Virus record (IMG/VR): IMGVR_UViG_3300037760_000114
Span: 32,001-96,000 of that record
DNA: 64,000 nucleotides
DNA from: a virus
Reading direction: 5' to 3' (one strand)
In this document: positions 1 to 64,000 of the stretch, piece after piece
Numbering within the stretch: the first letter of the stretch is position 1
Layout: the number at the start of each line of letters is the position of its first letter
Made by a program: the position numbers and the translations under genes
The notes under the pieces: generated by a model
What the model saw: the letters and a program-made list of their open reading frames with translations, nothing else
What the model was told of the DNA's origin: nothing
Databases searched by the model: none

Positions 1-526
1 GATATTCGCTAGCTTCCATCGCGGCGGCAAACTTGCCGTAGGAGGCGCTGTAGTCGTCGATGCGCACGGCGATCGCCCCCTCCGGGTTGCCGTACACGCC
101 ACGGATCAGGGACAGTACCGCCGAGCGGCCAAGCTGGATACCCTGCTCCTGCGACGTGTAGCCGTGGCTATAGACCACCTCCACCATCGACGGTTCCCAC
201 CGGTGCCGCTGCCAGCCGCACGCCCGCCACAGCCGAGCACCGAACCGCCTATAGCCGCTGCCCTCGGCCAGCTGGTCCCCGTCGAGCGCCACCGAGGTCA
301 CCGACCGGGCCGGGTATTGCGGCAGCTGCAGCCAGGACTCGATCCCGCCCAGGATCTGGTACGTGGCGTCCTCGACCAGCAGGATCCGCTGCGGCGGCCG
401 GCCGGTGGCCTCCTGCACAACAGCGGTGGCGGCCTCGACCAGCAGGATCGCCTTGTTCAGGTCGAAGTCGTCGCCCAACTCCAGCAGCCTGCCGATGTCC
501 AGCGGGTCCGCCAGCCGGTCAGCCAT
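1..526 (-). CDS. Head-to-tail adaptor/connector (partial, runs off the left edge)
   Basis: Manual translation from ATG 526: MADRLADPLDIGRLLELG...LLVEAATAVVQEA...LQLPQYPARSVTSV...VEVVYSHGY; position downstream of the capsid. Confidence 0.7.
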   Translation of the reverse strand, partial: MADRLADPLDIGRLLELGDDFDLNKAILLVEAATAVVQEATGRPPQRILLVEDATYQILGGIESWLQLPQYPARSVTSVALDGDQLAEGSGYRRFGARLWRACGWQRHRWEPSMVEVVYSHGYTSQEQGIQLGRSAVLSLIRGVYGNPEGAIAVRIDDYSASYGKFAAAMEASEY

Positions 527-535
527 CGCAGCGGC

Positions 536-2020
536 CTAGCCTGCGACCTTGGTCAGGGTGGAGACCAGCGTGGAGCGTGGCTTGTCGCGGGCCTGTTCCG
601 CGTCCAGCGCCCGCCGCGCCCGGTCGGGGTCGTCGCCGACCCAGCCCAGGATTTCCTTGGCGCCGCCGGCGGGAACCTCCGACCCGTCGGCCAGGTCCTT
701 CGGCGCCGGGTCGTCCGCGGCGGAATCGTCGCCGCCTTCGTCGCTGCCGTCGGCCGGGTCATCCTCCGGATCACCCAAGTCGGCACCCGTCGGCTGCGGC
801 TCCCGCGCTCCCTCGGCAGGGGCAGATTCGGCCAGCCCTCCGGCCGGCTCTACCGTCTCCGGCGCGGCGACGACGCCGAGATCCCGATACTGGGACTTCA
901 ACAGCTCGGCGATCGCATCCGGGTTACGGGTCACCACCACCCCATCACGGAACCGGACACGCGCACGGGGCACCTGCAGCTGGGGATACTTCGGGCTGAA
1001 AAACTTCATCGCAGGTCCGTTCCATACACGTCGGGGCCGAGGAATCGGCCGGGTCGACTTCTCCAGATCCAGCAGGAATTCGGCGTGCAACTTGCCGCCG
1101 TGGCCACGCACAGCAGTAGGTAGCACCTGCTCTGCGAACTCGATCTCTTGATCGGTCATGCCGTGCTCGGCCGCCGCCTGCACCTGTTCGGCCAGTTCCT
1201 CGGGCCGGTCAGCGTGCCAGCCGATCCGCTCCCGGTAGACCCTGGCCTCCTGCGTGGTGCCGCCCGCGCGGGTCAGGTTCCGCTCACCGACCAGCCACCG
1301 GGGCAGCGCCACGGGAATGCCGCAGCACCACGCTTCGTAGATGGTCGATCCGCCGTCCGCTATGCACACATCGGCGCCCACGTACTGCGGCAGCGTCGCC
1401 CGACGACCCTTGGAGTGGCGCGGATGCGGCGCCTCCACAATGAGGAACCGGTCCGGGTCGAGCAGAGCCAGCAGATCGTCGCGGTGCCACCAGCTGGTCG
1501 CCTTCGCCCCGGGCGCGTTGGGGTTGCCGTCGCGATGCCGCTCAGACCCGCCGCCGTGCGTCGGCGCCCACAGCACCCGGATGCGGCCGTCCCGCTCCGG
1601 CCACGGCGACTCAATCCGACCGTTGTGGATCGGGTCCAGCTTCGGGTAGCCGAGCTGATGCACCCGCTCCTTCGGCACCCGGGACCGCAGCACTTCCTCA
1701 TACAGACTCGGCCCAGGCACGGTCACGTGGGAGAAAGCCAGCGCCCGGGCGCCGTTTCGGTAGCCTTTCGAAGCGATCCCGTGTGAGATCAGAACCGACG
1801 CCCGCTCACCCCGCCACGAATCTTCCCGGTAGGTGGCACGGTGGTTCATATAGACATTGACGTACGGCCCGGGAATCGGGTGACGCCGGATCTGCGCCAG
1901 CTCACCCGGGAGGGCGGCGAGGATTGGCCCCAGATACCTGTCCGCCTGCCCGCCTGCGATCAGCTGGTCGCGCCGGTCGTCCCACGACGTTTCATTGGCC
2001 AGTAGGTGGATGGGGGTCAC
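536..2020 (-). CDS. CDP-glycerol glycerophosphotransferase (TagF-like GT-B) domain fused to a C-terminal small virion-type domain
   Basis: ISHGIASK, LGYPKLD, VLWAPTH and ADVCIADGGSTIYE resemble TagF-family motifs; GTG 2020 overlaps the upstream stop (GTGA). Confidence 0.65.
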   Translation of the reverse strand: MTPIHLLANETSWDDRRDQLIAGGQADRYLGPILAALPGELAQIRRHPIPGPYVNVYMNHRATYREDSWRGERASVLISHGIASKGYRNGARALAFSHVTVPGPSLYEEVLRSRVPKERVHQLGYPKLDPIHNGRIESPWPERDGRIRVLWAPTHGGGSERHRDGNPNAPGAKATSWWHRDDLLALLDPDRFLIVEAPHPRHSKGRRATLPQYVGADVCIADGGSTIYEAWCCGIPVALPRWLVGERNLTRAGGTTQEARVYRERIGWHADRPEELAEQVQAAAEHGMTDQEIEFAEQVLPTAVRGHGGKLHAEFLLDLEKSTRPIPRPRRVWNGPAMKFFSPKYPQLQVPRARVRFRDGVVVTRNPDAIAELLKSQYRDLGVVAAPETVEPAGGLAESAPAEGAREPQPTGADLGDPEDDPADGSDEGGDDSAADDPAPKDLADGSEVPAGGAKEILGWVGDDPDRARRALDAEQARDKPRSTLVSTLTKVAG

Positions 2021-2814
2021 CGCAACTCCGTGTCTATCCGGCGCCGTAGCCGCCTGGCCTCGGCGGCAACCTGGGCAGCAACAGCGGGTGGTACCGCTTG
2101 GCGCAGCAGCTTCGCGGCGGCATCGGCGGTGGGCTGTTGCCGCATCGCCCGCCACAGTCGCCGCTGCCTACGGCGCACCTTGCGGCGGTAGGCGGTGCCC
2201 TGCCCGTAAACGGAGGAGGTCAGCAACGACCCGGACCGCTCAACCCGGTGATACGACGGGTCATCGACCACTGTCACGTTGCCGTGGATCCATGCGGCGG
2301 TCGTCATGATCTGGTCCCACGCCACCCGCTGCCCGGGATGGCACCACCGGCGAGCGTGCCCGGTGCGCCACAGCGACGACAGGTGGCCGGTCACCCGGAT
2401 TCCCGGCACTGTGCCGGGCGGTCGCACCGGCCGGACCGTGGCCTGGGCGCCGCGGTGGTTGGCCCACGGCGTGACCACGATGTCCGTCTGCTCGTCGACG
2501 ACGGCCAGCAACGCGGCCAGCCGGTGCGGCTCGATCCAGTCGTCGGCGTCGACCGGCATCCACCACCGGTACGGGTTGGCGGTCAGGGCAACAGAATCCG
2601 TGAAGTAGCGGCCCCGGTTGGCGGTCAGGTCGTGGCGGATCAGCCTGGGGTCGTCGATGTCGGCCAGCGTGCGCCACGGCGGGGTGGTGGTGTCGCCGTC
2701 GTTGAGCACCACCAATACGAAGTCGCGGTAGGTCTGTGTGAGGATCGAGTCGACCGCGCGGCGGATCGTCCCGGGCGATCGCCAGTAGGGGATGGAGATC
2801 AGGACCTCAGCCAC
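2017..2814 (-). CDS. Family 2 glycosyltransferase
   Basis: ISIPYW...RAVDSILTQTYRDFVLVVLNDGD, NRGR, DxD motif VDADD. Confidence 0.85.
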   Translation of the reverse strand: MAEVLISIPYWRSPGTIRRAVDSILTQTYRDFVLVVLNDGDTTTPPWRTLADIDDPRLIRHDLTANRGRYFTDSVALTANPYRWWMPVDADDWIEPHRLAALLAVVDEQTDIVVTPWANHRGAQATVRPVRPPGTVPGIRVTGHLSSLWRTGHARRWCHPGQRVAWDQIMTTAAWIHGNVTVVDDPSYHRVERSGSLLTSSVYGQGTAYRRKVRRRQRRLWRAMRQQPTADAAAKLLRQAVPPAVAAQVAAEARRLRRRIDTELR

Positions 2815-3581
2815 GCCGCCCCCATCCTGCGGTCCCACTCCGGCACGTGTCGGGTTCGGCCCCACGTCGGCACCGGGGTCTGCTCCGCGAACAGAAGCCC
2901 CTGACTGTCCTCGTAGAAGTCCACACGCATGTATGCCGTGCCGACGGCGGCGAGGTAGCGGCGGGCCGCGGCGATCATCGCCTCGCCGTTCACGGGCCGG
3001 GGCAAGCTGGTATCAACGGCGGCCTTCGTGCGGGCCCACGGATGCACCTGCCGCCACAGGTCGCGGGGGTCCCAGGCGTTGACCCGTTTGTCCCCGCCCA
3101 CAACGGCGGGGTTGTGCCCGGCGGTCACCAACTCCACCCCGCGCCGGAAGGTGTGCAGCCGGTACGAGATCGGTGGCGAGCCGTCGGGGGTAGCCGATGC
3201 CTCGACGAACCAGGGCCCGTGGATCTGGTCGTGCACGCGTCGCCGCTCGTTGCCGTCCGCCGCCTGCCGGGCCAGGTCCAGCACCTCGGGCCAGGTGCGC
3301 ACCGTCCCGTCGGGCAGGGCGTAGCCGCCCACGACCGGGCGCAGCAGCAGCACCGCCCGCCCAGTCGAGCCCGCGTCCGGCTTGAGCACCGCCGAGCGGC
3401 CCGGGTCTGGCGGGTCTAGGCGGGCGAGGAAGCTAGGGCCGGACAACAGCGTCGGGACCCGGATACCCAGCCGTCCGGCGAGCGCCCTGCCGGCGAGCTT
3501 GCGGTCATGGGTCCAGGCGGGATGGTCAGCGGGCCACCTACGGGCCTGCCGCAGCAACCGATCGAACGACGGTGCGCTCAC
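2799..3581 (-). CDS. ATP-grasp fold amidoligase (TupA-like)
   Basis: DRKL...GIRVPTL, VLKPDAGSTG, WFVE, YMRVDFY...LFAEQTPVP; GTGA overlap. Confidence 0.7.
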   Translation of the reverse strand: MSAPSFDRLLRQARRWPADHPAWTHDRKLAGRALAGRLGIRVPTLLSGPSFLARLDPPDPGRSAVLKPDAGSTGRAVLLLRPVVGGYALPDGTVRTWPEVLDLARQAADGNERRRVHDQIHGPWFVEASATPDGSPPISYRLHTFRRGVELVTAGHNPAVVGGDKRVNAWDPRDLWRQVHPWARTKAAVDTSLPRPVNGEAMIAAARRYLAAVGTAYMRVDFYEDSQGLLFAEQTPVPTWGRTRHVPEWDRRMGAAWLRS

Positions 3582-4156
3582 CGGTAGCCGTACTCCTGCG
3601 CCATCGAGATCAGGCCGGGGATGTGTTCCACCTGCTGCCACGTCAACTCCGGCCCGGCCGCCGGACGGCTACCCACCGGCGGTGGCAGAGCCACAGGCTG
3701 ACCCACCCGGCCAGTGACGGTCACCAACCGGGACACCGTGTCCGGGGTGATGTCCTCCAGCCGCAGCAGCTCAGCAGCACCCGCGACGAGCCGGTTCCAC
3801 GCCACCCAGTGCAGCGCCGCCCGCTCCAGCTCCGTGCGGCCCTCGCGGACCTCCGGCACCTGCCGGTACATCCACGCCGCCAGCTTCGGATAGGTGGGAC
3901 GGTCCGCGAACAACCCACCGGACATCCGGGAGCGGATGACCGCCAACGGATGCCTGACCAGATGCACCACGTACGCGTCGGGAACCGGCGTGTACGGCGC
4001 GGCCGGCCAGGATGCTTCCGCCAGCCAGTTCCCGTCACCGTGGCGGCGACGGGTCCAATGCCGCTCGTGCGTGCACGGCAACCCTGCCTGTGTGAGCGCG
4101 GCGGCGATCCACTGCGTACCGCAGCGCCCAGTACCGGTGACCAGCAGCAGCCTCAC
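3578..4156 (-). CDS. Sulfotransferase-like P-loop protein
   Basis: PAPS-binding-like motifs VTGTGRCGT and VHLVRHPLAVIRS; LRLEDI. Confidence 0.7.
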   Translation of the reverse strand: MRLLLVTGTGRCGTQWIAAALTQAGLPCTHERHWTRRRHGDGNWLAEASWPAAPYTPVPDAYVVHLVRHPLAVIRSRMSGGLFADRPTYPKLAAWMYRQVPEVREGRTELERAALHWVAWNRLVAGAAELLRLEDITPDTVSRLVTVTGRVGQPVALPPPVGSRPAAGPELTWQQVEHIPGLISMAQEYGYR

Positions 4157-4794
4157 AGGGTCCGCCGCACGATGAGCACGCCCCGCCGCTGTGGTCGCCG
4201 CTGCCACCGGATCAGCTGGCCGGGCCAGTCCCAGCCGGCGGCGTCTAGGACCCGCCGGGCGCCCTCGACCACGCCGTAGGTGGGCCGGGCGGCGTCGTGC
4301 AGCACCACCACCGCGCTTGGCGACAGATGCGGCAGCCACGCCCGCAGATCCGCCTCCACCTCGGCGGAGCCGTGGCCGGCGTCGTGCCACAGCAGCCCAA
4401 CCGGCGGCCCCGCCCACTGCTGCGCTGCCGAGGTGGCCAACTCACGCCGTACGGTCAGCACCGCGTCAGTGGCGCCGATCGCAGCCATGTGCGCCTGGAA
4501 TTCGGCCTCGGCACCCGCAGCGGCGCGGACCCGACCCGTGTAGGCACCACTGCGGGTGCCCCACGGATCCACCGTGGTGACGTGCGCCCCGTGGCCGTCC
4601 TGAGCACCCAGCAGCAGCCAACCAGTAGACCGCCCTTGATAGGCGCCCAACTCCACGACTGCTTGATCGGCTGGAACTTCGGCCGCCAGCCGTCGAAGCA
4701 GTTGGCACGCCCCGAGTTCCACCTTGCCGGGGGCACGGTGACCCGGACGCCAGTCAGTGACGACCGACTCCCGGATCACCGCGCCCTCAACCAC
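4153..4794 (-). CDS. Class I SAM-dependent methyltransferase (Methyltransf_24-like)
   Basis: VVELGAYQGRST, VDPW, LLWHDAGH, VVVLHD. Confidence 0.85.
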   Translation of the reverse strand: MVEGAVIRESVVTDWRPGHRAPGKVELGACQLLRRLAAEVPADQAVVELGAYQGRSTGWLLLGAQDGHGAHVTTVDPWGTRSGAYTGRVRAAAGAEAEFQAHMAAIGATDAVLTVRRELATSAAQQWAGPPVGLLWHDAGHGSAEVEADLRAWLPHLSPSAVVVLHDAARPTYGVVEGARRVLDAAGWDWPGQLIRWQRRPQRRGVLIVRRTL

Positions 4795-4796
4795 GG

Positions 4797-5786
4797 TCAG
4801 GACTCCTCGCCGTCAGCCAGGCCGGTGATCTTCCCGTGGGTCTTCTCGTTGCCGTACTTCAGCCCGATCTCGCCGTAGATCTGCCGGGTGTCGGAAGCGC
4901 CCACCTTCGCCAGCGGCTCCTCGAACAGGAACCCCTTGCCGGGGATCTCCAGGAACACCGGTGCGCACTGCTCCAGGCTGACCACCTGAAGCGCATCGGT
5001 CGGCATGTGCCGGTTCAACATGACGTTCAGGTCACCGAAGTCGGTGCTGATGGTCATGACCCGAACCCCGGCCACGGTACGGGACTGCTCCTGGTAGTTC
5101 TTGTCCGTGATGAAAATCTTCGTCAGGGCACGCTTCTGGTGCCCGTTGACCATCACCGCGGCGGTGTCGGCCATGGAGATGCCGCCGTTTTCCCACACGG
5201 ACTGGAGCAGGTCCAGCACCATGGCTTCGGTGAGTGCCCCACCCCCAGCGGCGACCACATTGGTGACGGTCGCCTCCAGGATGCCGCGGGTGCGGCGCGG
5301 CTCACCGTTGGTGGACGGGTTGTTGTGGGTGCCGGAGATGAAGCTGCGCTCCACGTCGCGGGCGATCTGCACCAGGTGCTGCTGCAGCTGCCACGCCGTC
5401 TCATCCCCAACCGGGTTCACACCCGAGATCCCGACCGATCCCGGGTGGTTGGAGCCGGTGGAGTTGTACTGGCCGGTCGCGGCCTGCTTGGTGTAGGAGA
5501 TCTCCACGAACTCCTGGTGGATCTCCACCACGTTCGCCACGTTGAACCGGACCCGCGCCTCCTTGTCGCCGCTCTGCGCCGCATAGCCCTCGACCCGCTG
5601 CCGGGTCGCGGAGGCGTCACGCAGGTCGAAACCCTGCCACTGGAACAGCGTCGAATCGGTCCGCTCCCCGCCAGTCAGGCCACCGATCGCCGAAAGGAAC
5701 GGCGTGTCGGTCGGGGTGACTGCAAACAGAGCCCCCACAAAGTTCGGAAGGTTGAAAGTGGTTCCCTGCCCGGTAATACCCGCCAT
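4797..5786 (-). CDS. Major capsid protein
   Basis: 329 aa directly after the scaffold; TFNLPNFVG, DTPFLSAIGGL, IYGEIGLKYG. Confidence 0.85.
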   Translation of the reverse strand: MAGITGQGTTFNLPNFVGALFAVTPTDTPFLSAIGGLTGGERTDSTLFQWQGFDLRDASATRQRVEGYAAQSGDKEARVRFNVANVVEIHQEFVEISYTKQAATGQYNSTGSNHPGSVGISGVNPVGDETAWQLQQHLVQIARDVERSFISGTHNNPSTNGEPRRTRGILEATVTNVVAAGGGALTEAMVLDLLQSVWENGGISMADTAAVMVNGHQKRALTKIFITDKNYQEQSRTVAGVRVMTISTDFGDLNVMLNRHMPTDALQVVSLEQCAPVFLEIPGKGFLFEEPLAKVGASDTRQIYGEIGLKYGNEKTHGKITGLADGEES

Positions 5787-5838
5787 GGGGTTCTACCTCC
5801 TCATCTGTCGGGCACAGCCGGGCCGGCCTGCCCTCGGT

Positions 5839-6657
5839 TTACTTGGGTTGCGCCTGGGCGGCGCGTTGCCGCTCTAGCGCGATGTGCGTCTTGATGTCGC
5901 CCTTGGCCAGGGCTTCCTGGATCTGGGCGTTGATGTCGACGGGGCCGCGTGCCCCCTGCGACGGGTCCGGCTTCGGTACTTGCGATGCGGGTGGGGCAGG
6001 CTGCCCGTTAGGCGCCGGCTCAGCCGGTTCAGGGGCAACCGCAGGCGCCTTGGGGAACAGCGCCAGCAACGCCTCGGCGTCGGCCGCCAGATCCTCGCGG
6101 GTCTTGCCGACCAGCCGTGCCGCCTGCTCCCGGGTAAGGCCCTTCTCTGCCGCGACTTCGGCCCGGAACCGTTCCATGCGTTCGGTTTCGGCGGTCAGCC
6201 GCAGCTGAGCCATCTCTTCCTGGAGCCGTTCGGTGTCGGACTTCTCCTCTTCGGGGACAGCGGCCTTGCGGATCTGGGCGAAGATCTCCGCCGCTGGCTG
6301 CAACGCCTCCAGCTGCTTCTTGAGATCCGCCATCTGCTGCTCGGTTTCCTTGCGGCGTTCCCGTTCGGCCGCGAGTGCCTTCTTGCCGCCCTCGCCGAGG
6401 GGTTCGTCAGCTAGCTTCGGCTCAGGCTCCGGCTGGCCCGTCGCGGGCTGGCCGGATGGCACGAACCCGGGCGGGGTTGGCGGAGCTGGAGCGGGCGGTG
6501 GGGTTGGCGTCGGCTCCGGTGTGGGTGCCGGCTGGTTGGTGGGTTCAGGTTGCGGTGTGGTGCCGTCGCCTCCCATGACCGGCCAGATCGGTCGGCCGTC
6601 GCGGCGCAACCCGATCGCGTGCATTCTGGTTCGTGGATGGACAGGGAGCCGGGTCAT
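5839..6657 (-). CDS. Capsid scaffolding protein
   Basis: Pro-rich ends, LGEGGKKALAAER coiled coil, PKPDPSQG; precedes the capsid gene. Confidence 0.8.
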   Translation of the reverse strand: MTRLPVHPRTRMHAIGLRRDGRPIWPVMGGDGTTPQPEPTNQPAPTPEPTPTPPPAPAPPTPPGFVPSGQPATGQPEPEPKLADEPLGEGGKKALAAERERRKETEQQMADLKKQLEALQPAAEIFAQIRKAAVPEEEKSDTERLQEEMAQLRLTAETERMERFRAEVAAEKGLTREQAARLVGKTREDLAADAEALLALFPKAPAVAPEPAEPAPNGQPAPPASQVPKPDPSQGARGPVDINAQIQEALAKGDIKTHIALERQRAAQAQPK

Positions 6658-6763
6658 CGCGACCCTCCCTTGAAGGTTGCGCAGGGCGGCGTCGCGCCAC
6701 CTGCTTGGTTGGTGTTTGACGGGCTGGGCATCGCGCCCAAGCGATCCCCGTAACCGGGGGAGT

Positions 6764-7792
6764 TCAGGTGATGTAGCCGAAGCGGCGCAGCAGACGGATA
6801 GCGGCGTCGCGTCCGGTGGCGTCGGCCAGGATCTGCTCAGGCATCAAACGGGGGATGTTGACCCGCTGCCGGATCACCTGCCGCTCAACGGGACCGCTGC
6901 GGGAGGTCCGGGTAACCGTTTCCGCCTGGATACCCTGCAAGCGGGCACCCTCGGCGATGAGCCGGCTGCCGGCCACTCCCCGGCGGGTGATGCCCTCCAA
7001 GGTGTGCTGAATCTCCCGCCCGAAAACGACCGAGGACTGCATGCCGCGACGGGCGTTGACGACTTGGCTCATGTCGGCGCCGAGGCGGATCGCCTCCGCA
7101 CCGCTGGTGGTGAAGATCCGGTCCTGCTCCTCCGGGGACAGGGAGTCGAAGTAGGCACGCGGGTCCGTAAACAGGTCCCCGGCGCGGTCCTCAGCGGAGG
7201 GAATCCCCACACAGTTGCAGGACGGGTGGCGAAGAAACCCGGCGTCCCACCGGTACCAGCGGCCAGCCAGGATCGCACACCGGGCGCAGGCGCCAGGGCT
7301 GACCATCCGCACATACCCCTGCGCGGCCGGTCGTACGGCTGTCGCCAACTCGTCGGCTACCCGGCCCGCGTCGGCTATCTGCGTCCGGACGATCATGTCC
7401 AGGGTCGCGTAGCCGCCGGCGAGCGCCCGAGCCTCCTGCATACCGGCGCCCAGGGCCGCCAGCGTGGTGAACATGGGCTGCATCAGCAGCGTGTCCAGCG
7501 GCCGGCCGTCGGAGGCGATCCCGGCCAGGGCGCGGGCGTTGACCGCACCCACCGCAGTCGGGTCCAGTCCCTGTTCGGCCAGCACCCGGTCGAGGTAGAG
7601 GGCGGACGAGGCGGCGGACAACAGCTGCGCCCCCGCCACCGCCAGCAGCATCCGGGGTAGTTGCGCCAGCCACGTCGCGTTGACCGCGGCCGGGTTGACC
7701 CGCTGCCACGCCCGCCGCGCCTCCTGACGCACGTTCCCGATGACCCGGTCGCGGGTGGCCGCATGCCGCCGGGCCACAGCCAGCGCCGGCAT
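6764..7792 (-). CDS. Minor head/maturation protein (MuF-like)
   Basis: CARCAILAGR...RHPSCNC; lies between portal and scaffold. Confidence 0.7.
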   Translation of the reverse strand: MPALAVARRHAATRDRVIGNVRQEARRAWQRVNPAAVNATWLAQLPRMLLAVAGAQLLSAASSALYLDRVLAEQGLDPTAVGAVNARALAGIASDGRPLDTLLMQPMFTTLAALGAGMQEARALAGGYATLDMIVRTQIADAGRVADELATAVRPAAQGYVRMVSPGACARCAILAGRWYRWDAGFLRHPSCNCVGIPSAEDRAGDLFTDPRAYFDSLSPEEQDRIFTTSGAEAIRLGADMSQVVNARRGMQSSVVFGREIQHTLEGITRRGVAGSRLIAEGARLQGIQAETVTRTSRSGPVERQVIRQRVNIPRLMPEQILADATGRDAAIRLLRRFGYIT

Positions 7793-7795
7793 GCT

Positions 7796-9265
7796 CTACC
7801 CGACCGGGACAGGCACAGGCTCGGGCTCCTCCGCCAGTGCGCCGACATCCGCTAGGTCCGGCGCCCGGCCGCCCGCAGCAAGTTTGCGGGCGATCTCAGC
7901 CAACGGATCGTCCAGCGCCGACTGCTGATCCTCGGCCTCCATCCGGCCGATCTGCACATCGGTGTAGCCCAGATCCTCCCGGGCCTGACGCAAGGTGATG
8001 ATCGGACGCGGCGTGGTGGAGAACAGCTTCACGGTGGCGTCGGCCTTCTGCGCCACCGTCGGGGTGGAGGCGTCGCGCCAGCTGACCTCCAGCCGCTTCA
8101 GCCGCACGTCCCACTCGCCGGTCTGGAAGCGGCGCACCAGCCGCATCGTGCGTTCCCACGATCCGCCGAAGTTGCGCTGCTTGCGTTCGGCCCGCTTCAC
8201 CAGTCTGGATTCGGCCGACCGGATCGCGTCCGCGCTGGCCGGGTTGTCGGTGGTGAAGCCCAGATAGTGCGGCGGCAAGCCGGCGACCGCGGCGGTCACC
8301 CGCGCCAAGGTGTTGATCGACTCGTGGAAGTTGCTCAACGACGCGGCCGGGAACTGGAACTCCTTGCCGTCCTTGTTCTTTAGTGTGAACAGCCGGCCCA
8401 TGATGGCCTGCAACGCGGTGAGCTTGTTACCCATCTCGTCTTCGAGATCACCCGGTCCGATACCGAAGAAGCCGCGCAGCGGCAGAGCCTGAAACTCGGC
8501 CCCCAGCATCATGTCCGTGGCGAGCTTGTTCGCCGCATCCGACAGGGGGATGATCGGCGCCAGCTCGCTGGTGCCGTACCGCGGCTGCGTCACCCCGTGG
8601 GCGACACGCTGACCCGCGCGCAGCCGGGGCCGATTCAGCAGCGGTACTACCGGCACCTCGCCGAGGCCATGCTCATCTCGGTCGACCTCTTTCCAGCCGC
8701 CCTGCCACTCGTAGTAGCTGGTGCGGTCGGGCAGGTACAGGGTGGCGTACCGGTGCGTCATGGTCGTGAACGACTCGACCTCGGCGACCCGCCGCAGCGC
8801 CGCCCGCACCCGCCGGGTCCGCGGGTCGATCTCGGCGAAAATCTCCAGCGGAGACTCCACGGTCACCCGCGGCGTGGCAGCGTCGTCCTCGTTGGTACCG
8901 ACACAGACCGCAGCCCGACCCATCGTCAGCGTGTCGACATGCCCCTGCTCGCTCTGCTCGTCGAGGTCGTTGTCCTGCCACACCCGCCACAGGTCCTTGT
9001 CGCCCTCGACCTCATCCGGCAGCCGGAAACCCTCCACGTCGAGGCGTTCCTCCACCGTGTCGACCACCAGCTGCGGCCAGCCGATGATCACCGGTGCGAT
9101 GCGGTCGCCCACCTCCCGCAGAATCTCGGGATGCATGTACGTGAGCGGCTGCTGACCCTCGTAGTACCGGTCATAGGCTTCCAGCCGGGGAATCTCGGCG
9201 TCGTGCATGCGGGCCAGCCGGTTCACCCAGCCGGCGTCGGTGTCAGGAAGCGTCGGCACAGCCAC
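7796..9265 (-). CDS. Portal protein (SPP1 gp6-like)
   Basis: YYEGQQPL, ERLDVEGFR, HGLGEVPVVPL, NPASADAIR. Confidence 0.9.
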   Translation of the reverse strand: MAVPTLPDTDAGWVNRLARMHDAEIPRLEAYDRYYEGQQPLTYMHPEILREVGDRIAPVIIGWPQLVVDTVEERLDVEGFRLPDEVEGDKDLWRVWQDNDLDEQSEQGHVDTLTMGRAAVCVGTNEDDAATPRVTVESPLEIFAEIDPRTRRVRAALRRVAEVESFTTMTHRYATLYLPDRTSYYEWQGGWKEVDRDEHGLGEVPVVPLLNRPRLRAGQRVAHGVTQPRYGTSELAPIIPLSDAANKLATDMMLGAEFQALPLRGFFGIGPGDLEDEMGNKLTALQAIMGRLFTLKNKDGKEFQFPAASLSNFHESINTLARVTAAVAGLPPHYLGFTTDNPASADAIRSAESRLVKRAERKQRNFGGSWERTMRLVRRFQTGEWDVRLKRLEVSWRDASTPTVAQKADATVKLFSTTPRPIITLRQAREDLGYTDVQIGRMEAEDQQSALDDPLAEIARKLAAGGRAPDLADVGALAEEPEPVPVPVG

Positions 9266-9274
9266 CCCCCTGAC

Positions 9275-10921
9275 CTATCTGCGCATCACGACGAGTTTCT
9301 GCACGACTTCCGGCTTGGGCCACAGGTCGGCGGCGGTCACATCGCTGGCAGCCTCGTGCACGATCACCGACGCGACACAGGCGTCGATCTTCTGCGCCCG
9401 GCTCGGCTTTGCCAGCACATACCGCTTCACCGGCCCCGGGCGGGCAGAGCGGCGGGCGTGCCGCATATGCCTAGCGGTCACCGCACAGCCGTCATGCCAC
9501 AGGCCCGTATTCTGCTTCAGCACGTCGATGTGTAGACGTTCGCAGGCGGCGTGCATCTGGATCAGCCGGTAGGTTTCCCACCGCAAAACCCGCTTCTCGC
9601 CGTGCTCTGCCGCCCAGTCGTCGATCTCCGACTTCCAGTCCGGCGGGTCGACATACATCCGGGCCACCCGGTACCGGCGGAACAACTCGGCCACCGCCGC
9701 CCGGACCTCCAGCCGCGGCACCTGACCGTCGAAATCGACCGGGTTCCAGATCGTCGGCTGCCCATCCTCCAGCACCGGAGTAAACTGGAACCCGTCCTCG
9801 GTTTCGGCCCGGATCACCGTCCAGTCGTCGGTGTCCGACCCGTCCATGCCGAGGCAGATCGCCGCACCGTCGGGAACCGGCAGCGGCACCGCCAGGTCAT
9901 CCCACCGGTCCCCGTCCATGTAGGCACCGGAGCCGTACACCAACCGGTTGGCGAAAAACCGCTCCGCCTCCGCCGGGTCCCGCTCGGCGATGTCCGCCGA
10001 CTCCGCCTCGATCGAGTCCAGGTCGACATGGCCACCGTTTTCCCGCAGCACCTCGCCGTAGACAATCCGGTGGATCTGCCGCCGCTCCCGCTTGTTCTGG
10101 TAGCTCAGATGCTTCGGCGGCTGGTCGAACTGGCGGTAGATGTCCTTGGCGTTCGACTCGAACTCGCGCTGCGCGAGGCTGCTCTCCGACGGGTCGAACG
10201 CGTTCGTCGTCAGCGACGACCTGCCGCCCATGCCGGCCAGGCCACGGTACTGGGTACCGGCGACCTTGGTCATCTTGTTGGTGTCGTTCCACAGCCCGAC
10301 CTCGTCCTGCGGCACGAACGTGACCCGCTGCCCGAGCCTCGACTTCGCCGACATCGTGACCACGTCGATGCGGCCGCCGCCCGGCAGACGGATAAACTCC
10401 TCGCCCGTCTTCGGGATCAACTCCGCCAGCGGACCCAGCTCGATCATCGGACGCAACGCGTCGTAGACGTTCTGCGTGTTCTCTTCGGACAGGGCCGTGA
10501 TCTGGATAAGCGGCGTCGCCCACGGCATGCCCATCGGCTCACCGGGCTCGTACTCGTACGTCCAGCCGCAACCGCAGCCGTACACGCGGCAGTCGTAGAC
10601 CTCGCCACCGTCGGCCCAGCCAGCGAACAGGGCCGGCCCGACACCCTCCAGGCACACCTGCGCAGCGACTAGGGGACTCTTCCCTTTTTTCTGGGCGTCG
10701 ATCAGCAGACCACGCCGGTGCACGAACGCCGGCCCCAGCTGCGGGTTGGACGGCACCCACTCCGCCGTCGGCCTGACCAGGTAGAAGTTCGCCAGGTACC
10801 GCAGCTGGTACTCGTAGAGCCGGAACGGGTCGCCGCGGGCGAACCTGTCCGGGACTACACAGTGCGCCTCGATCCAGTCGAGGGCGAGCGCCAGCGTCCG
10901 CGGCTCACGACGCCGCTCCAC
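9275..10921 (-). CDS. terL: Terminase large subunit
   Basis: Walker A-like QKKGKSP, Walker B QDEVG, nuclease LGMDGS and KIDA. Confidence 0.9.
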   Translation of the reverse strand: MERRREPRTLALALDWIEAHCVVPDRFARGDPFRLYEYQLRYLANFYLVRPTAEWVPSNPQLGPAFVHRRGLLIDAQKKGKSPLVAAQVCLEGVGPALFAGWADGGEVYDCRVYGCGCGWTYEYEPGEPMGMPWATPLIQITALSEENTQNVYDALRPMIELGPLAELIPKTGEEFIRLPGGGRIDVVTMSAKSRLGQRVTFVPQDEVGLWNDTNKMTKVAGTQYRGLAGMGGRSSLTTNAFDPSESSLAQREFESNAKDIYRQFDQPPKHLSYQNKRERRQIHRIVYGEVLRENGGHVDLDSIEAESADIAERDPAEAERFFANRLVYGSGAYMDGDRWDDLAVPLPVPDGAAICLGMDGSDTDDWTVIRAETEDGFQFTPVLEDGQPTIWNPVDFDGQVPRLEVRAAVAELFRRYRVARMYVDPPDWKSEIDDWAAEHGEKRVLRWETYRLIQMHAACERLHIDVLKQNTGLWHDGCAVTARHMRHARRSARPGPVKRYVLAKPSRAQKIDACVASVIVHEAASDVTAADLWPKPEVVQKLVVMRR

Positions 10922-11387
10922 CGTCGATCACTTTCCACCGCTCACGGGCCGACTGAGTCCGCTTACGCGGTGCGCCGCCCGCCGGCGGTGCCGCATGACG
11001 CTCCGGCGAAGCCACGGCCCGGTCGACCTTCCACCTGTTCGCGCGCATCCCAGGTGTCGTCAACCCGAGCGAGTCCGCCTGCTGACGCACCAGCGTCCGC
11101 AGCGCCACCGGCGCCTCGATCAGCTCCGCCAGCGCCAGGTTCCGCACATGCAGCGCCACCTCGATCTGCTGCTGGAGGCGCTGCCACACAACCGCCTGGG
11201 GCAGCCGCCACAGACGCTCCCACAGCTCGACCTCACGCTCCGACTGCCCCAGCAGAGGCCACGCGGGAGGATCGCCCTCCCTGCCCTCCGCAGGCAGTAC
11301 CGTCCACTCGCCCTCGTCCCGCTCACGCCGCAGCGCGTTCGGGTCAGGCGCCGGACCGGACCGTGCGCGAGCACCACCTTTCGGCAT
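10905..11387 (-). CDS. terS: Terminase small subunit
   Basis: MPKGGARARSGPAPDPNALRR, LWRLPQAVVW, SLGLTTPGMRANRW; upstream of terL. Confidence 0.75.
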   Translation of the reverse strand: MPKGGARARSGPAPDPNALRRERDEGEWTVLPAEGREGDPPAWPLLGQSEREVELWERLWRLPQAVVWQRLQQQIEVALHVRNLALAELIEAPVALRTLVRQQADSLGLTTPGMRANRWKVDRAVASPERHAAPPAGGAPRKRTQSARERWKVIDGGAAS

Positions 11388-11996
11388 GCTGCTCTACCTT
11401 CCCGCCGCATCGCGCGACGTGTCGGTGTCTCAAGTGGATAGGAGCATCGCGCTCCCATCGCCTACCCCCGGGGGGGGGGGTAGAAGCTTCTGAACCCGAC
11501 GCAGGGTTTTGGTTCCTCCCCCGCGGTCCCCTCCATGATCCACTAGGGGGGTATGTCCCCACCCTTCGATGGATTCGCCGACGGATGCAGCTGGCCTGCT
11601 GTGTGTCGGCGGTGCCTGTCCGGCCTCGGGGTGGAGCTTGGTTCAAGCGCGGCGGTGTCGAAGGTCCGCGACGTTGACAGCTGACTCGCGACCACAGTGA
11701 ACCGGCATGGGGCACGGGGCTGCGGTGGGGTTGCGCGTTACTCCCGGCTGTTGGCCGTGGCGTCCACCCGCCCCCAAGCACGGCGGCCCGGCACCCCGCA
11801 GGGTCGACGGTAGTGGGTGGGGTGGCGCTGTGCGGTGGCCCGGCCGGGCAGCGGGGAGTGGGAGGGCCGGGTCGTGGATGGCTACCGGCAGCCCAGGTAC
11901 CGGGTGCGGACTGAGGCCCCCCACGGGGGGCGCTGGTGGCCCTGCCGGTAGGGGAGGGGGTAGGGGTAGCCCACTCGGGTACACCACCCACCCCAG

Positions 11997-12383
11997 CTAG
12001 GCGTGGCGCTGGTGCCAGCCGCCCGGACTGGACACGGCGGTCCAGTGGTCATGGCACACCTTGCACAGTCCCCGGCCGTACCGGGGGTTGTTTTCGTCCA
12101 GGCCGAGGCGACGCAGTTCCCGCTTGTCGCGGGGATAGTGGTCGGCAACCGTCGACGGTGCCAGGCATTGGCCGGTGTGGCGGTGGGTGTCGGTGCGGGT
12201 CTGGTCGACGCAGGTACACATCGGTTCCCGGGTCAGGACCGGGTCGCGGAAGCGGCGCTCGTGGCGGGAGTCGTAGCCGCGCTGCCTAGCGGTGCCGCGC
12301 GCCCGTTCGCTGCGGGTGCGGCAGACGGAGCAGCGGCCAGCCTCGGCCAGGTTGGGGCAGCCCGGGGTTGAGCAGACCTTCAA
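11997..12383 (-). CDS. Terminase-associated HNH endonuclease
   Basis: CSTPGCP, RQRGY, STVADHYP, GRGLCKVCH. Confidence 0.8.
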   Translation of the reverse strand: MKVCSTPGCPNLAEAGRCSVCRTRSERARGTARQRGYDSRHERRFRDPVLTREPMCTCVDQTRTDTHRHTGQCLAPSTVADHYPRDKRELRRLGLDENNPRYGRGLCKVCHDHWTAVSSPGGWHQRHA

Positions 12384-12399
12384 CGCCGGCCATCACGGC

Positions 12400-12642
12400 T
12401 CATGACGGGCGCGGCTCGTGCAGCAGCTGACCGCAGGACCGGCACAGCGTGACCAGGTGAGGATCTGCGCAGGCGGTGACACCCACTGAGGTGGGGTGCT
12501 GGCAGGTGGCCGGGTTGTGGTCATGGTCGGCACGTACGCAGCGGAGTCCGCGGCCGGTTCGGGCCAGCAGGCACTCGTCGGGGGCGAGCCGTGTGGGCTT
12601 CGGCTTGCCCAGTTGCACGAGGCCGCCGGGATGCAGGCTCAT
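12400..12642 (-). CDS. Hypothetical protein
   Basis: ORF in operon orientation. Confidence 0.4.
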   Translation of the reverse strand: MSLHPGGLVQLGKPKPTRLAPDECLLARTGRGLRCVRADHDHNPATCQHPTSVGVTACADPHLVTLCRSCGQLLHEPRPS

Positions 12643-12717
12643 CGGACGTTCCCCCGTCTCCAGCCCCGGTGGGACCGTTCGGTCAGGTTCGGGCAGTCGG
12701 GGGTGGAGCAGAGCCGT

Positions 12718-12873
12718 CTAGCGCGCGGCATCGGCTTCAGCGCTAGCCCTTCGGTCCTGCCGCTCTACCGACTCGCCCCTGGGCTTAGCGTCCGACCGGA
12801 TGCGTCGAAGCGCCTCGGTGTAGGGAATGCCCTGCTCCCGAGCTAGACGCTTGGCCAGGTAGTCCCTGCTCAT
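12718..12873 (-). CDS. Small hypothetical protein
   Basis: MSRDYLAKRLAREQGIPYTEALRRI; start overlaps the upstream stop. Confidence 0.45.
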   Translation of the reverse strand: MSRDYLAKRLAREQGIPYTEALRRIRSDAKPRGESVERQDRRASAEADAAR

Positions 12874-13229
12874 CCCGCGCTCCAACGGTGACCTCGGGTG
12901 CCCAGCTCGGACCACCTGGAGCCGCACGCTCCGCAGTGCCACACCTCGGCACGATCTACGAGGGCGGTTGTGTTGATGGGTGTCGGGTGGTCGCAGACGT
13001 GGATAGCGGTAGCCGAGTCTGCCCGGACGGAGGCGAGGGGGCAGTCCTCGTCGCAGGTGACCTCTTCGCACACAGGGCAGCACATCTCGTCCCGCAGCTG
13101 CCCAACGGTGCTGGCCTCCAGTTGCGTGGCGAGGTCGACCAGGATGCCGTGGTCGTACGCGTCGCCCCACGAGGCCACCTTGCGCAGCGTGGCCGCCGTC
13201 GCCGAGCGAGCCGCATCCAGCGGGGTCAC
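12870..13229 (-). CDS. Cys-rich hypothetical protein
   Basis: CCPVCEEVTCDEDCPL; GTGA coupling. Confidence 0.5.
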   Translation of the reverse strand: MTPLDAARSATAATLRKVASWGDAYDHGILVDLATQLEASTVGQLRDEMCCPVCEEVTCDEDCPLASVRADSATAIHVCDHPTPINTTALVDRAEVWHCGACGSRWSELGTRGHRWSAG

Positions 13230-13432
13230 CGCAGCTTCCGGTTCCGGCGGGCGGCTACCGCCTCGCCGAGCAGGATGCGCACCATCTGGGAGCGGGTGCG
13301 CTGTTCGGCGTTGGCCATGGCGTCGATCTCGTCCCGGCCGGCTTCGCTGAGCCGTACGGCTACTGTGACGCGGCTTGACCTTTGGCGGGTGTCTGTGCTG
13401 GTAGCCACGCCGTCGAGCGTATACGTTGTCAA
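13226..13432 (-). CDS. Ribbon-helix-helix (CopG-like) regulator
   Basis: VTVAVRLS...IDAMANAEQRTRSQMVRILL. Confidence 0.7.
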   Translation of the reverse strand: MTTYTLDGVATSTDTRQRSSRVTVAVRLSEAGRDEIDAMANAEQRTRSQMVRILLGEAVAARRNRKLR

Positions 13433-14013
13433 CGTTCGTTTGCGGCCGCCACCCCGCCAGCGGCCGGCAGCATCTCCATCCAGATCGTGCCGCCGGAGTG
13501 CTTGTCCCGTTCAATCGCCACCGACACCGCGCGGGCCACGACCTGGGAAGGTGGCATGTCCGGGCAGCAGGCCAGCAGCGCATCCATAGCGCCGATGGCG
13601 GGGCCTTCGCCGGAGCCGACCGCGGCTATGCCGTCAGGGTGAGGGATCGCGTAGCAGTGGGTCGCCGACCACAACCTGCCGGCGTAGCCGATGATGAGCA
13701 TGGCATCCATGTGTCCCTGTTCGGACACCCCGCTGGCGACACAGATAGCCGACGCCTTGCGGGTGACCTCGTTGGCCCACCGGTCCAGATCGTCCGGGTG
13801 CGGGTCGATGTCAGCTAGTTGTAGGTCCGCGTCCAGGACTGTGGCGACCGCCCCGTCGCCGGAAATCCCTACCAGCACCTCACTGCCATCGCCAAGCTGA
13901 TAGCGGCGGATCTTTCGCGCGCTTCCCAGCACGGGACGGTCGTAAACCGTGACCATCGAGTCGGCGGCCATGTAGACCGCACCGTCGCGGGCCAGAGCAG
14001 CAACCGTAGTCAC
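13429..14013 (-). CDS. Ntn-hydrolase (HslV/proteasome beta-like peptidase)
   Basis: N-terminal MTT, MAADS, AVGSG, RDKHSGG. Confidence 0.75.
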   Translation of the reverse strand: MTTVAALARDGAVYMAADSMVTVYDRPVLGSARKIRRYQLGDGSEVLVGISGDGAVATVLDADLQLADIDPHPDDLDRWANEVTRKASAICVASGVSEQGHMDAMLIIGYAGRLWSATHCYAIPHPDGIAAVGSGEGPAIGAMDALLACCPDMPPSQVVARAVSVAIERDKHSGGTIWMEMLPAAGGVAAANER

Positions 14014-14189
14014 GCCGCAGTCTCCGGCTCGTGCAGCTCGCGCCCGTCCAGCGAATGGTGCACCAGCACCCAGCCGTACGACCCGTCATCCCGCTCCACC
14101 GGCTCGGTACGCGGACCGCACAGGCAGCCGTCGCCATCGGTGTCGTGCTCCACCAGGTCGTCCACCGGAACGACGTGCCAGGTGCTCAC
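14010..14189 (-). CDS. Small actinophage hypothetical protein
   Basis: HVVPVDDLVEH...CLCGP...HHSLDGRE. Confidence 0.55.
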   Translation of the reverse strand: MSTWHVVPVDDLVEHDTDGDGCLCGPRTEPVERDDGSYGWVLVHHSLDGRELHEPETAA

Positions 14190-14596
14190 GCGGCTACCAG
14201 CGGCCGGTCTGACTGGTTGCAGGTCAGGTACGGGTTGGCGAAGATGACGTGCGCGTGGGTGCGGGTGTGCGTCCGGGCGAGGACCATCGATGCTCCACGG
14301 GTCTGGGATGTGGCGGGATGTTGACAGGGCCGGCCCGGCGCACATCCCGGAAACGCCGGGGCCGGCCCTGGTCGCAGGAGTTACAGGGTGATCGGGTCGC
14401 CGATTACGGCGCCGGACGGCTCCCGGTTCGGCCAGTACACCGCCGGGCGGCCGGCTGCGTCGAGGTAGACGATCCACGAGCTCGCCGGGCTCATCCCACC
14501 CAGCCGAAGGTGCACACACGAAAGCCCCGCACACTGGCGGGGCCCGGGCACACTCCTCTAAGGCGGAACGTTAGCACAGTACCCACCCGGCGACGA

Positions 14597-14995
14597 TCAA
14601 CCTGTGCGTCGTTGCCGGCGGCGTCGGGTAGCGGCTGCGATCTCCAGGATGTCACTGGCGAGGAACAGGGGCCAGCCGCGGTGGTCGCGGCGTTTGAACT
14701 CCAGCCGACGGTGGTGGCCGTGGCGGTCGAGGTAGCCGCGTTTGCGCCACTGCCGGATCGTGCCCTGCCCCACGTTTGCGAGCTGGGCGGCGGCGGACGT
14801 ACCCACCAGATCGTCCGGCTCCACCGTCACCTCGTGTTCGACCAGCCACCAGCCCTCACCGGCGGCTTCCACAGCGTCGTCCAACGCGGCGGCCAGCGGC
14901 GGGTTGGCGGTGCGCAGATGGGTGCGGTAGGCGCGGGCGATGCCGCGGGCGCGTTGCAGATCGGTGTCGCCCAGTTGGGCCATCGGGCGGGGCAT
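14597..14995 (-). CDS. MerR-like HTH DNA-binding protein
   Basis: GTSAAAQLANVGQGTIRQWRKRGYL. Confidence 0.6.
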   Translation of the reverse strand: MPRPMAQLGDTDLQRARGIARAYRTHLRTANPPLAAALDDAVEAAGEGWWLVEHEVTVEPDDLVGTSAAAQLANVGQGTIRQWRKRGYLDRHGHHRRLEFKRRDHRGWPLFLASDILEIAAATRRRRQRRTG

Positions 14996-15795
14996 CAGCG
15001 GCCCTGCCACACGATCAGGCCCATCATCCGTTCGTACTCGTCGTAGGGCCGCCAGGAGCCGCAGTCCTTGCACCACACCGGCGGGTCGTGCTTGAACTGC
15101 CGCGGGTGATGCTGCCGCAGCTTGCCTTCCTCGCCGCACTGGTGACAGAAGCCGGGCAGCTGCCGTACCCGGTCGGACAGGCCGGTCGCCGAGGTGGCGA
15201 GCTGGTGCATGCGGGTCAGGTGGGCGATGCCGTCGGCGCCCGACGGTGCGGTGTGCAGGATGAAGGTCGAGCAGTCGCGGTCGGGCCCCCACACCACCGC
15301 CGACGCGAGGGAGTCGTCGACCGGGGGATAGTCGGCCATGTCCTGCGGGCCCAGATGCGCCAGCCGCGCCAACCGGGGTGCGATGACGGTGGCGGCGTGT
15401 TGCACCGCCCACCCCTCCCGCACCCCGGCGCGCACCTCGCTCGACAGGCCGTCCAGCTCGCGTGCCACCGGCTCCCACGCGGTCAGCAGCCACCAAATGT
15501 GGCGCTGCAGCACCAGCACGTACTCCCGTAGCGGCAGCGGTTGCTCACCCCGGCCGGAGCGGGGCTGCCCATCGGACCACTCCGACAGCGGCCGGGGCAG
15601 CCACTGCTCCAGCGCCACATAGTCGGCCGGGAGGCTGCGAACGTCCCGCTCCGCCACCCGCAGGCAGTCGGGACAGTAGGTGGCCCGGCTCGACTCCAGC
15701 AGCGCCGGATGCTTACGGGTGTGGTTGAAGTCCTTGCACCAGCGGCCGGCGACACAGGTCCGGGCATCAGCAGCAGGCAGGGTAGCGGTCGGCAT
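14995..15795 (-). CDS. Zn-finger protein, possible late-gene regulator
   Basis: CPDC, CHQC and CKDC pairs; located at the end of the early operon. Confidence 0.5.
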   Translation of the reverse strand: MPTATLPAADARTCVAGRWCKDFNHTRKHPALLESSRATYCPDCLRVAERDVRSLPADYVALEQWLPRPLSEWSDGQPRSGRGEQPLPLREYVLVLQRHIWWLLTAWEPVARELDGLSSEVRAGVREGWAVQHAATVIAPRLARLAHLGPQDMADYPPVDDSLASAVVWGPDRDCSTFILHTAPSGADGIAHLTRMHQLATSATGLSDRVRQLPGFCHQCGEEGKLRQHHPRQFKHDPPVWCKDCGSWRPYDEYERMMGLIVWQGR

Positions 15796-16888
15796 GGCGG
15801 TTCTCCCGGTCTCCGGCGGATAGAATCTGGCGGAGACCGGACAGTCGCGGGGGCGGCCCGGTGAGGTGGCCCTGGACCGACTTAGCGGGAGGTCCAGGGC
15901 CACCGTGCTATGCAGCCCCAGGTTTACGCCACGGGCCGGGCTCGTGAGCGGTTGCCGCGCACTGGGGCCGGTCGTTGCAATACCTCACGTTGACGCGGGC
16001 GCCGGGGAACATGTGCTCAAGCCCTCGTAGCGGCCGGTGCGCTACCGAGATCGCCGCGTCGGGCCGCTCGTCGCGGCAGACCATGCAGGTCCAGGTCAGC
16101 GCGTTGATGTCGATCACGCTTGCCTCCAAGCCTCGTCGTGGTCCGGGTCGGGGTCGTCGGGCCACGGCGGGCGCTGACCGTGGGGCATCTCGTAGACGTG
16201 CCCGTACGGCACCGTCGGGTCGACCTGGACAGCGACCCCGCCTTCGTAGCGCCACACCCGGACACCGCACGTGCCGCCCTGCAACGCCATCTCGGTGGCC
16301 TGCTCGATCATTGCGCTCTCGGCGACAGCGAGGCGACTGACGTACGCCGCCATCGCCTGGTCAGCGTCCTCCAGCCACTCGCCGAGGAACGAGCCGCTCA
16401 CGATGTACGGCGTCAAGTCCACCGGACCGTGGTCGGGCACGATCTCACCCTCGCGGGGTGCGGGCCACCACTCGATGCGGTCAGGTTGCATCGGGGCTGC
16501 TGCCTCACTCATCGGCACCCATCACCTTCCGTCCTTCGTCGTCGGTCTCTACCGGCGTGCCAGCGGCGGCCGGGCCGCGTCCTGCTCCCGGATGTACACC
16601 AGGATGTCCCGGGTACAGCGCGGCCCGCCCGTCCAGTCCTCACCGGAGAACCACTCCAGCAGCAGGGCCGCCTGCTCGACGTTGAATCCGTGCCGCTCGG
16701 TGTGGTCGTGGCCGTGGCAGATCACATCCACCACCGGGGTAGGCGATGTCATTTCGGACCGCTCCCGTAGCCACCGCTCGGTCTGCAACTCCCCGGACCG
16801 CGGGCAGCCTTCCCGATGCAGGTACGGCTCGGTGCCGTCGATCCGCCGTGGGCAGCCGCACTCAGCCTTGCGACCGTGGCTGTCGTCG

Positions 16889-17380
16889 TCAGGTTGCATC
16901 ACGGCTCCACTCGGGTAGGTGGTCAGGATGCTCGGCGTACGGCAGAGCAAGCGCCAGCAGGGTCGGGCACGGCTGCCCGACCTCGTAAAACTCGTCCTCC
17001 CACAGCTCCCACGGCTCGCGGCTCACCGTCGCCTGACCCTCACCGGCAGCGGTAAGGGTGGTGCAGTGGTGCGGCCGGTTGTGCGCGTGCACGATGCGCC
17101 GCTTGGCTTCCACCTCGGCCAGCACAAGGCGCTGCTCCGCGTTGGCGTGGGTCAGTTCGTGAGCAAGAATCGCCCTGGTTACCTCGGGTGCGCGCCACCA
17201 TCCCGCCCCCGAATGATCCGGCACGGTAAGGGTCCAGCCGCAGTCGCCCGTTCCGGATACGCCGTGGCAATTCGGCACCTCCGGCGCCGGACCGTCGATA
17301 CCGACCGTCCGTGGCCGCATCTCCTGACACCGCTCGTCCAGCCGGGCGGTCAGGAACTCCACGATCCCGCCGACGCTCAC
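16889..17380 (-). CDS. DUF6221-like phage protein
   Basis: IVEFLTARLDE...VLAEVEAKRRIV...CPTLLALALPYAEHPD. Confidence 0.65.
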   Translation of the reverse strand: MSVGGIVEFLTARLDERCQEMRPRTVGIDGPAPEVPNCHGVSGTGDCGWTLTVPDHSGAGWWRAPEVTRAILAHELTHANAEQRLVLAEVEAKRRIVHAHNRPHHCTTLTAAGEGQATVSREPWELWEDEFYEVGQPCPTLLALALPYAEHPDHLPEWSRDAT

Positions 17381-18062
17381 CGACTACGCCTCCCGCCGAG
17401 CCGGGCATCCACAGCGGCGACCAGCCGGATAGCCACGGACATGCCGGCAGCGATCACCACCGCCACAGCGGCGACCCGCAGCGCGGTCGGCTGCCCGGCC
17501 AGCGCTATGCGTACCACCTCCGCAGCGGCCACGATGACGCATGCGCAGATGGCGCTGAACCAGGCCAGCCGTAGCGGCCGTGGCCACCGCGACAGCCAGG
17601 CCGTGAAGCCCGCGGCGCGCAGGAACGGCGACGGCGGGTCGACCCGGGAAGGGCCGTAAGGCGGATGCGACCAACGGCGCCCGTCGGGCAGGGTGCCGCC
17701 GTACTCGCGCGGGTCGCCGTCGCCGAGCTCCGGTATGCGGCGGGTGCCGTCGTTGAGCCAGCGGCTGGCTGCCGCGTTCAGCGCAGGGTCAGGCTGCATG
17801 TGGACCACCACCGGAATGAACTGCACGCGCGGCGCGGATGTCCGGATCAGCGTCGAGCCGGGCCTGAGCCTCGCGGCGGATGTCCACCGGTAGCTCATCG
17901 AACGCCGCCTGATACCGGTGGCCGGTCAGCCTGCGGAGGATGTCCGGCGGGCAAGTGGCGAGCACGGTCGGGTGCAGGCTGCTGGCGATGTCCCGCAAGG
18001 TGACGGCGGCCATCAAAAGCTCGCTGGCCACGTCCACGATCGTGGCCCGATCAGTACCGGGG

Positions 18063-19154
18063 TCAGGCTGCATCGGAACCTCCAGGGGCATTGTCGCGTA
18101 CCGGGCTGAACCGGGCGGCCAGCGTATACGCGCCGTGGCGGTCCAAGCTGTTCCGGCCACGGTCGTAGCGGCGGGTGGTGCGGGGATCGGCGTGACCGGC
18201 GAAGTCCTGCACATCCCGCAGCGGCATTCCAGCATCCAGAAGCTCGGTGATGGCAGTGTGCCGTAGCGAGTGGGGGGAGAGGCGGGCCGCCTCGGCGATG
18301 TGGGTTCGGCGGGCCAGGCGGCGTACGAGACGCCACACGTACGGGCCGGTCATGCGGTGACCGGCGACGAGCAGCAGCGGGCCGCTGGTGGGGTTGCCGC
18401 GTGTGGTCAGCATCTGGTCGATGGGGGCACCGACCATCGGGGTGATGACCACCTCGCGGTGCTTGCCGCCCTTCCATGGCACCCGCAGGGTTCGGTGGCC
18501 ACGGTGGTGACCCAGCCCTTCCACGTTGGCGCCGGTGACCGACCCGCAGCGCAGCCCGTTGACGAGCAGGAGCCGAACCAGCACCGACGAGGACAGTCCG
18601 TCGTTGTCGGCGGCGGCGATCAGCCGGTCGGCTTCGTCGCGGGACAGGGCCACGGTGGTGGAGTCGTCACGGTCGACGTTGGGCCGGCCGTCGACATCGG
18701 CGGGGTTGAATTGCACGATCGGCGCGTCGCCTTTGGTGTTGCGCAGGATGTACCGGTACCACGAGGAGACCGCCGAGACGCGGCGGGCGATACTGGACTC
18801 GGCGGCCGGGTCACCATCGTCGGTGACGCCGTGCTGGCGCTGGTGGGCGATCCAGTCATGGATGTCCATCGGCTTGGCCCCGGTGGGGTCCACGTCGATG
18901 CGGGCGCAGTGGGTGATCCAGTCCTTCAGGTCGCGGCGGTAGCCCGCGACGGTGTGGCCGGAGCGGCGGGACTTCAGCCATGCCTCGGTGATGCGGGCGA
19001 GCCGAGCCAGGTCCTGTGGGTGTAGCGCGACGCCGTGCAGTGGGTGGGTGAGAGGTTCCAACGCCTCCCCTGGCCGAAGATAATCACCATTATCTTGCGC
19101 GCCATTCCCGGGAAGGGACGTTAACGGGAATGAGACCACTTCCTGGCCACTCAC
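18063..19154 (-). CDS. XerC/D-like tyrosine recombinase
   Basis: SAM-like N domain (HTVAGYRRDL, SIARRVSAVSSWY), GLRCG, KGGK, SPHSLRHTA, AGHADPRTTRRY; start chosen at the GTGA overlap. Confidence 0.9.
   Translation of the reverse strand: MSGQEVVSFPLTSLPGNGAQDNGDYLRPGEALEPLTHPLHGVALHPQDLARLARITEAWLKSRRSGHTVAGYRRDLKDWITHCARIDVDPTGAKPMDIHDWIAHQRQHGVTDDGDPAAESSIARRVSAVSSWYRYILRNTKGDAPIVQFNPADVDGRPNVDRDDSTTVALSRDEADRLIAAADNDGLSSSVLVRLLLVNGLRCGSVTGANVEGLGHHRGHRTLRVPWKGGKHREVVITPMVGAPIDQMLTTRGNPTSGPLLLVAGHRMTGPYVWRLVRRLARRTHIAEAARLSPHSLRHTAITELLDAGMPLRDVQDFAGHADPRTTRRYDRGRNSLDRHGAYTLAARFSPVRDNAPGGSDAA
19073..19100. other. dif-like recombination site (11-6-11)
   Basis: GCCGAAGATAA-TCACCA-TTATCTTGCGC, containing the perfect inverted repeat AAGATAAT/ATTATCTT; AT-rich island at the recombinase 5' end. 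Confidence 0.65.
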
Positions 19155-22100
19155 GGCTGGCCTCCAGGTCCGTCCGGGCCGGGTCCGTAGCCGCCCGGAT
19201 GCACCACAGCGGTGTCCCGGATGCCCGGCAGCGGTACGACCGCAGGTGGGGCCGATGGACCGTCCACCCTCGGTGGGATGCGGAGCATCTTGCGCGCCAG
19301 GCGATCTGCGGCCAGCCGGTCCCGGGCCTCGCCGATCGCCTTCCGGTGCCGCCAGCGTTGCCGCCGGGTGGCCCGGCGCCAGGTGAACCCGGCTATACAC
19401 TGCCCGACAGCGTGGTGCCGCCCGCCCCGGTCGCACACCGGGCACGCATTGCCGATCCGCCACAGCCGGGTACACACGTCACACACCCACAGGTCGCCCA
19501 GCAGCAGCCACTCGCCGGACTCCTGATAAACGTCCGGCAGGTCGCACGAGTGCGCCGGCTCCGGTCTCGCTGGCTCAGACTGCCTCAGAACCCAGCCCAT
19601 CCCCCACTCCCCTCTCGTTGGTCCATTGGCCTCGGTCCCAACGGCCCGCCACGATCTCCTCGGTCATCTCCGCCAGGGTCAGGCCACGCTCACGGGCAGC
19701 ATCGACCGCCTGCCGATACTCGCCGTAGCACCGGCACACCATCCGCAGCTGTGTCCGCTGCTCCTCCACCGTCGCCGCTCGGGCCAGGGTTGATCGAAGT
19801 CCACCGTCGGCAGCCACAGCCGCCTGCCCGATGCTGGCGAAGGCGGACCGGAGCCCGGACATGGCAGCGCCGATCTGCCTACTGGCTGCACGGAACTGGA
19901 GCCGGAACTGCCGCTGGCGGTAGGCCCGGATCGGATGCCGGAGCACCCGCCACCACCGCAGCCGGCGGGGCGGGCGTGGCGGGGTAGCGGCGCCGGTCGG
20001 GAAGAGCGAAGGCCGGTTGACCGCGAACCCGAGCCGGAAGCTCGCCCGGATCGCTGCGGCGTGTCCTCGGCGAAGTACGGCGGGAGCCGGCTCCCCTCGT
20101 CCACGAACATCGCCGCGAGCCTCGGCCCTCGGTCATCCCGATGGTATGCCGCGCTGATCCGCTCCCGCTGGTCGACCAGCGAGTCGGTCAGGTCAACGCC
20201 GCTGTCCAGCTCGGCCATGGTCGGGTTGTCGGGATCAGCTGGCGGGTTCGGCATCCACACCAGCCGGCCGACCTGCTCCAGCCCGGCGGCCAACTCCTCC
20301 GCCGACACGCCCAAGGCAGCCAGCGGCACCGGTGGTCCGTACTCGGGAGTGGGGTCGAGCCGTCGGCAGTCGGACAGCTCCCGCTCCAACCGATCCCACA
20401 TCTGATCGGCGCCCCTAACGGTGTCCGTGTCCGAGTCGGCCAACCACATACCAACCCAGCGGTGGCCGTCGTCCAGCCGGGCGAACAACCTCCCGTCGTC
20501 GCTGCGGTACGTCCGGCACACCAGACCCGCCGCTGAGAAGGCCCGCTCCCAGTCCAGCACCAGCCCGGAGTCGTCGAACGCGGTCACCAGATCCGGGCGC
20601 CACCGCATCCCGGTCGGGCCACCATCACGCCAGGCGTCCGTGTCCGGGCCGACGTGCGACGGGCGGCAGTCTTCCGAGCAGTACGCCGAACCCGGCCGTG
20701 GCTGGGCACCACACGGGCACAGACCAGCCACCGCGTTGTCCACCGCCGTCAGCGTCTTGTCGACCGTCACCACTGACCTCTCCCCCGTACGGCTAACCAG
20801 CGGCTAGCCGTGACCAAATTAGCCGTGCTCACCGTCGTCGCCCCTCTCGTCCAGCACCCGCCGTGCTGTCTCCGCCAGTCGCTCCCGCTCGTCGGCCCGG
20901 ATCAGCCGCTCCATCGCATCGAACGCGGCCCTCGCGTACGTGTCCACCGGCCGAAGCCCGACCCGGCGGTAGTGCTCCCGCGCGGCCTTGACGCACCGGT
21001 CGCGGAACAGGACCGCGTTGCGTATCCGGGCCAGATCCTCCGAAGTCGCCTCACCCATGCTCTCCCACCTCTGCCTGCCCCAGGATCTGCCGGGCCAGGG
21101 CGATCACCTCGTCGCACGGCACCCGGTTCAGCATCTGCACGTCCAGCCCGCCCAGCCACGCCGCCTGGTGAAAGAGTGCCGCCATGGCGCGACCAACACC
21201 CGGCGACACCGCAGCGGTCCAGTAGTAGGGGCCGGGCACGCCAGCCAGCGACGCATGACTCGCGTGAGAGTCCGCCACCCGGCTCAACAGCTCCCCCGCT
21301 CGCCGCAGCAGCTCCACGTCGGCATCCGTCGCGGGTGTGTGTTTACTCATGGTCGCCTCCGGCCAACTCCAGCGCCCCCATGTCGATGACGTAGATGTGC
21401 CCGTCGGTGAACGCCGACGGCTCGACGGTCCACAGCCCCGGCGCCGGGCTGTGCCGCTGGATCAGCGCCTCAAGATCGGCCACCAGCTCGGGTGGGCAGA
21501 TGATCGTCTTGCGCATCCGGCCGAACTGGGCGAGTGCCTGCTGAATTTCGTCGAGTAGGTCAGCCATGGAGCAACGCCGCCAGAATCATCAAGCCGACCC
21601 CCAGCAACAGCGGCACCGCAAGAGGCCAGATGCTGGGTCCGTCGCTGTCCATCTTGATCCAGCTGTTGTCAGGTGGTGGCCTCATCCGGTCGTGGTCGTG
21701 AGGTAGCCGGTTGCTGCCTCCGGCGGAGCCCGTGCCGTCACGCCCGGCGCTGAAGTCGGCCGGGTCCAGCGGGTGGGTTGCCTCGTAACCGTGGCCTCTA
21801 GGCATGGTCACCTCCGGTGCTGTGCTGGCGGGCGATCTGGGCAGCGCGGAACGGCGGTATGCCAGTGGAGTGCTCGCCACGCTCCTCAAAGTGGCGGGCG
21901 ATCTCCTCGGCGACCCGGGCGCGGGGTGCCCACCGCTTCGGCTGCCAACCGGCGGCGAGCATCCGATCCAGCAGGTCCTCCCGATCGTCCGGGCGTGCGG
22001 CAATCTGTTCGGCGTGCTCCATGTGCTCGCGGGTGAGCCGGATGCAGGATCCGCCACGGTGCCAGCCGGCGGCGGTGAGCGCGTCCAGCATCACCTCGGC

Positions 22101-22242
22101 CCAGTGTTCGTCCCAGTCCTCCACCAGGGGTCCGCAAGCGCAGTGGTCCGCGTCCTGCGCCCGGTCGTTGCGGTCAAGGTCGATGTAGTGATGGCGTAGT
22201 GCGTCGGCAACGGTCTCCACGTCGGTGTCGTCGTACAGGCGG

Positions 22243-24894
22243 TCAGCCATGCTGCGGCTCCTCTGCGGCGGTGGTGGGGATGGTGATGATGCCGGTGCGG
22301 ACGGCCTGCGCCAGCGTTATCCCCGGGTAGCCGTCGGCGAGTTGGTCCAGTGCGGCCTCCACTGATCCGGGTTGCCCGTGCCAGGTGAGCGCGTCGGCGG
22401 CTGCGTCGCGGGCGATCTCCTGCCGCAGTTCGGGGTCGAGGATCGCGGCGAGCCGCTGCACCTCGGCGCGGGCGGTGGCCAACTCGTCGCGGGCGACCTT
22501 CAACTCTGCGTGCAAGCGCAGCCGATGCATGGCGTTTTCGTCGCCGAGTTCACATTGGTGCTGGAATCGCTGCTGTGCACGCTCAGCCTCGGCCTTCCAC
22601 CGGTCCCGGTCGGCGGTCAGCTCTTGGACCATGCCGGCCCATGCCGCACGGACCGCGCCACCGATCTGCCCAGCCTGCTCAGCGGCGGCGAGCAGGGCAC
22701 GCAGCTGGTCGGCGTCGGCGGCGGTCATCTCGACGCAGACGACGCCATCGGGCCACTCGGCGGGGCTGGCGTCGGACACGATCCGGTCGATGGTGGTGCG
22801 GTCCCAGCCGGGGCCGTCGCCCGGCGTACTGTCCACCCCACTGTCCGCCCCCTTTTGGCCGCTGGGCTGCGGCGTTGCGCCGTCGCCGGTGGTGGTGGTG
22901 TCCGGTGGGTTGTCCGGCCGGCGGGTGCCGCAGTGGGGGCAGATGCTCCACTCGGGGTCCGGTGCAGCGCCGCAGTGGTGGCACCGTGGCGCCGAGCCGG
23001 CGGCCACGGCGCGGGCGGTGTCGAGCACCCACCGTGCGGCCGGGCAGTCCGGGTCGTGGGACTGGGTGTCCTGGCACCGGCAGGTGGCCAGGTCGAGCCC
23101 GCCTGGCGCCAAGTTGGGGGCGGGTTCACTTGGAGCGTCGACCTCACGCTCCAAGTTCCGTTGGCTTGAATCCGCCGGGCCGGGATTCAGGTCTTCCGGG
23201 TGCGGCTTGAATCCGTCCGCGTCGGCGGCGTCCACGGCGGCGCGCTGGCGGCGCAGCAGCTCCCGCATGATGTCAGGCACGTCGACGGGCACGCCTTGCC
23301 GCGTTTCTGCGGCGAGGTCCCGGGCGGTGTCGAGCACCCGCGGCACCCACGCCGCCCGCTCCCGGTCCCCGACGGCAGTCCCGGCCACGATGGCGCGGAT
23401 TTCGTCATCCTGCCGCTGGACCATGCGCCGCAGCTCCCGCACCAGGGCCACCAGCGCCGGCACGTCGGTGCGGGCGTGCGCCACGAACTCGGCGTCAGCG
23501 TGCCCTTCGTCGCTGTCTTCGTCGTACGCGGGCGCGTTCGGCCCGGCGCACACCCATCCGTGGTCGCCGATCGTGACGCAGCCATGCAGCGGGTTGGGGT
23601 CGGTGTGCTCCTTGTGCCACGGTCCGGGGGTGGCTGCGTTGGCGCGGGCCTCGATCGCGTCGAGGTCGAGCCCGCCCGCCCGTGCGCCGCTGTGGGCGTC
23701 CGGGGTGCCCGGGGCCGTGCCCGGGGCCGTGGTGGCGGCAGCGGCAGGCCCAGCCGGTGCGGCGGGCCGATCACAGCCGCATGTCGCCGTACACCGCTCG
23801 CCGTAGCCGTGTTTGCCGTTCGCACCAAGCGGGCGATGCCGGTCGCATTCGTCGACCAGCCGACCGAGCCGGGCGATGTGCTCGTAGCGCCGATTGCCGG
23901 GTGGTAGCTGGCCAAGGGCAGTCTGCGCTACGCACAGGGTTTCCCGGAGCATCTTCGGCGAGTCGGGCACGGTCAGCGTTGTCCCGGATCGCTGTGCGGG
24001 TGCGGCGGGCCGCTGTGGCGTCTCCCGCCACGGGGACAGCCCGCCCACCTCGATGCGGTGCGCGTCGACCACCAACATGGCAGCGTTGGTCCTTGACGCA
24101 TCCGCCTGCCGCAGGTCGCTGCGCTCCCACCGTTCGGCGGCTTCGCTGCACTGGTCGGCTTCCCACCGCAGCGCGGCGACCCACTCGGCGCGGGTGCGGG
24201 CATCCTCCACCCGCTGCGCCTCCGCCTGCATCTCGGCGAACTGGGCTTCCATCACCCAGCCGGCGGAGGTCCGCCAGCCGTCGCCGTCGTGGTCCCACTC
24301 GACCGGCATCACGATGGTGACGCTCTCCGGCTCCGGCTGGTCGGCGGCCCATGGCGGAGCGAAGCGGCCCTCCCATGCGCCGCACGCCGGGCACTGTGCC
24401 TGCCTGTCGTCAGGGCCGAAGGTGAGTTGCCCGTAGCAGCGCTGACCGTCCGGCTCCAGTTCATTGCGGCATGGGCGACTGACGGCGGCCGGGGCGTCCG
24501 CCTGCTGGTCGTCCTGCACCTCCTGCACCTCCTGCACCTCCTGCCGAGCCTTGACCGCGGCCAGCCCGGCGCGCAGCCGTGCCGCGTAGGCGAATGCCGG
24601 CGCGAGAGCTTCCTCGGCGGCGGCCTCGGCTGCTGCGTGCACGTCGGCTGCCGGGGTGTCTGCCGGCGGCTCCTGCCGGACGCTGCGCCACGGCAGGTCC
24701 GTGGTCCCCCCGGCGGTGCTGATCTCACCGGTCGGACCGCAGACGGTACCGCCGGAGCCGTCGGGCACGGCGTGGACACAAGCCGGTCGGATGCCGCCGC
24801 ACCAGCCGTCGGGCCACCCGACGCGGCGGACGCTGTGCGGGTCGTGCGGGTCGGTGTCGCCGCACGGCGCGGTGGTCGGGTCGGGCGCGGTCAT
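22243..24894 (-). CDS. Large mosaic protein with an Ead/Ea22-like domain and Zn ribbons
   Basis: LDLDAIEARANAATPGPW...DAEFVAHARTDVPAL; CPAC, CHHC, CPHC. Confidence 0.55.
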   Translation of the reverse strand: MTAPDPTTAPCGDTDPHDPHSVRRVGWPDGWCGGIRPACVHAVPDGSGGTVCGPTGEISTAGGTTDLPWRSVRQEPPADTPAADVHAAAEAAAEEALAPAFAYAARLRAGLAAVKARQEVQEVQEVQDDQQADAPAAVSRPCRNELEPDGQRCYGQLTFGPDDRQAQCPACGAWEGRFAPPWAADQPEPESVTIVMPVEWDHDGDGWRTSAGWVMEAQFAEMQAEAQRVEDARTRAEWVAALRWEADQCSEAAERWERSDLRQADASRTNAAMLVVDAHRIEVGGLSPWRETPQRPAAPAQRSGTTLTVPDSPKMLRETLCVAQTALGQLPPGNRRYEHIARLGRLVDECDRHRPLGANGKHGYGERCTATCGCDRPAAPAGPAAAATTAPGTAPGTPDAHSGARAGGLDLDAIEARANAATPGPWHKEHTDPNPLHGCVTIGDHGWVCAGPNAPAYDEDSDEGHADAEFVAHARTDVPALVALVRELRRMVQRQDDEIRAIVAGTAVGDRERAAWVPRVLDTARDLAAETRQGVPVDVPDIMRELLRRQRAAVDAADADGFKPHPEDLNPGPADSSQRNLEREVDAPSEPAPNLAPGGLDLATCRCQDTQSHDPDCPAARWVLDTARAVAAGSAPRCHHCGAAPDPEWSICPHCGTRRPDNPPDTTTTGDGATPQPSGQKGADSGVDSTPGDGPGWDRTTIDRIVSDASPAEWPDGVVCVEMTAADADQLRALLAAAEQAGQIGGAVRAAWAGMVQELTADRDRWKAEAERAQQRFQHQCELGDENAMHRLRLHAELKVARDELATARAEVQRLAAILDPELRQEIARDAAADALTWHGQPGSVEAALDQLADGYPGITLAQAVRTGIITIPTTAAEEPQHG

Positions 24895-24904
24895 CGGGAC
24901 TCTC

Positions 24905-25479
24905 CCTCGGTGGTGGTGGTTTCGATGTCGCGCATCAAGCGGGCTACGGCGGCGGCGTGCTGCTCGGGGATGCCGTACCGGCGACAAGCGGCCAGCGCCG
25001 CCCGCTGGCTCAGGTCATGCAGCTCGGCGGCTGCATCGGTGGCAGCCCGGTCCGCCGCGACGGCTCCCGGCTTCGGCCAGCCGGGGCAGCCGAACTCGCC
25101 CCACGAGGTGCGCAGAGTGTGGCGGGCGTGTGGCCGCTTGTCCACGCAGGTGCCTAGGTGCGGGTCACGCTGGTAGTGCTGGCTCATCGGGTGCTCCCCT
25201 CGGTGGTGGTAGATCCGCTGCGGCGGTACGGGCGGCGGCCCGTACGCAGCCACTCCAGCAGCGGCTCCGCCAGGTCAATGACGTGGTTGGCGACACCATG
25301 CGGGGTTCCGGACACGTCGCCGATGATGTAGGCGGCGGTGTTCAGCGCCGACTCGCGGAGCTGCTGCTCGCGGGTGGCGTCGTTGTCGGCTTCGGCGATG
25401 GTGCGCAGGGCGCGTTGCTCCTCGATGAGCATTTGGGTTGGACTCAGGCGGTCGGACATGGTCACTCCTCGGTGGTGGT
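24905..25479 (-). repeat. Three exact 13-bp repeats (ACCACCACCGAGG on the minus strand) at gene junctions
   Basis: Copies at 24905-24917, 25198-25210 and 25467-25479, each just upstream of an ATG. Confidence 0.7.
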
Positions 25480-26188
25480 AGTGGCGCCGCATCCGCAGCG
25501 GTGGTACCGGTCGTCATGCGGCGGACGCACACAGGAGTGATCACGCCAGCCAGCGGGGTTGTGGGAGCTGGTCCACTCGTGGCCGCAGTGGCTCATCGGG
25601 TCACTCCGTCCCGATCGCGTCGTGGAACATGGCCGCGGTCGGGATCGCAGCCGCCAGCCACACTGCGCCGACAATCAGCGACGCTGTCTCATGGCCAGCG
25701 ATCACCAGTCCGAGCGCCACCGCCCAACCTGTGACGGCCACCACGACCAGCACTGCGCCAGCCGCCTCGGCAACCCACTGCCGCACTCCCCGGCTCATCG
25801 CCGCACCGCCTGAGCCACGAACCGGATCACAGCTCCAGCGGCCAGGCAGATCAGAACCAGCGGCCAATACCCGACCGGCGGCACCGACGCAGACAGCTCG
25901 TGATGCAGCACCCCCATCGCCAGCATCACCAGCCAGCCCACCAGCAGACTCGACAGCACGGATATCAGGGCAGCCACGACCATCAGGCGGGCGACCTCAA
26001 GCATTGATCCCCCGCTGCTCATCGCTGCCCCTGCTCGGTCGCCTCGTCGGGTAGCCCGCACAGGTTCCGGTGATGCTCACGCACCACCCGACGCTCGGCC
26101 GCTGTGAACTCCTGCGTGAACACGGTCTGCGGCCAGCCGACAGGGCAACGGCACTCAACAGCCGGGCTGGTATCCCGACCGGTGGCGG

Positions 26189-26467
26189 TCACCGGGAATC
26201 CCCCACCGGCTCGTACGTCGCCGCGAACACGTCCGGCTTGATCGGATAGAACGTGCCCGGCTTCGAGTCCGGCACCACCCAGTCACCGACCCGGCAGGGC
26301 GCCGGATCGCCGTGCGTGGTGGTCAGGATCAGGTGCTCCGGATTCTTCTCGGTCGGCCCGTAGATGCCGTCCGCGCCGAACGCACCCCAGATCTCGGCCA
26401 CGTTGTCGCCGGTGAACTGGATCGCCTCTACCTCGATTGGCTTCTTGCGGTAGGTCCCCATGTCCAT
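26189..26467 (-). CDS. Phage protein (YRKKP...VEA family)
   Basis: YRKKPIEVEAIQF...GDWVV...FYPIKPDVFAATYE. Confidence 0.7.
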   Translation of the reverse strand: MDMGTYRKKPIEVEAIQFTGDNVAEIWGAFGADGIYGPTEKNPEHLILTTTHGDPAPCRVGDWVVPDSKPGTFYPIKPDVFAATYEPVGDSR

Positions 26468-26673
26468 CACTCCTCGTTGATCTCGTCGTTGTCCAGTCCG
26501 TCCAGCAGGGAGGGCTGCATCGGGTTGCCGACCCGCACCGGCCGCACCGGGCGGGGCTTCCTGGCCCGCACCAACCCCAGCCGCGCCGCGCACGTCCTGC
26601 CGAGCCCGATGGGAACCCATCCCGGATCGGACAACACCCGGCGGCAACGGCGGCAGCGAACGGCGTCGGTCAC
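26467..26673 (-). CDS. DUF6011-like Zn protein
   Basis: CRRCRRVLSDP...GLGRTC. Confidence 0.55.
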   Translation of the reverse strand: MTDAVRCRRCRRVLSDPGWVPIGLGRTCAARLGLVRARKPRPVRPVRVGNPMQPSLLDGLDNDEINEE

Positions 26674-27103
26674 TCGTCGGTCCGCCAGCCCTCGTCGCAT
26701 CCGTCCGGGCACCCACCCGTACCGCCGCACTCGCCACAGCCGCCCATCTCACTGGCCCATCCGTCACACCCCGGGCAGACACCGCCAGCCATGCAGGTGG
26801 AGCAGCGCCAGCGGCACGGGCCTTGGTGTCCGGTGCCCTCGCTGTCGTCCAAGGCGCAGCAGCCGTGATCCTCCGGCGGATGCAGGGCAGCGGGGCGGGT
26901 CATCCGCTCACTGGCCACGCTGACTCCTCTCGATCTGTTCCCGGATCAGCCGGGCCACCGGCGGGGTGACGAACCCCGAGACGCCAGGTGTGTCCTCGGT
27001 GGCGTCGGGGTCGAACGTCGGGGCGGTGTGGGCGCGTGCCCGTTCCACCGCTGCCGCCCCCGCTGCGGCAGCAGCACGCTCCCCCGCCGTCCGATGCCCG
27101 GAC

Positions 27104-27640
27104 TCAGGCCGCATCGCAGTCCTCCCCGGGCGTACCGGCCATCCGCTCGACCGTCTCCGCCAGCTCCGCGAGAGCATCGCGGCGCGGCTGCGGCTCCAGG
27201 CTCCGCACTCTGCCCAGCGCGGCCCGCGCGGCGGCCACGCCACGGGCGTTGCGCTCCCCCTGACTCGGCCCAGCGGCGAACCTGCCCGGCGGCAACGCCA
27301 GCCGCTGAGACTCCCCCGGCGTGGGTTGCTGGACCCGCCTCAGTGCCTCCAGTACGGCGTACGGATCGTCCGGGTCAACACCCCGCAAGGCTCGCAGCTC
27401 CTGGACCCACTGCCCCCGGGACTCAGCCCGGCGGCGCCGCTTCACCACGGCGATCACGTGCCCCGCCTTCAGGTAGGCGTCCGGACTGGTGGTGTAGTGC
27501 TCCCGCACAGCGGCGGCAGCCTCAGCCAAGCTGATCCCCTCCAGGTCGGCTGCCCACGCCTGAGCGGCGGCCTGACTCGGCGTCCGGTTGTCGTACACGG
27601 CGGCGATCGCCAACAGCTTGATCGCGTCCTGGATGTTCAT
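27104..27640 (-). CDS. Replicative helicase loader/inhibitor-like protein
   Basis: LLAIAAVYDNR...AWAADL...AAVREHY; follows the initiator. Confidence 0.55.
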   Translation of the reverse strand: MNIQDAIKLLAIAAVYDNRTPSQAAAQAWAADLEGISLAEAAAAVREHYTTSPDAYLKAGHVIAVVKRRRRAESRGQWVQELRALRGVDPDDPYAVLEALRRVQQPTPGESQRLALPPGRFAAGPSQGERNARGVAAARAALGRVRSLEPQPRRDALAELAETVERMAGTPGEDCDAA

Positions 27641-28701
27641 GTCGCCCCCTCTGCGGCGAGCTGGGCGCCGAGATCGAGCCAGCCCTGAACGCGGCTGTCG
27701 GTGGTGGACTGCCGCTGGTCGGGGCGTTTCTGGTGCCGCAGGGCGACCACCGTCCCGGGCTGCTCGGCGTCCGGCACGGCGGTGCTGATCTGGTGGATCA
27801 GCGACGGCAGCACACCGGGTCCGAGGTCGCCGCGTACCTGCCACAGCCGCAGCGCCTCGGCCACATCGGTTTCGGTGGTGCCGACCCGCAGCGCGTCGTG
27901 GACGTGCCGGGCGATCGCGTCTACCACGGCGGGCTGCGCTCTGCCGTTGGGCAGCGACGAGAGCCAGCCGGTGATGATCCGTTCGGCTGGTCCGGCTGGG
28001 TCGCTGTTGGGCGGCTCGCCAAGATCGCGGCCCCTACTACCGTTAGCTACGTACGCAGCTGTACCACCGGGGTTCGGGGAATCGGGGATAGGGGAATCAC
28101 TACTACTACTCCGTACCCTTCCCCTTTCCCCGTGGGCACCACGCGTGCCCTTCCCGGAAGGCACATCGGAACCCTTCCCGGAAGGGTTCCCCGAACGGTT
28201 GTCTTGACGGTTGTCTTGACGGTTGCTCGGTGGGTCTGGGTACCCATCTCCGATGGCTTGCAGCATCTCCGCGACGATCGCGGCGGACCTCTGGGTCATG
28301 TCCCCCGCCTCGGCGATCCGGCGCAGCTCAACGGCGAGTTCACTCAGGATCGGGCGGCTCTCGATCAGCGGCAGATGGTCTCGGGCAGCGCACAGGACGT
28401 TCGGCTGCCGGTACACCTTGTCGCGGCGCATGAACGACCGCACCAGCAACTCCTCGGTGTCTTCGTCGATCACCACGAACCGGCCGGCCACCAACTCCCC
28501 CAGCGCGGCCGTGACCACCTCGGGCGTCAGGTCGCGGGCACGTCGAGCCCAACGCTTGACCCGGAGGGCAATCACACCGGTGTGCGCCATGTCGCGCTGT
28601 GACAGCAGGAACATGAAGACCCGCTGCGCGTCGCCCGTGAGCGCAAGGAAGTCATCGTCGTCCCAGATGTCCACGGTGATCCGGGCCTCGCTACGCGCCA
28701 C
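27637..28701 (-). CDS. Phage replication initiator protein
   Basis: ARITVDIWDDDDFLALT...FLLSQ, ELLVRSFMRRD; contains internal direct repeats. Confidence 0.7.
   Translation of the reverse strand: MARSEARITVDIWDDDDFLALTGDAQRVFMFLLSQRDMAHTGVIALRVKRWARRARDLTPEVVTAALGELVAGRFVVIDEDTEELLVRSFMRRDKVYRQPNVLCAARDHLPLIESRPILSELAVELRRIAEAGDMTQRSAAIVAEMLQAIGDGYPDPPSNRQDNRQDNRSGNPSGKGSDVPSGKGTRGAHGERGRVRSSSSDSPIPDSPNPGGTAAYVANGSRGRDLGEPPNSDPAGPAERIITGWLSSLPNGRAQPAVVDAIARHVHDALRVGTTETDVAEALRLWQVRGDLGPGVLPSLIHQISTAVPDAEQPGTVVALRHQKRPDQRQSTTDSRVQGWLDLGAQLAAEGAT
28148..28225. repeat. Iteron-like repeats, putative replication origin
   Basis: CCCTTCCCGGAAGG x2 (28148, 28172); ACGGTTGTCTTG x2.5 (28195-28225). 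Confidence 0.55.
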
Positions 28702-29317
28702 GGCTACCTCCCGCCACGGCCACAGGCGTCCAGTCGACCCGGTTACCCTTCTGGCGATTGCACGGGGAGCACGACAGGACCAGGTTGTCGGCGATCGTCT
28801 CGCCACCCAAAGACTCTGGGATCAGGTGATCTAGTTCGTGTTCGAAAACCACCCAGTGGGCCGTGGCCCGCTTGATCGGCCAATCGACCCTCCCCAGTAC
28901 CCCACAGTGGTGGCAGGGTACGTAGCAGCTATCACCCGGGCGCGCGCCGTACCTGATCGCCACCTCAAGGCGCACAGACGTGGGGATCTTCGCCTTCCTA
29001 TAGGTGCTTTCCGGCTTCGGGAAAACCGGGCCGTGGTCGCCGGCAACGACCCTGTATCGGGTTCGTTCTGGTGAACCCTGAACAGAGCTAGATCGCAAGC
29101 GGATGATCCATCCCAGGCGCTCAAGGCGGCCGAGCCACCGAGCCACCGTGGCACGACCTAGACCGGTCGCTGTCTTGATCTCGTTCAGCGACAGCGACAG
29201 GGCCGGCGGTTCTGACGCATCGTCCTTCACGAACGACAGGAGCGTCAGCAAGATCAACCGGGCCGGCCATTCCAGCTTGGAACCCAACACGGCCACCTGA
29301 ATCTCCCGCTTGGTCAT
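28691..29317 (-). CDS. HTH-HNH endonuclease
   Basis: LNEIKTATGLGRATVARWL; ELDHLIPESLGG...NLVLSCSPCNRQKG. Confidence 0.8.
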   Translation of the reverse strand: MTKREIQVAVLGSKLEWPARLILLTLLSFVKDDASEPPALSLSLNEIKTATGLGRATVARWLGRLERLGWIIRLRSSSVQGSPERTRYRVVAGDHGPVFPKPESTYRKAKIPTSVRLEVAIRYGARPGDSCYVPCHHCGVLGRVDWPIKRATAHWVVFEHELDHLIPESLGGETIADNLVLSCSPCNRQKGNRVDWTPVAVAGGSRGA

Positions 29318-29416
29318 TGGTGTCACCCCCTGCCCCTCCCGCCGGTCAGTCATCCGTTCGGTCACCCCGCCCTCCCCTGCTTGCATGACCCATCCATATG
29401 CCCTAACCATTGGTGT

Positions 29417-29451
29417 GTGGCTACGGTGGTGGCTACGTACGTGGTTACAAT
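29417..29451 (+). promoter_or_regulatory. Promoter with three 12-bp-phased GTGG(C/T)TAC boxes and -10 TACAAT
   Basis: Boxes at 29417, 29429 and 29441; TACAAT lies 6 nt before ATG 29458 (leaderless). Confidence 0.55.
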
Positions 29452-29457
29452 AGCCTG

Positions 29458-29742
29458 ATGACCAGAGCGACAACCACGCCACCCGCCTCGTACTTTCAGA
29501 CGACCCTGTCGCCACCAGAAGGGCCACGCACGTACGCTGACGGCGTGGCCACTGATAGCAGCGACATCCGACGCTTCCGCGCCGACGACGAACTGTGGGC
29601 GGCCTACACCGCAGTGGTTGGCGAGCGTCGCCGATCCGCTGATCTCCGGGCCTACATCGAGTGGCGGATTGAGCATCCCGACCAGCCCTTGCCCGGCCGC
29701 TGGCGCGGCCCTGCCGTGCGCAGGCAGAAGACCGGCGAGTAG
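29458..29742 (+). CDS. Putative RHH-type regulator/antitoxin
   Basis: IRRFRADDELWAAY...RSADLRAYIEW; start uncertain. Confidence 0.55.
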   Translation: MTRATTTPPASYFQTTLSPPEGPRTYADGVATDSSDIRRFRADDELWAAYTAVVGERRRSADLRAYIEWRIEHPDQPLPGRWRGPAVRRQKTGE

Positions 29743-29745
29743 GTC

Positions 29746-30216
29746 ATGCCGTGGCGACAGGGAGCCGCGCTGTACCGGCTGTACGACGCTGACGGAGGGC
29801 TGCTCTACATCGGCATCGCCGAGAACCCGGACACCAGGTGGAAGCAGCACGCCAAGCAGTCGCACTGGTGGACCAAGGTCGACCCGTCGCGTTCCCGTGT
29901 TGAGTGGTACCCGGGAGGGTACGACGCGGCAGCCGCCGAGAAGGCGGCCATCGCGGCCGAAGATCCGCCGTTCAACGTGGTCGGCTCTCCGCGTCGCACC
30001 TACACGCCGAAGCCGAAGGTGGCGGAGATAGACGGCAGCCGCGCGGTGCCGATCAATGAGCTGAGACCGACCCTCGGCGACCGGGTCGACGCCGCCTACT
30101 TCCTCGGCGAGGACACCGTCGTCACCAAGAAGGGCAAGCCCCGCGCCGTCCTGGTCTCGCACGAGTGGTGGCAGCGCATGTGCGCGCTCGAAGCCGGGCG
30201 CGGCAACGAATCCTGA
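29746..30216 (+). CDS. GIY-YIG nuclease fused to a Phd/YefM-like domain
   Basis: LYRLYD..LLYIGI..RWKQH..AEKAAI..PPFN followed by INELRPTLGDRVD..VVTKKGKPRAVLVS. Confidence 0.75.
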   Translation: MPWRQGAALYRLYDADGGLLYIGIAENPDTRWKQHAKQSHWWTKVDPSRSRVEWYPGGYDAAAAEKAAIAAEDPPFNVVGSPRRTYTPKPKVAEIDGSRAVPINELRPTLGDRVDAAYFLGEDTVVTKKGKPRAVLVSHEWWQRMCALEAGRGNES

Positions 30217-30452
30217 TCGCTCCCCCGTGAGCATCTGATCCCTCCCCTACTCTCTGGACTCCCCTGTGATCCGGTGCGACCACTCGATCGCCTCCGGGTC
30301 GATCGGCTCCACCTGATGCACCGGGTTGGCCTCCGGCAGGGCGCACAGCTCACACCGGCCCCGGTTCCGGTGGTCGCGGCTGCCGTCGTCCTGGTACAGG
30401 TGCCGCCGGACCTGGGTGACCGCGCCCCGCTTCGACACCCTCCGGCGGCCCA

Positions 30453-30902
30453 TCACGCCGCCAGCTGATCCGAAGGCAGGTCCGGCACCGCAGCGGGCCG
30501 GCGGCCGTACTCCAGCCGCTTGCGGTCCATCTCCTCCCGCCGGTAGCCCACCTCGCACGCCACGTCGACCAGCTCGCCACGGGCCACATGCCGCCGGTAG
30601 GCCGGGGCGGTGCCGCACGGTGATCCGCCGTCCAGTTCCATGCGGCGGACCCGGCGCCGGTCCCGCATCGGGAACCGGTCCAGCTGCGTCCACCACACCA
30701 GCTCACTGATCGGCCGGTCCACGTTGATGCAGGCTGCGGCCAGGATCGCCACATCCCGCAGCTCCGTCACGTCCAAGCCGTCCAGCTCCCGCGCGACGGC
30801 GTCGGCCGGTTCGTCCCGCAGCCGCACCGCCAGCTCCATGGCTACCCGCAGTAGCCGCTCGGCCCGCCGGTCGGGGTCCTCATGCGGCGAGGGTGTGCCC
30901 AT
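30453..30902 (-). CDS. Hypothetical protein
   Basis: PCGTAPAYRRH...C motif. Confidence 0.5.
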   Translation of the reverse strand: MGTPSPHEDPDRRAERLLRVAMELAVRLRDEPADAVARELDGLDVTELRDVAILAAACINVDRPISELVWWTQLDRFPMRDRRRVRRMELDGGSPCGTAPAYRRHVARGELVDVACEVGYRREEMDRKRLEYGRRPAAVPDLPSDQLAA

Positions 30903-31069
30903 CGCTGCTCACCTCCTCTGTGTCGTCGGTCTGGTCCGGGTGGTCCCGGCGGTAGTGGGAGTCGAGGTCTGCCATGGCCACGTCCAGGTCGTCGTACTCG
31001 CCCATCGCGGACACGGGCTGCCAGGCGGCCTGCTCGCAGCCCGGCTCGCCGCAGCGCCACCGGGGCGAC

Positions 31070-31702
31070 CTATCCACCGGGACCGGTGATCGCGTCGTAG
31101 AGCCTCAGCGCCCACTTCGCATCCCCCAGCGCGGTATGGCGCTCCTCCTCGTCCGGCGACTCCACCCCGCAGGCAGCGGCAAGGTCGTCGGACTTCCACG
31201 GCAGCCGCGTCAGGATCTCCATCGGCAGGCCGGCGTTGTGTGCGCCGGCCTGCGCGCGGCCGTGGAGCCACCCCAGCGCCAGCGCCTCCACGTCGATCAG
31301 GTGGTAGTGCCAGCCGGGCGTCAGGCCGTGTCGACGCAGCAGCGTCGCCAGTACCTCGGTGTCGAAGTTCGGGACCGCGCCGATGATGTGCGCGCCGTGG
31401 GTGACGCGGGCGACATGGCGAGCGGCCTCACTGGGGGATAGGAGTTCCCCGAGTCGGCGGTTGGTGACGGGCCACGAGAACGGGTGTGGCAGGTCCTTGG
31501 CCAGGTAGCGGCCGTACGGATGGCGGTCGTAGAATCTGCCCACCTTCAGCGCGAACGGGTCAGCGTCGGCCAGGTCTACCTCTACGTAGAACTGCCATCC
31601 AGACTCACCGTTGTCATCGCGGCGGATCATGGCGATGTCCCACGCCTGCCGCTGCGGATGCAGCCCGGTGGTTTCGGTGTCCAGCGCGCAAATCGGTGTC
31701 AT
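31070..31702 (-). CDS. DEDD 3'-5' exonuclease
   Basis: LDTETTGL, PNFD, IDVE, HTALGDA. Confidence 0.85.
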   Translation of the reverse strand: MTPICALDTETTGLHPQRQAWDIAMIRRDDNGESGWQFYVEVDLADADPFALKVGRFYDRHPYGRYLAKDLPHPFSWPVTNRRLGELLSPSEAARHVARVTHGAHIIGAVPNFDTEVLATLLRRHGLTPGWHYHLIDVEALALGWLHGRAQAGAHNAGLPMEILTRLPWKSDDLAAACGVESPDEEERHTALGDAKWALRLYDAITGPGG

Positions 31703-31994
31703 GCCCTCTCCTCAGTTGATCCGTGCTGCTCGCTCTGTCGCTCGTCGCGTTCCCGCTCGTACCGGGCGGTCAGCTCCGCCAGCCGCGCCAACAGTCCCGG
31801 GGTCTCCTGCGCCGGCTTCGGCCCGAGGAACCCGTACAGCTGGCCGCAGACGACGCAGACGAACTCGGCGCCCCGGAACTCGAAGGTGCCCACCAGCGGC
31901 TCGTCATCGAGGTGGCAGGTCGCCACCCTGCGTTCCTTGCCGGTGGCCATGTCCAGCGCCAGCGCCACGTCTACCGGGTCGTGAATCTCAGCCA

Positions 31995-32468
31995 TCAGCC
32001 CACCTCCAGCGGGATCGGGTCGTGCACGTTCAGCCCTGCCCGTACGGCGCGGCGATAGAGATCCCACGTGCCCCGGGATCTCGCCACCGGCCCGGCAGCG
32101 GGAAACACCAGCACGTGGTCGGCGCGCGGGACAAGGTCCACCATGGTCTGGTTGCGGCGCCGTCCGGCGTACGGGCAGTAGGTGCTGCCGTCGCGGCGCC
32201 GTTTGCGGTGTGGCCAGTCGGGGCAGCCACCCAACTCCTGCGGGACCGTCAAGTCACAGGTAGGCCAGTCGGCGGGCATCGCCTTGACCTGCCAACCCCA
32301 CGACTCAGCCAGCTCGGCGGCGATGGTGTCTACTCCGGGGGCGTCGCCGTGGATCAGCACCGCATCGCACCACCGGCCGCCGAACGCAGCCTTGATCCCG
32401 TCGGCGATGGTCGGCCGGTGTAGGACGGCGGTGGCGTGCCGGGTGCCGGAGATCAGTACGTGCTTCAC
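31995..32468 (-). CDS. SLOG/DUF2493-like protein
   Basis: VLISGTR, LIHGDAPGVD, RRNQTMV, SRGT. Confidence 0.7.
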   Translation of the reverse strand: MKHVLISGTRHATAVLHRPTIADGIKAAFGGRWCDAVLIHGDAPGVDTIAAELAESWGWQVKAMPADWPTCDLTVPQELGGCPDWPHRKRRRDGSTYCPYAGRRRNQTMVDLVPRADHVLVFPAAGPVARSRGTWDLYRRAVRAGLNVHDPIPLEVG

Positions 32469-32622
32469 CGGGTCACCTCCTGCGGCACCGGCTGCCCCTC
32501 GCCGGGGCACGGCTGCGGCCGGGACGGGTCCCGCCTGTGCCACGGGATCACCCTGCCGAGTAGCCCCAGCGTCACCGGCCGCAGGCACTCCGGGCAGATC
32601 GTCTGCGGAAGCAGCCGGGGCA

Positions 32623-33039
32623 TCAGGAGAACTCCCCGGCGTAGAAGTGGAACCCTTCCGGGTCACGCCACTCCGTGTCGGCTGGCACCCGGAACGTCGA
32701 GCTGCCGAGCATGCCGTCCTCCCACTCGCGGGCGGCTTCGCCCGGTGGCTTCAGTCCGTCCAGCCACACCACCGGGTCATCGACCAGCCGCCGGTACTCA
32801 TCCCACAGCTGCCCGGTCCGCTCGGTGAAGACCCGCCGCCAGTCGGCGCGGGTCAACACCGGGAACCCGAACGGGGAACACGGGTAGTGACCCCACTCGG
32901 GATGCTCGTCGCTGGACAGTAGGTGCGGGTAGGCGCGGAACCCGAACGACCATCCCGCGCTCGACTTGCCCACGTGGTGTTCGTCGTACCGCCCGCACTC
33001 GTTGCACGGGGCGTCACGCCAGTAGTAGTTGGTCCCCAT
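32623..33039 (-). CDS. Phage hypothetical protein
   Basis: MGTNYY...HVGKSSAGWSF. Confidence 0.55.
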   Translation of the reverse strand: MGTNYYWRDAPCNECGRYDEHHVGKSSAGWSFGFRAYPHLLSSDEHPEWGHYPCSPFGFPVLTRADWRRVFTERTGQLWDEYRRLVDDPVVWLDGLKPPGEAAREWEDGMLGSSTFRVPADTEWRDPEGFHFYAGEFS

Positions 33040-33641
33040 CGCTCAGCCTCCCAGCAGTCCGTAGCAGTGCGGCCGGCCGCACCGGTGGTCGTAGCGCTGG
33101 TAGCCGTCGATCAGCCGCAGCCGGTGCGCCACCTCCATTGCGGCTCCGGTGATCCGCCAGTGGCGCCACCGCTGGCAGGTGTGTTCGTCCGCCCCATCAA
33201 CCCACCGGCGCATAGCCCACCGGGCTCCGGTGGCCGTGAACGCCCAGCCGCGTGCCACCCGATCCGCCTCCGCGAGCGGCTGCCCGCTGACCCGGTACCG
33301 GACATGCCAGCGCCAGCGGCGGTGCCAAGGCGGCAGGCTCGGGTTGACGGAACGCAGCACCCACCGGTCCGAGACGTAGATCCGCGCCACGTCAGTCCAC
33401 CTCCCCGGCGGAGTCCACCGGCTGTACCGGGTCGGTGCCTACGGGAGCCGGGTCGGCGAGTGCTTCCGCGACCGCCTCAGCGACGTGCACCAGCGACCGA
33501 CGCCACGCTTCGGCGTACGTCTCGTGCGTCTGCTCTCGGGGGAAGGTGACCTGGAGGCATGAGCACGTTGGCCACCACCGGCCCACCGTCCGCAGGTAGT
33601 CGGCAGCGGGGGCGTGTTGCGTCAGCACATCCACGATCCGG

Positions 33642-34700
33642 TCAGCCAGCACGGGACACCACCGGATACTCCCGGACCCGCAGATCCTCCGGGAAGCCGA
33701 CGATGTCGTGATGGTGGGTGCCCCACCGGGAACCGAGTTGCTTCACGAACACGGCCGTTCCGGCGGCCTTGCATTGCCGCACCAGCAGCCGCGCCCACTC
33801 CAGGTCCATCGGCCGGGTGCCGGGGCCGGACTCTCCACCTACCACGCACCAGTCCAGCGGCGGCATCTCCTGCGTCGTCCACTCCACCGGGCTCTCGTCG
33901 GTAGAGCAGTCCAGGCATTCGTAGTAGGTGCCCTGGTAGTCCCGCTCGTGACCGGAATGGTCATCCGGGGCAAGGTTGACCTCGCCAAGCAGCGGCTCGG
34001 CGCTGATCCACCGGACCGCCGCCGGGGTGTCCAGGAGCGCCGGGATGCGGATGTCCGCCCACTTCTGATCCTCGACACTCACGCCCACCCACACGTTCGG
34101 CAGTACGCCAGGGAACCAGCGCGGCCCCTCCATCCAGTCGTACAGCGGATAGGCCGCGCCTTCCGGCGGGGTACCCATGCTGTAGAGCATGTCGGCGAAC
34201 AGCAGGGCCCGTGGCGATGAGTAGACCTCCCGCACAGCCTCGGGACCTCGGGGCATCGGCGGCATGCCGTTGTTGTTCGCTACCGACTCGTCGCCGGTCG
34301 TGTCGTGCCACCGCTTCAGCCAGGAACGCATCCGGCCGTGCCGCTTGGTGAGGATCTGGAAAGTGTGCTGTGGACACTGCGCCATCACCTCCCAGACTTG
34401 GGCGATGAAGCCGTCGGGAACATCGGCGTGGAACAGGTCGCTCATCGAGTCCACGAACACCATGGCCGGCTTGCGCCACCGCAGAGGCTGCGTCAACCGG
34501 TCTTTCACCAGGTTGACCCGGCCGGTCCAGTCGAGCCGCCCGTCGACGTACCCCACCGTGCCCTCGTAGGCGGGTAGCCGCTGCTGCCGGGCACCCATGC
34601 GTATCGCGTAGCAGCCGTCACAGCCGGGGGACACGCGGTCACATCCGACGGTCGGGTTCCAGGTCCGCTGGGTCCATTCGATCTTGCTGTTAGCGGCCAT
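33642..34700 (-). CDS. DUF5131 (gp37/68) radical-SAM-like protein
   Basis: IEWT..WNPTVGC...GCDGCYA, SMSDLFH, FQILTKR, SAEPLL, VGGESG, FVKQLG. Confidence 0.9.
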   Translation of the reverse strand: MAANSKIEWTQRTWNPTVGCDRVSPGCDGCYAIRMGARQQRLPAYEGTVGYVDGRLDWTGRVNLVKDRLTQPLRWRKPAMVFVDSMSDLFHADVPDGFIAQVWEVMAQCPQHTFQILTKRHGRMRSWLKRWHDTTGDESVANNNGMPPMPRGPEAVREVYSSPRALLFADMLYSMGTPPEGAAYPLYDWMEGPRWFPGVLPNVWVGVSVEDQKWADIRIPALLDTPAAVRWISAEPLLGEVNLAPDDHSGHERDYQGTYYECLDCSTDESPVEWTTQEMPPLDWCVVGGESGPGTRPMDLEWARLLVRQCKAAGTAVFVKQLGSRWGTHHHDIVGFPEDLRVREYPVVSRAG

Positions 34701-35159
34701 CGGGGTCCACCTCCTGTTGCTTGTCCCGCAGTACGAGCGCCCGCCCGTACGGGGTGTCCTCCTGGGTCAGTGGGGCGTCGGTGCCGAGCATCAGCGGCTC
34801 GCCGTACCGCTGCTGCCACCAGTCGCAGACGGTCAGCAGCACCGCAGCGGACAGCCGTGCGTCGACCGGCAGCGGCAACACCAGCAGCGGCCGGTTCGCT
34901 GCGGTCAACTCCAGCAGCGCCCGAGCGAAATCAGACATCAGCACCTCCTGTGCAGCAGTCGGCTACCCAGCCGTGCCCCTCCGGGTCGGCGGTGATCGTC
35001 GCGCCGGCCCGGAACGGCTCGCCGCAGTCGGCGCACCTGCCCGGATATCCGGCGGTGATCGTCACCACGGCCCGCGCTGGTGCCGGTTCCCGGCCGGGGT
35101 CAGGGATGCGGCGGCAGTGGGCACACTCGTCGGGCAGCAGCTCCGTCACCACGCAGCGG

Positions 35160-35558
35160 TCAGGCATCAGCGACCACCTCTCGAATGGTCAGCAGCAGTT
35201 CCCCGGCTGGCCCGTACGGGCGTGCCGGGATCGGATCGCCGGGCAGGATGTGCAGTGCGGTGATGTACGAGTCGTTGTCGTCGGCCACAACACCGGCGTC
35301 TACCACCCCATCGACAGCCGCCTTGATCGACGGGTAGACGTTGGGCGCGTCGCGGCGTACGCGGTCGTCCGGGAATCGCACCACCGCGGTTAGTTCAGCC
35401 TGCGCGAGCCGGGGCACCCGGGCCTGCTGGCAGAACGTGCGGCCGGCCTTGCGCCACTCCTTCACGTCGCCCGCCTGGGCCCGCCGGTCCCGCCGCTGGT
35501 TGACGTTCAGCCACGGCACCGGCGCCTTGATCCGTAGCGTCCACTGCCGGCCGGTCAT
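35160..35558 (-). CDS. RusA-like Holliday junction resolvase
   Basis: RRDAPN...KAAVDGVVDAGVVADD. Confidence 0.75.
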   Translation of the reverse strand: MTGRQWTLRIKAPVPWLNVNQRRDRRAQAGDVKEWRKAGRTFCQQARVPRLAQAELTAVVRFPDDRVRRDAPNVYPSIKAAVDGVVDAGVVADDNDSYITALHILPGDPIPARPYGPAGELLLTIREVVADA

Positions 35559-35800
35559 CCGGCCGCCGCCTCAGCCTTGCGCCGCCTCAGCAGCGCCTTG
35601 CGTTCCCGCTCGGTCATGCCACCCCACACCCCGTGCGGCTGCCGGGTGTCCAGGGCGTACTGGAGACAAGCCGGCTGAACTTCACAGCGGCGACAGATAC
35701 GCCGCGCCTCCACGGTCGAGCCCCCCTTCTCCGGGTGGAACGCATCCGGGTCGGTCTGCGAGCACAGCGCCCGTTCCTGCCAGCTCAGGTCCGCAGTCAT
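35555..35800 (-). CDS. whiB: WhiB-family transcription factor
   Basis: WQERALCSQTDPDAF, CRRC..C, GVWGGMTERER. Confidence 0.92.
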   Translation of the reverse strand: MTADLSWQERALCSQTDPDAFHPEKGGSTVEARRICRRCEVQPACLQYALDTRQPHGVWGGMTERERKALLRRRKAEAAAG

Positions 35801-36204
35801 CGTCGGCCACCCGCGTCCAGCAGCCGCCCGATCTCCCGCTGCATACGCGCGTCGTCGTACTCAGTGCCCGGCGGCACAGCGGCCATGGTGGCTGTCAGGA
35901 ACATCGCCACCGGCGCGGCGCAGCAGGACAGCAGGATGGTGCCCGCGTGGGATTCCAGCCGGATCATCAGCCGTCCGCCGGTCGGCCACACCCGTACGTC
36001 GCCCAAACCTTCCGGCTCAGCCAGGCCCGCCAGCAGCAGGTCGCGGCCGAACGTCCACGGCACCGGCCCGTCGTCGCCGCGCAGCTCCACGGTCACAGCC
36101 AGCGGATTGCCCGGGTCGTAGCGCACCTCGGCGTCGAAGTGCTCGTCGCCCTCGCCGCTGTCGACCCGGAACCGCACCGGCAGCCGGATCACAGCCTCAC
36201 CCAT
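35797..36204 (-). CDS. SsgA-like (SALP) sporulation/cell-division protein
   Basis: RYDPGNPLAV, WTFGRDLL, GLGDVRVWP, FL..T...VPPGTE. Confidence 0.85.
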   Translation of the reverse strand: MGEAVIRLPVRFRVDSGEGDEHFDAEVRYDPGNPLAVTVELRGDDGPVPWTFGRDLLLAGLAEPEGLGDVRVWPTGGRLMIRLESHAGTILLSCCAAPVAMFLTATMAAVPPGTEYDDARMQREIGRLLDAGGRR

Positions 36205-36563
36205 CGCCAGCCTCCTTGCCGCGTAGCCGCTCCAGCTCGATCGGGTCGAACGTCCGCCCGTGGCATTCGCAGCGGCCGGTGGCGAGCCGGATGGTGTGCC
36301 CGCCCGCCTCCTCTGTCTCCTCACCGGAGAGCCACAGCCGTTGCACCGGACGGGGTCGCCACTGGAGCGCCCCGTCGTCGGTGCACGTAAGCACGTGGCA
36401 CACCTCGTGCCATGTCACCGGGTCGGCCTCGTCACCGATCAGCAGCCACCAGCGCCACGGGTCGTCCGGTTCCAGGCTGTCGCCACGGCGGTACACCTGC
36501 TCGTCGGGCACCTCACCGGCGAGCACGTAGGCGCCGTTGGGTGGCTCCGGCAGCAGCGTCGGG

Positions 36564-37136
36564 TCAGCCACGGTCGCTCACCGCCTCGGCGTGCCGGCGT
36601 GCTTCGGCGGTCTCCCTGGCGGTGTAGTACTCCGACAGCTTGCGCGGTGTCCACGTGCACTCCCCGTCGTCGGCGACGAACACACCACCCGGAGGCCCCT
36701 CGTAACAGGCCCACAGCTCGTCATCCAGCTCGAACAGCGCCGGTGGGATCAGGCGGTGGGTGAAGCCTTGGCCGGCGGCCGGTGTGGTCGAGTGGCGGGG
36801 CAGCCCGTGCTCGGTGAGGGCGTGCCGCAGGTCCGGCGGCTGGTGGTCGGCCAGCCACGCCCGCGCAGTGTCGCCGGGCTTGCCCCGGCGTGGCTCCAGC
36901 CGGCCGCGCACGATCCGCCAGCTCTCCGGGATCACCCCGGAGCCGTCCGGCTCCAAGGCAACAAGCCGGTCCGGCCTTCCCCACATTCCGGTCCGCACGA
37001 GCGGACCCTTGTTCCCGCCCAGCGCCGCACAGTCCACACGCAGGCGGGGCAGGAACTCGGTCATCGCTGCCCGGGTCTGCCGGTAGACGGCCACGATCGC
37101 GGGGTCGTTGGTGGAGTATGCGTACTGCTCAGTCAT
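36564..37136 (-). CDS. Hypothetical protein
   Basis: 190-aa ORF coupled to its neighbours. Confidence 0.5.
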   Translation of the reverse strand: MTEQYAYSTNDPAIVAVYRQTRAAMTEFLPRLRVDCAALGGNKGPLVRTGMWGRPDRLVALEPDGSGVIPESWRIVRGRLEPRRGKPGDTARAWLADHQPPDLRHALTEHGLPRHSTTPAAGQGFTHRLIPPALFELDDELWACYEGPPGGVFVADDGECTWTPRKLSEYYTARETAEARRHAEAVSDRG

Positions 37137-38195
37137 CGCCAGACCCCTTGACCTCGAACCGGATCACGATCTCGTCGTCGCCGGGGAAGAACCGCAGCGC
37201 GTCGTCGCTCAACGCGGCTTCCTGCGACAGCCCGTGGACCTGCCGGAACTCGCGGGCCGCGACCTGCATCGCCTTGTCGACCTCGGCCCAGCAGGCACCC
37301 CACAGGCCATCGCAGGGCACCGTGTATTCGATGTGGCGGGTGGTGTACTCCCGACGGCTGTACGTGGCCATCAGCGTTTCGCCCCCTGCTCGCAGTCGCA
37401 GCCCGCCTGCTCGTGCCCGTCCTTGAACCGCTGCCAGAACTCGTCATCGAGCGTGGCGCGTGTCGCCAGCCGGGCGGTCACCCCTTCCCGCTGCCGTGCC
37501 TGCCGGTCGCGGGCACGTGGGTGCATCTCCCGCCACGCCGCCTCTTCGGTGGCGTAAACGTCCCGTGTCGTCGAGCCGGGCACCTGTGCGGCCATCAGCC
37601 CGTACGGATGCCCGCACCGGTAGGCGATCACCCACGTGCAGTCCGCGAGCGGCACCATCTGGCCATCCACGTTCGCGTACAGGTCAGCCACGGCGGTCAC
37701 CACCCAGCAGCCGACGCAGATCCTCCAGCGACTCGACCTGGACCGACTCCATCAACGGGGCCGGAGCCGACCGGACGTGCTCCGCGTAGGCGCGTAGCCC
37801 GGTGGCAAGTTCAGAGCCGGACTCGGTGCCCTCCAGCGCGGCGACCACCTGCCGGTGGATCGCCCCCAACGCCGACGCCTGGTGGCTGCCCAGCGGCCGG
37901 ATCTCCAGGTCGTCACCGTGCGGGTTGTCGTCCCATCCGGTGATGACCACCGGGCCGGCGTACGGCTGCTGACTCGCCCCCAGCCTGGCCAGAACACAGG
38001 CCCCGACCGGGTTCCGGGCGTAGAGGTCCGGCGCCAGCAGCCCGCAGTCGTTCACGAAGCCGGACAGCACCGGGTATCCGAGCTTCACCCTTGCCCACCC
38101 TTCCGGCCCGACAGCGGTGTTGATCCGCTCCAGCGTCGGCGTCTCCTGGTGGTGCGTCAGCGCGCCGTCGGCGGCGATCACGACGTAGCCGGCCA

Positions 38196-38624
38196 TCAGT
38201 GCCGCCCCTGCCAAGTCTCGCCGTCTGGCCACACGATCTGCGGTACGTCTTTCACTACCCGGTACTGGCCTTCCTTGCTGACGACTCGCAGCCGCCACAG
38301 GTCCCCAACGTCTTCGCCTTCGCCCTGCAGATAACCCGAGCACTGGTGCCCGCCCGGTGAGCAGTACCGTGACACCAACTCGGCAACCTCGACCTCGATG
38401 TCGTATGCCTTGAAGGGGTCTTCCGAGATCGCCACGATGCCGACCACGGACCGCTTAGTCAGAGTGCCCTCGTCGGTTTCTACGGTGTCCTCTTCGACCC
38501 GCAGCCGGACGCATTTGCCGCTGCCCTCGGGCCAGCCCTTCAGGTACTCGTCGCCCTTGACGACACCCCAAGAGATCTCCGGGTTGAAAGCAATCTCGCC
38601 GGTGACGTGCGTGTTGTAGCCCAT
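38196..38624 (-). CDS. Phage hypothetical protein (DUF6205-like)
   Basis: MGYNTHVTGEI...GEGEDVGDLWR. Confidence 0.5.
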   Translation of the reverse strand: MGYNTHVTGEIAFNPEISWGVVKGDEYLKGWPEGSGKCVRLRVEEDTVETDEGTLTKRSVVGIVAISEDPFKAYDIEVEVAELVSRYCSPGGHQCSGYLQGEGEDVGDLWRLRVVSKEGQYRVVKDVPQIVWPDGETWQGRH

Positions 38625-39028
38625 CAGCCGCTCGCCTTCTCAAACTCCGACGTGTGCATCCAGTCGTCGCCCAGCCCGCCCGGGTCCTTGAACCGGAACG
38701 TCTCCGGCCCGAACGAGCACTCCGGACCCTCATCACAGGTGCCGATCTCCAGCACCTCCACCACGAACGGCACCCCGGGCATCTGCACCCGATCGCCGAT
38801 CTCGAACTTGGTCATGTCAGTTCTCGCTTCCGTTGTCGTTGCCATCTGTCCACGCCGGGTCATGGGTGTAGGAGTTGCAGCGGTCTGGCTGCCCGCACTG
38901 GCACATCTGGCCCGGCGCGTGCTTCGGGCAACCGGGATGCGGGTAGGCGATCTCGGCGGACGGGACACCCACGTCGGAGCCGGTCAGGCACATCCCGTCA
39001 CACTCAGCCGTGGCGGGCATCGGCTCGC

Positions 39029-39538
39029 TCAAGGTCCGACCTCCTCAAATGGAATTACCAACCCGTCGTCGGTCAGGTACGACAGCACTCCCCGGTACAC
39101 CACCGGCTCCTGGGTAGGGATCTGGTGCCGCTCCAGCCGCAGCCCGAGATCCTTCGACTCGTCGTCCCGGGCGTGGGTCCAGTCGTGGCAGGTGCGGCAG
39201 GCGTACAGCAGGTTGGACAGGCGGTCGTTCTCGACCTTCGCCTCACCGAACCGGCCACCCGCACCCACGCCGATCCGGTGCGCCGGGTCGGTTGCCTGCC
39301 CGCTGCACCCGTTGAGGGTCATCTCGCACCAGCCGCCGCTGCGGGCCACCAGCGCGGCCCGTACGTCGGCGGGTACAGCCGGCCGGTAGCGGGTGGTCAG
39401 CGACGGCTTGACCGGCTTTCCGGCTGCTTCGGCGGCCTCCCGCCGCTTGCGGCCGACCTGCGCCAGGCCGGTCTTGCGCTCCAGCGGCTTGGACGCCTGC
39501 AACGGCTTGCCGCGCGCCAGCGGAGTCCTACGCAGCAT
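39029..39538 (-). CDS. HNH endonuclease
   Basis: RSGGWCE...C...HR...NLLYACRTCH. Confidence 0.7.
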   Translation of the reverse strand: MLRRTPLARGKPLQASKPLERKTGLAQVGRKRREAAEAAGKPVKPSLTTRYRPAVPADVRAALVARSGGWCEMTLNGCSGQATDPAHRIGVGAGGRFGEAKVENDRLSNLLYACRTCHDWTHARDDESKDLGLRLERHQIPTQEPVVYRGVLSYLTDDGLVIPFEEVGP

Positions 39539-40052
39539 CGTCGGCCCCGTCCTCGTCGGGTACCGGCGGAAGGTGCAGGGCGGCGGCCACGTTCGCCAGC
39601 ACCGTCTCTGCAGCCTCCGCCAGCACCGGCTTCGCCCCGTCGGTGGCGCGCATCTGTAGCGCCAGCGGCTCCCCACCCGCCTTGACCGCAAGCCCAGGGA
39701 TTACGGTGCCTTCGGCGTCGAGCACCTGCTCCCCATCCACCCGGGCCGCCTGGACGGTGGCTGTCTGGAACGCGGGCCGCACCTGGACAACGGTCTCCAC
39801 CTCGCCCGGATGGGTGGCCTGCACCCACTTCGCGAACGCCTCCGGATCGGCGACATGCACCGTCTCGTGGGAGACGGGCAGCCACACCGACGCCAGGTCA
39901 GGCAGCCGCCACGTTGGGGCGGTGCCCTGCTCCTCAAACTCGGCGCGTGCGTCGGCTGCCAGCCGCGCCTTCCACTGCGCGGCGCGGGCGTAGGCGCGTT
40001 TCGCGGCGGCCTCCCAGATCAACGCCTGCCGTACCTGATCCGCCCGGTTCAT
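39528..40052 (-). CDS. Hypothetical recombination-module protein
   Basis: Coupled to the AAA ATPase gene; VIPGL motif. Confidence 0.45.
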   Translation of the reverse strand: MNRADQVRQALIWEAAAKRAYARAAQWKARLAADARAEFEEQGTAPTWRLPDLASVWLPVSHETVHVADPEAFAKWVQATHPGEVETVVQVRPAFQTATVQAARVDGEQVLDAEGTVIPGLAVKAGGEPLALQMRATDGAKPVLAEAAETVLANVAAALHLPPVPDEDGADDAA

Positions 40053-41095
40053 GCCGCCACCGCCTCAGGCGACACAGGCCGCTCCTGCGGGGGGTTGTGC
40101 AGCGTTACCTTCCTTGCCCGGATCGCATTGGCGAGCCTGTCCGCCTCCGCCTGCGTGATCTCGCCCTTCTCCAGGGCCGGGGCTATCCCGTTCCAAACCG
40201 TCCTGAGCCCGGCCTCGTCCGGGGCTTCCTCGACCCCCACGGTCAGCACCACGTACATCTGCGACTCGGGAGCCTCTTGTCCGGCGATCATCGGCACGAC
40301 TTCCCGCGTACCGCCGGTGGCCGCGTCCCAGCCGTACCGTTCGAAGATCAGCCACTCCAGGCTGAACCGGGGCACCGTCTGCTCACGGTCCACACCCGGC
40401 TGGATGCCGCCGCTCACCGCCCGCAGCTTGATCAGCCGGGGGTTACCGTCGCGGGTGAGCCGCACCCAGATCGGCATCGAGGTCGGCAGCGACTTCTGGC
40501 CGGCAACCTTCCAGGTCTTCTTCTTCGACGGCTGCCCGTTCTCGAAGAGCGTGACCTCCTCACCGCGCGACAGCAGGACAACGATGCCCTTCGACGTGAG
40601 GAAGAGACTCATCAGCTTGCGCCACCGCGCGGTGGCGTCGTTCCAGTAGTTGCTGGTGATGTCGATCTCTGCGTTGGGGTCTTCAGCTAGCAGCTGCTTG
40701 TTCTTCTTGCTCGAACGGGCACGGTTGTCGGCCCACTCGCTGAGCATTTCCCAAACCGCCCCGATCTGGTCCACGACCAGCACCGGCGGCAACTCGCCCG
40801 CATCGGAGGCGCGGAACGTCTCGTCGCGGAAGTCGCGGCATGCGCCGTAGAGGGCGTGCCAGTCCCACACCTCATGCGCGTTGGCGGGCTGCACGATCTC
40901 ATAGCGGACGTTCGGGATGGCCCCGTACTGGTCGGCGGTGGACTCGTCGCCCAGCTCGATCCAGTACGTGCGGCCGACCTTCGGCGACGCGGACAGCTCC
41001 GCCGCGGTCCAGCTGCGACCGGAGCCGGTCTCGCCTTCCAGCAGCACCACCGGTGGTGGCACCTTGCCCGTTGGCTGCCTAGTTCGTAGCGTCAT
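40049..41095 (-). CDS. AAA/RecA-like ATPase (Sak4-like)
   Basis: Variant Walker A GETGSGRS; Walker B VLVVD. Confidence 0.7.
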   Translation of the reverse strand: MTLRTRQPTGKVPPPVVLLEGETGSGRSWTAAELSASPKVGRTYWIELGDESTADQYGAIPNVRYEIVQPANAHEVWDWHALYGACRDFRDETFRASDAGELPPVLVVDQIGAVWEMLSEWADNRARSSKKNKQLLAEDPNAEIDITSNYWNDATARWRKLMSLFLTSKGIVVLLSRGEEVTLFENGQPSKKKTWKVAGQKSLPTSMPIWVRLTRDGNPRLIKLRAVSGGIQPGVDREQTVPRFSLEWLIFERYGWDAATGGTREVVPMIAGQEAPESQMYVVLTVGVEEAPDEAGLRTVWNGIAPALEKGEITQAEADRLANAIRARKVTLHNPPQERPVSPEAVAA

Positions 41096-42436
41096 CAGTT
41101 GCTCGCCTCCCTCAGAATCTCCAGCGCGTCGTACTCGGCTTGCGCCCAGCTGTCCACCACGCGCCGGTTGCCGCCCACGGGCCGCACCTCCCACGCCCCC
41201 GGCACATCCCGGGAGGGCACCACGTACACGACACAGCGCATCAGCCCGTCGCGGAGGATGCGGTAGTGCACGGCGGTCGGGTTGCTGTACCGGCGCACCG
41301 CCAGCGGCGGACGCTCCACAGTCGAGGCGGTCATGCGGCACCCCCGTATCGCACCCGGCTCCGGCGCCGCTCCCGGACCTCATCCAGGCTGGTGGTTTCA
41401 CCGAGGCCGATCAGCAACTCACGAAACTCGTCGCTGTGCGTCTCGATCAGTAGGGCGATCGCCCGCAGTTCTTCCAGTAGCTGCGGCGAACCGGGTGCCC
41501 CGTAGCCGACCTCCCTGCGCATCGCGGCTACGGGGTCCTGCTCCCAGGCGGGATGCCGGCTGGCGGTCTGCCAGCAGGTGATGCAGGAGGTCATCGCCGA
41601 GCGGGTCTTGCCCTGCGCTGTGACCTTCGCCGTGAACTCGTCGCGGGTCAGAACCCGGCCGATGTCGTTGGTGGGTCGGCCGCATTCGGTCAGTGCTGCC
41701 GCATCCCGCCACGGCGGTACCGGGCGTAGCACGTGGTCCACCGGCTCCGATGCGGTCACCGGGTCACCTCCGGGCAGGTCACATCACGCCCGCCCGCCTG
41801 CCAGCCGGCGAGCATCTGGTCAGTGGTCACAGCCAGCGCCGGCAGTCCGCCGTACTGGCGCACATCGGCGGCCAACTGCCGCACCAGGCCAGCGGCCACG
41901 TGCTGCTGAAGGTCATCGTCGATCAGCACCCACGGCCCGTTCTCGACCCAGCCGACCGTGATGTCGTCCAGGGCGATCAGTCGCTCCCGCCGCTCAGCCC
42001 GCATCCGGCGGACCTCCACAACCTCCGCCGTCGTAGCGGCGAGGGACAGCGCCAGCGCTGTCAGGGCGATGATCAGCCCGGTCACGACTGCTCACCCCTC
42101 GGGGTGAGGTGCACCAGCTCCACGGTCCAGCCACGCCACTGGCCGGTCAGCTCGTGGAAGACCTTGTCCAGCCGGCGCGGCTTGCGATCCTTCGACTTCC
42201 AGCCCTCGGCGCCGTGGTGAGTCCACCACTTCTGCCACCGGTCGCGGTCGTCCATGTCGTCAACATGGAGCTTGATTTGGTGGTCGTAGTCGCGCGGGTA
42301 GACGATGTAGCTGATCGGCTGCGGTAGCCCTTCCACGCGGGCGGCTGCGAGCATCCGCGCCACCACCGCATCGGTAGCTGTGGCCGGTTCGGTGTCCGGC
42401 AGGCTGTCCGGGATCATCCCGGCGCAGGTGCGGGTG

Positions 42437-42661
42437 TCAGGCATGGTGGTCACGTCCCTTCGGGGGTTGAGTTGGGGTCGCCAGCGGGCGGCGTCGGCCA
42501 CGGCAGGGTCGGCCAGGGTTGGGCTGGCACCGTCCGGCACGCCACCGGTAGACGGTGGAGGCAGCGACGGACAGGTCGTCGGCGAGCTGGGCGACGGTCC
42601 AGCCGGCGTCGCGGATAGCCCGGACCGCTGCCCGTATGTCGCTGCCGGTCGCGGTAGTCAC
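42437..42661 (-). CDS. XRE-like HTH protein
   Basis: GWTVAQLADDLSVAASTVYRWRAG..P. Confidence 0.65.
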   Translation of the reverse strand: MTTATGSDIRAAVRAIRDAGWTVAQLADDLSVAASTVYRWRAGRCQPNPGRPCRGRRRPLATPTQPPKGRDHHA

Positions 42662-42893
42662 CGCTGACCTGCTTCCGGCTGACTGCCGCACCAGGTGCAG
42701 TAGCGCTGCCCTGGCTCGGTGGGGTCCCCACACGGCTGGTGGACCCACTCGCCACGGACGATCCCGACGGGCCACACCATCGGACAGGTGTCGGCGGGCT
42801 GGCTGGTGGCCGGGGTGTCGGTGCTGTTCGTGCTGTGGCCCATGCGACTCGTCTCCCTGGTAGTGGACGCCCTCACGTTCACTACTGTAGCAT

Positions 42894-42905
42894 GTCCTAT
42901 AGGAC
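42894..42905. promoter_or_regulatory. Palindromic operator GTCCTATAGGAC in a divergent promoter region
   Basis: Perfect 12-bp palindrome upstream of the minus-strand -10 TACAGT in AT-rich intergenic DNA. Confidence 0.5.
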
Positions 42906-43011
42906 TTGCACTAGTTAGTCCCCTACCAACTACCCGAGTAGGTGCTACATGGCAGCCGTTGCTATAGCAGGTGCCACCGAAAGTCCTAGTGCAGAGCGGT
43001 ACGATCCGCTG

Positions 43012-43200
43012 ATGGCGACCAAGACGGAGCTGATGGGCATCGAGGCGGCGCGGCTCCCGCTCGGGAAGCGGTCCGCGCTCGCAAAGGAAGAGGGTGTGCA
43101 TACGGTGCTCACCCGCTTCGGACAGCCGGAGACCGTGCTGGTGCCGATGGAGTGGTATCGGCAAGCCCGGGAAAAGCTCGGCGAGCCCACGGACCTGTAG
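43012..43200 (+). CDS. Phd/YefM-like protein
   Basis: MGIEAARLPLG...TVLTRFGQPETVLVPMEWY; leaderless start after TACGAT. Confidence 0.65.
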   Translation: MATKTELMGIEAARLPLGKRSALAKEEGVHTVLTRFGQPETVLVPMEWYRQAREKLGEPTDL

Positions 43201-43662
43201 ATGGCGCACACCCGGCCAGGAGGACGGTCCTGCACACACCGCAGATACAGAATGACCTGCGACGAGTACGACGAACTCCGGGCGCGAGCGGATGGCCGCT
43301 GCGAACTCTGCGGCATCCCGGAGCAAGACACACCTCACCGCGTCCTGTTCCTTGACCACGATGCCCCTGTAGGCGACTACGCCGTTCGGGGACTGCTGTG
43401 CAATACCTGCAACAGCGGGCTGCATCTGCCCAGCCGGCAAGGGCCAGCAGTTGACCGGTACCTGACAAACGCCTGGTACCTCACCAGCCCTCGCCGGGCG
43501 GCGCGTGTGCAGGTGGAAGCGGAGCGCGAGAAGCGGCGCGCGGGGCGCCTGGCGTCGCTGGATGCCGCGACTGCCGAGTATCGGGCGACCTCCGCCAGGC
43601 TCGGTGAGGCACGAGCACGACTGAAGTCCACGCGGGAGGCACTGGGTCGCGCTAGGCGATGA
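43201..43662 (+). CDS. Endonuclease VII-like (HNH) protein
   Basis: CELCG, LDHD, VRGLLCNTCNSGL. Confidence 0.8.
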   Translation: MAHTRPGGRSCTHRRYRMTCDEYDELRARADGRCELCGIPEQDTPHRVLFLDHDAPVGDYAVRGLLCNTCNSGLHLPSRQGPAVDRYLTNAWYLTSPRRAARVQVEAEREKRRAGRLASLDAATAEYRATSARLGEARARLKSTREALGRARR

Positions 43663-43674
43663 CTGCGCGGCCAC

Positions 43675-44295
43675 CTACGCCACCCCCAGCGACCGGAGAT
43701 CGGCCAGCATGGCGGCAGCGTTTCCACGCCGATCCAGAACCGGCTCCGGTGCCCCCTCAGCCAGGGGTCTGATCCGGCGTACGTGCTCGGGTCGCCACGC
43801 CACCCCGATCACCTGGCCGGCCGGGTCGGTGGCCACCTGATAGCCGGTGATCCACAGGGCGTAGTAGTGCTCGGCCGCCTGTCCTACCCGGTGCTGACTG
43901 TCGGGGCTGTCCATCCATCCGGCGCAGTTGCAGCCGGCCACGTTGCAGGACAGGCCACCCACATCAACGGGACTGCTGCGGTAGTGGGTCATCCGCCCGG
44001 CCAGCATGGGGCACGCACCCGCTGAATACCTGGCGCACTCCGGATGCAGAGCCGGTTCGGCCGTCCACCCGGCGTCGAGGTCCCGTTGCCGCACCATCAC
44101 CACCGCCGGGGAGGTCAGCGGCTCGGCGTCGATCTGACACAGCCGCTGCTGCACGCAGCGACGCATCCGCGAGTTGTGCACCGCCCCGAGTACGTGCCGA
44201 CCGTCGCCGGACTCGATCGAGATGTACGGCACCACTACGCCGCCGACGGTGGGGCGGGCGGCGAGTCGGGTCGGGATCGGCGGAGTCTCAGCCAC
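43675..44295 (-). CDS. Hypothetical Cys/His-rich protein
   Basis: GGVVVPY, LCQI, EPALHPECARYS..ACPML. Confidence 0.55.
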   Translation of the reverse strand: MAETPPIPTRLAARPTVGGVVVPYISIESGDGRHVLGAVHNSRMRRCVQQRLCQIDAEPLTSPAVVMVRQRDLDAGWTAEPALHPECARYSAGACPMLAGRMTHYRSSPVDVGGLSCNVAGCNCAGWMDSPDSQHRVGQAAEHYYALWITGYQVATDPAGQVIGVAWRPEHVRRIRPLAEGAPEPVLDRRGNAAAMLADLRSLGVA

Positions 44296-47200
44296 CTACA
44301 CCACCCCCCGGTCGCGGAGGGCGTAGTCGAGGGTGTTCTGGTCGTCTTCGTCTACGGCGGTCAGCGGATCCTCGGCGTAGACGAGCAGCACCTCCCGCGC
44401 CCGGGTGATGTCCGCCGGGCCGATCAGCTTGGTTTCGCCGTACAGCAACACCTCGAACAAGCGGCCGTCGGTGCCGTGCACCCACTGCGGCAGGCAGCGG
44501 ATCAGGCAGTCCTCGAAACCGCCCCCGTCCCGGTAGCTGCCGGAGGCGATCCACAACGTCCCGCCGTCGGCCACCGTCCACGGCTTAGTGGCCGCGGTCT
44601 CCAGGTCGATCAGGTCAGCCATCGGAGCCGCCGCCCTTGCGCCGGTTCTTCCACGGGTCCGGCGCCGCCTGCCGCTGCCACCCGTCTGTGCATTTCGGGC
44701 ACACGTCGCTGACCGACTTCGACTCGCCCCCGCCCATGCGGACCTTCTCGGGGAACCGCCAGCCTTCGCTGTAGGCAGCCGCCCGGGCCTCGATCACCGA
44801 GGCGTACTGGATGTCCATCCCGTACTGCTGGCTACAGCCGTCGCAGACCAAGGTGTGGAAGCTGACCGTACGGGTGGCCATCAGCTGTCACCACCGATCA
44901 GCGGCTCCTGACCCGGCAGCGGTACGGCGGTCGACGGGCAGCCGTCGGCGTGCCTCGGCCCATCCTCAGACTCGGCCTGCTCCTCCCACCGGGCCATCCA
45001 CAGCCCGCATGCGGAACACTGCTCATGCCGCACGCACTCGCCGCACACCAGCGGCCGGCCCGGATACCGATTGATCCGCCAACCGTCGGTGTCGTCCTCG
45101 TCCAGGTTCGGGATGAACTCGCCGAGCTTCGCCAGGTGCTCCACCGGAAACGCGACCGGCTGCTCGGACTCGAAGTCCAGGTACGGCTCCTGACATTCGG
45201 AACAGTGCACCGTCCATAGCAGCACCGGCCGGGCATCCATCAGCGGCGGTGGGTCGCCGCCGGCCAGCTCCCGCAGCCCCACGGCGGCGAAGTGGCCCAT
45301 CGGCACGGACGGAGCCGGCTTCTGCCACGACCACGCATCGGGTGGGTTGTCGTCCCGCATCGCCTGCGCCATGCGGGTGATCGCCGCGACTCGCGTCTCC
45401 CGCTTGCTTTCGTCGCTCATCGACGGGCCTCCCATTCGTCTGGAGTCGGTTGCCGGCTGCGGTAGATGCCGCTTCCGCTGGTGCGCACCGGCTGCGTATG
45501 CCTCACCGGCGACCGCCGCTGCTTGTGCCGTCCGCCGAGCCGGGTCATCAGCACCGTGGAGGGTTCGGCTATCGCCGCTGGGGCGAGGCGGCCACGGCGC
45601 TGCCTGCGCTCGGCCCGCAGCGCCAACCCCAGCAGGGTCAGGGACAGGGCGGCCAGGATGCCGACGCCACCCCACTGCATCACCGGCACCCAGTGGTGCT
45701 GCAGGAAGCTCAGCACCGGTCCACCTCCGCGAGGTCGAACAGCGCCGGCTGAGAGTTGTCGCTGCGGCTGCGGGGGTGCGGATGGCACAGGCACGCCGCT
45801 GCGGACAGGTTCGGCTGTCCGTCCGGTTGCAGGGCGCCCCAATGCTCGGCCCACGTCCGCCCGTCGTCCGTCAGTCCCCACAGGATCGTGTTGCCGAGGC
45901 TGCCGATGACGTGACCACGCCAGCCGTAGCCGGCCGGCCAGGTTCGCGGGTAGCCGCCGTAGCCGTGCTGGCATACCCAGTCACCGGCCTGGTACGGGCT
46001 GCGCGGCGGTACCGGGCCGACCGCGACGGTCAACGCCACGGTGCCGTCGGGCGCCCACACGATGTGGTCGGCGTAGTGGCCCGCCGCGGGGCGTAGGACT
46101 GCTGTGGTCACGGCACGCAGCCGATCCACGGTGCGGTGGCTACCGGGGTGCGTTTCGCGGGCCGCAGCAGGTCGCGCCAGTCCGAGCGCAGCCGCAGGCT
46201 CGCCACGGTCTGCGGACGGGCCACGGGTTTCGCTGCGGCGCGTAGCTCGGCGGCCCAGGTGTTGACCCGCCGCTCGGCGATCTCACTCCAGGAGCGGCAG
46301 CCGCGTCGCCAGGCGGCGTGTCCACCGCTTTCGGTGGCTAGCGGCGGGGCGGTGGCCTCCCGACGGCTACGGAGCCGCCGCCACGCCACGGTGCCGTGGT
46401 GCTCCACCGTGATCGCCCACGCCCGTGCCGCATCCGGCACAGCCGCCAGCCAGGCGGGGGTCTGCCGCAGCATCACCACCGCGCTGCCGAAGGCGGCTGC
46501 GGCGACCGTGGCCACCCACACGGTCCGCCGTCGCCAGTCCAGCACCTGCCACGTGCTGTAGCGCCGCAGCATCCGGATCGGCCGTTTCAGCACCGCCGGT
46601 AGGGGTGCCCGCCACGGCCCAAGCTCAGGAAGCGGCTCCCCCCGCAGATGCGCCCACGGGAACCGGTGCACGGGTGGGTGGGTGTCGGTGTCGTCGCGGC
46701 GGCGTTCGGCCCGTTGGGTGACCGCCTCCGGTTGCTCCACCGGGTCGTCGGTGGCCGCGAACACGTCGTACGGGTCTCCGGAGTCGTCCCAGTCGGCCTG
46801 CTCCGGACCCATGCCGGTCAGCTCCCCGCGTGCCGTCACCGACTCGCGGGCGGCCACGGCCTCCGGCGTCCCCAGCGATGACGCTTCGATGAGCGTGTCC
46901 GTGCCCCGGACGGCGGCCAGCGCCAGAGCAGCGTCGGCACGCACCGGCCGGTACGGCTCGGGCTCGGGCAGTCCTTCGTCGCGGGTGGGTAGGTCGCTAC
47001 CGGCCACGGTGACCGGTGTGGCGCCCATCGCCACACGGCCGATCGCGGCGAGGGACTCCCGCTGGACCCGAAGGCGGTTGGCGTCCCACTGCTGCTGCCG
47101 GTGGGTCAGCCACCGCTCCCGCTCCTGGTGCCACCGCACCAGCAGCGCACCAACGGCGCCGCTGACCACCGCGACGGCCACCATCAGCCACACCAGCACA

Positions 47201-47895
47201 GCAACGGACATGGTCACAGTCATCGGTCGTCGTCCTCCTGGGTCCGTGGTATCGGGTACCTGCCGCGTAGCCACTCATCGCCCCATCGGTCCACATCGGC
47301 GAGTTGGTCTGCGATGGCGGCGAACTGGGTCGCCCACGGCGGGTCTGTCTGCTGCCACGGCACCGGTCGTTGCAGCGCTGCGTAGCCGGGGTCGGCGGGC
47401 TCCCGCTGCCCGTCGTCGACCAGCTGCCACGCCGCCCGCCACGCAGCCGCCCATTGGGGCCACACGACCGTCAGGAACCGCACCAGCACCAACGCCAGCG
47501 CCACGGTGGCCACCCACCCCAGCGCGGTCACCGCGCACCACCGAGGCAGGCGGGGCAGAGGGTCCCGGACAGCATCCGCAGCGTCCCGGCGGCGATCCGC
47601 CACCCGGTGTCCTGCCCACACACGGCGGTGCGACGGTCGCGGGTCAGGTGCCCGATTTCCCCGATGGCCACATGGAGCACGAGCACGTCGTCGGTGCCGT
47701 CGAGGTCCGCCAGGGAGCGCACCGTGGGCGGGGCCGGGAACAGGGCGGCCAGCCACGGCTCCCGCATCACCTCTTCGACCACCATCGCCAGGTGCAGCAC
47801 ACCGGCGTAGTGGTCGGCCCGCCGCAGTGCGGTCACCTCGTCGGCGAAGCAGCCGTAGTGCCGGATCGGGGCGTCGCGGGTGTGCACGTCGAACA

Positions 47896-50394
47896 TCACG
47901 CCACCGCCGCGAGGTCGAACAACGTTGGCATCGCCAGCTCAGCCTCGGCGGCCTGGAGATACTTAACCCCGTCGAGGAAGTAGCCCGGGTTCAACTCCAC
48001 AGACCGCCCCTGCCGACCCAGCTTCAGTGCCCGAACCGGCACCGTGAACAGCCCGCCGAACGGGTCGTAAACCAGGTCTCCCTCGTTGCTGTACCGGCGG
48101 ATCAGCCGGTCCACAATGTCGAACTGCAACGGACATACATGCATCGCCTGCGCCCGGCGTGACTGCTCCGTGTTGAGGGTCAGCATCCGGTTGATGTCGT
48201 GCCACACGTCGGGGTGATGCGATCCCGGAGCGAGTGCCATGAACGTGGCCGGCAGCGCCCCACGACCCTCCAAGGCCTCGCCGATGCGGACGTGCGCCTC
48301 GTAGTCGTAGACCTGCCGCAAGGTCTGCTCGGTGAACAGCCGGGACATCTGGTCGTGTGGCAGCGTGGCCAACTCTTCCGGTGTCAGGTGTCGCTCACCC
48401 GAGGAGCGCCAGAAGGCGTGCGCGTCGACCTGCCACCGAGAGCGGGTGTACTCCTGCTTCGACTTCGCCACCGGCACATCGGCGTAGCCCTTGGTCCGAT
48501 CGGTCTGCGGCTTGTGGAACAGCAGGATGTACTCGGGTGAGCCGGCGCCCATCTTGGTTGCGTCCTTGCACTGCTCCGACCAGCCCAGCCGATACGTCTG
48601 GTTGTTCTCCCTAACCACATCGGTAACGACCGTGATCATGCCCATGTAGTCGAAGCCGTGCTTACGACTATGGGCGATCGCCTCCGCGTGGAACGGCGAT
48701 ACCGTAGGCACTCCAGCGCCGGTCACGTTGCCGAACAGGATGCGGTCCTTGACGTGGCAGCAGTAGATGCGCCCCGGTCGTAGCACCCGCAGCAGCTCGG
48801 GCGTCAGATAGTCCATCTGAGTCCAGAAGTGCTGGTTGTCGTCGGTGTGCCCGAAGTCCTCGTACTGCGGGGTGTACTCGTAGTGGTTGGCGAACGGGAT
48901 CGACGTGACGATCAAGTCGACCGATTCGCTGTCCATCGCCTGCGTCTCAATCACGCAGTCGTTGTTGGCGACCAGCCACCCCGCGCCGGACGCTTCGATG
49001 CGCTCCACGCCGATCGAGCGGGTCAGCGCCTCGGTGATGCCCCGCTGATCAAGCCCGTACTCACGGATGACCTCGGTCATCTTCGTCGTCAACTCCTCAT
49101 GCTGTGCCCACTTGCGGCGCAGGGTCCGCACCACTTCCCGCTCGGACTCGGCGTGGATGATGTCGATGCGCACCCGCTCCGTCTGTAGAAACCTGTGGAT
49201 GCGGTGGACGGCCTGTACGAAGTCGTTGAACGAGTACGTGACCCCGACGAAGATCGCCCGGTGGCAGTGCCGTTGGAAGTTGCAGCCGGACCCGGACAGC
49301 TCGGGCTTGGTGGCCAGCAGGCGACTTTCTCCGTCAGAGAAGTCGATGATCCGCTGCTCTCGGAGGTCAAGGTCCAGCGAGCCGTACACCTCAACCGCTT
49401 CCGGCAAAGCGCGCTTGATCGCGCGGCGCTCATCCTCCAGGTCGTGCCACAGGATGAAGTGGTCACCTGGTGAGGCGTTGACGATCTCGGCCGCCTTCGC
49501 GACCCGCGCGTCCAACGTGCTCCGCTTCTCCCGCGCCGCGTCGATCACGCCCAGAGCGGCGCCCCGGAACAGGTGGCCCTGACCGTCGCGGTCCACCGGT
49601 GATTCTGAGTGGTCCACCGGGATCTCGTGGTAGATCACCTCGATCTCCGGCAGGTCATAGCCTGTGTCGTCGTACCCGAGGTCGGAGGGCTTCTGTAGGA
49701 ACACCGCCCAGGTGTTCAGCCACAGCCAGAACTCCCGTTCCTTATGCGGGTACAGGGTCAGGTGATTGGCCTTCGTGGAGTCGCGCTGGAAGAACCGCGT
49801 CAAGGCTTGTCCGGTGTCCATCACGCCCAGGTAGCCGGCGTAGTGGATCAGCTCCTTGTGCCGGTTCGGCGACGGGGTTGCGGTGGCCACGAAGCGGTAC
49901 TTCACCGCGTCGAACAGCGTCAGGAACGTCTGGTAGGTCTTCGATCCGAACGACCGCAGCACCGACGCCTCGTCGAGGCTCACGGCGTCGAACAGTGCCG
50001 GGTCCAGCCGGCCGTCCCGCACCGACTCGTAGTTGGTCAGGTAGATGCCCGGCCCGTCAACGTCACGGTCCCACCGAACGAACGTCACCTGCGTGCCGAG
50101 CATCCCGGCATCACGGGCGAACTCCTGCCGCACCCCCAACGGGCACACGATCAGGGCCTTGCCGCCGATCCGCGCCAGAATCAGGCGCATGATCTCCAGT
50201 TGAATCACCGATTTGCCGAGACCGAACGCGGCAAAGACTGCCCGCCGGCCGCCCCGGATCGCCCATTGGACAATGGCACGCTGGTGCGGCTTGAGGATCG
50301 GGTGAACGTCACCAGCCGCCACGGCGAAGCCGAACGTCTGGCTGAAGTCGACCTTGGCAGCCAGGAACTCGGCGTAGCTGGTGGTGACGCTCAT
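47896..50394 (-). CDS. SNF2-like helicase / N4-N6 DNA methyltransferase fusion
   Basis: FGLGKS, LDEAS, TATPSPN, QAVHRIHRF followed by TSIPF and VYDPFGG. Confidence 0.9.
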   Translation of the reverse strand: MSVTTSYAEFLAAKVDFSQTFGFAVAAGDVHPILKPHQRAIVQWAIRGGRRAVFAAFGLGKSVIQLEIMRLILARIGGKALIVCPLGVRQEFARDAGMLGTQVTFVRWDRDVDGPGIYLTNYESVRDGRLDPALFDAVSLDEASVLRSFGSKTYQTFLTLFDAVKYRFVATATPSPNRHKELIHYAGYLGVMDTGQALTRFFQRDSTKANHLTLYPHKEREFWLWLNTWAVFLQKPSDLGYDDTGYDLPEIEVIYHEIPVDHSESPVDRDGQGHLFRGAALGVIDAAREKRSTLDARVAKAAEIVNASPGDHFILWHDLEDERRAIKRALPEAVEVYGSLDLDLREQRIIDFSDGESRLLATKPELSGSGCNFQRHCHRAIFVGVTYSFNDFVQAVHRIHRFLQTERVRIDIIHAESEREVVRTLRRKWAQHEELTTKMTEVIREYGLDQRGITEALTRSIGVERIEASGAGWLVANNDCVIETQAMDSESVDLIVTSIPFANHYEYTPQYEDFGHTDDNQHFWTQMDYLTPELLRVLRPGRIYCCHVKDRILFGNVTGAGVPTVSPFHAEAIAHSRKHGFDYMGMITVVTDVVRENNQTYRLGWSEQCKDATKMGAGSPEYILLFHKPQTDRTKGYADVPVAKSKQEYTRSRWQVDAHAFWRSSGERHLTPEELATLPHDQMSRLFTEQTLRQVYDYEAHVRIGEALEGRGALPATFMALAPGSHHPDVWHDINRMLTLNTEQSRRAQAMHVCPLQFDIVDRLIRRYSNEGDLVYDPFGGLFTVPVRALKLGRQGRSVELNPGYFLDGVKYLQAAEAELAMPTLFDLAAVA

Positions 50395-51799
50395 GACGCC
50401 GCCCCTGCTAGCCGTCGCCACGTGGTTTCCGAGCCGGCCCACCGCAGGTAGCACCCGTACGGGTCGCCGCAGCGGTTCCCACACGGGCACGGCACCGGCG
50501 GGCACCAGGGGCAGCCGGGGATAGGTACCCGGTGCGTCATCCCTCGGGCGTGGGCGTCCGGCTCCGGTGCCTCCCGTAGCTGGTCGACAGCCGCCGGGGT
50601 GCTCACGTCAGCCACCTCCAAAGGGCGGCGATGGCGCCTGCGCAGCACAGGCCGAACAGCACCATGCAGCCGGTGCCTGCGACGGCGGCACCGAGGGACC
50701 GATCCCGTACGTCGTCGCGGCTCACGACTCGGCCCGCCGCTGCTCGATCAGCTGCCGCCACGCGGCGGTCAGCTCGTCGTACTCCTCATCGGCGCTGCGG
50801 GTAGACGCGTTGAACCCGAGCCCTTCCGCAGTCCACTGGCCAGGGACTCGACGGCCAAGGTCGTCCAGCGCTTCGTAGTAGTCGCCGTGCAGCTGGCCCA
50901 GGATGCAGTGGCACGTGGCTTCCAGGTTGAGCCGGTCGAGGTCGATGCGGTCAACCCAGCCGGGCTGATGCTGGTCGAGCCAGGCGGCCCCGGCGTTGAC
51001 CCGCTCGGCGATGCTCGCGGCGCTCACCGGTCGACCTTGGGGTGGATCCAGGCGTCGTCGTCCGGCAGTGGGTCCGGCTGGGTGCGTGCGGCCAGCGACG
51101 CCACCCGTACGGCGATGTCGCGCGGGTCCGGGTCAGGACGGGCAGCCAGCTCCGCCAACTGCCGCCGGTAGTGGTCGAGGACGGCCGGCTTGTCTATCAT
51201 GGATGCCATCGGAATCACTCCTGTCTATGGGGTTCCGGTCAAAATCGCGGCCGGGTGGTGAACACACCTGGCCGCGTCCACGTCTGGGGGCCGGGTGGTG
51301 TGCCCAGGGGGGAAAGGCGCACCACCCGGCCGCCTGTGGTGGTGCCCGACCCGCCCCCGTGACGGGCCGGACACCACAGCCGTCCGCGCACACACCCCAC
51401 CCCCATGCGGTGGGCGCTGGACGACGTTGCCCCGGCCGGGGGTGGTCAGGTGTGGGCTAACCCCACCCGGCCGGAAGTTGGTGGCACCCGCGCCACGCGG
51501 CCCCGGTGCGGGCGCGGGTGCCATGCCGCCGGGCACCAAAGAGGTGGGTGCGCACACAGCGGCAGCCGGCCGGCTGCGAACGGGCAGCGGCCGGAGCATG
51601 GAAAGGGTCCAGTGGACAGCCAGCAACCCGACGGCGGCGGCCAGCTTCAGTACCGCACCGGAGTCCACCGGCCACCAGCGCATCGCACCCAGCAGGGCGG
51701 CACCGGCCAGGACCGCGCCGAGTCCGCCGAGCAGCACGGCGACGGTGGCGGTACTGGGGCGCCACGTGGGGTCGAACGCCCACACAGCCAGACGGCGGA

Positions 51800-52327
51800 T
51801 CATCGGACACCCGCGTACGCGTCGACGGCCAGCCCACACTGCACCTCGCTGGGTGGCTGCCAGCGGTCACCGGCCCGCGCCGCCTGCGGCAGATGGCAGT
51901 GCGCGAACGCCTCCGCGAAGTCTTCGCCACCCGCGTTCCACCACGGGTCGGCGTGCCACCAGCCGTCAACGTCGAGGCCACGCAGCCACGCCCACGCCCC
52001 CCGGTCCAACCCGCCGGCCATGTCCCAGGCGTGGCCCAGCTCGTGCAGCCACGTCCACGTCATGTCGTCGGTGCTGTGGTGCTGCTGCACCGCCAGCGTG
52101 ATCAGGCGGTGGGTGGAGTCGGCGGTGCCGCCATGCTCGGACGCCCCGCACCGGTAGGCGATCAACCATCCGTCGGGCAGCGGCACCGTGCTGGTGGTGG
52201 TCACGTTGACAGCGCGGGCGGTTGCCTGGGCGCAGGACTCGCTGGCGTGGGCGACCGCACCGGCCAGGATGCCGGCACCGGCGAGGATCGCTGCCGCCGC
52301 GACGGTCGCGAGCAGACGCGGGCTCAC
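51800..52327 (-). CDS. Secreted HExxH metallopeptidase-like protein
   Basis: Signal peptide; LHELGHAWD; EDFAEAF. Confidence 0.6.
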   Translation of the reverse strand: MSPRLLATVAAAAILAGAGILAGAVAHASESCAQATARAVNVTTTSTVPLPDGWLIAYRCGASEHGGTADSTHRLITLAVQQHHSTDDMTWTWLHELGHAWDMAGGLDRGAWAWLRGLDVDGWWHADPWWNAGGEDFAEAFAHCHLPQAARAGDRWQPPSEVQCGLAVDAYAGVR

Positions 52328-52475
52328 AACGCACCGCCATACAAATCCTCAACCAGCGGCAGCAGCGGCTTACGCTCCACCACGGGCCGGTCACCGCCGA
52401 GTAGGCCGGTGAGGAACCCGGCCACGCCAGCGGCAAGCGCCAGCACGGCGACGATGGCAGCGAAGCGGCGGCGGG

Positions 52476-53057
52476 TCATGCCGACTCGACATCCCGATCG
52501 TCATCCGCTGCGGCCTGGGGGCCTTCCAGCCGGTCAAGCCGTTCCTGGATCTGCTGGTCCGACTTGAGCAGGTCTTCGATCAGGCTTTCGGTCCGGTCGA
52601 GGCGCCGGGCTGAGTCCTGTACCGCCGAGTGGATGCCGGACAGGATCATCAGCTGCCCCTCGTGGAGGGTCCGCTGAGCCTGGGTCAGTTCGTCGAGGCG
52701 GGCATGCCGCAGCAGTTCGATGCCGCGCTTGAGGTAGGACTGCGCGCGGTCCTTCTTCTGCAACGACACGGGCAGGTGCTCCTCGGAGTGGATGACCCGG
52801 TAGCCCACGTTTTCGACCACTCCGAGGTACCGCCGGTGCTCCCGCAGCAGGGTGGTGTTCGCTGCCCCGACGGCCCGGTACACCCGGTCGCGAGCTACCG
52901 GAGTGTCGAGCCCTTCCTCCAGGGCTTCGATCAGCTCCTTGTAGGTGAAGGTCATGCCGGGTTCGGCGTCGTGGGTCAAGTCGTAGACGACCCGCCGGTC
53001 GCTGCGCCCGTCGTCACGCGACGGCTGAAACGGTGAGCCCGTAAGCGTCTTACTCAT
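52476..53057 (-). CDS. Winged-helix/coiled-coil protein adjacent to the RAMP array
   Basis: TFTYKELIEAL...VENVGYRV, then a long heptad helix; start follows the last pentamer tract. Confidence 0.6.
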   Translation of the reverse strand: MSKTLTGSPFQPSRDDGRSDRRVVYDLTHDAEPGMTFTYKELIEALEEGLDTPVARDRVYRAVGAANTTLLREHRRYLGVVENVGYRVIHSEEHLPVSLQKKDRAQSYLKRGIELLRHARLDELTQAQRTLHEGQLMILSGIHSAVQDSARRLDRTESLIEDLLKSDQQIQERLDRLEGPQAAADDDRDVESA

Positions 53058-53076
53058 CGCTGCCCCCTAGTTGTGT

Positions 53077-53621
53077 TCCATGCCTTGCCGTGCCACGCCC
53101 ATCCCGGCCGTGCCATGCCGTACCGGGCCGGGCCACGCCGAACCTTGCCGCGCCTCGCCGGGCCATGCCTGGCCGTGCGTGCGGTGGCCGGGAGTCGAAC
53201 CCGGCCTACGACCATCACCGCGACCTTCCTTGCCATGCCCGGCCCTGCCTTGCCGATCCTGACCCCGCCGCTCCATGCCCTGCCCGGCCGCGCCGCGCCA
53301 TGCCGCGTGCGTGGGCGCCCCGGACTCGAACCGGGGTGTATGCCATCCGCCCATCCCCTGCATCGCCTTTCCTTGCCATGACTGGCCTATCCTTGGACTG
53401 CCCTGCCCGGCCGGACCTTGCCGAGCCTCGCCCCGCCGGGCCGCACCCGGCCGCGCGCGAGCGCTGGGGGAGTCGGACCCCCAGTACGACCATCCGCTCT
53501 GCCATTCCTCTAACTCCTTGCCTCGCCCCGCCGGGCCGCGCCAACGCCTATCCGCGCCGGGCCGCGCCGGGCCGCGCCGTACCCAGACATACCGCGCCCG
53601 GCCACGCCCTGAACGTCCATG
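53077..53621 (-). ncRNA. Array of four GG(N)-NN pentamer tracts separated by three tRNA-like hairpins (candidate guide RNAs)
   Basis: 5-nt periodic GGC/GGA/GGT plus a variable dinucleotide; hairpins at 53459-53499, 53313-53352 and 53181-53221. Confidence 0.8.
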
Positions 53622-54188
53622 TCAGACGATCCGCACCGAGAACCGGCCGTAACCGTTGGTCCGGTTATCCCCCAGCCCTTCCGCCTTCCCCGCCAACTCG
53701 GCCACCCGCTGCAAGTCGCTGCGGTCCATGACGCTTTCCAGCAGAATCGCGTCTGCCACCAACGCCCAACGGGGGAACTTCGGACGGACCCGCATAGTCC
53801 GCTTTCCGCTGATGCCAACGGCTGCCCGGTCGTGGAACTCGACCCGCTTGAACAGCTCCTGCGGGTCCTCCGGGCCTTCGTACGACAGCGGTACGTTCAT
53901 CTCGGTGAACTGCAACGCCCGGGTGACCTGCGTACCCTGCTTGCTGATCTTCCCGGCCTGGATGATGCACTTCCGCACGTTCGCGGTCGGCATGACGATC
54001 CGGCTGTCCTCCACGTACAGGCCGCCGAACCACTCCAGCCGCTCAATCGCCCGCCGGTCGTCCTCGGTCTTCTTCCGCTTGCTGGTGTAGGTCTGGATCT
54101 CCCGAACGATCGGGTTATCCGGATCGGCCAGCGAGATGTTGTGGCAGAGCAGTGGGCTAGTGCCCGTCAGCTCCAACTTGATATCCAT
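53622..54188 (-). CDS. Stand-alone Cas7/RAMP-like protein (188 aa)
   Basis: SD AGGAGG; LTGTSPLLCH first strand, MPTANVRKCI helix, C-terminal G-rich loop GLGDNRTNGYGRF. Confidence 0.75.
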   Translation of the reverse strand: MDIKLELTGTSPLLCHNISLADPDNPIVREIQTYTSKRKKTEDDRRAIERLEWFGGLYVEDSRIVMPTANVRKCIIQAGKISKQGTQVTRALQFTEMNVPLSYEGPEDPQELFKRVEFHDRAAVGISGKRTMRVRPKFPRWALVADAILLESVMDRSDLQRVAELAGKAEGLGDNRTNGYGRFSVRIV

Positions 54189-54236
54189 CCGGTTCCTCCT
54201 ATGTTCTGGGGCTGCCTGCCCCTGTCTGTTGTGGAA

Positions 54237-54661
54237 GCCCAGCCCTGTCAAGCCATGCCGGGTCCGTGAGCGCCGGGGAGTCGAACCCCGGTAGATGACC
54301 ATCCGCTCGCCTGCTGCCCTTGCCTTGCCTTGCCGGTCCCCGCCTGTCCATGCCGCGCCGGACCTCGCCTATCCTTGCCGCGCGTGGGCGTCGCGGCCTC
54401 GAACCGCGATGGCTGCCAGCCGCCCGCCAACTCCCTGCCGTGCCTTGCCCTTCCGGGCCGGGGACTGCCAAGCCGAGCCGCGCCCAGCCGAGCCACTGCC
54501 CTGCTGTGCCGAGCCAATTCCAGCCGTGCGTGGGCGTCCGGGACTCGAACCCGGATGTTTGCCACCCGCCCGCCACCCCTGCCAATCCCTGCCGAGCCGC
54601 GCCGATCCACGCCGTGCCCGTCCCGGCCGCGCCCAGCCGCGCCGTGGCCTGCCCAGCCATG
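54237..54661 (-). ncRNA. Array of pentamer tracts (three full, one short) separated by three tRNA-like hairpins
   Basis: Same periodicity; hairpins at 54532-54571, 54386-54425 and 54268-54308. Confidence 0.8.
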
Positions 54662-54916
54662 TCATGCAGCCCTTCGCGCGCGGGCCGCAGCCGACTTGAT
54701 CGCCAACCGAGAGAAGTAGGCCCGCTTCCGGGCATCCGCCATCAGCCGGGCGGTCTTGTCGTCCAAGTCGGGGTGCTCCGCCCGGACCTCCCGTAGCCAG
54801 CGGTCCTCGGCGGCCTTACGGGCGGCCTCGGTCGCGGCTGCCCGATCGATGGTCCTGCCCCACTTGACGAGGGCACCGAGGCGGCCGGCAGAGGCGTACC
54901 GGTTCGGGGTGCTCAT
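54662..54916 (-). CDS. Small basic hypothetical protein
   Basis: 84 aa, coupled to the cro-like gene. Confidence 0.6.
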   Translation of the reverse strand: MSTPNRYASAGRLGALVKWGRTIDRAAATEAARKAAEDRWLREVRAEHPDLDDKTARLMADARKRAYFSRLAIKSAAARARRAA

Positions 54917-55170
54917 GCCGCCACCGGATCTTCACCGTTCGACTGACGCAGCAGCAGTGCGCGGTCCCGCACGTGCAGCGCGTCGCAGATCCGGGCGAAC
55001 AACTCCGGGGAGCAGGTCCGGTCGGGGCGGGTCTCCAGCATGCTGATGTACGGGGCGGAGCAGTTCACGGCTTCGGCCAGCCCCTTGACGCTGTATCCGG
55101 CGAGCTTGCGCAGCTCCCGCATCGCTGTGCCGTCGATCTCGGCGTTGGCGCTAACGTCATCCAACTTCAT
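54913..55170 (-). CDS. Cro-like XRE regulator
   Basis: MRELRKLAGYSVKGLAEAVNCSAPYISMLE; divergent from the repressor. Confidence 0.8.
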   Translation of the reverse strand: MKLDDVSANAEIDGTAMRELRKLAGYSVKGLAEAVNCSAPYISMLETRPDRTCSPELFARICDALHVRDRALLLRQSNGEDPVAA

Positions 55171-55322
55171 AGGATCAAGTTACCGCTAGTTACCGTCAAT
55201 TGCTAGGCGCTGTAGGTCATCCGTTCGGGTACTACCGCCTATATGATCCGACATTCGCCAACTAGCCGAGTCTGTACCGGAGGTAACTAGACAGAACGGG
55301 AGTTGACATGCATGATTAGCGC
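55171..55322. promoter_or_regulatory. Divergent lysis/lysogeny switch with AGTTACC operator-like repeats
   Basis: AGTTACCG at 55178 and 55188, inverted copy near 55282; AT-rich. Confidence 0.5.
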
Positions 55323-55760
55323 GTGACCGAAGCGGCCAGGAGGCGGCTCGGCGACCACGTCCGAGACCGCCGCGTCGAGCTGGGGCTGCACATCAACGAC
55401 GCCGCCGACGCGGCCGGCCTCAACCCCAAGACGTGGACGGCATTGGAGCGCGGCAGCCGCGCGACGCGCGACAGCAACTACCGCGACATCGAGCGGGTCC
55501 TTCGCTGGCGGCACGGCAGCGTCGTGCGCGCCCTCGAAGGACAAGCGCCGATACCCGTCGAGTCAGCGCCGCCACAGCTACAGCCGCCGGCTACGCCAAC
55601 ACCTGAGCTTCCCGACGACCTGCCCGAATGGGACCTACGCGCACAGGTGGCATGGGTGAAGAGGCAGCCCTGGCCAGCGACGGACAAGCTGGCGATGATC
55701 CAGTACCTGTTCGAGCTGGACCAGCAGGCGGGCGGGACAGCGAGCCGGCTGGCCGGATAG
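55323..55760 (+). CDS. Immunity repressor (XRE HTH)
   Basis: LGDHVRDRRVELGL..DAADAAGL...WTALERG. Confidence 0.8.
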   Translation: MTEAARRRLGDHVRDRRVELGLHINDAADAAGLNPKTWTALERGSRATRDSNYRDIERVLRWRHGSVVRALEGQAPIPVESAPPQLQPPATPTPELPDDLPEWDLRAQVAWVKRQPWPATDKLAMIQYLFELDQQAGGTASRLAG

Positions 55761-55853
55761 GTAACGCTGTAGCAGACAGCAGGAGATTATGTCGTTTCCG
55801 CACGTCACAGCCCTGCGTATAGGCTGGTCGCTACAGCGCGGCGAGCGCGAGAA

Positions 55854-55895
55854 CTTCTAATCCCAAGGTCGTAGGTTCGATCCCTACCGGGCGCG
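55854..55895 (+). other. att core: 3' half of tRNA-Arg(TCT) (attP-like)
   Basis: CTTCTAA-TCCCAAGGTC-GTAGG TTCGATC CCTAC-CGGGCGCG with no 5' tRNA half; arm-like (G/A)CGCTGTAGC at 55764, 55830 (inverted) and 55992. Confidence 0.8.
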
Positions 55896-56018
55896 CTTTC
55901 CCCAGCTAGAAGCACCTTTTTGGTCTCGGTTCGCCCGCCCGGCGGATGCCACAGAGCTACGGCAGCGGGGTATTCTGCGCCCGGAAGCTGAGCGCTGTAG
56001 CACCCTGGGAGGGCTGCC

Positions 56019-56906
56019 GTGGACCCGAACGACATGCACCTCGCCTCCTACCGCCGGCACCTGCGGGCCAAGAACCGCAGCCCCACCACCATCGACGACT
56101 ACCGCGACGCCCTGACCCGCCTGGCCGCCCACTACAACGGCGCCGACCTGGCCGGGCTCGACAACCGGCAGATCGGCGACTACCTCGGCTGGATGCTCGA
56201 CTCCGGGCTCGCCGGCACCACCGTCGGAGTCCACTACCGGTCGCTGCGGGCCTTCTTCAACTGGGCGGTACGGGAGGAGATCATCGACCGGTCACCGATG
56301 CGGGGTATGGAGCATCCCAAGACGACCGACAAGCCGCCGGAGGTGGTGCCCGATGACGAGATCCGGGCGCTGCTGAAGACGTGCGCCGGGGCCACCTTTG
56401 AGGCCCGCCGCGACAATGCGATCATCCGCCTGTGGTGTGAACCCGGCTCGCCTAGGGTTTCGGAGATGGCCGGGCTCGACCTTGGCGATCTCGACCTGAA
56501 ACATGATCAGATCACGGTGCGGGGCAAGGGCGACAAGATCCGCACCGTGCCGTTCGGCGCCAGGACCGGCCAGGCCATCGACCGGTACCTGCGGGTCCGG
56601 GCCAAGCACCGCAGCGCCAAGCGGGACGAGTTGTGGCTCGGCAACCTTGGCGTGGGTCTGACCGCCTCGGGTCTGACGCAGATGCTGCGGCGCCGGTGCA
56701 AACGGGCCAGTGTGCCACACATGCATCCGCATCAGCTGCGGCACACCGCCGCCCACGCCTGGGCCGACGCCGGCGGCTCCGACCAGGACGCCATGCAGCT
56801 GTTCGGGTGGACCTCGCCGGAGATGCCCCGCCTGTACGGGCGGTCGGCCGGTGCCGAGCGGGCACGCCGTGCGGCTCGGCGTGCCTCGCTCGGCGACCGG
56901 TTCTAA
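56019..56906 (+). CDS. int: Tyrosine integrase
   Basis: PRVSE, GKGDK, HPHQLRHTA, FGW..PEMPRLY. Confidence 0.92.
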   Translation: MDPNDMHLASYRRHLRAKNRSPTTIDDYRDALTRLAAHYNGADLAGLDNRQIGDYLGWMLDSGLAGTTVGVHYRSLRAFFNWAVREEIIDRSPMRGMEHPKTTDKPPEVVPDDEIRALLKTCAGATFEARRDNAIIRLWCEPGSPRVSEMAGLDLGDLDLKHDQITVRGKGDKIRTVPFGARTGQAIDRYLRVRAKHRSAKRDELWLGNLGVGLTASGLTQMLRRRCKRASVPHMHPHQLRHTAAHAWADAGGSDQDAMQLFGWTSPEMPRLYGRSAGAERARRAARRASLGDRF

Positions 56907-57454
56907 CGTGCCGGGTGGGTCGGCCCGATGCTGCGGACGTTGCCGTTGCCGGCCACCGCCCCGGCCGCCTTCGCGGCACCCTCGACCCAGCCGCGTTCAA
57001 ACTCTTCATCCTTCTCGTCGACCCGCCGCTCCAGCGAGTCAAGCCTGCGGATCACGCCGCCGTGCAGCCCGGCCAGTTCCGCCCCGACCAGCTGAGCGCA
57101 GGTGGCGATCCGCGCCGCCACCTGCTCGCTGATCTCCCGCCGTAGCCGGCAGCCGACCCTGTGCACCTCGGTCACAACCACCCGCACCCCCCAGGCGCCG
57201 ATCAGGCTGCCGCCGCCGAGGACAGCCAGCGTGATCGCGGCACCGAGCAGCAGCCCGGAGACGGCGCGGGCCGCGTCGCCGGCGGTGACGACGTAGAGGC
57301 AGGCGACCATAACGGCGAAGACGAGCAGCACCATGCCGCCGTAGCGGGCGAGTGCCGCCGCTTTCCGCCCGGTGAGTTCAGCCCGGGTGGGCTGCGGGGG
57401 TGGTGGGTCGGGTTCGCCGGTGCCGTCCAGCGCCGGCTCATGGATTGTGGACAT
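56903..57454 (-). CDS. Two-TM membrane protein
   Basis: Two hydrophobic segments plus a coiled coil. Confidence 0.55.
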   Translation of the reverse strand: MSTIHEPALDGTGEPDPPPPQPTRAELTGRKAAALARYGGMVLLVFAVMVACLYVVTAGDAARAVSGLLLGAAITLAVLGGGSLIGAWGVRVVVTEVHRVGCRLRREISEQVAARIATCAQLVGAELAGLHGGVIRRLDSLERRVDEKDEEFERGWVEGAAKAAGAVAGNGNVRSIGPTHPAR

Positions 57455-57730
57455 AGTGTGTTGCCTTCCCCTGGGTCCGCCATCGGCGGCCCGGTCGGTC
57501 GCGCGGCTGGTCTCGACGCGACCCCGACGGGCCGTTTTCTCCTCCTCTACACGGAGGTCCCCCCGTCCGGGACCTCCGTGTTGGCACACCCCCGCATGCT
57601 GCAATCCCCCGTAACAAGGTCAACGGACGGTACGTCGGGAGGGTGACGGACTGGGATGTCACGGAAACCGGTCGGCTACCCGACAGATCCGGCGACGATC
57701 CGGGGTGTGTCGGCGGGGTGGGGCTGGCGG

Positions 57731-57907
57731 CTACGGCCTGAAGCGGGACAACTCGCTGTCGATCTCCCGCCGCGTCTGCCGCTCCTCGGCGCGCTTGGCC
57801 TGCCGACGGGTGCGCCCCTTGTCGGGGCAGTCCGGCCCGGGTGACAGCCGGCAGACGGGGCAGTGGGGCGGGTAGAGCCGGCCGAGTAGGCGGGTCACGG
57901 CGGTCAC
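57731..57907 (-). CDS. Small Cys/Arg-rich protein downstream of rtcB
   Basis: Manual ORF with HCPVC..PDC..RRQAKRAEER. Confidence 0.4.
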   Translation of the reverse strand: MTAVTRLLGRLYPPHCPVCRLSPGPDCPDKGRTRRQAKRAEERQTRREIDSELSRFRP

Positions 57908-57908
57908 A

Positions 57909-59108
57909 TCATCCCTTGACGCACACGACCTGCTTGAGGTGCGCTACCACCTCGACCAGGTCCCGCTGCTCGGCCATCACCTGACCCAGGTCCTTGTACG
58001 CGGCGGGGATCTCGTCGACGACCCCGGCGTCCTTGCGGCACTCCACCCCGGCGGTCTGCTCGGCGAGGTCCTCCAGGGTGAAGCTGCGCTTGGCCTGACC
58101 GCGAGACATCCTGCGGCCAGCACCGTGCGACGCCGAGTTGTAGGCGTCCGGGTTACCCAACCCACGGACGACGTACGAGCCGGTGCCCATGCTGCCCGGG
58201 ATGATCCCCAGCTCTCCGACGCCCGCCCGGATCGCACCCTTGCGGGTCACCAGCAGCTCTACACCGCCGTACGTCTCCTCGGCCACGTAGTTGTGGTGGC
58301 ATGAGATCGGCTCGTCGAAGCTGACCTGCGGCAGGTGGTCACGGACCACGCCGCAGAGCAGGGCCAGCATGACCGCCCGGTTGCGGGCGGCGAACTCCTG
58401 CGCCCACGCGAGGTCACGCCGGTAGGCGTCCATCTCCGGGGTGCCGGCGACGAACACGGCCAAGTCCCGGTCCGGCAGGTCGGCGTTGTGCGGTAGCCCG
58501 CGGGCTACCGTGATGTGGCGCTCGGCAAGCTCCTTGCCGATGTTGCGGGAGCCGGAGTGCAGCATCAGCCACACCCGGCCCGCATCCGGCCCGCCCTGCT
58601 CGACGCAAAGTTCCGCAAAGTGGTTGCCGCCGCCAAGTGTTCCCATCTGGTGCTCGGCCCGACCCCGGAGCTTGCCCACATCGGCGCGCAGTTCGCCGAA
58701 CCGGGACCAGAACCCCACCCAGCCCTTGCCGTCGAGGCCGGGCACACGACGCGGGTCGACAGCCGACTCATGCGACTGGAACCCGACCGGGATCGCCTCC
58801 TCGATCGCCGCCCGTAGCCGGCCGAGGTCGTCCGGCAGGTCGCTGTCCGTCAGCGAGGTACGGACGCAGCTCATGCCGCAGCCGATGTCCACTCCGACCG
58901 CGGCCGGGGCCAACGCCTGCCGCATGGCGATCACCGACCCCACCGTCGCCCCCTTGCCGAAGTGCACATCGGGCATCACGGCGACACCCTCCACCCACGG
59001 CAGGTTGCCGATGTTGCGTAGCTGCTGCTGAGCCTGCGGCTCGATGCCGGCGGGGTCGGTCCACACCCGTACGGGTGCGCGGGTGCCGGGCAGGGTGGTG
59101 TGGGGCAT
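57909..59108 (-). CDS. rtcB: RtcB RNA 3'-phosphate/5'-OH ligase
   Basis: MPDVH.GKG, VGVDIGCG, GTLGGGNHF, HSGSR, CHHNY, PGSMG, SHGAGR, DEIP.AYK, VKG; SD AAGGAG. Confidence 0.95.
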   Translation of the reverse strand: MPHTTLPGTRAPVRVWTDPAGIEPQAQQQLRNIGNLPWVEGVAVMPDVHFGKGATVGSVIAMRQALAPAAVGVDIGCGMSCVRTSLTDSDLPDDLGRLRAAIEEAIPVGFQSHESAVDPRRVPGLDGKGWVGFWSRFGELRADVGKLRGRAEHQMGTLGGGNHFAELCVEQGGPDAGRVWLMLHSGSRNIGKELAERHITVARGLPHNADLPDRDLAVFVAGTPEMDAYRRDLAWAQEFAARNRAVMLALLCGVVRDHLPQVSFDEPISCHHNYVAEETYGGVELLVTRKGAIRAGVGELGIIPGSMGTGSYVVRGLGNPDAYNSASHGAGRRMSRGQAKRSFTLEDLAEQTAGVECRKDAGVVDEIPAAYKDLGQVMAEQRDLVEVVAHLKQVVCVKG

Positions 59109-59138
59109 GGCAGTGCTCCTTCGGTCGTCTGCCAAGAG

Positions 59139-59208
59139 TCGCTGGTCTGAGTGTCGATCTCAGCGAGCCCGGGGTTATGAGTCCCGGGTGGGCACCGGCC
59201 CACCAGCG
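59139..59208 (-). tRNA. Atypical tRNA with CAT anticodon
   Basis: CGCTGGT/ACCAGCG acceptor, GGGC-CGGT-GCCC D arm, CTCATAA loop, T loop ATCGACA. Confidence 0.55.
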
Positions 59209-59232
59209 TGGTCCACACAGTGGATGGCATCG

Positions 59233-59303
59233 AGATCGCGGCCGGACTCGAACCGGCGTCTACCGCTTTGCAGGCGGTCCCCTGACCACTCGGGCACGCG
59301 ATC
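59233..59303 (-). tRNA. tRNA-Cys(GCA)
   Basis: Cloverleaf, loop CTGCAAA. Confidence 0.85.
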
Positions 59304-59308
59304 TTGTG

Positions 59309-59381
59309 TGTCCCCGGCTGGGTTCGAACCAGCGACCTCGGCCTTCGGAGGGCCGCGCGCTTCCGGCTGCGCCACGAGGAC
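59309..59381 (-). tRNA. tRNA-Arg(CCG)
   Basis: Loop CTCCGAA. Confidence 0.85.
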
Positions 59382-59382
59382 A

Positions 59383-59469
59383 TGGTGCGGGTAGAGAGAT
59401 TCGAACTCCCTGAGCGCATGCGCACCGGGGTTACAGCCCGGCTCACCTCACCATCGGTGACGTACCCGC
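59383..59469 (-). tRNA. tRNA-Tyr(GTA)
   Basis: Loop CTGTAAC, long variable arm, CCA. Confidence 0.85.
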
Positions 59470-59470
59470 T

Positions 59471-59544
59471 TGGGGTGACTGGCCGGAGTTGAACCGGCAT
59501 GTCCAGGGCCACAACCTGGCGCTCTACCATTGAGCTACAGCCAC
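59471..59544 (-). tRNA. tRNA-His(GTG)
   Basis: Loop TTGTGGC, C73, CCA. Confidence 0.85.
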
Positions 59545-59546
59545 AG

Positions 59547-59618
59547 TGCCCGGTGGAGGTGTCGAACCTCCGGCCTTCTGCTTGTAAGGCAGACGCTCTC
59601 CCGTTGAGCTAACCGGGC
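59547..59618 (-). tRNA. tRNA-Val(TAC)
   Basis: Loop CTTACAA. Confidence 0.85.
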
Positions 59619-59623
59619 ATGGG

Positions 59624-59697
59624 TGCGCCGCCTGGGGATCGAACCCAGCGCGGCCAGTTGATAAGACTGGTCTCACCGACCAGGTGAGCTGCGGCGC
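59624..59697 (-). tRNA. tRNA-Ile(TAT)
   Basis: Loop CTTATCA in stem CCAGT/ACTGG. Confidence 0.7.
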
Positions 59698-59700
59698 ATC

Positions 59701-59784
59701 TGGCGGAGGGGGCGGGATTCGAACCCGCGAGGGTGTGACCCCTACGCCGCTTCCAACGGCGTTCCCGTGACCGCCGGCCCCTCC
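59701..59784 (-). tRNA. tRNA-Ser(GGA), reduced D arm
   Basis: Loop TTGGAAG, long variable arm, GCCA. Confidence 0.75.
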
Positions 59785-59785
59785 A

Positions 59786-59859
59786 TGGCTCTCCCGGCTG
59801 GACTCGAACCAACATCGGCGGAGTAACAATCCGCTGTCCTACCATTGAACGACGGGAGA
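59786..59859 (-). tRNA. tRNA-Asn(GTT)
   Basis: Loop TTGTTAC, GCCA. Confidence 0.85.
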
Positions 59860-59863
59860 TCGG

Positions 59864-59937
59864 TAGCGCCGACGGGGCTCGAACCCGCACCGTCTGGATT
59901 GAAAGTCCAGGGACCTGACCGATTAGTCTACGGCGCC
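59864..59937 (-). tRNA. tRNA-Glu(TTC)
   Basis: Loop CTTTCAA. Confidence 0.85.
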
Positions 59938-59942
59938 TTGCG

Positions 59943-60016
59943 TGTTCCGACCTGGGTTCGAACCAGGGGCCTCCACCGTGTCGAGGTGGTGCTCTACCGG
60001 GCTGAGCTACCGGAAC
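59943..60016 (-). tRNA. tRNA-Val(GAC)
   Basis: Loop TCGACAC. Confidence 0.8.
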
Positions 60017-60017
60017 G

Positions 60018-60091
60018 TAGCGGGTGCCGGAATCGAACCGACCTGTCTCGGGTTATGAGCCCGTTGAGCACAACCAGTGCTCCTACCCGCA
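60018..60091 (-). tRNA. tRNA-fMet(CAT), initiator type
   Basis: GGG-CTCATAA-CCC; 1:72 mismatch. Confidence 0.8.
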
Positions 60092-60092
60092 G

Positions 60093-60164
60093 TGCGCCGC
60101 CGAGGAATCGAACCCCGGACACTCCGCTTAAAAGGCGGCAGCTCTACCACTGAGCTAGCGGCGC
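60093..60164 (-). tRNA. tRNA-Lys(TTT)
   Basis: Loop CTTTTAA. Confidence 0.85.
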
Positions 60165-60170
60165 ATGAGC

Positions 60171-60327
60171 GGCGGTGGAGTAGGCGTGTGGCGACGCCTC
60201 GTTCTTAAGCCGCAGACCAAGCGCCGTTCTCCGCCTCGCCTTCTTAGGGGCGACACATCACCCAGCTCCGGTCCTGCCAGCACGTTTAGGAGACCTGCCC
60301 TGGTACCCGGTTGCGGCCTCCACCGCC
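60171..60327 (-). ncRNA. Unknown 157-nt structured RNA
   Basis: 10-bp closing stem GGCGGTGGAG/CTCCACCGCC with nested helices; fills a slot between tRNAs. Confidence 0.55.
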
Positions 60328-60330
60328 GAG

Positions 60331-60402
60331 CCTCCCGCCCCCGATTCGAACGGGGACACCCGCTGTAGGAGAGCGGTGCTCTGTCCGTTGAGCTAGCGGG
60401 AG
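60331..60402 (-). tRNA. tRNA-Arg(CCT)
   Basis: Loop CTCCTAC. Confidence 0.8.
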
Positions 60403-60403
60403 A

Positions 60404-60476
60404 TGGTGCGGCGCCCGAGAGTTGAACTCGGCCCGCTGGCCTTAGAAGGGCCGGCTGCGCATCCGGCGCGCGCCGC
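60404..60476 (-). tRNA. tRNA-Arg(TCT), atypical fold
   Basis: Loop CTTCTAA, ACCA; D stem abuts the acceptor stem. Confidence 0.7.
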
Positions 60477-60479
60477 ATG

Positions 60480-60553
60480 TGGTACGCCGTGAAGGAATCG
60501 AACCTTCGTCCTCGGGGTAAGAGCCCGGAGCTAAACCACTCAGCTAACGGCGC
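60480..60553 (-). tRNA. tRNA-Lys(CTT)
   Basis: Loop CTCTTAC, ACCA. Confidence 0.85.
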
Positions 60554-60554
60554 G

Positions 60555-60638
60555 TGGAGGAGGGTAAGGGAGTCGAACTCTCGGGTGTCACCCCGGCACG
60601 GTTTTCGGGACCGCTTTGCCACCATGGCGCTACCCTCC
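60555..60638 (-). tRNA. tRNA-Ser(CGA)
   Basis: Loop CCCGAAA, long variable arm, CCA. Confidence 0.75.
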
Positions 60639-60643
60639 ATGAG

Positions 60644-60717
60644 TCGGGTGCGGGCGATTTGAACGCCCGGCCTCCGCGTCCCGAACGCGGCGCTCCACCT
60701 AGCTGAGCTAGCACCCG
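60644..60717 (-). tRNA. tRNA-Pro(CGG)
   Basis: Loop TTCGGGA. Confidence 0.85.
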
Positions 60718-60722
60718 TTGCG

Positions 60723-60796
60723 TACCCCCGACAGGACTCGAACCTGCCGCCTCCTGGTTCGTAGCCAGGTGCTCTATCCAGATGAGCTACGGGGGC
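60723..60796 (-). tRNA. tRNA-Arg(ACG)
   Basis: Loop CTACGAA. Confidence 0.85.
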
Positions 60797-60797
60797 A

Positions 60798-60873
60798 TGG
60801 TGGGCCACCCAGGAGTTGAACCTGGCGATGCCGACATATCAGATCGGTCTCGTCACCGGCTGAGTCGTGACCC
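60798..60873 (-). tRNA. tRNA-Ile(GAT)
   Basis: Loop CTGATAT, ACCA. Confidence 0.8.
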
Positions 60874-60874
60874 G

Positions 60875-60956
60875 TGGTGGACCATCCCGGAGTCGAACCG
60901 GGTTCCGCTGCCGTACCGTCATGCGGTCTTCGGCAGCGTCGAAACCTTCATGGCCC
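60875..60956 (-). ncRNA. Minimal tmRNA tRNA-like domain lacking the mRNA domain
   Basis: GGGCCAT-GAAGGTTTCGAC-GCTGCCG...CGGCAGC-GGAA-CCCGG TTCGACT CCGGG-ATGGTCC-ACCA; G3.U70; no D stem. Confidence 0.75.
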
Positions 60957-60960
60957 TCGG

Positions 60961-61045
60961 CGGACAGTGAGGGATTCGAACCCCCGGTGGTTTCCCACTC
61001 CGCGCTAGCAACGCGGCGCCTTAAGCCGGGCTCGGCCAACTGTCC
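60961..61045 (-). tRNA. tRNA-Ser(GCT)
   Basis: Loop TTGCTAG, long variable arm. Confidence 0.85.
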
Positions 61046-61046
61046 T

Positions 61047-61131
61047 TGGGCGTTCGGCCTCTCCTACGACCCCCAACGGGATCGCGCACCCACATGGGGC
61101 TGCGATTGCAGCGCCTATCCCATAGCCGAAC
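61047..61131 (-). ncRNA. Unknown ~85-nt structured RNA
   Basis: Closing stem GTTCGGC/GCCGAAC, internal hairpins, no T-loop consensus. Confidence 0.4.
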
Positions 61132-61147
61132 TAGTGGGTCCCTAGCG

Positions 61148-61221
61148 CGCCTCGTACGGGACTCGAACCCGTGCATCTCCTCCTTGACAGGGAGGCGTCC
61201 ACTCCACTGGACCGACGAGGC
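61148..61221 (-). tRNA. tRNA-Asp(GTC)
   Basis: Loop CTGTCAA. Confidence 0.85.
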
Positions 61222-61226
61222 ATACG

Positions 61227-61300
61227 TACCCGGGACACGATTCGAACGTGCACTGTGCTGGTTCTAAGCCAGCCGCCTCCTGCCGTTGGGCTACCCGGGC
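61227..61300 (-). tRNA. tRNA-Leu(TAG), short variable loop
   Basis: Loop CTTAGAA. Confidence 0.8.
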
Positions 61301-61301
61301 A

Positions 61302-61377
61302 TGGTGGAGAAGAGCGGACTCGAACCGCTTGCCTCCGCTTTGCAAGAGCGGCGCTCTACCTGATGAGCTACATCCCC
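61302..61377 (-). tRNA. tRNA-Ala(TGC)
   Basis: Loop CTTGCAA, G3.U70, ACCA. Confidence 0.85.
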
Positions 61378-61378
61378 G

Positions 61379-61454
61379 TGGAGCCGGTGACGCGGATCGA
61401 ACGCGCTCCCTCCTGCGTACGAAGCAGGCGCACTACCTTCAGTGCTTCACCGGC
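61379..61454 (-). tRNA. tRNA-Thr(CGT)
   Basis: Loop TTCGTAC, CCA. Confidence 0.85.
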
Positions 61455-61455
61455 A

Positions 61456-61590
61456 GGGTAGGCCGCCCGGACTTGAACCGGGCATCTCCCGCTGCCCGCC
61501 CTCTGGCGGGACTCGCCCGGTGCTCCATCGGGTTCCCTAGGCTCCGATGGTCTTAGGCGGCAGGCGACTTGCCGTTAGTCGATTGGCCCA
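61456..61590 (-). ncRNA. tRNA-like RNA with a 67-nt structured insert in place of the anticodon loop
   Basis: D arm GACT-AACGGCA-AGTC, stem CCTGC/GCGGG, T arm CCCGG TTCAAGT CCGGG; insert 61493-61559. Confidence 0.6.
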
Positions 61591-61594
61591 CGTA

Positions 61595-61663
61595 AGCCGG
61601 CGGCGCGAGTCGAACGCGCGGCTGCCGCCTTACAAGGGCGGTGCACCACCGTGGCTCGCCGGC
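61595..61663 (-). tRNA. tRNA-Thr(TGT), reduced D arm
   Basis: Loop CTTGTAA. Confidence 0.75.
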
Positions 61664-61667
61664 ATCG

Positions 61668-61740
61668 CTGGGAGCCCAGGATTCGAACCTGAACCGACGG
61701 TTTCAGAGACCGCCGTGCTGCCGGATTACACCAGCTCCCA
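61668..61740 (-). tRNA. tRNA-Gln(CTG)
   Basis: Loop CTCTGAA. Confidence 0.85.
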
Positions 61741-61775
61741 ATGACCCGGCCGGGCCTAGTCATCCCGGCCGGGGT

Positions 61776-62228
61776 TCAGCGCGAGGTCACCGACGCCCAC
61801 GACGGGGCAGCCGGCCTGACCCGCAGCACCATGCCCGCCTCGGCGGGGGTGCGGTCACCCTTGCGCTGGTTGCACGGCCCGCACGCGGCGACCGTGTTGC
61901 GCCAGGTGTTCCGGCCGCCGCGGGCACGCGGGACGATGTGGTCAACGGTGCTGGCCGTGGCCGGGCAGTAGCCGCAGCGGCGCTGGTCGCGGGCGAGCAC
62001 ACCAGTCCGGGACCAGGCGGGGCCGGCGGTGTACCGCCACTTCGTGACCACGTAGTTGACCAGCCGCAGCACCCTCGGCACAGGCCAGACTCCGATGATC
62101 CGGTCCGGTTCACCTTCGTGGACCACTGCGACCTGCCGGACGAGCATCCGGATCGCGTGCCGGAAGGACACCCGGTGCAGCGGGCCAAGATCAGCGTTCA
62201 AGACGAGTACGGCGTCCACCGGGTTCAC
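61776..62228 (-). CDS. HNH endonuclease inside the tRNA array
   Basis: VLVLNAD..PL, RDQRRCGYC, TVDHIVPRARGG..TWRNTVAACGPCNQRKG; SD AGGAGG. Confidence 0.9.
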   Translation of the reverse strand: MNPVDAVLVLNADLGPLHRVSFRHAIRMLVRQVAVVHEGEPDRIIGVWPVPRVLRLVNYVVTKWRYTAGPAWSRTGVLARDQRRCGYCPATASTVDHIVPRARGGRNTWRNTVAACGPCNQRKGDRTPAEAGMVLRVRPAAPSWASVTSR

Positions 62229-62247
62229 CTCCTGTCGTGGTGGGCGC

Positions 62248-62321
62248 TGGAGCGGCTACGGGGAATCGAACCCCGGTCTGCTGCATGGCAAGCAGCCGCA
62301 CTGCCGTTGTGCTACAGCCGC
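62248..62321 (-). tRNA. tRNA-Gly(GCC)
   Basis: Loop TTGCCAT, TCCA. Confidence 0.85.
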
Positions 62322-62326
62322 ATGAG

Positions 62327-62400
62327 AGCCATCGGCGCGATTCGAACGCGCGGCCTTCCGCTTACCGGGCGGACGCTCTAACCACCTGAGCTACGACGGC
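62327..62400 (-). tRNA. tRNA-Thr(GGT)
   Basis: Loop CCGGTAA. Confidence 0.8.
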
Positions 62401-62401
62401 G

Positions 62402-62478
62402 TGGTACTCCGGGTGCGATTCGAACGCACACTGTGCGCGGTTTGAACGCGCCGCCTCCTGCCGTTGGGCTACCGGAGC
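62402..62478 (-). tRNA. tRNA-Leu(CAA), short variable loop
   Basis: Loop TTCAAAC, ACCA. Confidence 0.8.
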
Positions 62479-62483
62479 ACGAG

Positions 62484-62554
62484 CTGAGGGCGGAGGATTC
62501 GAACCCCCACAGCTGGGACCAAAACCCAGCGACCTGCCGTTAGTCGAGCCCTCA
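62484..62554 (-). tRNA. tRNA-Gln(TTG)
   Basis: Loop TTTTGGT. Confidence 0.85.
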
Positions 62555-62559
62555 ACGAG

Positions 62560-62631
62560 AGCGAGCGGCGGGAGTCGAACCCGCTACGTCTGTTTGGAAG
62601 ACAGAAGTGTCACCACCAACACCTCGCTCGC
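62560..62631 (-). tRNA. tRNA-Gly(TCC)
   Basis: Loop CTTCCAA. Confidence 0.85.
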
Positions 62632-62636
62632 ATGAG

Positions 62637-62710
62637 TAGGCCGTACGGGGCTCGAACCCGTAACCTCTGCGCTGAGAACGCAGTGAGCTGCCAGCTTGCT
62701 CCAACGGCCC
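62637..62710 (-). tRNA. tRNA-Glu(CTC)
   Basis: Loop TTCTCAG. Confidence 0.85.
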
Positions 62711-62713
62711 AAG

Positions 62714-62774
62714 GGCGCCGGGCAGGGTGTGTACCCCTGCGCTGTCCGGACACTGCATCAGCACTTCCGGCGCC
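62714..62774 (-). ncRNA. 61-nt anticodon-less tRNA-shaped RNA
   Basis: GGCGCCGG/CCGGCGCC stem stacked on the GCAGGG-GTACACA-CCCTGC hairpin. Confidence 0.4.
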
Positions 62775-62776
62775 AG

Positions 62777-62849
62777 TGCTCGTGGCCGGGATCGAACCGG
62801 CGGCCTCCGGGACTTCACGCCGGCGCTCAACCTGCTGAGCTTCACGAGC
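62777..62849 (-). tRNA. tRNA-Phe(GAA)
   Basis: Loop GTGAAGT; 31:39 mismatch. Confidence 0.7.
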
Positions 62850-62850
62850 A

Positions 62851-62925
62851 TGGTGGACCACAAGGGGATCGAACCCTTCACAGAGTGTCTGCCAGACGCT
62901 CCCGCACACCAGTGACGTGCGGCCC
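62851..62925 (-). tRNA. tRNA-Ala(GGC)
   Basis: Loop CTGGCAG, G3.U70, ACCA. Confidence 0.75.
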
Positions 62926-62930
62926 ATGAG

Positions 62931-63003
62931 TCGGGAACCGGGGAGTCGAACCCCGCACTTCCTGCTCCCAAGGCAGGCCCGGTCACCGCGCCGGTCGCCC
63001 CCG
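62931..63003 (-). tRNA. tRNA-Pro(TGG)
   Basis: Loop CTTGGGA. Confidence 0.75.
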
Positions 63004-63092
63004 ATGCCCCGGCGCGACGATGCGCGCCGGGTCTCATGCCATCCACTGTGCAGATATCAACTTCCGATCCCACCGGCCGTAGCCGGGAGAAG

Positions 63093-63167
63093 CAGGGGCG
63101 ACAGGATTCGAACCTGCGGCTTGCGGGTTTGGAGTCCGCTGCTCTGACCGTGCTGAGCTACACCCCT
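63093..63167 (-). tRNA. tRNA-Trp(CCA)
   Basis: Loop CTCCAAA. Confidence 0.85.
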
Positions 63168-63189
63168 ATGTTCAGTTGTCCAGGTACGA

Positions 63190-63224
63190 GAAACGCCGCC
63201 CTTCCCGGTCTGGGTGGGCGGCGC
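63190..63224 (-). terminator. Attenuator terminator hairpin
   Basis: GCGCCGCCC...GGGCGGCGT followed by a short U run. Confidence 0.55.
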
Positions 63225-63246
63225 CTGCGCGTCTGGTTGGTCTGCG

Positions 63247-63366
63247 CTAAACGCGCCACCGCCCCGTATTCAGCTGCTCGATCGCTCGGGGGTACCCGTG
63301 CGTCGGGCACGGCCTACCGGCGAGCGGCATCGACCGCTTCGCTTCGGTTGAGCTGCGCCACAACAT
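63247..63366 (-). CDS. 39-aa leader peptide of the tRNA/rtcB operon
   Basis: SD GAGGGAG; MLWRSSTEAKRSMPLAGRPCPTHGYPRAIEQLNTGRWRV*. Confidence 0.55.
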   Translation of the reverse strand: MLWRSSTEAKRSMPLAGRPCPTHGYPRAIEQLNTGRWRV

Positions 63367-63398
63367 CCTGGTCTCTCCCTCGGTTCGGTTCGAATCTC

Positions 63399-63495
63399 AC
63401 TCTACGGCCGGTGATCGGCGGAGGCAACGGACTTCCGCTGTTGCCGCCGCGTGTCGGCTAACTACAACTCTAACAGCGCGCGCTGTAATATGCAA
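63399..63495 (-). promoter_or_regulatory. Tandem sigma70-type promoters
   Basis: TTGCAT-17-TAGAGT (63495-63467) and TTGCCT-17-TAGAGT (63427-63399); palindrome ACAGCGCGCGCTGT at 63473-63486. Confidence 0.65.
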
Positions 63496-63497
63496 GG

Positions 63498-63719
63498 GTG
63501 GAACCTGAGATGATCGTCGGAAACCTCGCAGCAGCAGCATACGTCGGTGTCGGCCCCTCAACCTGGCGCGCGTACGTCGCCCGAGGGCAGGCACCCCAGC
63601 CGGAGGAACAACGGGAAGTAGTCGGCGGCCACGCCCTGCCGCGCTGGCGACGAACCGAACTCGACGCCTGGTTAGCGGACCGGCCGGGGAAATCGGGCCG
63701 CCCACGGGGACGGGTCTGA
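63498..63719 (+). CDS. AlpA/excisionase-like HTH protein
   Basis: AAAAYVGVGPSTWRAYVARGQAPQP...PRWRRTELDAW; leaderless start after TAATAT. Confidence 0.75.
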   Translation: MEPEMIVGNLAAAAYVGVGPSTWRAYVARGQAPQPEEQREVVGGHALPRWRRTELDAWLADRPGKSGRPRGRV

Positions 63720-63729
63720 CCGCCGCCAG

Positions 63730-64000
63730 TCAGAACAGCCGGCCCGCCCCGGGTAGCCACAGCACATCCGCCACCGGCTCCGGCGGAGTGACACGCGGCG
63801 GCGGGTCGATCCGCTGGCAGCCGTCGGAGCCGCACAGCCACATCGGCGCAGGCGGGTACTCCAGGTAGAACATGGTCGGCGTCACCCCGCACAACTCGGC
63901 CAGCGCCCGCACCTGATCCGCAGTGGGTACCAGCTCCCCCGTCTCCCACAGATCCACCGTCGGCTCCTGCACCCCGAGGGCGCGGTCTACTTCGGGTCCC
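63730..64000 (-). CDS. XRE-like HTH protein (partial)
   Basis: EPTVDLWETGELVPT.DQVRALAELCGV. Confidence 0.65.
   Translation of the reverse strand, partial: GPEVDRALGVQEPTVDLWETGELVPTADQVRALAELCGVTPTMFYLEYPPAPMWLCGSDGCQRIDPPPRVTPPEPVADVLWLPGAGRLF

What the first reader, a model, noticed from the sequence alone, without database searches (positions are those of the whole stretch)
60875..60956. 82-nt mini-tmRNA: alanine-acceptor tRNA-like domain with no tag ORF or pseudoknots
Seen: G3.U70, A73, encoded CCA, the tmRNA-type stemless D loop GAAGGTTTCGAC, a P2-like helix, a GGAA linker and a T arm; a 17-nt hairpin replaces the entire mRNA-like domain. Known: these are AlaRS/SmpB determinants, and tag-less tmRNAs are known from some protist mitochondria. 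Inference: an SmpB decoy that blocks trans-translation, or a tag-free ribosome rescue RNA that spares phage proteins from degradation.
Basis: partly seen in the sequence, partly recalled or inferred. Interest (0 to 1): 0.8.

Follow-up and report, generated by a model that had tools for sequence, protein, structure and literature searches.

The report
Phage tag-less mini-tmRNA gene
An 82-base gene inside this phage's cluster of 34 tRNA genes encodes only the alanine-accepting, tRNA-like head of the bacterial ribosome-rescue RNA (tmRNA). One such phage RNA, from mycobacteriophage DS6A, is already published and blocks the host's rescue system, so this is a new member of a known kind that is far more widespread than the literature shows.

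Summary
Window 60875-60956 (minus strand) is an 82-nt RNA gene with a 7-bp acceptor stem (G3.U70, A73, encoded CCA) and the stemless tmRNA D-loop. It also has a 7-bp P2 helix capped by a 17-nt stub, a GGAA linker and a T arm. It has no tag frame and no pseudoknots.

Rfam's tmRNA model matches it end to end, skipping 294 positions (37.8-46.4 bits; cut-off 47). ARAGORN does not call it.

It is not a one-off deletion. It belongs to a family recovered on 106 of 120 IMG/VR pattern hits, with 74 distinct sequences in the 88-match alignment. In that alignment 96% of cells are paired, 18 of 22 pairs show compensatory changes, and G1-C72, G2-C71 and G3.U70 never vary. The same pattern in bacterial genomes gave 3 of 119.

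My model also finds the published 'TLD only' tmRNA of mycobacteriophage DS6A (56 bits), which is reported to inhibit tmRNA in E. coli. The kind is therefore known.

The phage encodes no SmpB, ArfB or Pth, so the RNA must use host factors. It most likely competes with host tmRNA. Tag-free rescue remains possible.

This scan has already noted the same family many times on other DNA.

The parts
60875..60956 (-). Whole mini-tmRNA gene (82 nt including the encoded CCA).
   Evidence: Sequence; fold; RF00023 global match; own model R1 81.3 bits, E 2.5e-19.
60950..60956 (-). Acceptor stem, 5' strand (nt 1-7, GGGCCAU), with G3 of the G3.U70 pair.
   Evidence: G1-C72, G2-C71 and G3.U70 are invariant in 74 of 74 distinct family members.
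60938..60949 (-). Stemless D-loop (nt 8-19, GAAGGUUUCGAC), the tmRNA-type SmpB-contact region.
   Evidence: Aligned to the conserved GGaUUCGAC of RF00023. GGUUUCGAC is invariant in alignment A2, though it was part of the search pattern.
60931..60937 (-). P2 helix, 5' strand (nt 20-26).
   Evidence: Pairs with 60907-60913. All 7 pairs of this helix show compensatory changes across the family.
60914..60930 (-). 17-nt cap (nt 27-43): an A-rich internal loop, a 4-bp stub and the loop CAUGA. It stands where the mRNA-like domain and pseudoknots would be.
   Evidence: 294 model positions skipped. The same GAAA..CCGC..GCGG motif occurs in DS6A and most relatives.
60907..60913 (-). P2 helix, 3' strand (nt 44-50).
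60903..60906 (-). GGAA linker (GGAC in most relatives and in tmRNA).
60886..60902 (-). T arm (nt 55-71): 5-bp stem with loop UUCGACU.
   Evidence: The T stem is 100% paired, with 4 of 5 pairs covarying.
60879..60885 (-). Acceptor stem, 3' strand (nt 72-78, AUGGUCC), with U70.
60875..60878 (-). Discriminator A followed by the encoded CCA.
   Evidence: A is invariant in the family. CCA is encoded in only 25 of 84 distinct relatives and in about a third of this array's tRNAs.
60959..61045 (-). Upstream neighbour tRNA-Ser(gct), 2 nt before the mini-tmRNA.
60798..60873 (-). Downstream neighbour tRNA-Ile(gat), 1 nt after the CCA.
59232..63167 (-). The tRNA array (33 of the window's 34 ARAGORN tRNAs) that contains the gene. 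Co-transcription and tRNA-type processing are presumed.
   Evidence: No promoter-like or convincing terminator-like site lies inside it.

Best explanation
This is a genuine gene for a tRNA-like-domain-only (tag-less) tmRNA, homologous to the published 'TLD only' tmRNA of mycobacteriophage DS6A. It is probably transcribed with the tRNA array and cut out like a tRNA (inferred from the 1-2 nt spacers). It would then be charged with alanine by the host AlaRS through G3.U70 and A73, and bound by host SmpB through its tmRNA-type D-loop and GGAA linker (inferred from conserved determinants). With no resume codon or tag frame it cannot complete trans-translation. It therefore acts as a competitor of the host tmRNA: it captures SmpB, and as Ala-RNA.SmpB.EF-Tu probably also occupies stalled ribosomes. 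The result would be that nascent (phage) proteins are not ssrA-tagged and the SmpB-tmRNA-dependent decay of non-stop mRNAs is blunted. Shown here: the RNA's identity, its family and selection on its structure. Published for the DS6A homologue: inhibition of tmRNA in E. coli. Inferred: charging, SmpB binding and any benefit to this phage.
For: RF00023 aligns end to end with only the central 294 positions missing. R1 is a model built from 39 IMG/VR relatives plus the window element; DS6A was not in the seed. It scores this element at 81.3 bits and independently finds DS6A 28478-28557 at 56.4 bits, E 1.7e-13. DS6A has the same inner motif. Family covariation: 74 distinct sequences, 96.2% of cells paired, 18 of 22 pairs with double-sided changes, and 0 of 500 shuffles reach the observed values; slid controls give 38-52% paired. 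G1-C72, G2-C71, G3.U70 and A73 are invariant while pairs 4-7 vary freely. The family is virus-specific: 106 of 120 IMG/VR pattern hits pass the model against 3 of 119 in bacterial genomes. There is no SmpB in this genome or in 47 other mini-bearing virus records, and none of those has a full-length tmRNA. The RNA must therefore work with, or against, host factors. [quoted passage not shown] The deformed D-arm is the SmpB contact and G3.U70 is the AlaRS determinant (PMC3985003).
Against: According to PMC4131195, inhibition in E. coli did not require a chargeable RNA. Yet the alanine identity set is invariant in the family, which a pure SmpB sponge does not explain. That points to a role on the ribosome whose outcome (block or rescue) is unknown. 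The window element falls just below Rfam's curated tmRNA cut-off (46.4 against 47 bits). The host is unknown, so compatibility with its SmpB is assumed.
Confidence: 0.65

Rival explanations
1. Productive tag-free ribosome rescue. Ala-mini-tmRNA.SmpB.EF-Tu enters ribosomes stalled on broken mRNAs and accepts the nascent chain. The peptidyl-RNA is then released (drop-off, then host Pth or an ArfB-type factor). Ribosomes are recycled and the proteins receive one alanine rather than a degradation tag.
For: The alanine identity set (G3.U70, A73) is invariant in 74 of 74 distinct members, although charging is reportedly not needed for mere inhibition. CDS-less tmRNAs kept together with SmpB in jakobid mitochondria and some plastids are thought to remain useful (PMC11915505). 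The element sits beside a large tRNA array and an RtcB RNA-repair ligase, which fits a phage that faces RNA-cleaving defences producing stalled ribosomes.
Against: No release mechanism is encoded: this genome has no RF-1/ArfB domain and no Pth. There is no conserved micro-ORF or stop codon in the hairpin; GCN..stop occurs in 21 of 74 members against 21.3 +/- 4.0 in shuffles. The only experiment on a homologue reports inhibition, not rescue. RtcB is not a family-level partner: it occurs in 1 of 47 records, and none of 27 RtcB loci has a mini-tmRNA.
Confidence: 0.25
2. A non-ribosomal role for an alanine-accepting tRNA mimic. It could be a decoy for host nucleases that target tRNA or tmRNA, an alanine donor for cell-envelope aminoacyl-transferases, or merely a processing signal (RNase P / RNase Z punctuation) in the array transcript.
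For: The gene is packed like a tRNA in the array. Phage tRNA arrays are discussed as anti-defence devices (PMC12803027 abstract).
Against: The conserved non-acceptor features are specifically tmRNA-type (GGUUUCGAC D-loop, GGAC linker, P2 helix with an A-rich internal loop), and the tmRNA model outscored all other models of the tRNA clan. 63 of 83 distinct relatives stand alone with no tRNA in their locus, so array punctuation cannot be the family's function.
Confidence: 0.07
3. A non-functional relic: a decayed ssrA copy, a degenerate tRNA-Ala, or an attP fragment of a tmRNA gene used for integration by the nearby tyrosine integrase.
For: A tyrosine integrase lies 4 kb away (window 56019-56906). 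Phages that integrate into ssrA do carry its 3' end; Arthrobacter phages Eileen, Judy and RootBeer match only nt 46-82.
Against: Both halves of the tRNA-like domain are present and covary with each other across 74 sequences. No stretch longer than about 39 nt matches any of 401 sampled Actinomycetes genomes. The 5' end (12-13 of 19 nt) and the 3' end (20 of 31 nt) are poorly identical to four actinobacterial tmRNAs. ARAGORN finds no anticodon arm. Overlapping ORFs have no Pfam match.
Confidence: 0.03

Closest known systems
'TLD only' (CDS-less) tmRNA of mycobacteriophage DS6A (tmRNA Website tmID 11587; Mao et al. 2009 as cited in PMC4131195 and PMC11915505)
   Same: About 80 nt, with the same order of parts: G3.U70 acceptor, stemless D-loop, P2 helix, A-rich internal loop plus a CCGC..GCGG stub, linker, T arm and A73. 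It is found by my model at 56.4 bits. Both phages are actinophages and both encode an integrase and an RtcB ligase.
   Different: DS6A's gene stands alone between gp33 and the DNA pol III gene, is not in a tRNA array, and has no encoded CCA (ACUA). Its D-loop reads GGUGGUCGAC rather than GGUUUCGAC. The stems differ in sequence.
Canonical bacterial tmRNA / SsrA (Rfam RF00023)
   Same: The tRNA-like domain is the same: acceptor with G3.U70 and A73, D-loop GGnUUCGAC, GGAC-type linker, T arm, and the first helix (P2a) with its A-rich internal loop.
   Different: It lacks the resume codon, tag reading frame, stop codon and all pseudoknots (294 of 374 model positions). It is 82 nt against about 370 nt.
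CDS-less organellar tmRNAs (jakobid mitochondria; ~65-bp Mallomonadaceae plastid genes; PMC11915505)
   Same: They are natural tmRNA derivatives reduced to the tRNA-like domain and depend on an SmpB encoded elsewhere.
   Different: They are organellar and vertically inherited, and are thought to serve their own translation system. This one is viral and would act on a host's system. I made no direct comparison with the mitochondrial model beyond Rfam's clan competition.
Engineered TLD fragments used for SmpB co-crystals (for example PDB 2CZJ: the 5' 25 and 3' 34 residues joined by a UUCG loop; PMC3985003)
   Same: The design is the same: both TLD halves and the start of helix 2 closed by a small loop. 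This shows such an RNA folds and binds SmpB.
   Different: They are laboratory constructs from Thermus tmRNA that lack CCA. The natural RNA keeps a longer helix and a conserved internal loop.
tRNA-Ala
   Same: G3.U70, A73 and CCA, hence the same expected synthetase. The phage also carries tRNA-Ala(tgc) at 61302-61377.
   Different: It has no D stem and no anticodon arm. ARAGORN does not call it, and the tRNA model is outscored by the tmRNA model.

Membership tests
tmRNA (SsrA; Rfam RF00023) | 7-bp acceptor stem with G3.U70, discriminator A73 and a CCA end. | tested here: met
   Sequence and fold; alignment to the model.
tmRNA (SsrA; Rfam RF00023) | D-loop without a D stem carrying GGnUUCGAC, a GGAC-type linker and a canonical T arm. 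| tested here: met
   alignment. The linker is GGAA here and GGAC in most relatives.
tmRNA (SsrA; Rfam RF00023) | mRNA-like domain: resume codon, tag reading frame and stop codon. | tested here: not met
   Only 17 nt lie beyond helix P2. There is no conserved GCN..stop in the family, 21 of 74 against 21.3 +/- 4.0 in shuffles. The GCA-UGA in this loop is idiosyncratic.
tmRNA (SsrA; Rfam RF00023) | Pseudoknots PK1-PK4. | tested here: not met
   294 model positions are skipped.
tmRNA (SsrA; Rfam RF00023) | Score at or above Rfam's gathering cut-off (47 bits). | tested here: not met
   46.4 bits and 37.8 bits. 44 of 47 relatives do exceed it, at 50-81 bits and all 63-89 nt long.
tmRNA (SsrA; Rfam RF00023) | Partner SmpB in the same genome. 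| tested here: not met
   PF01668 is absent from this complete genome and from 47 other mini-bearing records. Host SmpB is assumed.
Phage TLD-only (CDS-less) tmRNA, type DS6A | Homology and shared architecture with the DS6A element. | tested here: met
   Model R1, built without DS6A, finds DS6A 28478-28557 at 56.4 bits and the window element at 81.3 bits. They share the inner motif.
Phage TLD-only (CDS-less) tmRNA, type DS6A | Structure under selection (not a recent deletion product). | tested here: met
   18 of 22 pairs have compensatory changes, 96.2% of cells are paired, and the controls are far lower. No near-identical ssrA was found in 401 Actinomycetes genomes.
Phage TLD-only (CDS-less) tmRNA, type DS6A | Inhibits endogenous trans-translation. 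| not testable with these tools
   Reported only for DS6A or a similar molecule in E. coli (PMC4131195, PMC11915505). I could not read the primary paper, Mao et al. 2009.
Canonical tRNA (tRNA-Ala) | Cloverleaf with a D stem and an anticodon arm. | tested here: not met
   No ARAGORN call. The fold shows a single long hairpin between the D-loop and the T arm.
attP fragment of ssrA | Only the 3' part of tmRNA, identical to the host attB. | tested here: not met
   The 5' half is present and covaries. The longest match in 401 Actinomycetes genomes is about 39 nt at 83% identity, or 30 nt at 93%.

The most novel reading that the evidence does not exclude
The RNA may not be a passive SmpB sponge. It could be a charged, ribosome-entering rescue RNA. 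Phages would then carry a minimal third mode of ribosome rescue: the nascent chain is transferred to Ala-mini-tmRNA and released without a degradation tag. That would recycle ribosomes stalled by host RNA-cleaving defences while sparing phage proteins. The invariant alanine identity set across 74 distinct sequences is what this reading explains better than simple SmpB titration does.
Probability: 0.25. Interest if true: 0.75.

Novelty: new member of a known kind. Interest (0 to 1): 0.5.

Why it matters
Trans-translation is the main ribosome-rescue and protein-tagging pathway of bacteria and a drug target. The papers I could read give one phage example of a tag-less tmRNA (DS6A). This element, and the more than 100 relatives recovered with it, show that phages of many sizes (32-194 kb among the near-complete genomes, contig GC 29-69%) carry such an RNA, usually as their only tRNA-like gene. 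ARAGORN misses them: it called only 2 of 83 relatives. If the RNA blocks or re-routes host ribosome rescue, it is a widespread RNA-based way for phages to take control of host translation quality control. The invariant alanine identity gives a direct test of whether it acts as a sponge or on the ribosome. Cultured carriers exist (Streptomyces phages LuckySocke and GiJojo).

Tried and rejected
1. Hidden micro-ORF. The loop reads GCA-UGA (Ala-stop) here. Across 74 members, however, a GCN followed by an in-frame stop inside the hairpin is no more frequent than in shuffles (21 against 21.3 +/- 4.0). Rejected.

2. Functional link to RtcB. RtcB lies next to this array, and DS6A also has one. Only 1 of 47 mini-bearing virus records has RtcB, and none of 27 IMG/VR loci around RtcB relatives has a mini-tmRNA. 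Rejected as a family feature.

3. Link to tRNA arrays. Only 15 of 83 distinct relatives lie within 300 nt of a tRNA, and 63 have none in their locus. The array setting is a minority context.

4. Phage-encoded partners. There is no SmpB, no RF-1/ArfB domain and no Pth in this genome.

5. Close relatives of this phage. An exact 24-mer from the element found nothing in viral or genome collections. Six-frame comparison of all fetched loci with the whole genome found only scattered common phage genes: endonuclease VII, an integrase and a helicase-methylase. Lineage-specific synteny could therefore not be assessed.

6. Host identification through ssrA. Four actinobacterial tmRNAs are only 12-13 of 19 nt and 20 of 31 nt identical at the ends. 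401 Actinomycetes genomes gave only short T-arm matches.

7. Expression. Consensus promoter and terminator scans found nothing useful.

8. The primary paper, Mao et al. 2009, is not held in the library. Its result is cited second-hand.

9. The first MAFFT alignment (A1) misplaced the 5' stem because D-loop lengths differ. I replaced it with a length-homogeneous seed (A2) and a model-based alignment (A3).

Full report
**What is there.** The window is bases 32001-96000 of a complete 104,084-bp IMG/VR virus genome with direct terminal repeats. GC content is about 64-73%. ARAGORN finds 34 tRNA genes on the minus strand, 33 of them in one array at 59232-63167, and no tmRNA. The 82 nt at 60875-60956 fill the gap between tRNA-Ser(gct) and tRNA-Ile(gat), with spacers of 2 and 1 nt, the same packing as elsewhere in the array.

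Read on the minus strand, the parts are:
- a 7-bp acceptor stem with G3.U70;
- a 12-nt D-loop ending GGUUUCGAC, with no D stem;
- a 7-bp helix;
- 17 nt that form an A-rich internal loop and a 4-bp stub with a 5-nt loop;
- GGAA;
- a 5-bp T stem with loop UUCGACU;
- the 3' acceptor strand, then A and CCA.

The minimum-energy fold is exactly this structure: -39.6 kcal/mol, z = -3.2.

**Is it tmRNA-like beyond chance?** Rfam's tmRNA model (RF00023) aligns to the element globally, positions 1-374, skipping 294 central positions. It outscored the other models of the tRNA clan at 37.8 bits, E 1.8e-14. In the whole-genome search it scores 46.4 bits, E 1.2e-18, just under the curated cut-off of 47. With default filters on longer stretches Rfam reports nothing here. 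ORFs overlapping the element have no Pfam match.

**It is one of a large family.** A BLAST search of cultured phages found the same element in Streptomyces phages LuckySocke (unannotated) and GiJojo (under a 'hypothetical protein'), at 77% identity.

- Nearly all hits show the full architecture at 63-85 nt, with GGG....UCC-A acceptor ends that the pattern did not demand.
- They give 84 distinct sequences from contigs of 29-69% GC.
- Covariance model R1, built from 39 of them, scores the window element at 81.3 bits. It confirms 106 of the 120 IMG/VR loci.
- On the model-based alignment of 74 distinct sequences, 96.2% of cells are paired and 18 of 22 pairs have changes on both sides. None of 500 shuffles reaches the observed values, and slid controls give 38-52% paired (seed alignment).
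- G1-C72, G2-C71 and G3.U70 never vary, while pairs 4-7, the P2 helix and the T stem covary freely.

Only three of those pass the model, one of them strongly. The rest are chance matches inside genes. The family is therefore real, under selection for structure, and characteristic of viruses.

**It is already a known kind.** Hudson, Lau and Williams (2014, PMC4131195) list 'Mycobacterium phage DS6A (TLD only)'. [quoted passage not shown] 2009. The 2025 tmRNA database paper (PMC11915505) repeats that the DS6A form inhibits endogenous tmRNA in E. coli. It also lists CDS-less forms in jakobid mitochondria and two plastids.

My model, built without DS6A, finds that element at JN698994 28478-28557 (56.4 bits, E 1.7e-13). 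It is unannotated, lying between gp33 and the DNA pol III gene. It has the same inner GAAAA-CCGC..GCGG motif as the window's element. The window element is therefore a new member of the DS6A-type family. In four literature searches I found no report of the family's breadth. This scan's own notebook shows that the same family has been noted many times on other DNA.

**Context and partners.**
- The complete phage genome has no SmpB, no RF-1/ArfB domain and no Pth.
- None of 47 other mini-bearing virus records has SmpB or a full-length tmRNA. Their best RF00023 hits are all 63-89 nt, and 44 of 47 are above the cut-off.
- An RtcB ligase follows the array (57909-59135) and DS6A also has one. RtcB occurs in only 1 of the 47 records, and none of 27 loci around RtcB relatives has a mini-tmRNA. 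I drop that link.
- Only 15 of 83 distinct relatives lie within 300 nt of a tRNA, and 63 have no tRNA in their locus. The array setting seen here is the exception.
- ARAGORN misses 81 of the 83.

**Not a fresh deletion or an attP.**
- Four actinobacterial tmRNAs share only 12-13 of the first 19 nt and 20 of the last 31 nt with the element.
- Those tmRNAs do show the same layout just after the GAC: a short helix followed by an A-rich internal loop. The mini-tmRNA thus keeps helix 2a and the start of 2b.
- 401 genomes sampled across the Actinomycetes gave no match longer than about 39 nt.
- Phages that merely carry the 3' end of ssrA, as expected for an attP, look different: Arthrobacter phages Eileen and Judy match only nt 46-82 and have no 5' half.

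**How it most likely works.** Established knowledge supplies three points. G3.U70 is the AlaRS determinant. The deformed D-arm of the TLD is the SmpB contact. A TLD fragment closed by a small loop folds and binds SmpB (PMC3985003).

I therefore infer the following. The RNA is cut out of the array transcript like a tRNA, charged with alanine by the host AlaRS, and bound by host SmpB. Lacking a resume codon, it cannot finish trans-translation, so it competes with host tmRNA. The published inhibition by the DS6A-type molecule supports this.

One observation goes beyond a passive sponge. Charging is reportedly unnecessary for inhibition in E. coli, yet the alanine identity set is invariant in all 74 distinct sequences. 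That suggests the charged RNA enters the ribosome with EF-Tu. Whether it then blocks the ribosome or allows release of an untagged chain cannot be decided here. I tested and rejected a hidden micro-ORF: GCA-UGA in this loop is not conserved, and GCN..stop occurs at the shuffled rate.

**Verdict.** Novelty is a new member of a known kind. Interest is moderate. It is not surprising as a single case, but it is part of a widespread, poorly annotated phage RNA family whose mechanism is directly testable.

Noticed in passing
window 60403-60479 (-): A 77-nt gap in the array folds as a full cloverleaf with anticodon loop CUUCUAA (UCU, Arg) and an ACCA end. ARAGORN and Rfam at gathering threshold both missed it. 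It is probably a tRNA-Arg(tct) gene.
   Followed up: partly
window 60554-60642 (-): An 89-nt gap holds a tRNA-like fold with a long variable arm and anticodon loop CCCGAAA (CGA, Ser). The only Rfam hit is the tRNA-Sec model at 29.9 bits, below its cut-off.
   Followed up: partly
window 62850-62929 (-): A second RNA with G3.U70, A73 and an encoded CCA. It may be a tRNA-Ala(GGC) with a mismatched anticodon stem and a poor D arm. ARAGORN did not call it, and mini-tmRNA model R1 did not hit it.
   Followed up: partly
window 61455-61594 (-): A 140-nt stretch with a 7-bp acceptor stem, a D-arm-like hairpin and a good T arm, but about 65 extra nt where the anticodon and variable region should be. MFE is -65.8 kcal/mol, z = -2.0. 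It is unexplained.
   Followed up: no
window 62711-62775 (-): A 65-nt fold with an 8-bp terminal stem and a 6-bp hairpin (z = -2.3). It resembles a tRNA top half without a T-loop motif. It may be related to the tRNA-elbow mimics noted elsewhere in this genome (note e1-5978203).
   Followed up: no
window 61776-62228 (-): An HNH endonuclease gene (PF14279 / PF01844) sits inside the tRNA array.
   Followed up: no
window 57909-59135 (-) and 56019-56906 (+): An RtcB RNA ligase (409 bits) lies directly after the array. A tyrosine integrase lies about 1 kb further on, which suggests a temperate lifestyle.
   Followed up: partly
L008 1565-1637 and 5111-5183; L072 5-81 and 1317-1392: Two IMG/VR contigs each carry two mini-tmRNA copies.
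   Followed up: no
L236 / L267 (genome G006, contig C294, 869-939): In a 1.8-Mb MAG the best 'tmRNA' hit above Rfam's cut-off (62.9 bits) is a 71-nt mini-tmRNA on a 2.4-kb contig. Only a fragment of the real tmRNA lies on another contig. Such phage elements could be mis-scored as a genome's ssrA.
   Followed up: no
PP725410 (Streptomyces phage GiJojo) 17032-17091; OR725497 (LuckySocke) 17977-18054; JN698994 (DS6A) 28478-28557: In cultured-phage GenBank records the mini-tmRNA is either unannotated (LuckySocke, DS6A) or covered by a 'hypothetical protein' CDS (GiJojo).
   Followed up: partly
L014 (Arthrobacter phage Eileen) about 1501-1537: Arthrobacter phages Eileen, Judy and RootBeer carry only a tmRNA-like 3' end (T arm plus acceptor 3' strand plus CCA) in an intergenic region. 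This looks like an attP core for integration into ssrA rather than a mini-tmRNA.
   Followed up: partly

Follow-up and report, generated by a model that had tools for sequence, protein, structure and literature searches.

A probable uORF-dependent attenuator, shared with host rtcB operons, at the head of a phage tRNA array

The question raised by this locus is when, and by what means, a phage expresses a large set of spare tRNAs. Phage tRNA sets are now thought to substitute for host tRNAs cut by defence nucleases (PMC10264068, PMC11555353). In this study we analysed a window of 64 kb (the whole stretch of DNA considered here), corresponding to positions 32001-96000 of a virus record that is 104,084 bp long, has a GC content of about 70% and carries direct terminal repeats. 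Its minus strand, on which all window features located in this text lie, carries 33 tRNA genes (59232-63167, identified with ARAGORN and Rfam) and rtcB (57909-59135, PF01139), which encodes an RNA 3'-phosphate/5'-OH ligase and is the final gene of the presumed unit. Downstream of the leader the order is tRNA-Trp(CCA), 32 further tRNAs with an HNH endonuclease ORF (62228-61776, Pfam HNH) inside the array, then rtcB. A simple scan found no consensus promoter or terminator inside the tRNA array, and the arrangement is consistent with a single transcription unit formed by the array and rtcB. RtcB of the phage and that of Micromonosporaceae are 80-84% identical, which indicates a host in this family and a recent capture of the gene; the nearest RtcB relatives (P0002-P0010) have 83-89% identity. 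Our analysis suggests that expression of the 33 tRNAs and of rtcB is probably gated by a uORF-dependent attenuator that the phage obtained, along with rtcB, from an operon of a Micromonosporaceae host.

Two further elements were observed in the array itself. In a gap where ARAGORN calls no gene, positions 60559-60638 match the Rfam tRNA clan (tRNA-Sec model, 29.9 bits), which suggests an additional non-canonical tRNA-like gene. Just 3' of tRNA-Trp, a 15-nt sequence, CACAGTGGATGGCAT (63036-63050), is kept as CCACAGTGGATGGCATGG in one related locus (L430) and nearly so in another (L432), and is thus a conserved element and no chance repeat.

The leader element, delimited by sequence reading and folding, runs from promoter to terminator over 63436-63186, and HTH genes sit just upstream of it. 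The putative promoter (63399-63436) is of the WhiB7/WblC-activated type, for which the published consensus is GAAAWY, 3 bp, TKGMNN, 16-19 bp, TANNNT (PMC7157823). It is composed of the element GGAAGT/GAAGTC (63436-63430), a -35 box TTGCCT (63427-63422), a 17-nt spacer and a -10 box TAGAGT (63404-63399), from which a transcription start near 63392 is predicted. Read as GAAGTC-2-TTGCCT-17-TAGAGT, it matches 12 of 13 scored positions if a gap of 2 bp is allowed, while with a 3-bp gap the motif scores 4 of 6; it is the sole site scoring at least 12 on either strand of the window. The same fit is found throughout the leader family described below, with a mean score of 11.35 out of 13 vs 8.73 +/- 0.86 in shuffles, and with scores of at least 12 in 10 of 20 leaders vs 0.2% of shuffles. 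Such a promoter lies 27-43 nt 5' of the uORF in 18 of the 20 related leaders. Full scores of 13 are reached in L431 (GAAAAT-3-TTGCCA-18-TACCTT) and L023, and the promoter of L169 reads GAAATA-3-TTGCCT-17-TACCAT. From this fit to the consensus, we infer that the leader promoter is WhiB7-dependent. The phage itself encodes a WhiB-like protein of 81 aa (35555-35800; PF02467, 89 bits), which is devoid of the C-terminal AT hook and is therefore no WhiB7 equivalent.

The promoter is followed by a Shine-Dalgarno site, GGGAGAG (63373-63379), located 6 nt 5' of an ATG; in relatives this position is occupied by AAGGAG, GAGGAG or GGGAG. The ATG opens a leader uORF of 39 sense codons and a TAG stop (63247-63366), as given by the ORF list and a codon count. 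The initial annotation had credited this leader with 30 distinct codons and 18 amino acids in 39 codons, and our recount returned the same figures; the coordinates and sequences that it listed are likewise all correct. An open frame of 39 codons is by itself unremarkable at 70% GC, and the significance of the uORF comes from its Shine-Dalgarno site, from the fixed position of its stop and from its recurrence in relatives.

Two competing structures are predicted from the end of the uORF onwards. The proposed pairing of GGGCGGTGGCGCGTT (63264-63250) with GACGCGCAGGCGCCGCCC (63233-63216) does form in folding, giving an antiterminator hairpin (63216-63264) of 16 pairs and -26.9 kcal/mol (z = -2.5 vs shuffles). 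Its 5' arm is made of the final five uORF codons, and its 3' arm takes in the 5' arm of a second hairpin. The latter resembles an intrinsic terminator (63186-63225): a stem-loop at 63225-63192 with a folding energy of -24.6 kcal/mol (z = -3.4 vs shuffles), followed by the tail UUUCUCGU. The U tract had been noted as weak, which is correct, and a simple terminator scan makes no call at this site because of it. Mycobacterial RNA polymerase is reported to require a U tract (PMC3993855). The U tracts are stronger in relatives, for instance UUUUCUUUU and UUUUUCGUU.

Among 8 sequences, 3 of the 10 pairs of the terminator stem show compensatory changes that preserve the pairing. When the window leader was folded by hand up to the terminator loop, the terminator 5' arm paired with the last uORF codons, and the same is found in 6 of 8 leaders, in folds that extend only up to this loop. 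Covariation in the classical sense can support the antiterminator only to a limited extent, given that the terminator arm has an invariant core, GCCGCC; moreover, the spacer is misaligned between subgroups, and an alignment-free duplex test was therefore used, in which the best partner of the terminator arm was sought anywhere from the start codon to the terminator. This partner ends 1-8 nt 5' of the stop codon in 17 of 23 leaders, corresponding to 11 of 17 lineages, for a chance expectation of about 0.12. This simple 10-nt duplex test fails in the other 6 of the 17 lineages. At equilibrium, full-length leaders adopt the terminator state irrespective of whether an antiterminator could form, and any switch must thus be kinetic, as in other attenuators. 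The uORF contains further conserved hairpins.

Searches with the leader DNA against phage and plasmid collections returned no near match, similarity being limited to the tRNA part, and no related locus was found with the excisionase-like neighbour as search anchor. Relatives were gathered from RtcB-anchored viral and metagenome contigs, from a pattern scan of genome contigs and from an RNA-model scan. The metagenome sample consisted of 80 loci, and the RNA-model genome scans scored 26-150 of more than 10,000 first-look candidates. Viral contigs were scanned with the patterns GGACAACTGAANNTAG and CGGTGGCGCN{4,5}AGCGCAG; among the matches listed only L023 was real, the others being due to chance. 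A covariance model, R1, was constructed from eight leaders and extends from the last 12 uORF codons through the terminator.

The complete layout, promoter, Shine-Dalgarno site, uORF, antiterminator and terminator, recurs in about 20 divergent lineages. It heads tRNA arrays in L023, L149 (= L375), L213 (= L353), L354, L180, L214 (= L217), L200, L430, L431 and L432, and tRNA-Trp is the first gene in every array relative found with it. Furthermore, R1 matches lie directly upstream of array-less rtcB genes in L160, in L168-L174 and in at least 11 of 30 sampled Micromonosporaceae rtcB loci. Between leader and rtcB these rtcB-type loci contain nothing or one tRNA gene (Arg, Cys, Gly or Glu), and the phage or mobile versions contain 10-38 tRNA genes. 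In addition, the leader peptide of the window has 16 of 39 residues in common with that of L383, a Micromonosporaceae rtcB locus (z = 6.4). The presence of the layout at host rtcB genes and this peptide likeness identify the element as the rtcB-operon leader of the host lineage. The attenuator reading of the initial annotation is supported; this borrowed host origin and the WhiB7/WblC-type promoter had been missed.

Several of these loci deserve a separate description. In L380, L385, L391, L394 and L400 the lone tRNA between terminator and rtcB is Arg-ACG, Cys-GCA, Gly-CCC, Glu-CTC and Gly-GCC, respectively; such single-tRNA rtcB loci look like minimal phage arrays. L383 has a tRNA-like sequence at this place that ARAGORN does not call. 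L214 (~707-785) and L200 (~3117-3195) have, after the leader, a Trp-like tRNA with the anticodon loop UUCCAAA and a G1-U72 pair that is likewise ARAGORN-negative. One Micromonosporaceae MAG (G002) harbours two different leader-tRNA array-rtcB modules on separate contigs, L353 and L375, which are identical to the metagenome contigs L213 and L149. The L213 module begins right after a tRNA-Thr gene, as would an integrated element. Finally, in two lower-GC phages that encode RtcB and a tRNA array headed by Trp, a near-consensus promoter, TTGACA-17-TACAAT, lies directly 5' of tRNA-Trp (L002 6860-6905, L022 5655-5700), without uORF or terminator, and the attenuator is therefore not universal among such arrays.

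Recurrence of the uORF was assessed with a frame-blind search of 20 leader lineages for an ORF of at least 30 codons that has a 5-nt Shine-Dalgarno match ahead of it and whose end falls at model position 25-45. Such a uORF was found in 14 of the 20 lineages, vs 1.5% of dinucleotide shuffles and none of the 20 reverse complements. Among the leaders without a match, some appear leaderless, such as L023 and L396 (16 codons). The encoded peptides drift rapidly, with 9-56% mutual identity among array leaders, and of the changes that separate the L149 and L354 leaders 7 are non-synonymous and 1 is synonymous; a few peptide motifs recur, namely xLW near the start and MP in mid-peptide. What is preserved throughout, despite this drift, is the reading frame with its start signals and the place of its stop. 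By sequence comparison, the pattern is the signature expected of an ORF whose translation counts above its product. Indeed, a Shine-Dalgarno-led uORF, a stop adjoining the antiterminator 5' arm and a terminator ahead of the tRNA are kept across about 20 leaders, which argues for the ribosome-mediated attenuation that had been proposed.

What such a ribosome would sense depends on the codons that it reads. Stretches of 39 codons in the real genes of this phage contain 23.2 +/- 2.6 distinct codons, and only 0.7% of them reach the 30 of the leader. Composition-matched random open frames contain 26.4 +/- 2.2 distinct codons; 8% of them have at least 30, and 1.2% have at least 18 amino acids. Amino-acid diversity was expressed as a z-score against random open frames of equal length and base composition. 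The array leaders gave 2.8 (window), 3.0, 1.1, 3.2, 3.3, 3.2 and 2.8, and L430-L432 gave 3.2, 3.7 and 2.5. The mean for ten rtcB-type lineages is 0.29, and the two groups differ with a Mann-Whitney p of 1e-4, a value uncorrected for phylogeny in a contrast where the array leaders represent perhaps 4-5 clades. All 20 amino acids are found within the 39-46 codons of L180, L200 and L431. Compared with segments of equal length from proteins of the phage itself, the array leaders are again the more diverse (P between 0.0006 and 0.06), L149 excepted. The contrast is also visible in the clade of the window, in which the window and L430-L432 are diverse and L391, L394 and L380 are not; L383, of rtcB type, is an exception (z = 2.5).

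The 39-codon leader contains no cluster or run of the codons of any residue. Trp codons are single, and 14 of 17 leader lineages contain Trp. Relative to phage proteins, Arg shows a 1.8-fold enrichment that tracks GC content, and Ala is not enriched (ratio 0.75). The expectation that codon diversity would be conserved in homologous leaders was thus borne out for the array leaders (z of about +3) but not for the rtcB-only leaders, nor for the array leaders L149 and L354, in which no unusual diversity was found. The idea of a leader designed to sense almost any tRNA is consistent with these data, as the richness that it predicts is found in array leaders and absent from rtcB-only homologues.

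Taken together, these features suggest the following sequence of events. Transcription would begin at the WhiB7/WblC-type promoter, and a ribosome would load onto the 39-codon uORF. Moving at normal speed, it would stand at the last codons or the stop while the polymerase makes the terminator; there it would cover 63264-63250 without reaching the terminator arm, about 22 nt downstream. With the antiterminator 5' arm covered, the terminator would form and transcription would stop about 20 nt 5' of tRNA-Trp. If the ribosome were delayed within roughly the first 30 codons, or did not load at all, the last codons would pair with the terminator 5' arm, and, with the antiterminator formed, the polymerase would go on to transcribe the tRNAs and rtcB. 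That the uORF is translated, that the hairpin terminates transcription and that the switch works in this direction are all predicted from the arrangement of these elements. Array-type leaders encode nearly every amino acid once or twice, without codon runs, so that the switch would report general decoding trouble. Most likely it would respond when almost any tRNA is cleaved or in short supply, when ribosomes are inhibited or when the cell starves, and the tRNAs and the RNA-repair ligase would probably be transcribed only when ribosomes are in trouble. RtcB joins RNA ends bearing a 2',3'-cyclic phosphate and a 5'-OH, as anticodon nucleases leave them. A broader scenario is plausible, although we hold it only tentatively: phages and mobile arrays of actinobacteria would have captured the host rtcB leader and remodelled its uORF as a test track in which nearly all amino acids occur, so that loss of almost any tRNA, for instance to anticodon-nuclease defences, frees a complete set of spare tRNAs and the ligase able to reseal cut ones, the WhiB7-type promoter providing a feed-forward layer.

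Other explanations of the leader were considered. The switch could be real but set in trans, by an RNA-binding antiterminator protein of phage or host or by a T-box-like recognition of uncharged tRNA, the uORF being incidental or otherwise used. Protein-mediated antitermination is a common phage means of timing gene expression, and the additional conserved hairpins within the uORF as well as the neighbouring HTH genes would suit it. Yet a Shine-Dalgarno-led uORF with its stop fixed beside the antiterminator arm is kept far above chance, in phage arrays and chromosomal rtcB loci alike, to which a phage factor would not be common; furthermore, no Rfam model, T-box included, matches the leader (63168-63470) at E values up to 1. 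We thus regard control in trans as unlikely. An attenuator tuned to a single amino acid or tRNA appears equally improbable. Trp is the obvious candidate, being present in 14 of the 17 leader lineages, mostly as one or two UGG codons, while tRNA-Trp leads every array found. However, no leader has tandem or clustered Trp codons, and the C-terminal UGG is located inside the antiterminator arm, where a stall favours termination. As for Arg, which makes up 18% of leader residues and is enriched as described above, the excess is expected from the high GC content and is strongest in rtcB-only leaders. Array leaders are marked by diversity rather than by any one residue.

If the uORF were instead a small protein gene with its own terminator, and the array were expressed by leaky read-through or from another promoter, there would be no switch. 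The array-type peptides are indeed protein-like and diverse, and share the few motifs mentioned above. Against this stand their rapid drift and the 7:1 ratio of non-synonymous to synonymous changes between L149 and L354, as well as the distance of only about 20 nt from terminator to tRNA-Trp in an array where no other promoter-like site was found; moreover, no purpose would be served by the overlap between antiterminator and final codons, which is conserved. This possibility seems to us more remote than the preceding two. Least probable of all, we believe, is that the hairpin and a box, GGACAACTGAA (63171-63181), located between terminator and tRNA-Trp, constitute an rrn-like Nus-factor (boxB-boxA) site that would make the polymerase resistant to termination over the array. 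Long untranslated transcripts are vulnerable to Rho, the box is kept in L023 and L430, with near-matches in L431 and L432, and the window sequence GTTTCTCGTACCTGGACAAC (63171-63193, terminator tail and GGACAAC box) agrees with a Micromonospora 16S rrn leader, GTTTCTTGATATCTCGACAGG (L434 1395-1430), at 13 of 21 positions. But the box is absent from L149, L213, L180, L214, L200 and the rtcB-only leaders, all of which retain the uORF and both hairpins. A boxA/Nus site was therefore rejected as the main explanation, since most leader lineages, more than half, lack the box; at most, it may be an accessory feature of a single clade (the window, L023 and L430-L432).

Attenuation through translation of the uORF is hence the reading that we retain as probable. 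On the sequence evidence, the feature is real and conserved, and it appears to follow known attenuator logic in a new variant that would be in use on phage tRNA arrays. The release of a full set of tRNAs together with RtcB fits the view that phage tRNAs replace cleaved host tRNAs. If the model is true, a ribosome sensor acting in cis before the array would allow spare tRNAs and RtcB to be made on demand. At chromosomal loci, the rtcB leader would link ribosome stalling directly to RNA repair in Actinobacteria, independently of RtcR/sigma-54, and rtcB would be joined to the WhiB7 translation-stress response. The diverse array leaders and the ordinary rtcB leaders also offer a simple contrast for whether one leader can sense all tRNAs. 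In the literature that we searched, no description was found of actinobacterial rtcB, or of a phage tRNA array, under the control of a uORF attenuator.

Among known systems, the whiB7 leader is the most instructive. There, efficient translation of a uORF leads to a rho-independent terminator, read-through follows when translation is under stress or the start codon is lost, and the diverse uORF senses the shortage of many amino acids (PMC10274678). The leader described here resembles those of whiB7/wblC in its promoter-proximal uORF, long and codon-diverse and free of single-codon runs, and in the A/T-rich GAAAWY element just 5' of the -35 box; as in Micromonospora whiB7 leaders, the stop codon is inside the antiterminator. 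It differs in its length (33-47 codons vs roughly 80-100 in Micromonospora whiB7), in the lack of Ala enrichment, in being borne by phages and mobile arrays, and in controlling tRNAs and an RNA ligase rather than a transcription factor. whiB7 leaders are the top R1 matches in their loci, yet the matches are weak (15-20 bits) and no clear homology is found, by eye either. Given these scores and its location upstream of tRNAs and rtcB, membership of the whiB7/wblC leader family was rejected. In three Micromonospora whiB7 loci (L426-L428, ~1230-1340 in gene orientation) the uORF ends with ...VPPRGRPV and the antiterminator rivals a GGCCGCGGA/TCCGCGGCC terminator; the leaders of L214 and L200 have a C-terminus, GGPPG/GGPPV, similar to this ending of the whiB7 uORF.

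In Pseudomonas aeruginosa, the PA5471.1 leader peptide and terminators upstream of armZ have been proposed to hold an RtcB-like gene off until ribosomes stall (PMC12057347). That system belongs to another phylum, has an unrelated sequence and no tRNA genes, and its product ArmZ is an anti-repressor of MexZ. Leader-peptide attenuators of the trp, his and leu type have been predicted in Actinobacteria (PMC1262725). The classical attenuators likewise have a short, Shine-Dalgarno-led ORF and mutually exclusive hairpins, with termination favoured by a ribosome at the stop; unlike the present leader, they have runs of cognate codons and precede biosynthetic enzymes, in place of near-maximal diversity without runs ahead of tRNA and RNA-repair genes. 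With 30 distinct codons and 18 amino acids in 39 codons and no clustering, an attenuator of the trpL/hisL type was rejected. A T-box riboswitch was also rejected, for want of a covariance-model match over the stretch searched (63168-63470, Rfam, E up to 1). In E. coli and Salmonella, rtcBA is under RtcR/sigma-54 control, RtcR being a protein activator that senses RNA fragments. In both cases RtcB would be induced upon damage to the translation apparatus; in the present leader it is the translating ribosome itself that would read the signal, in cis.
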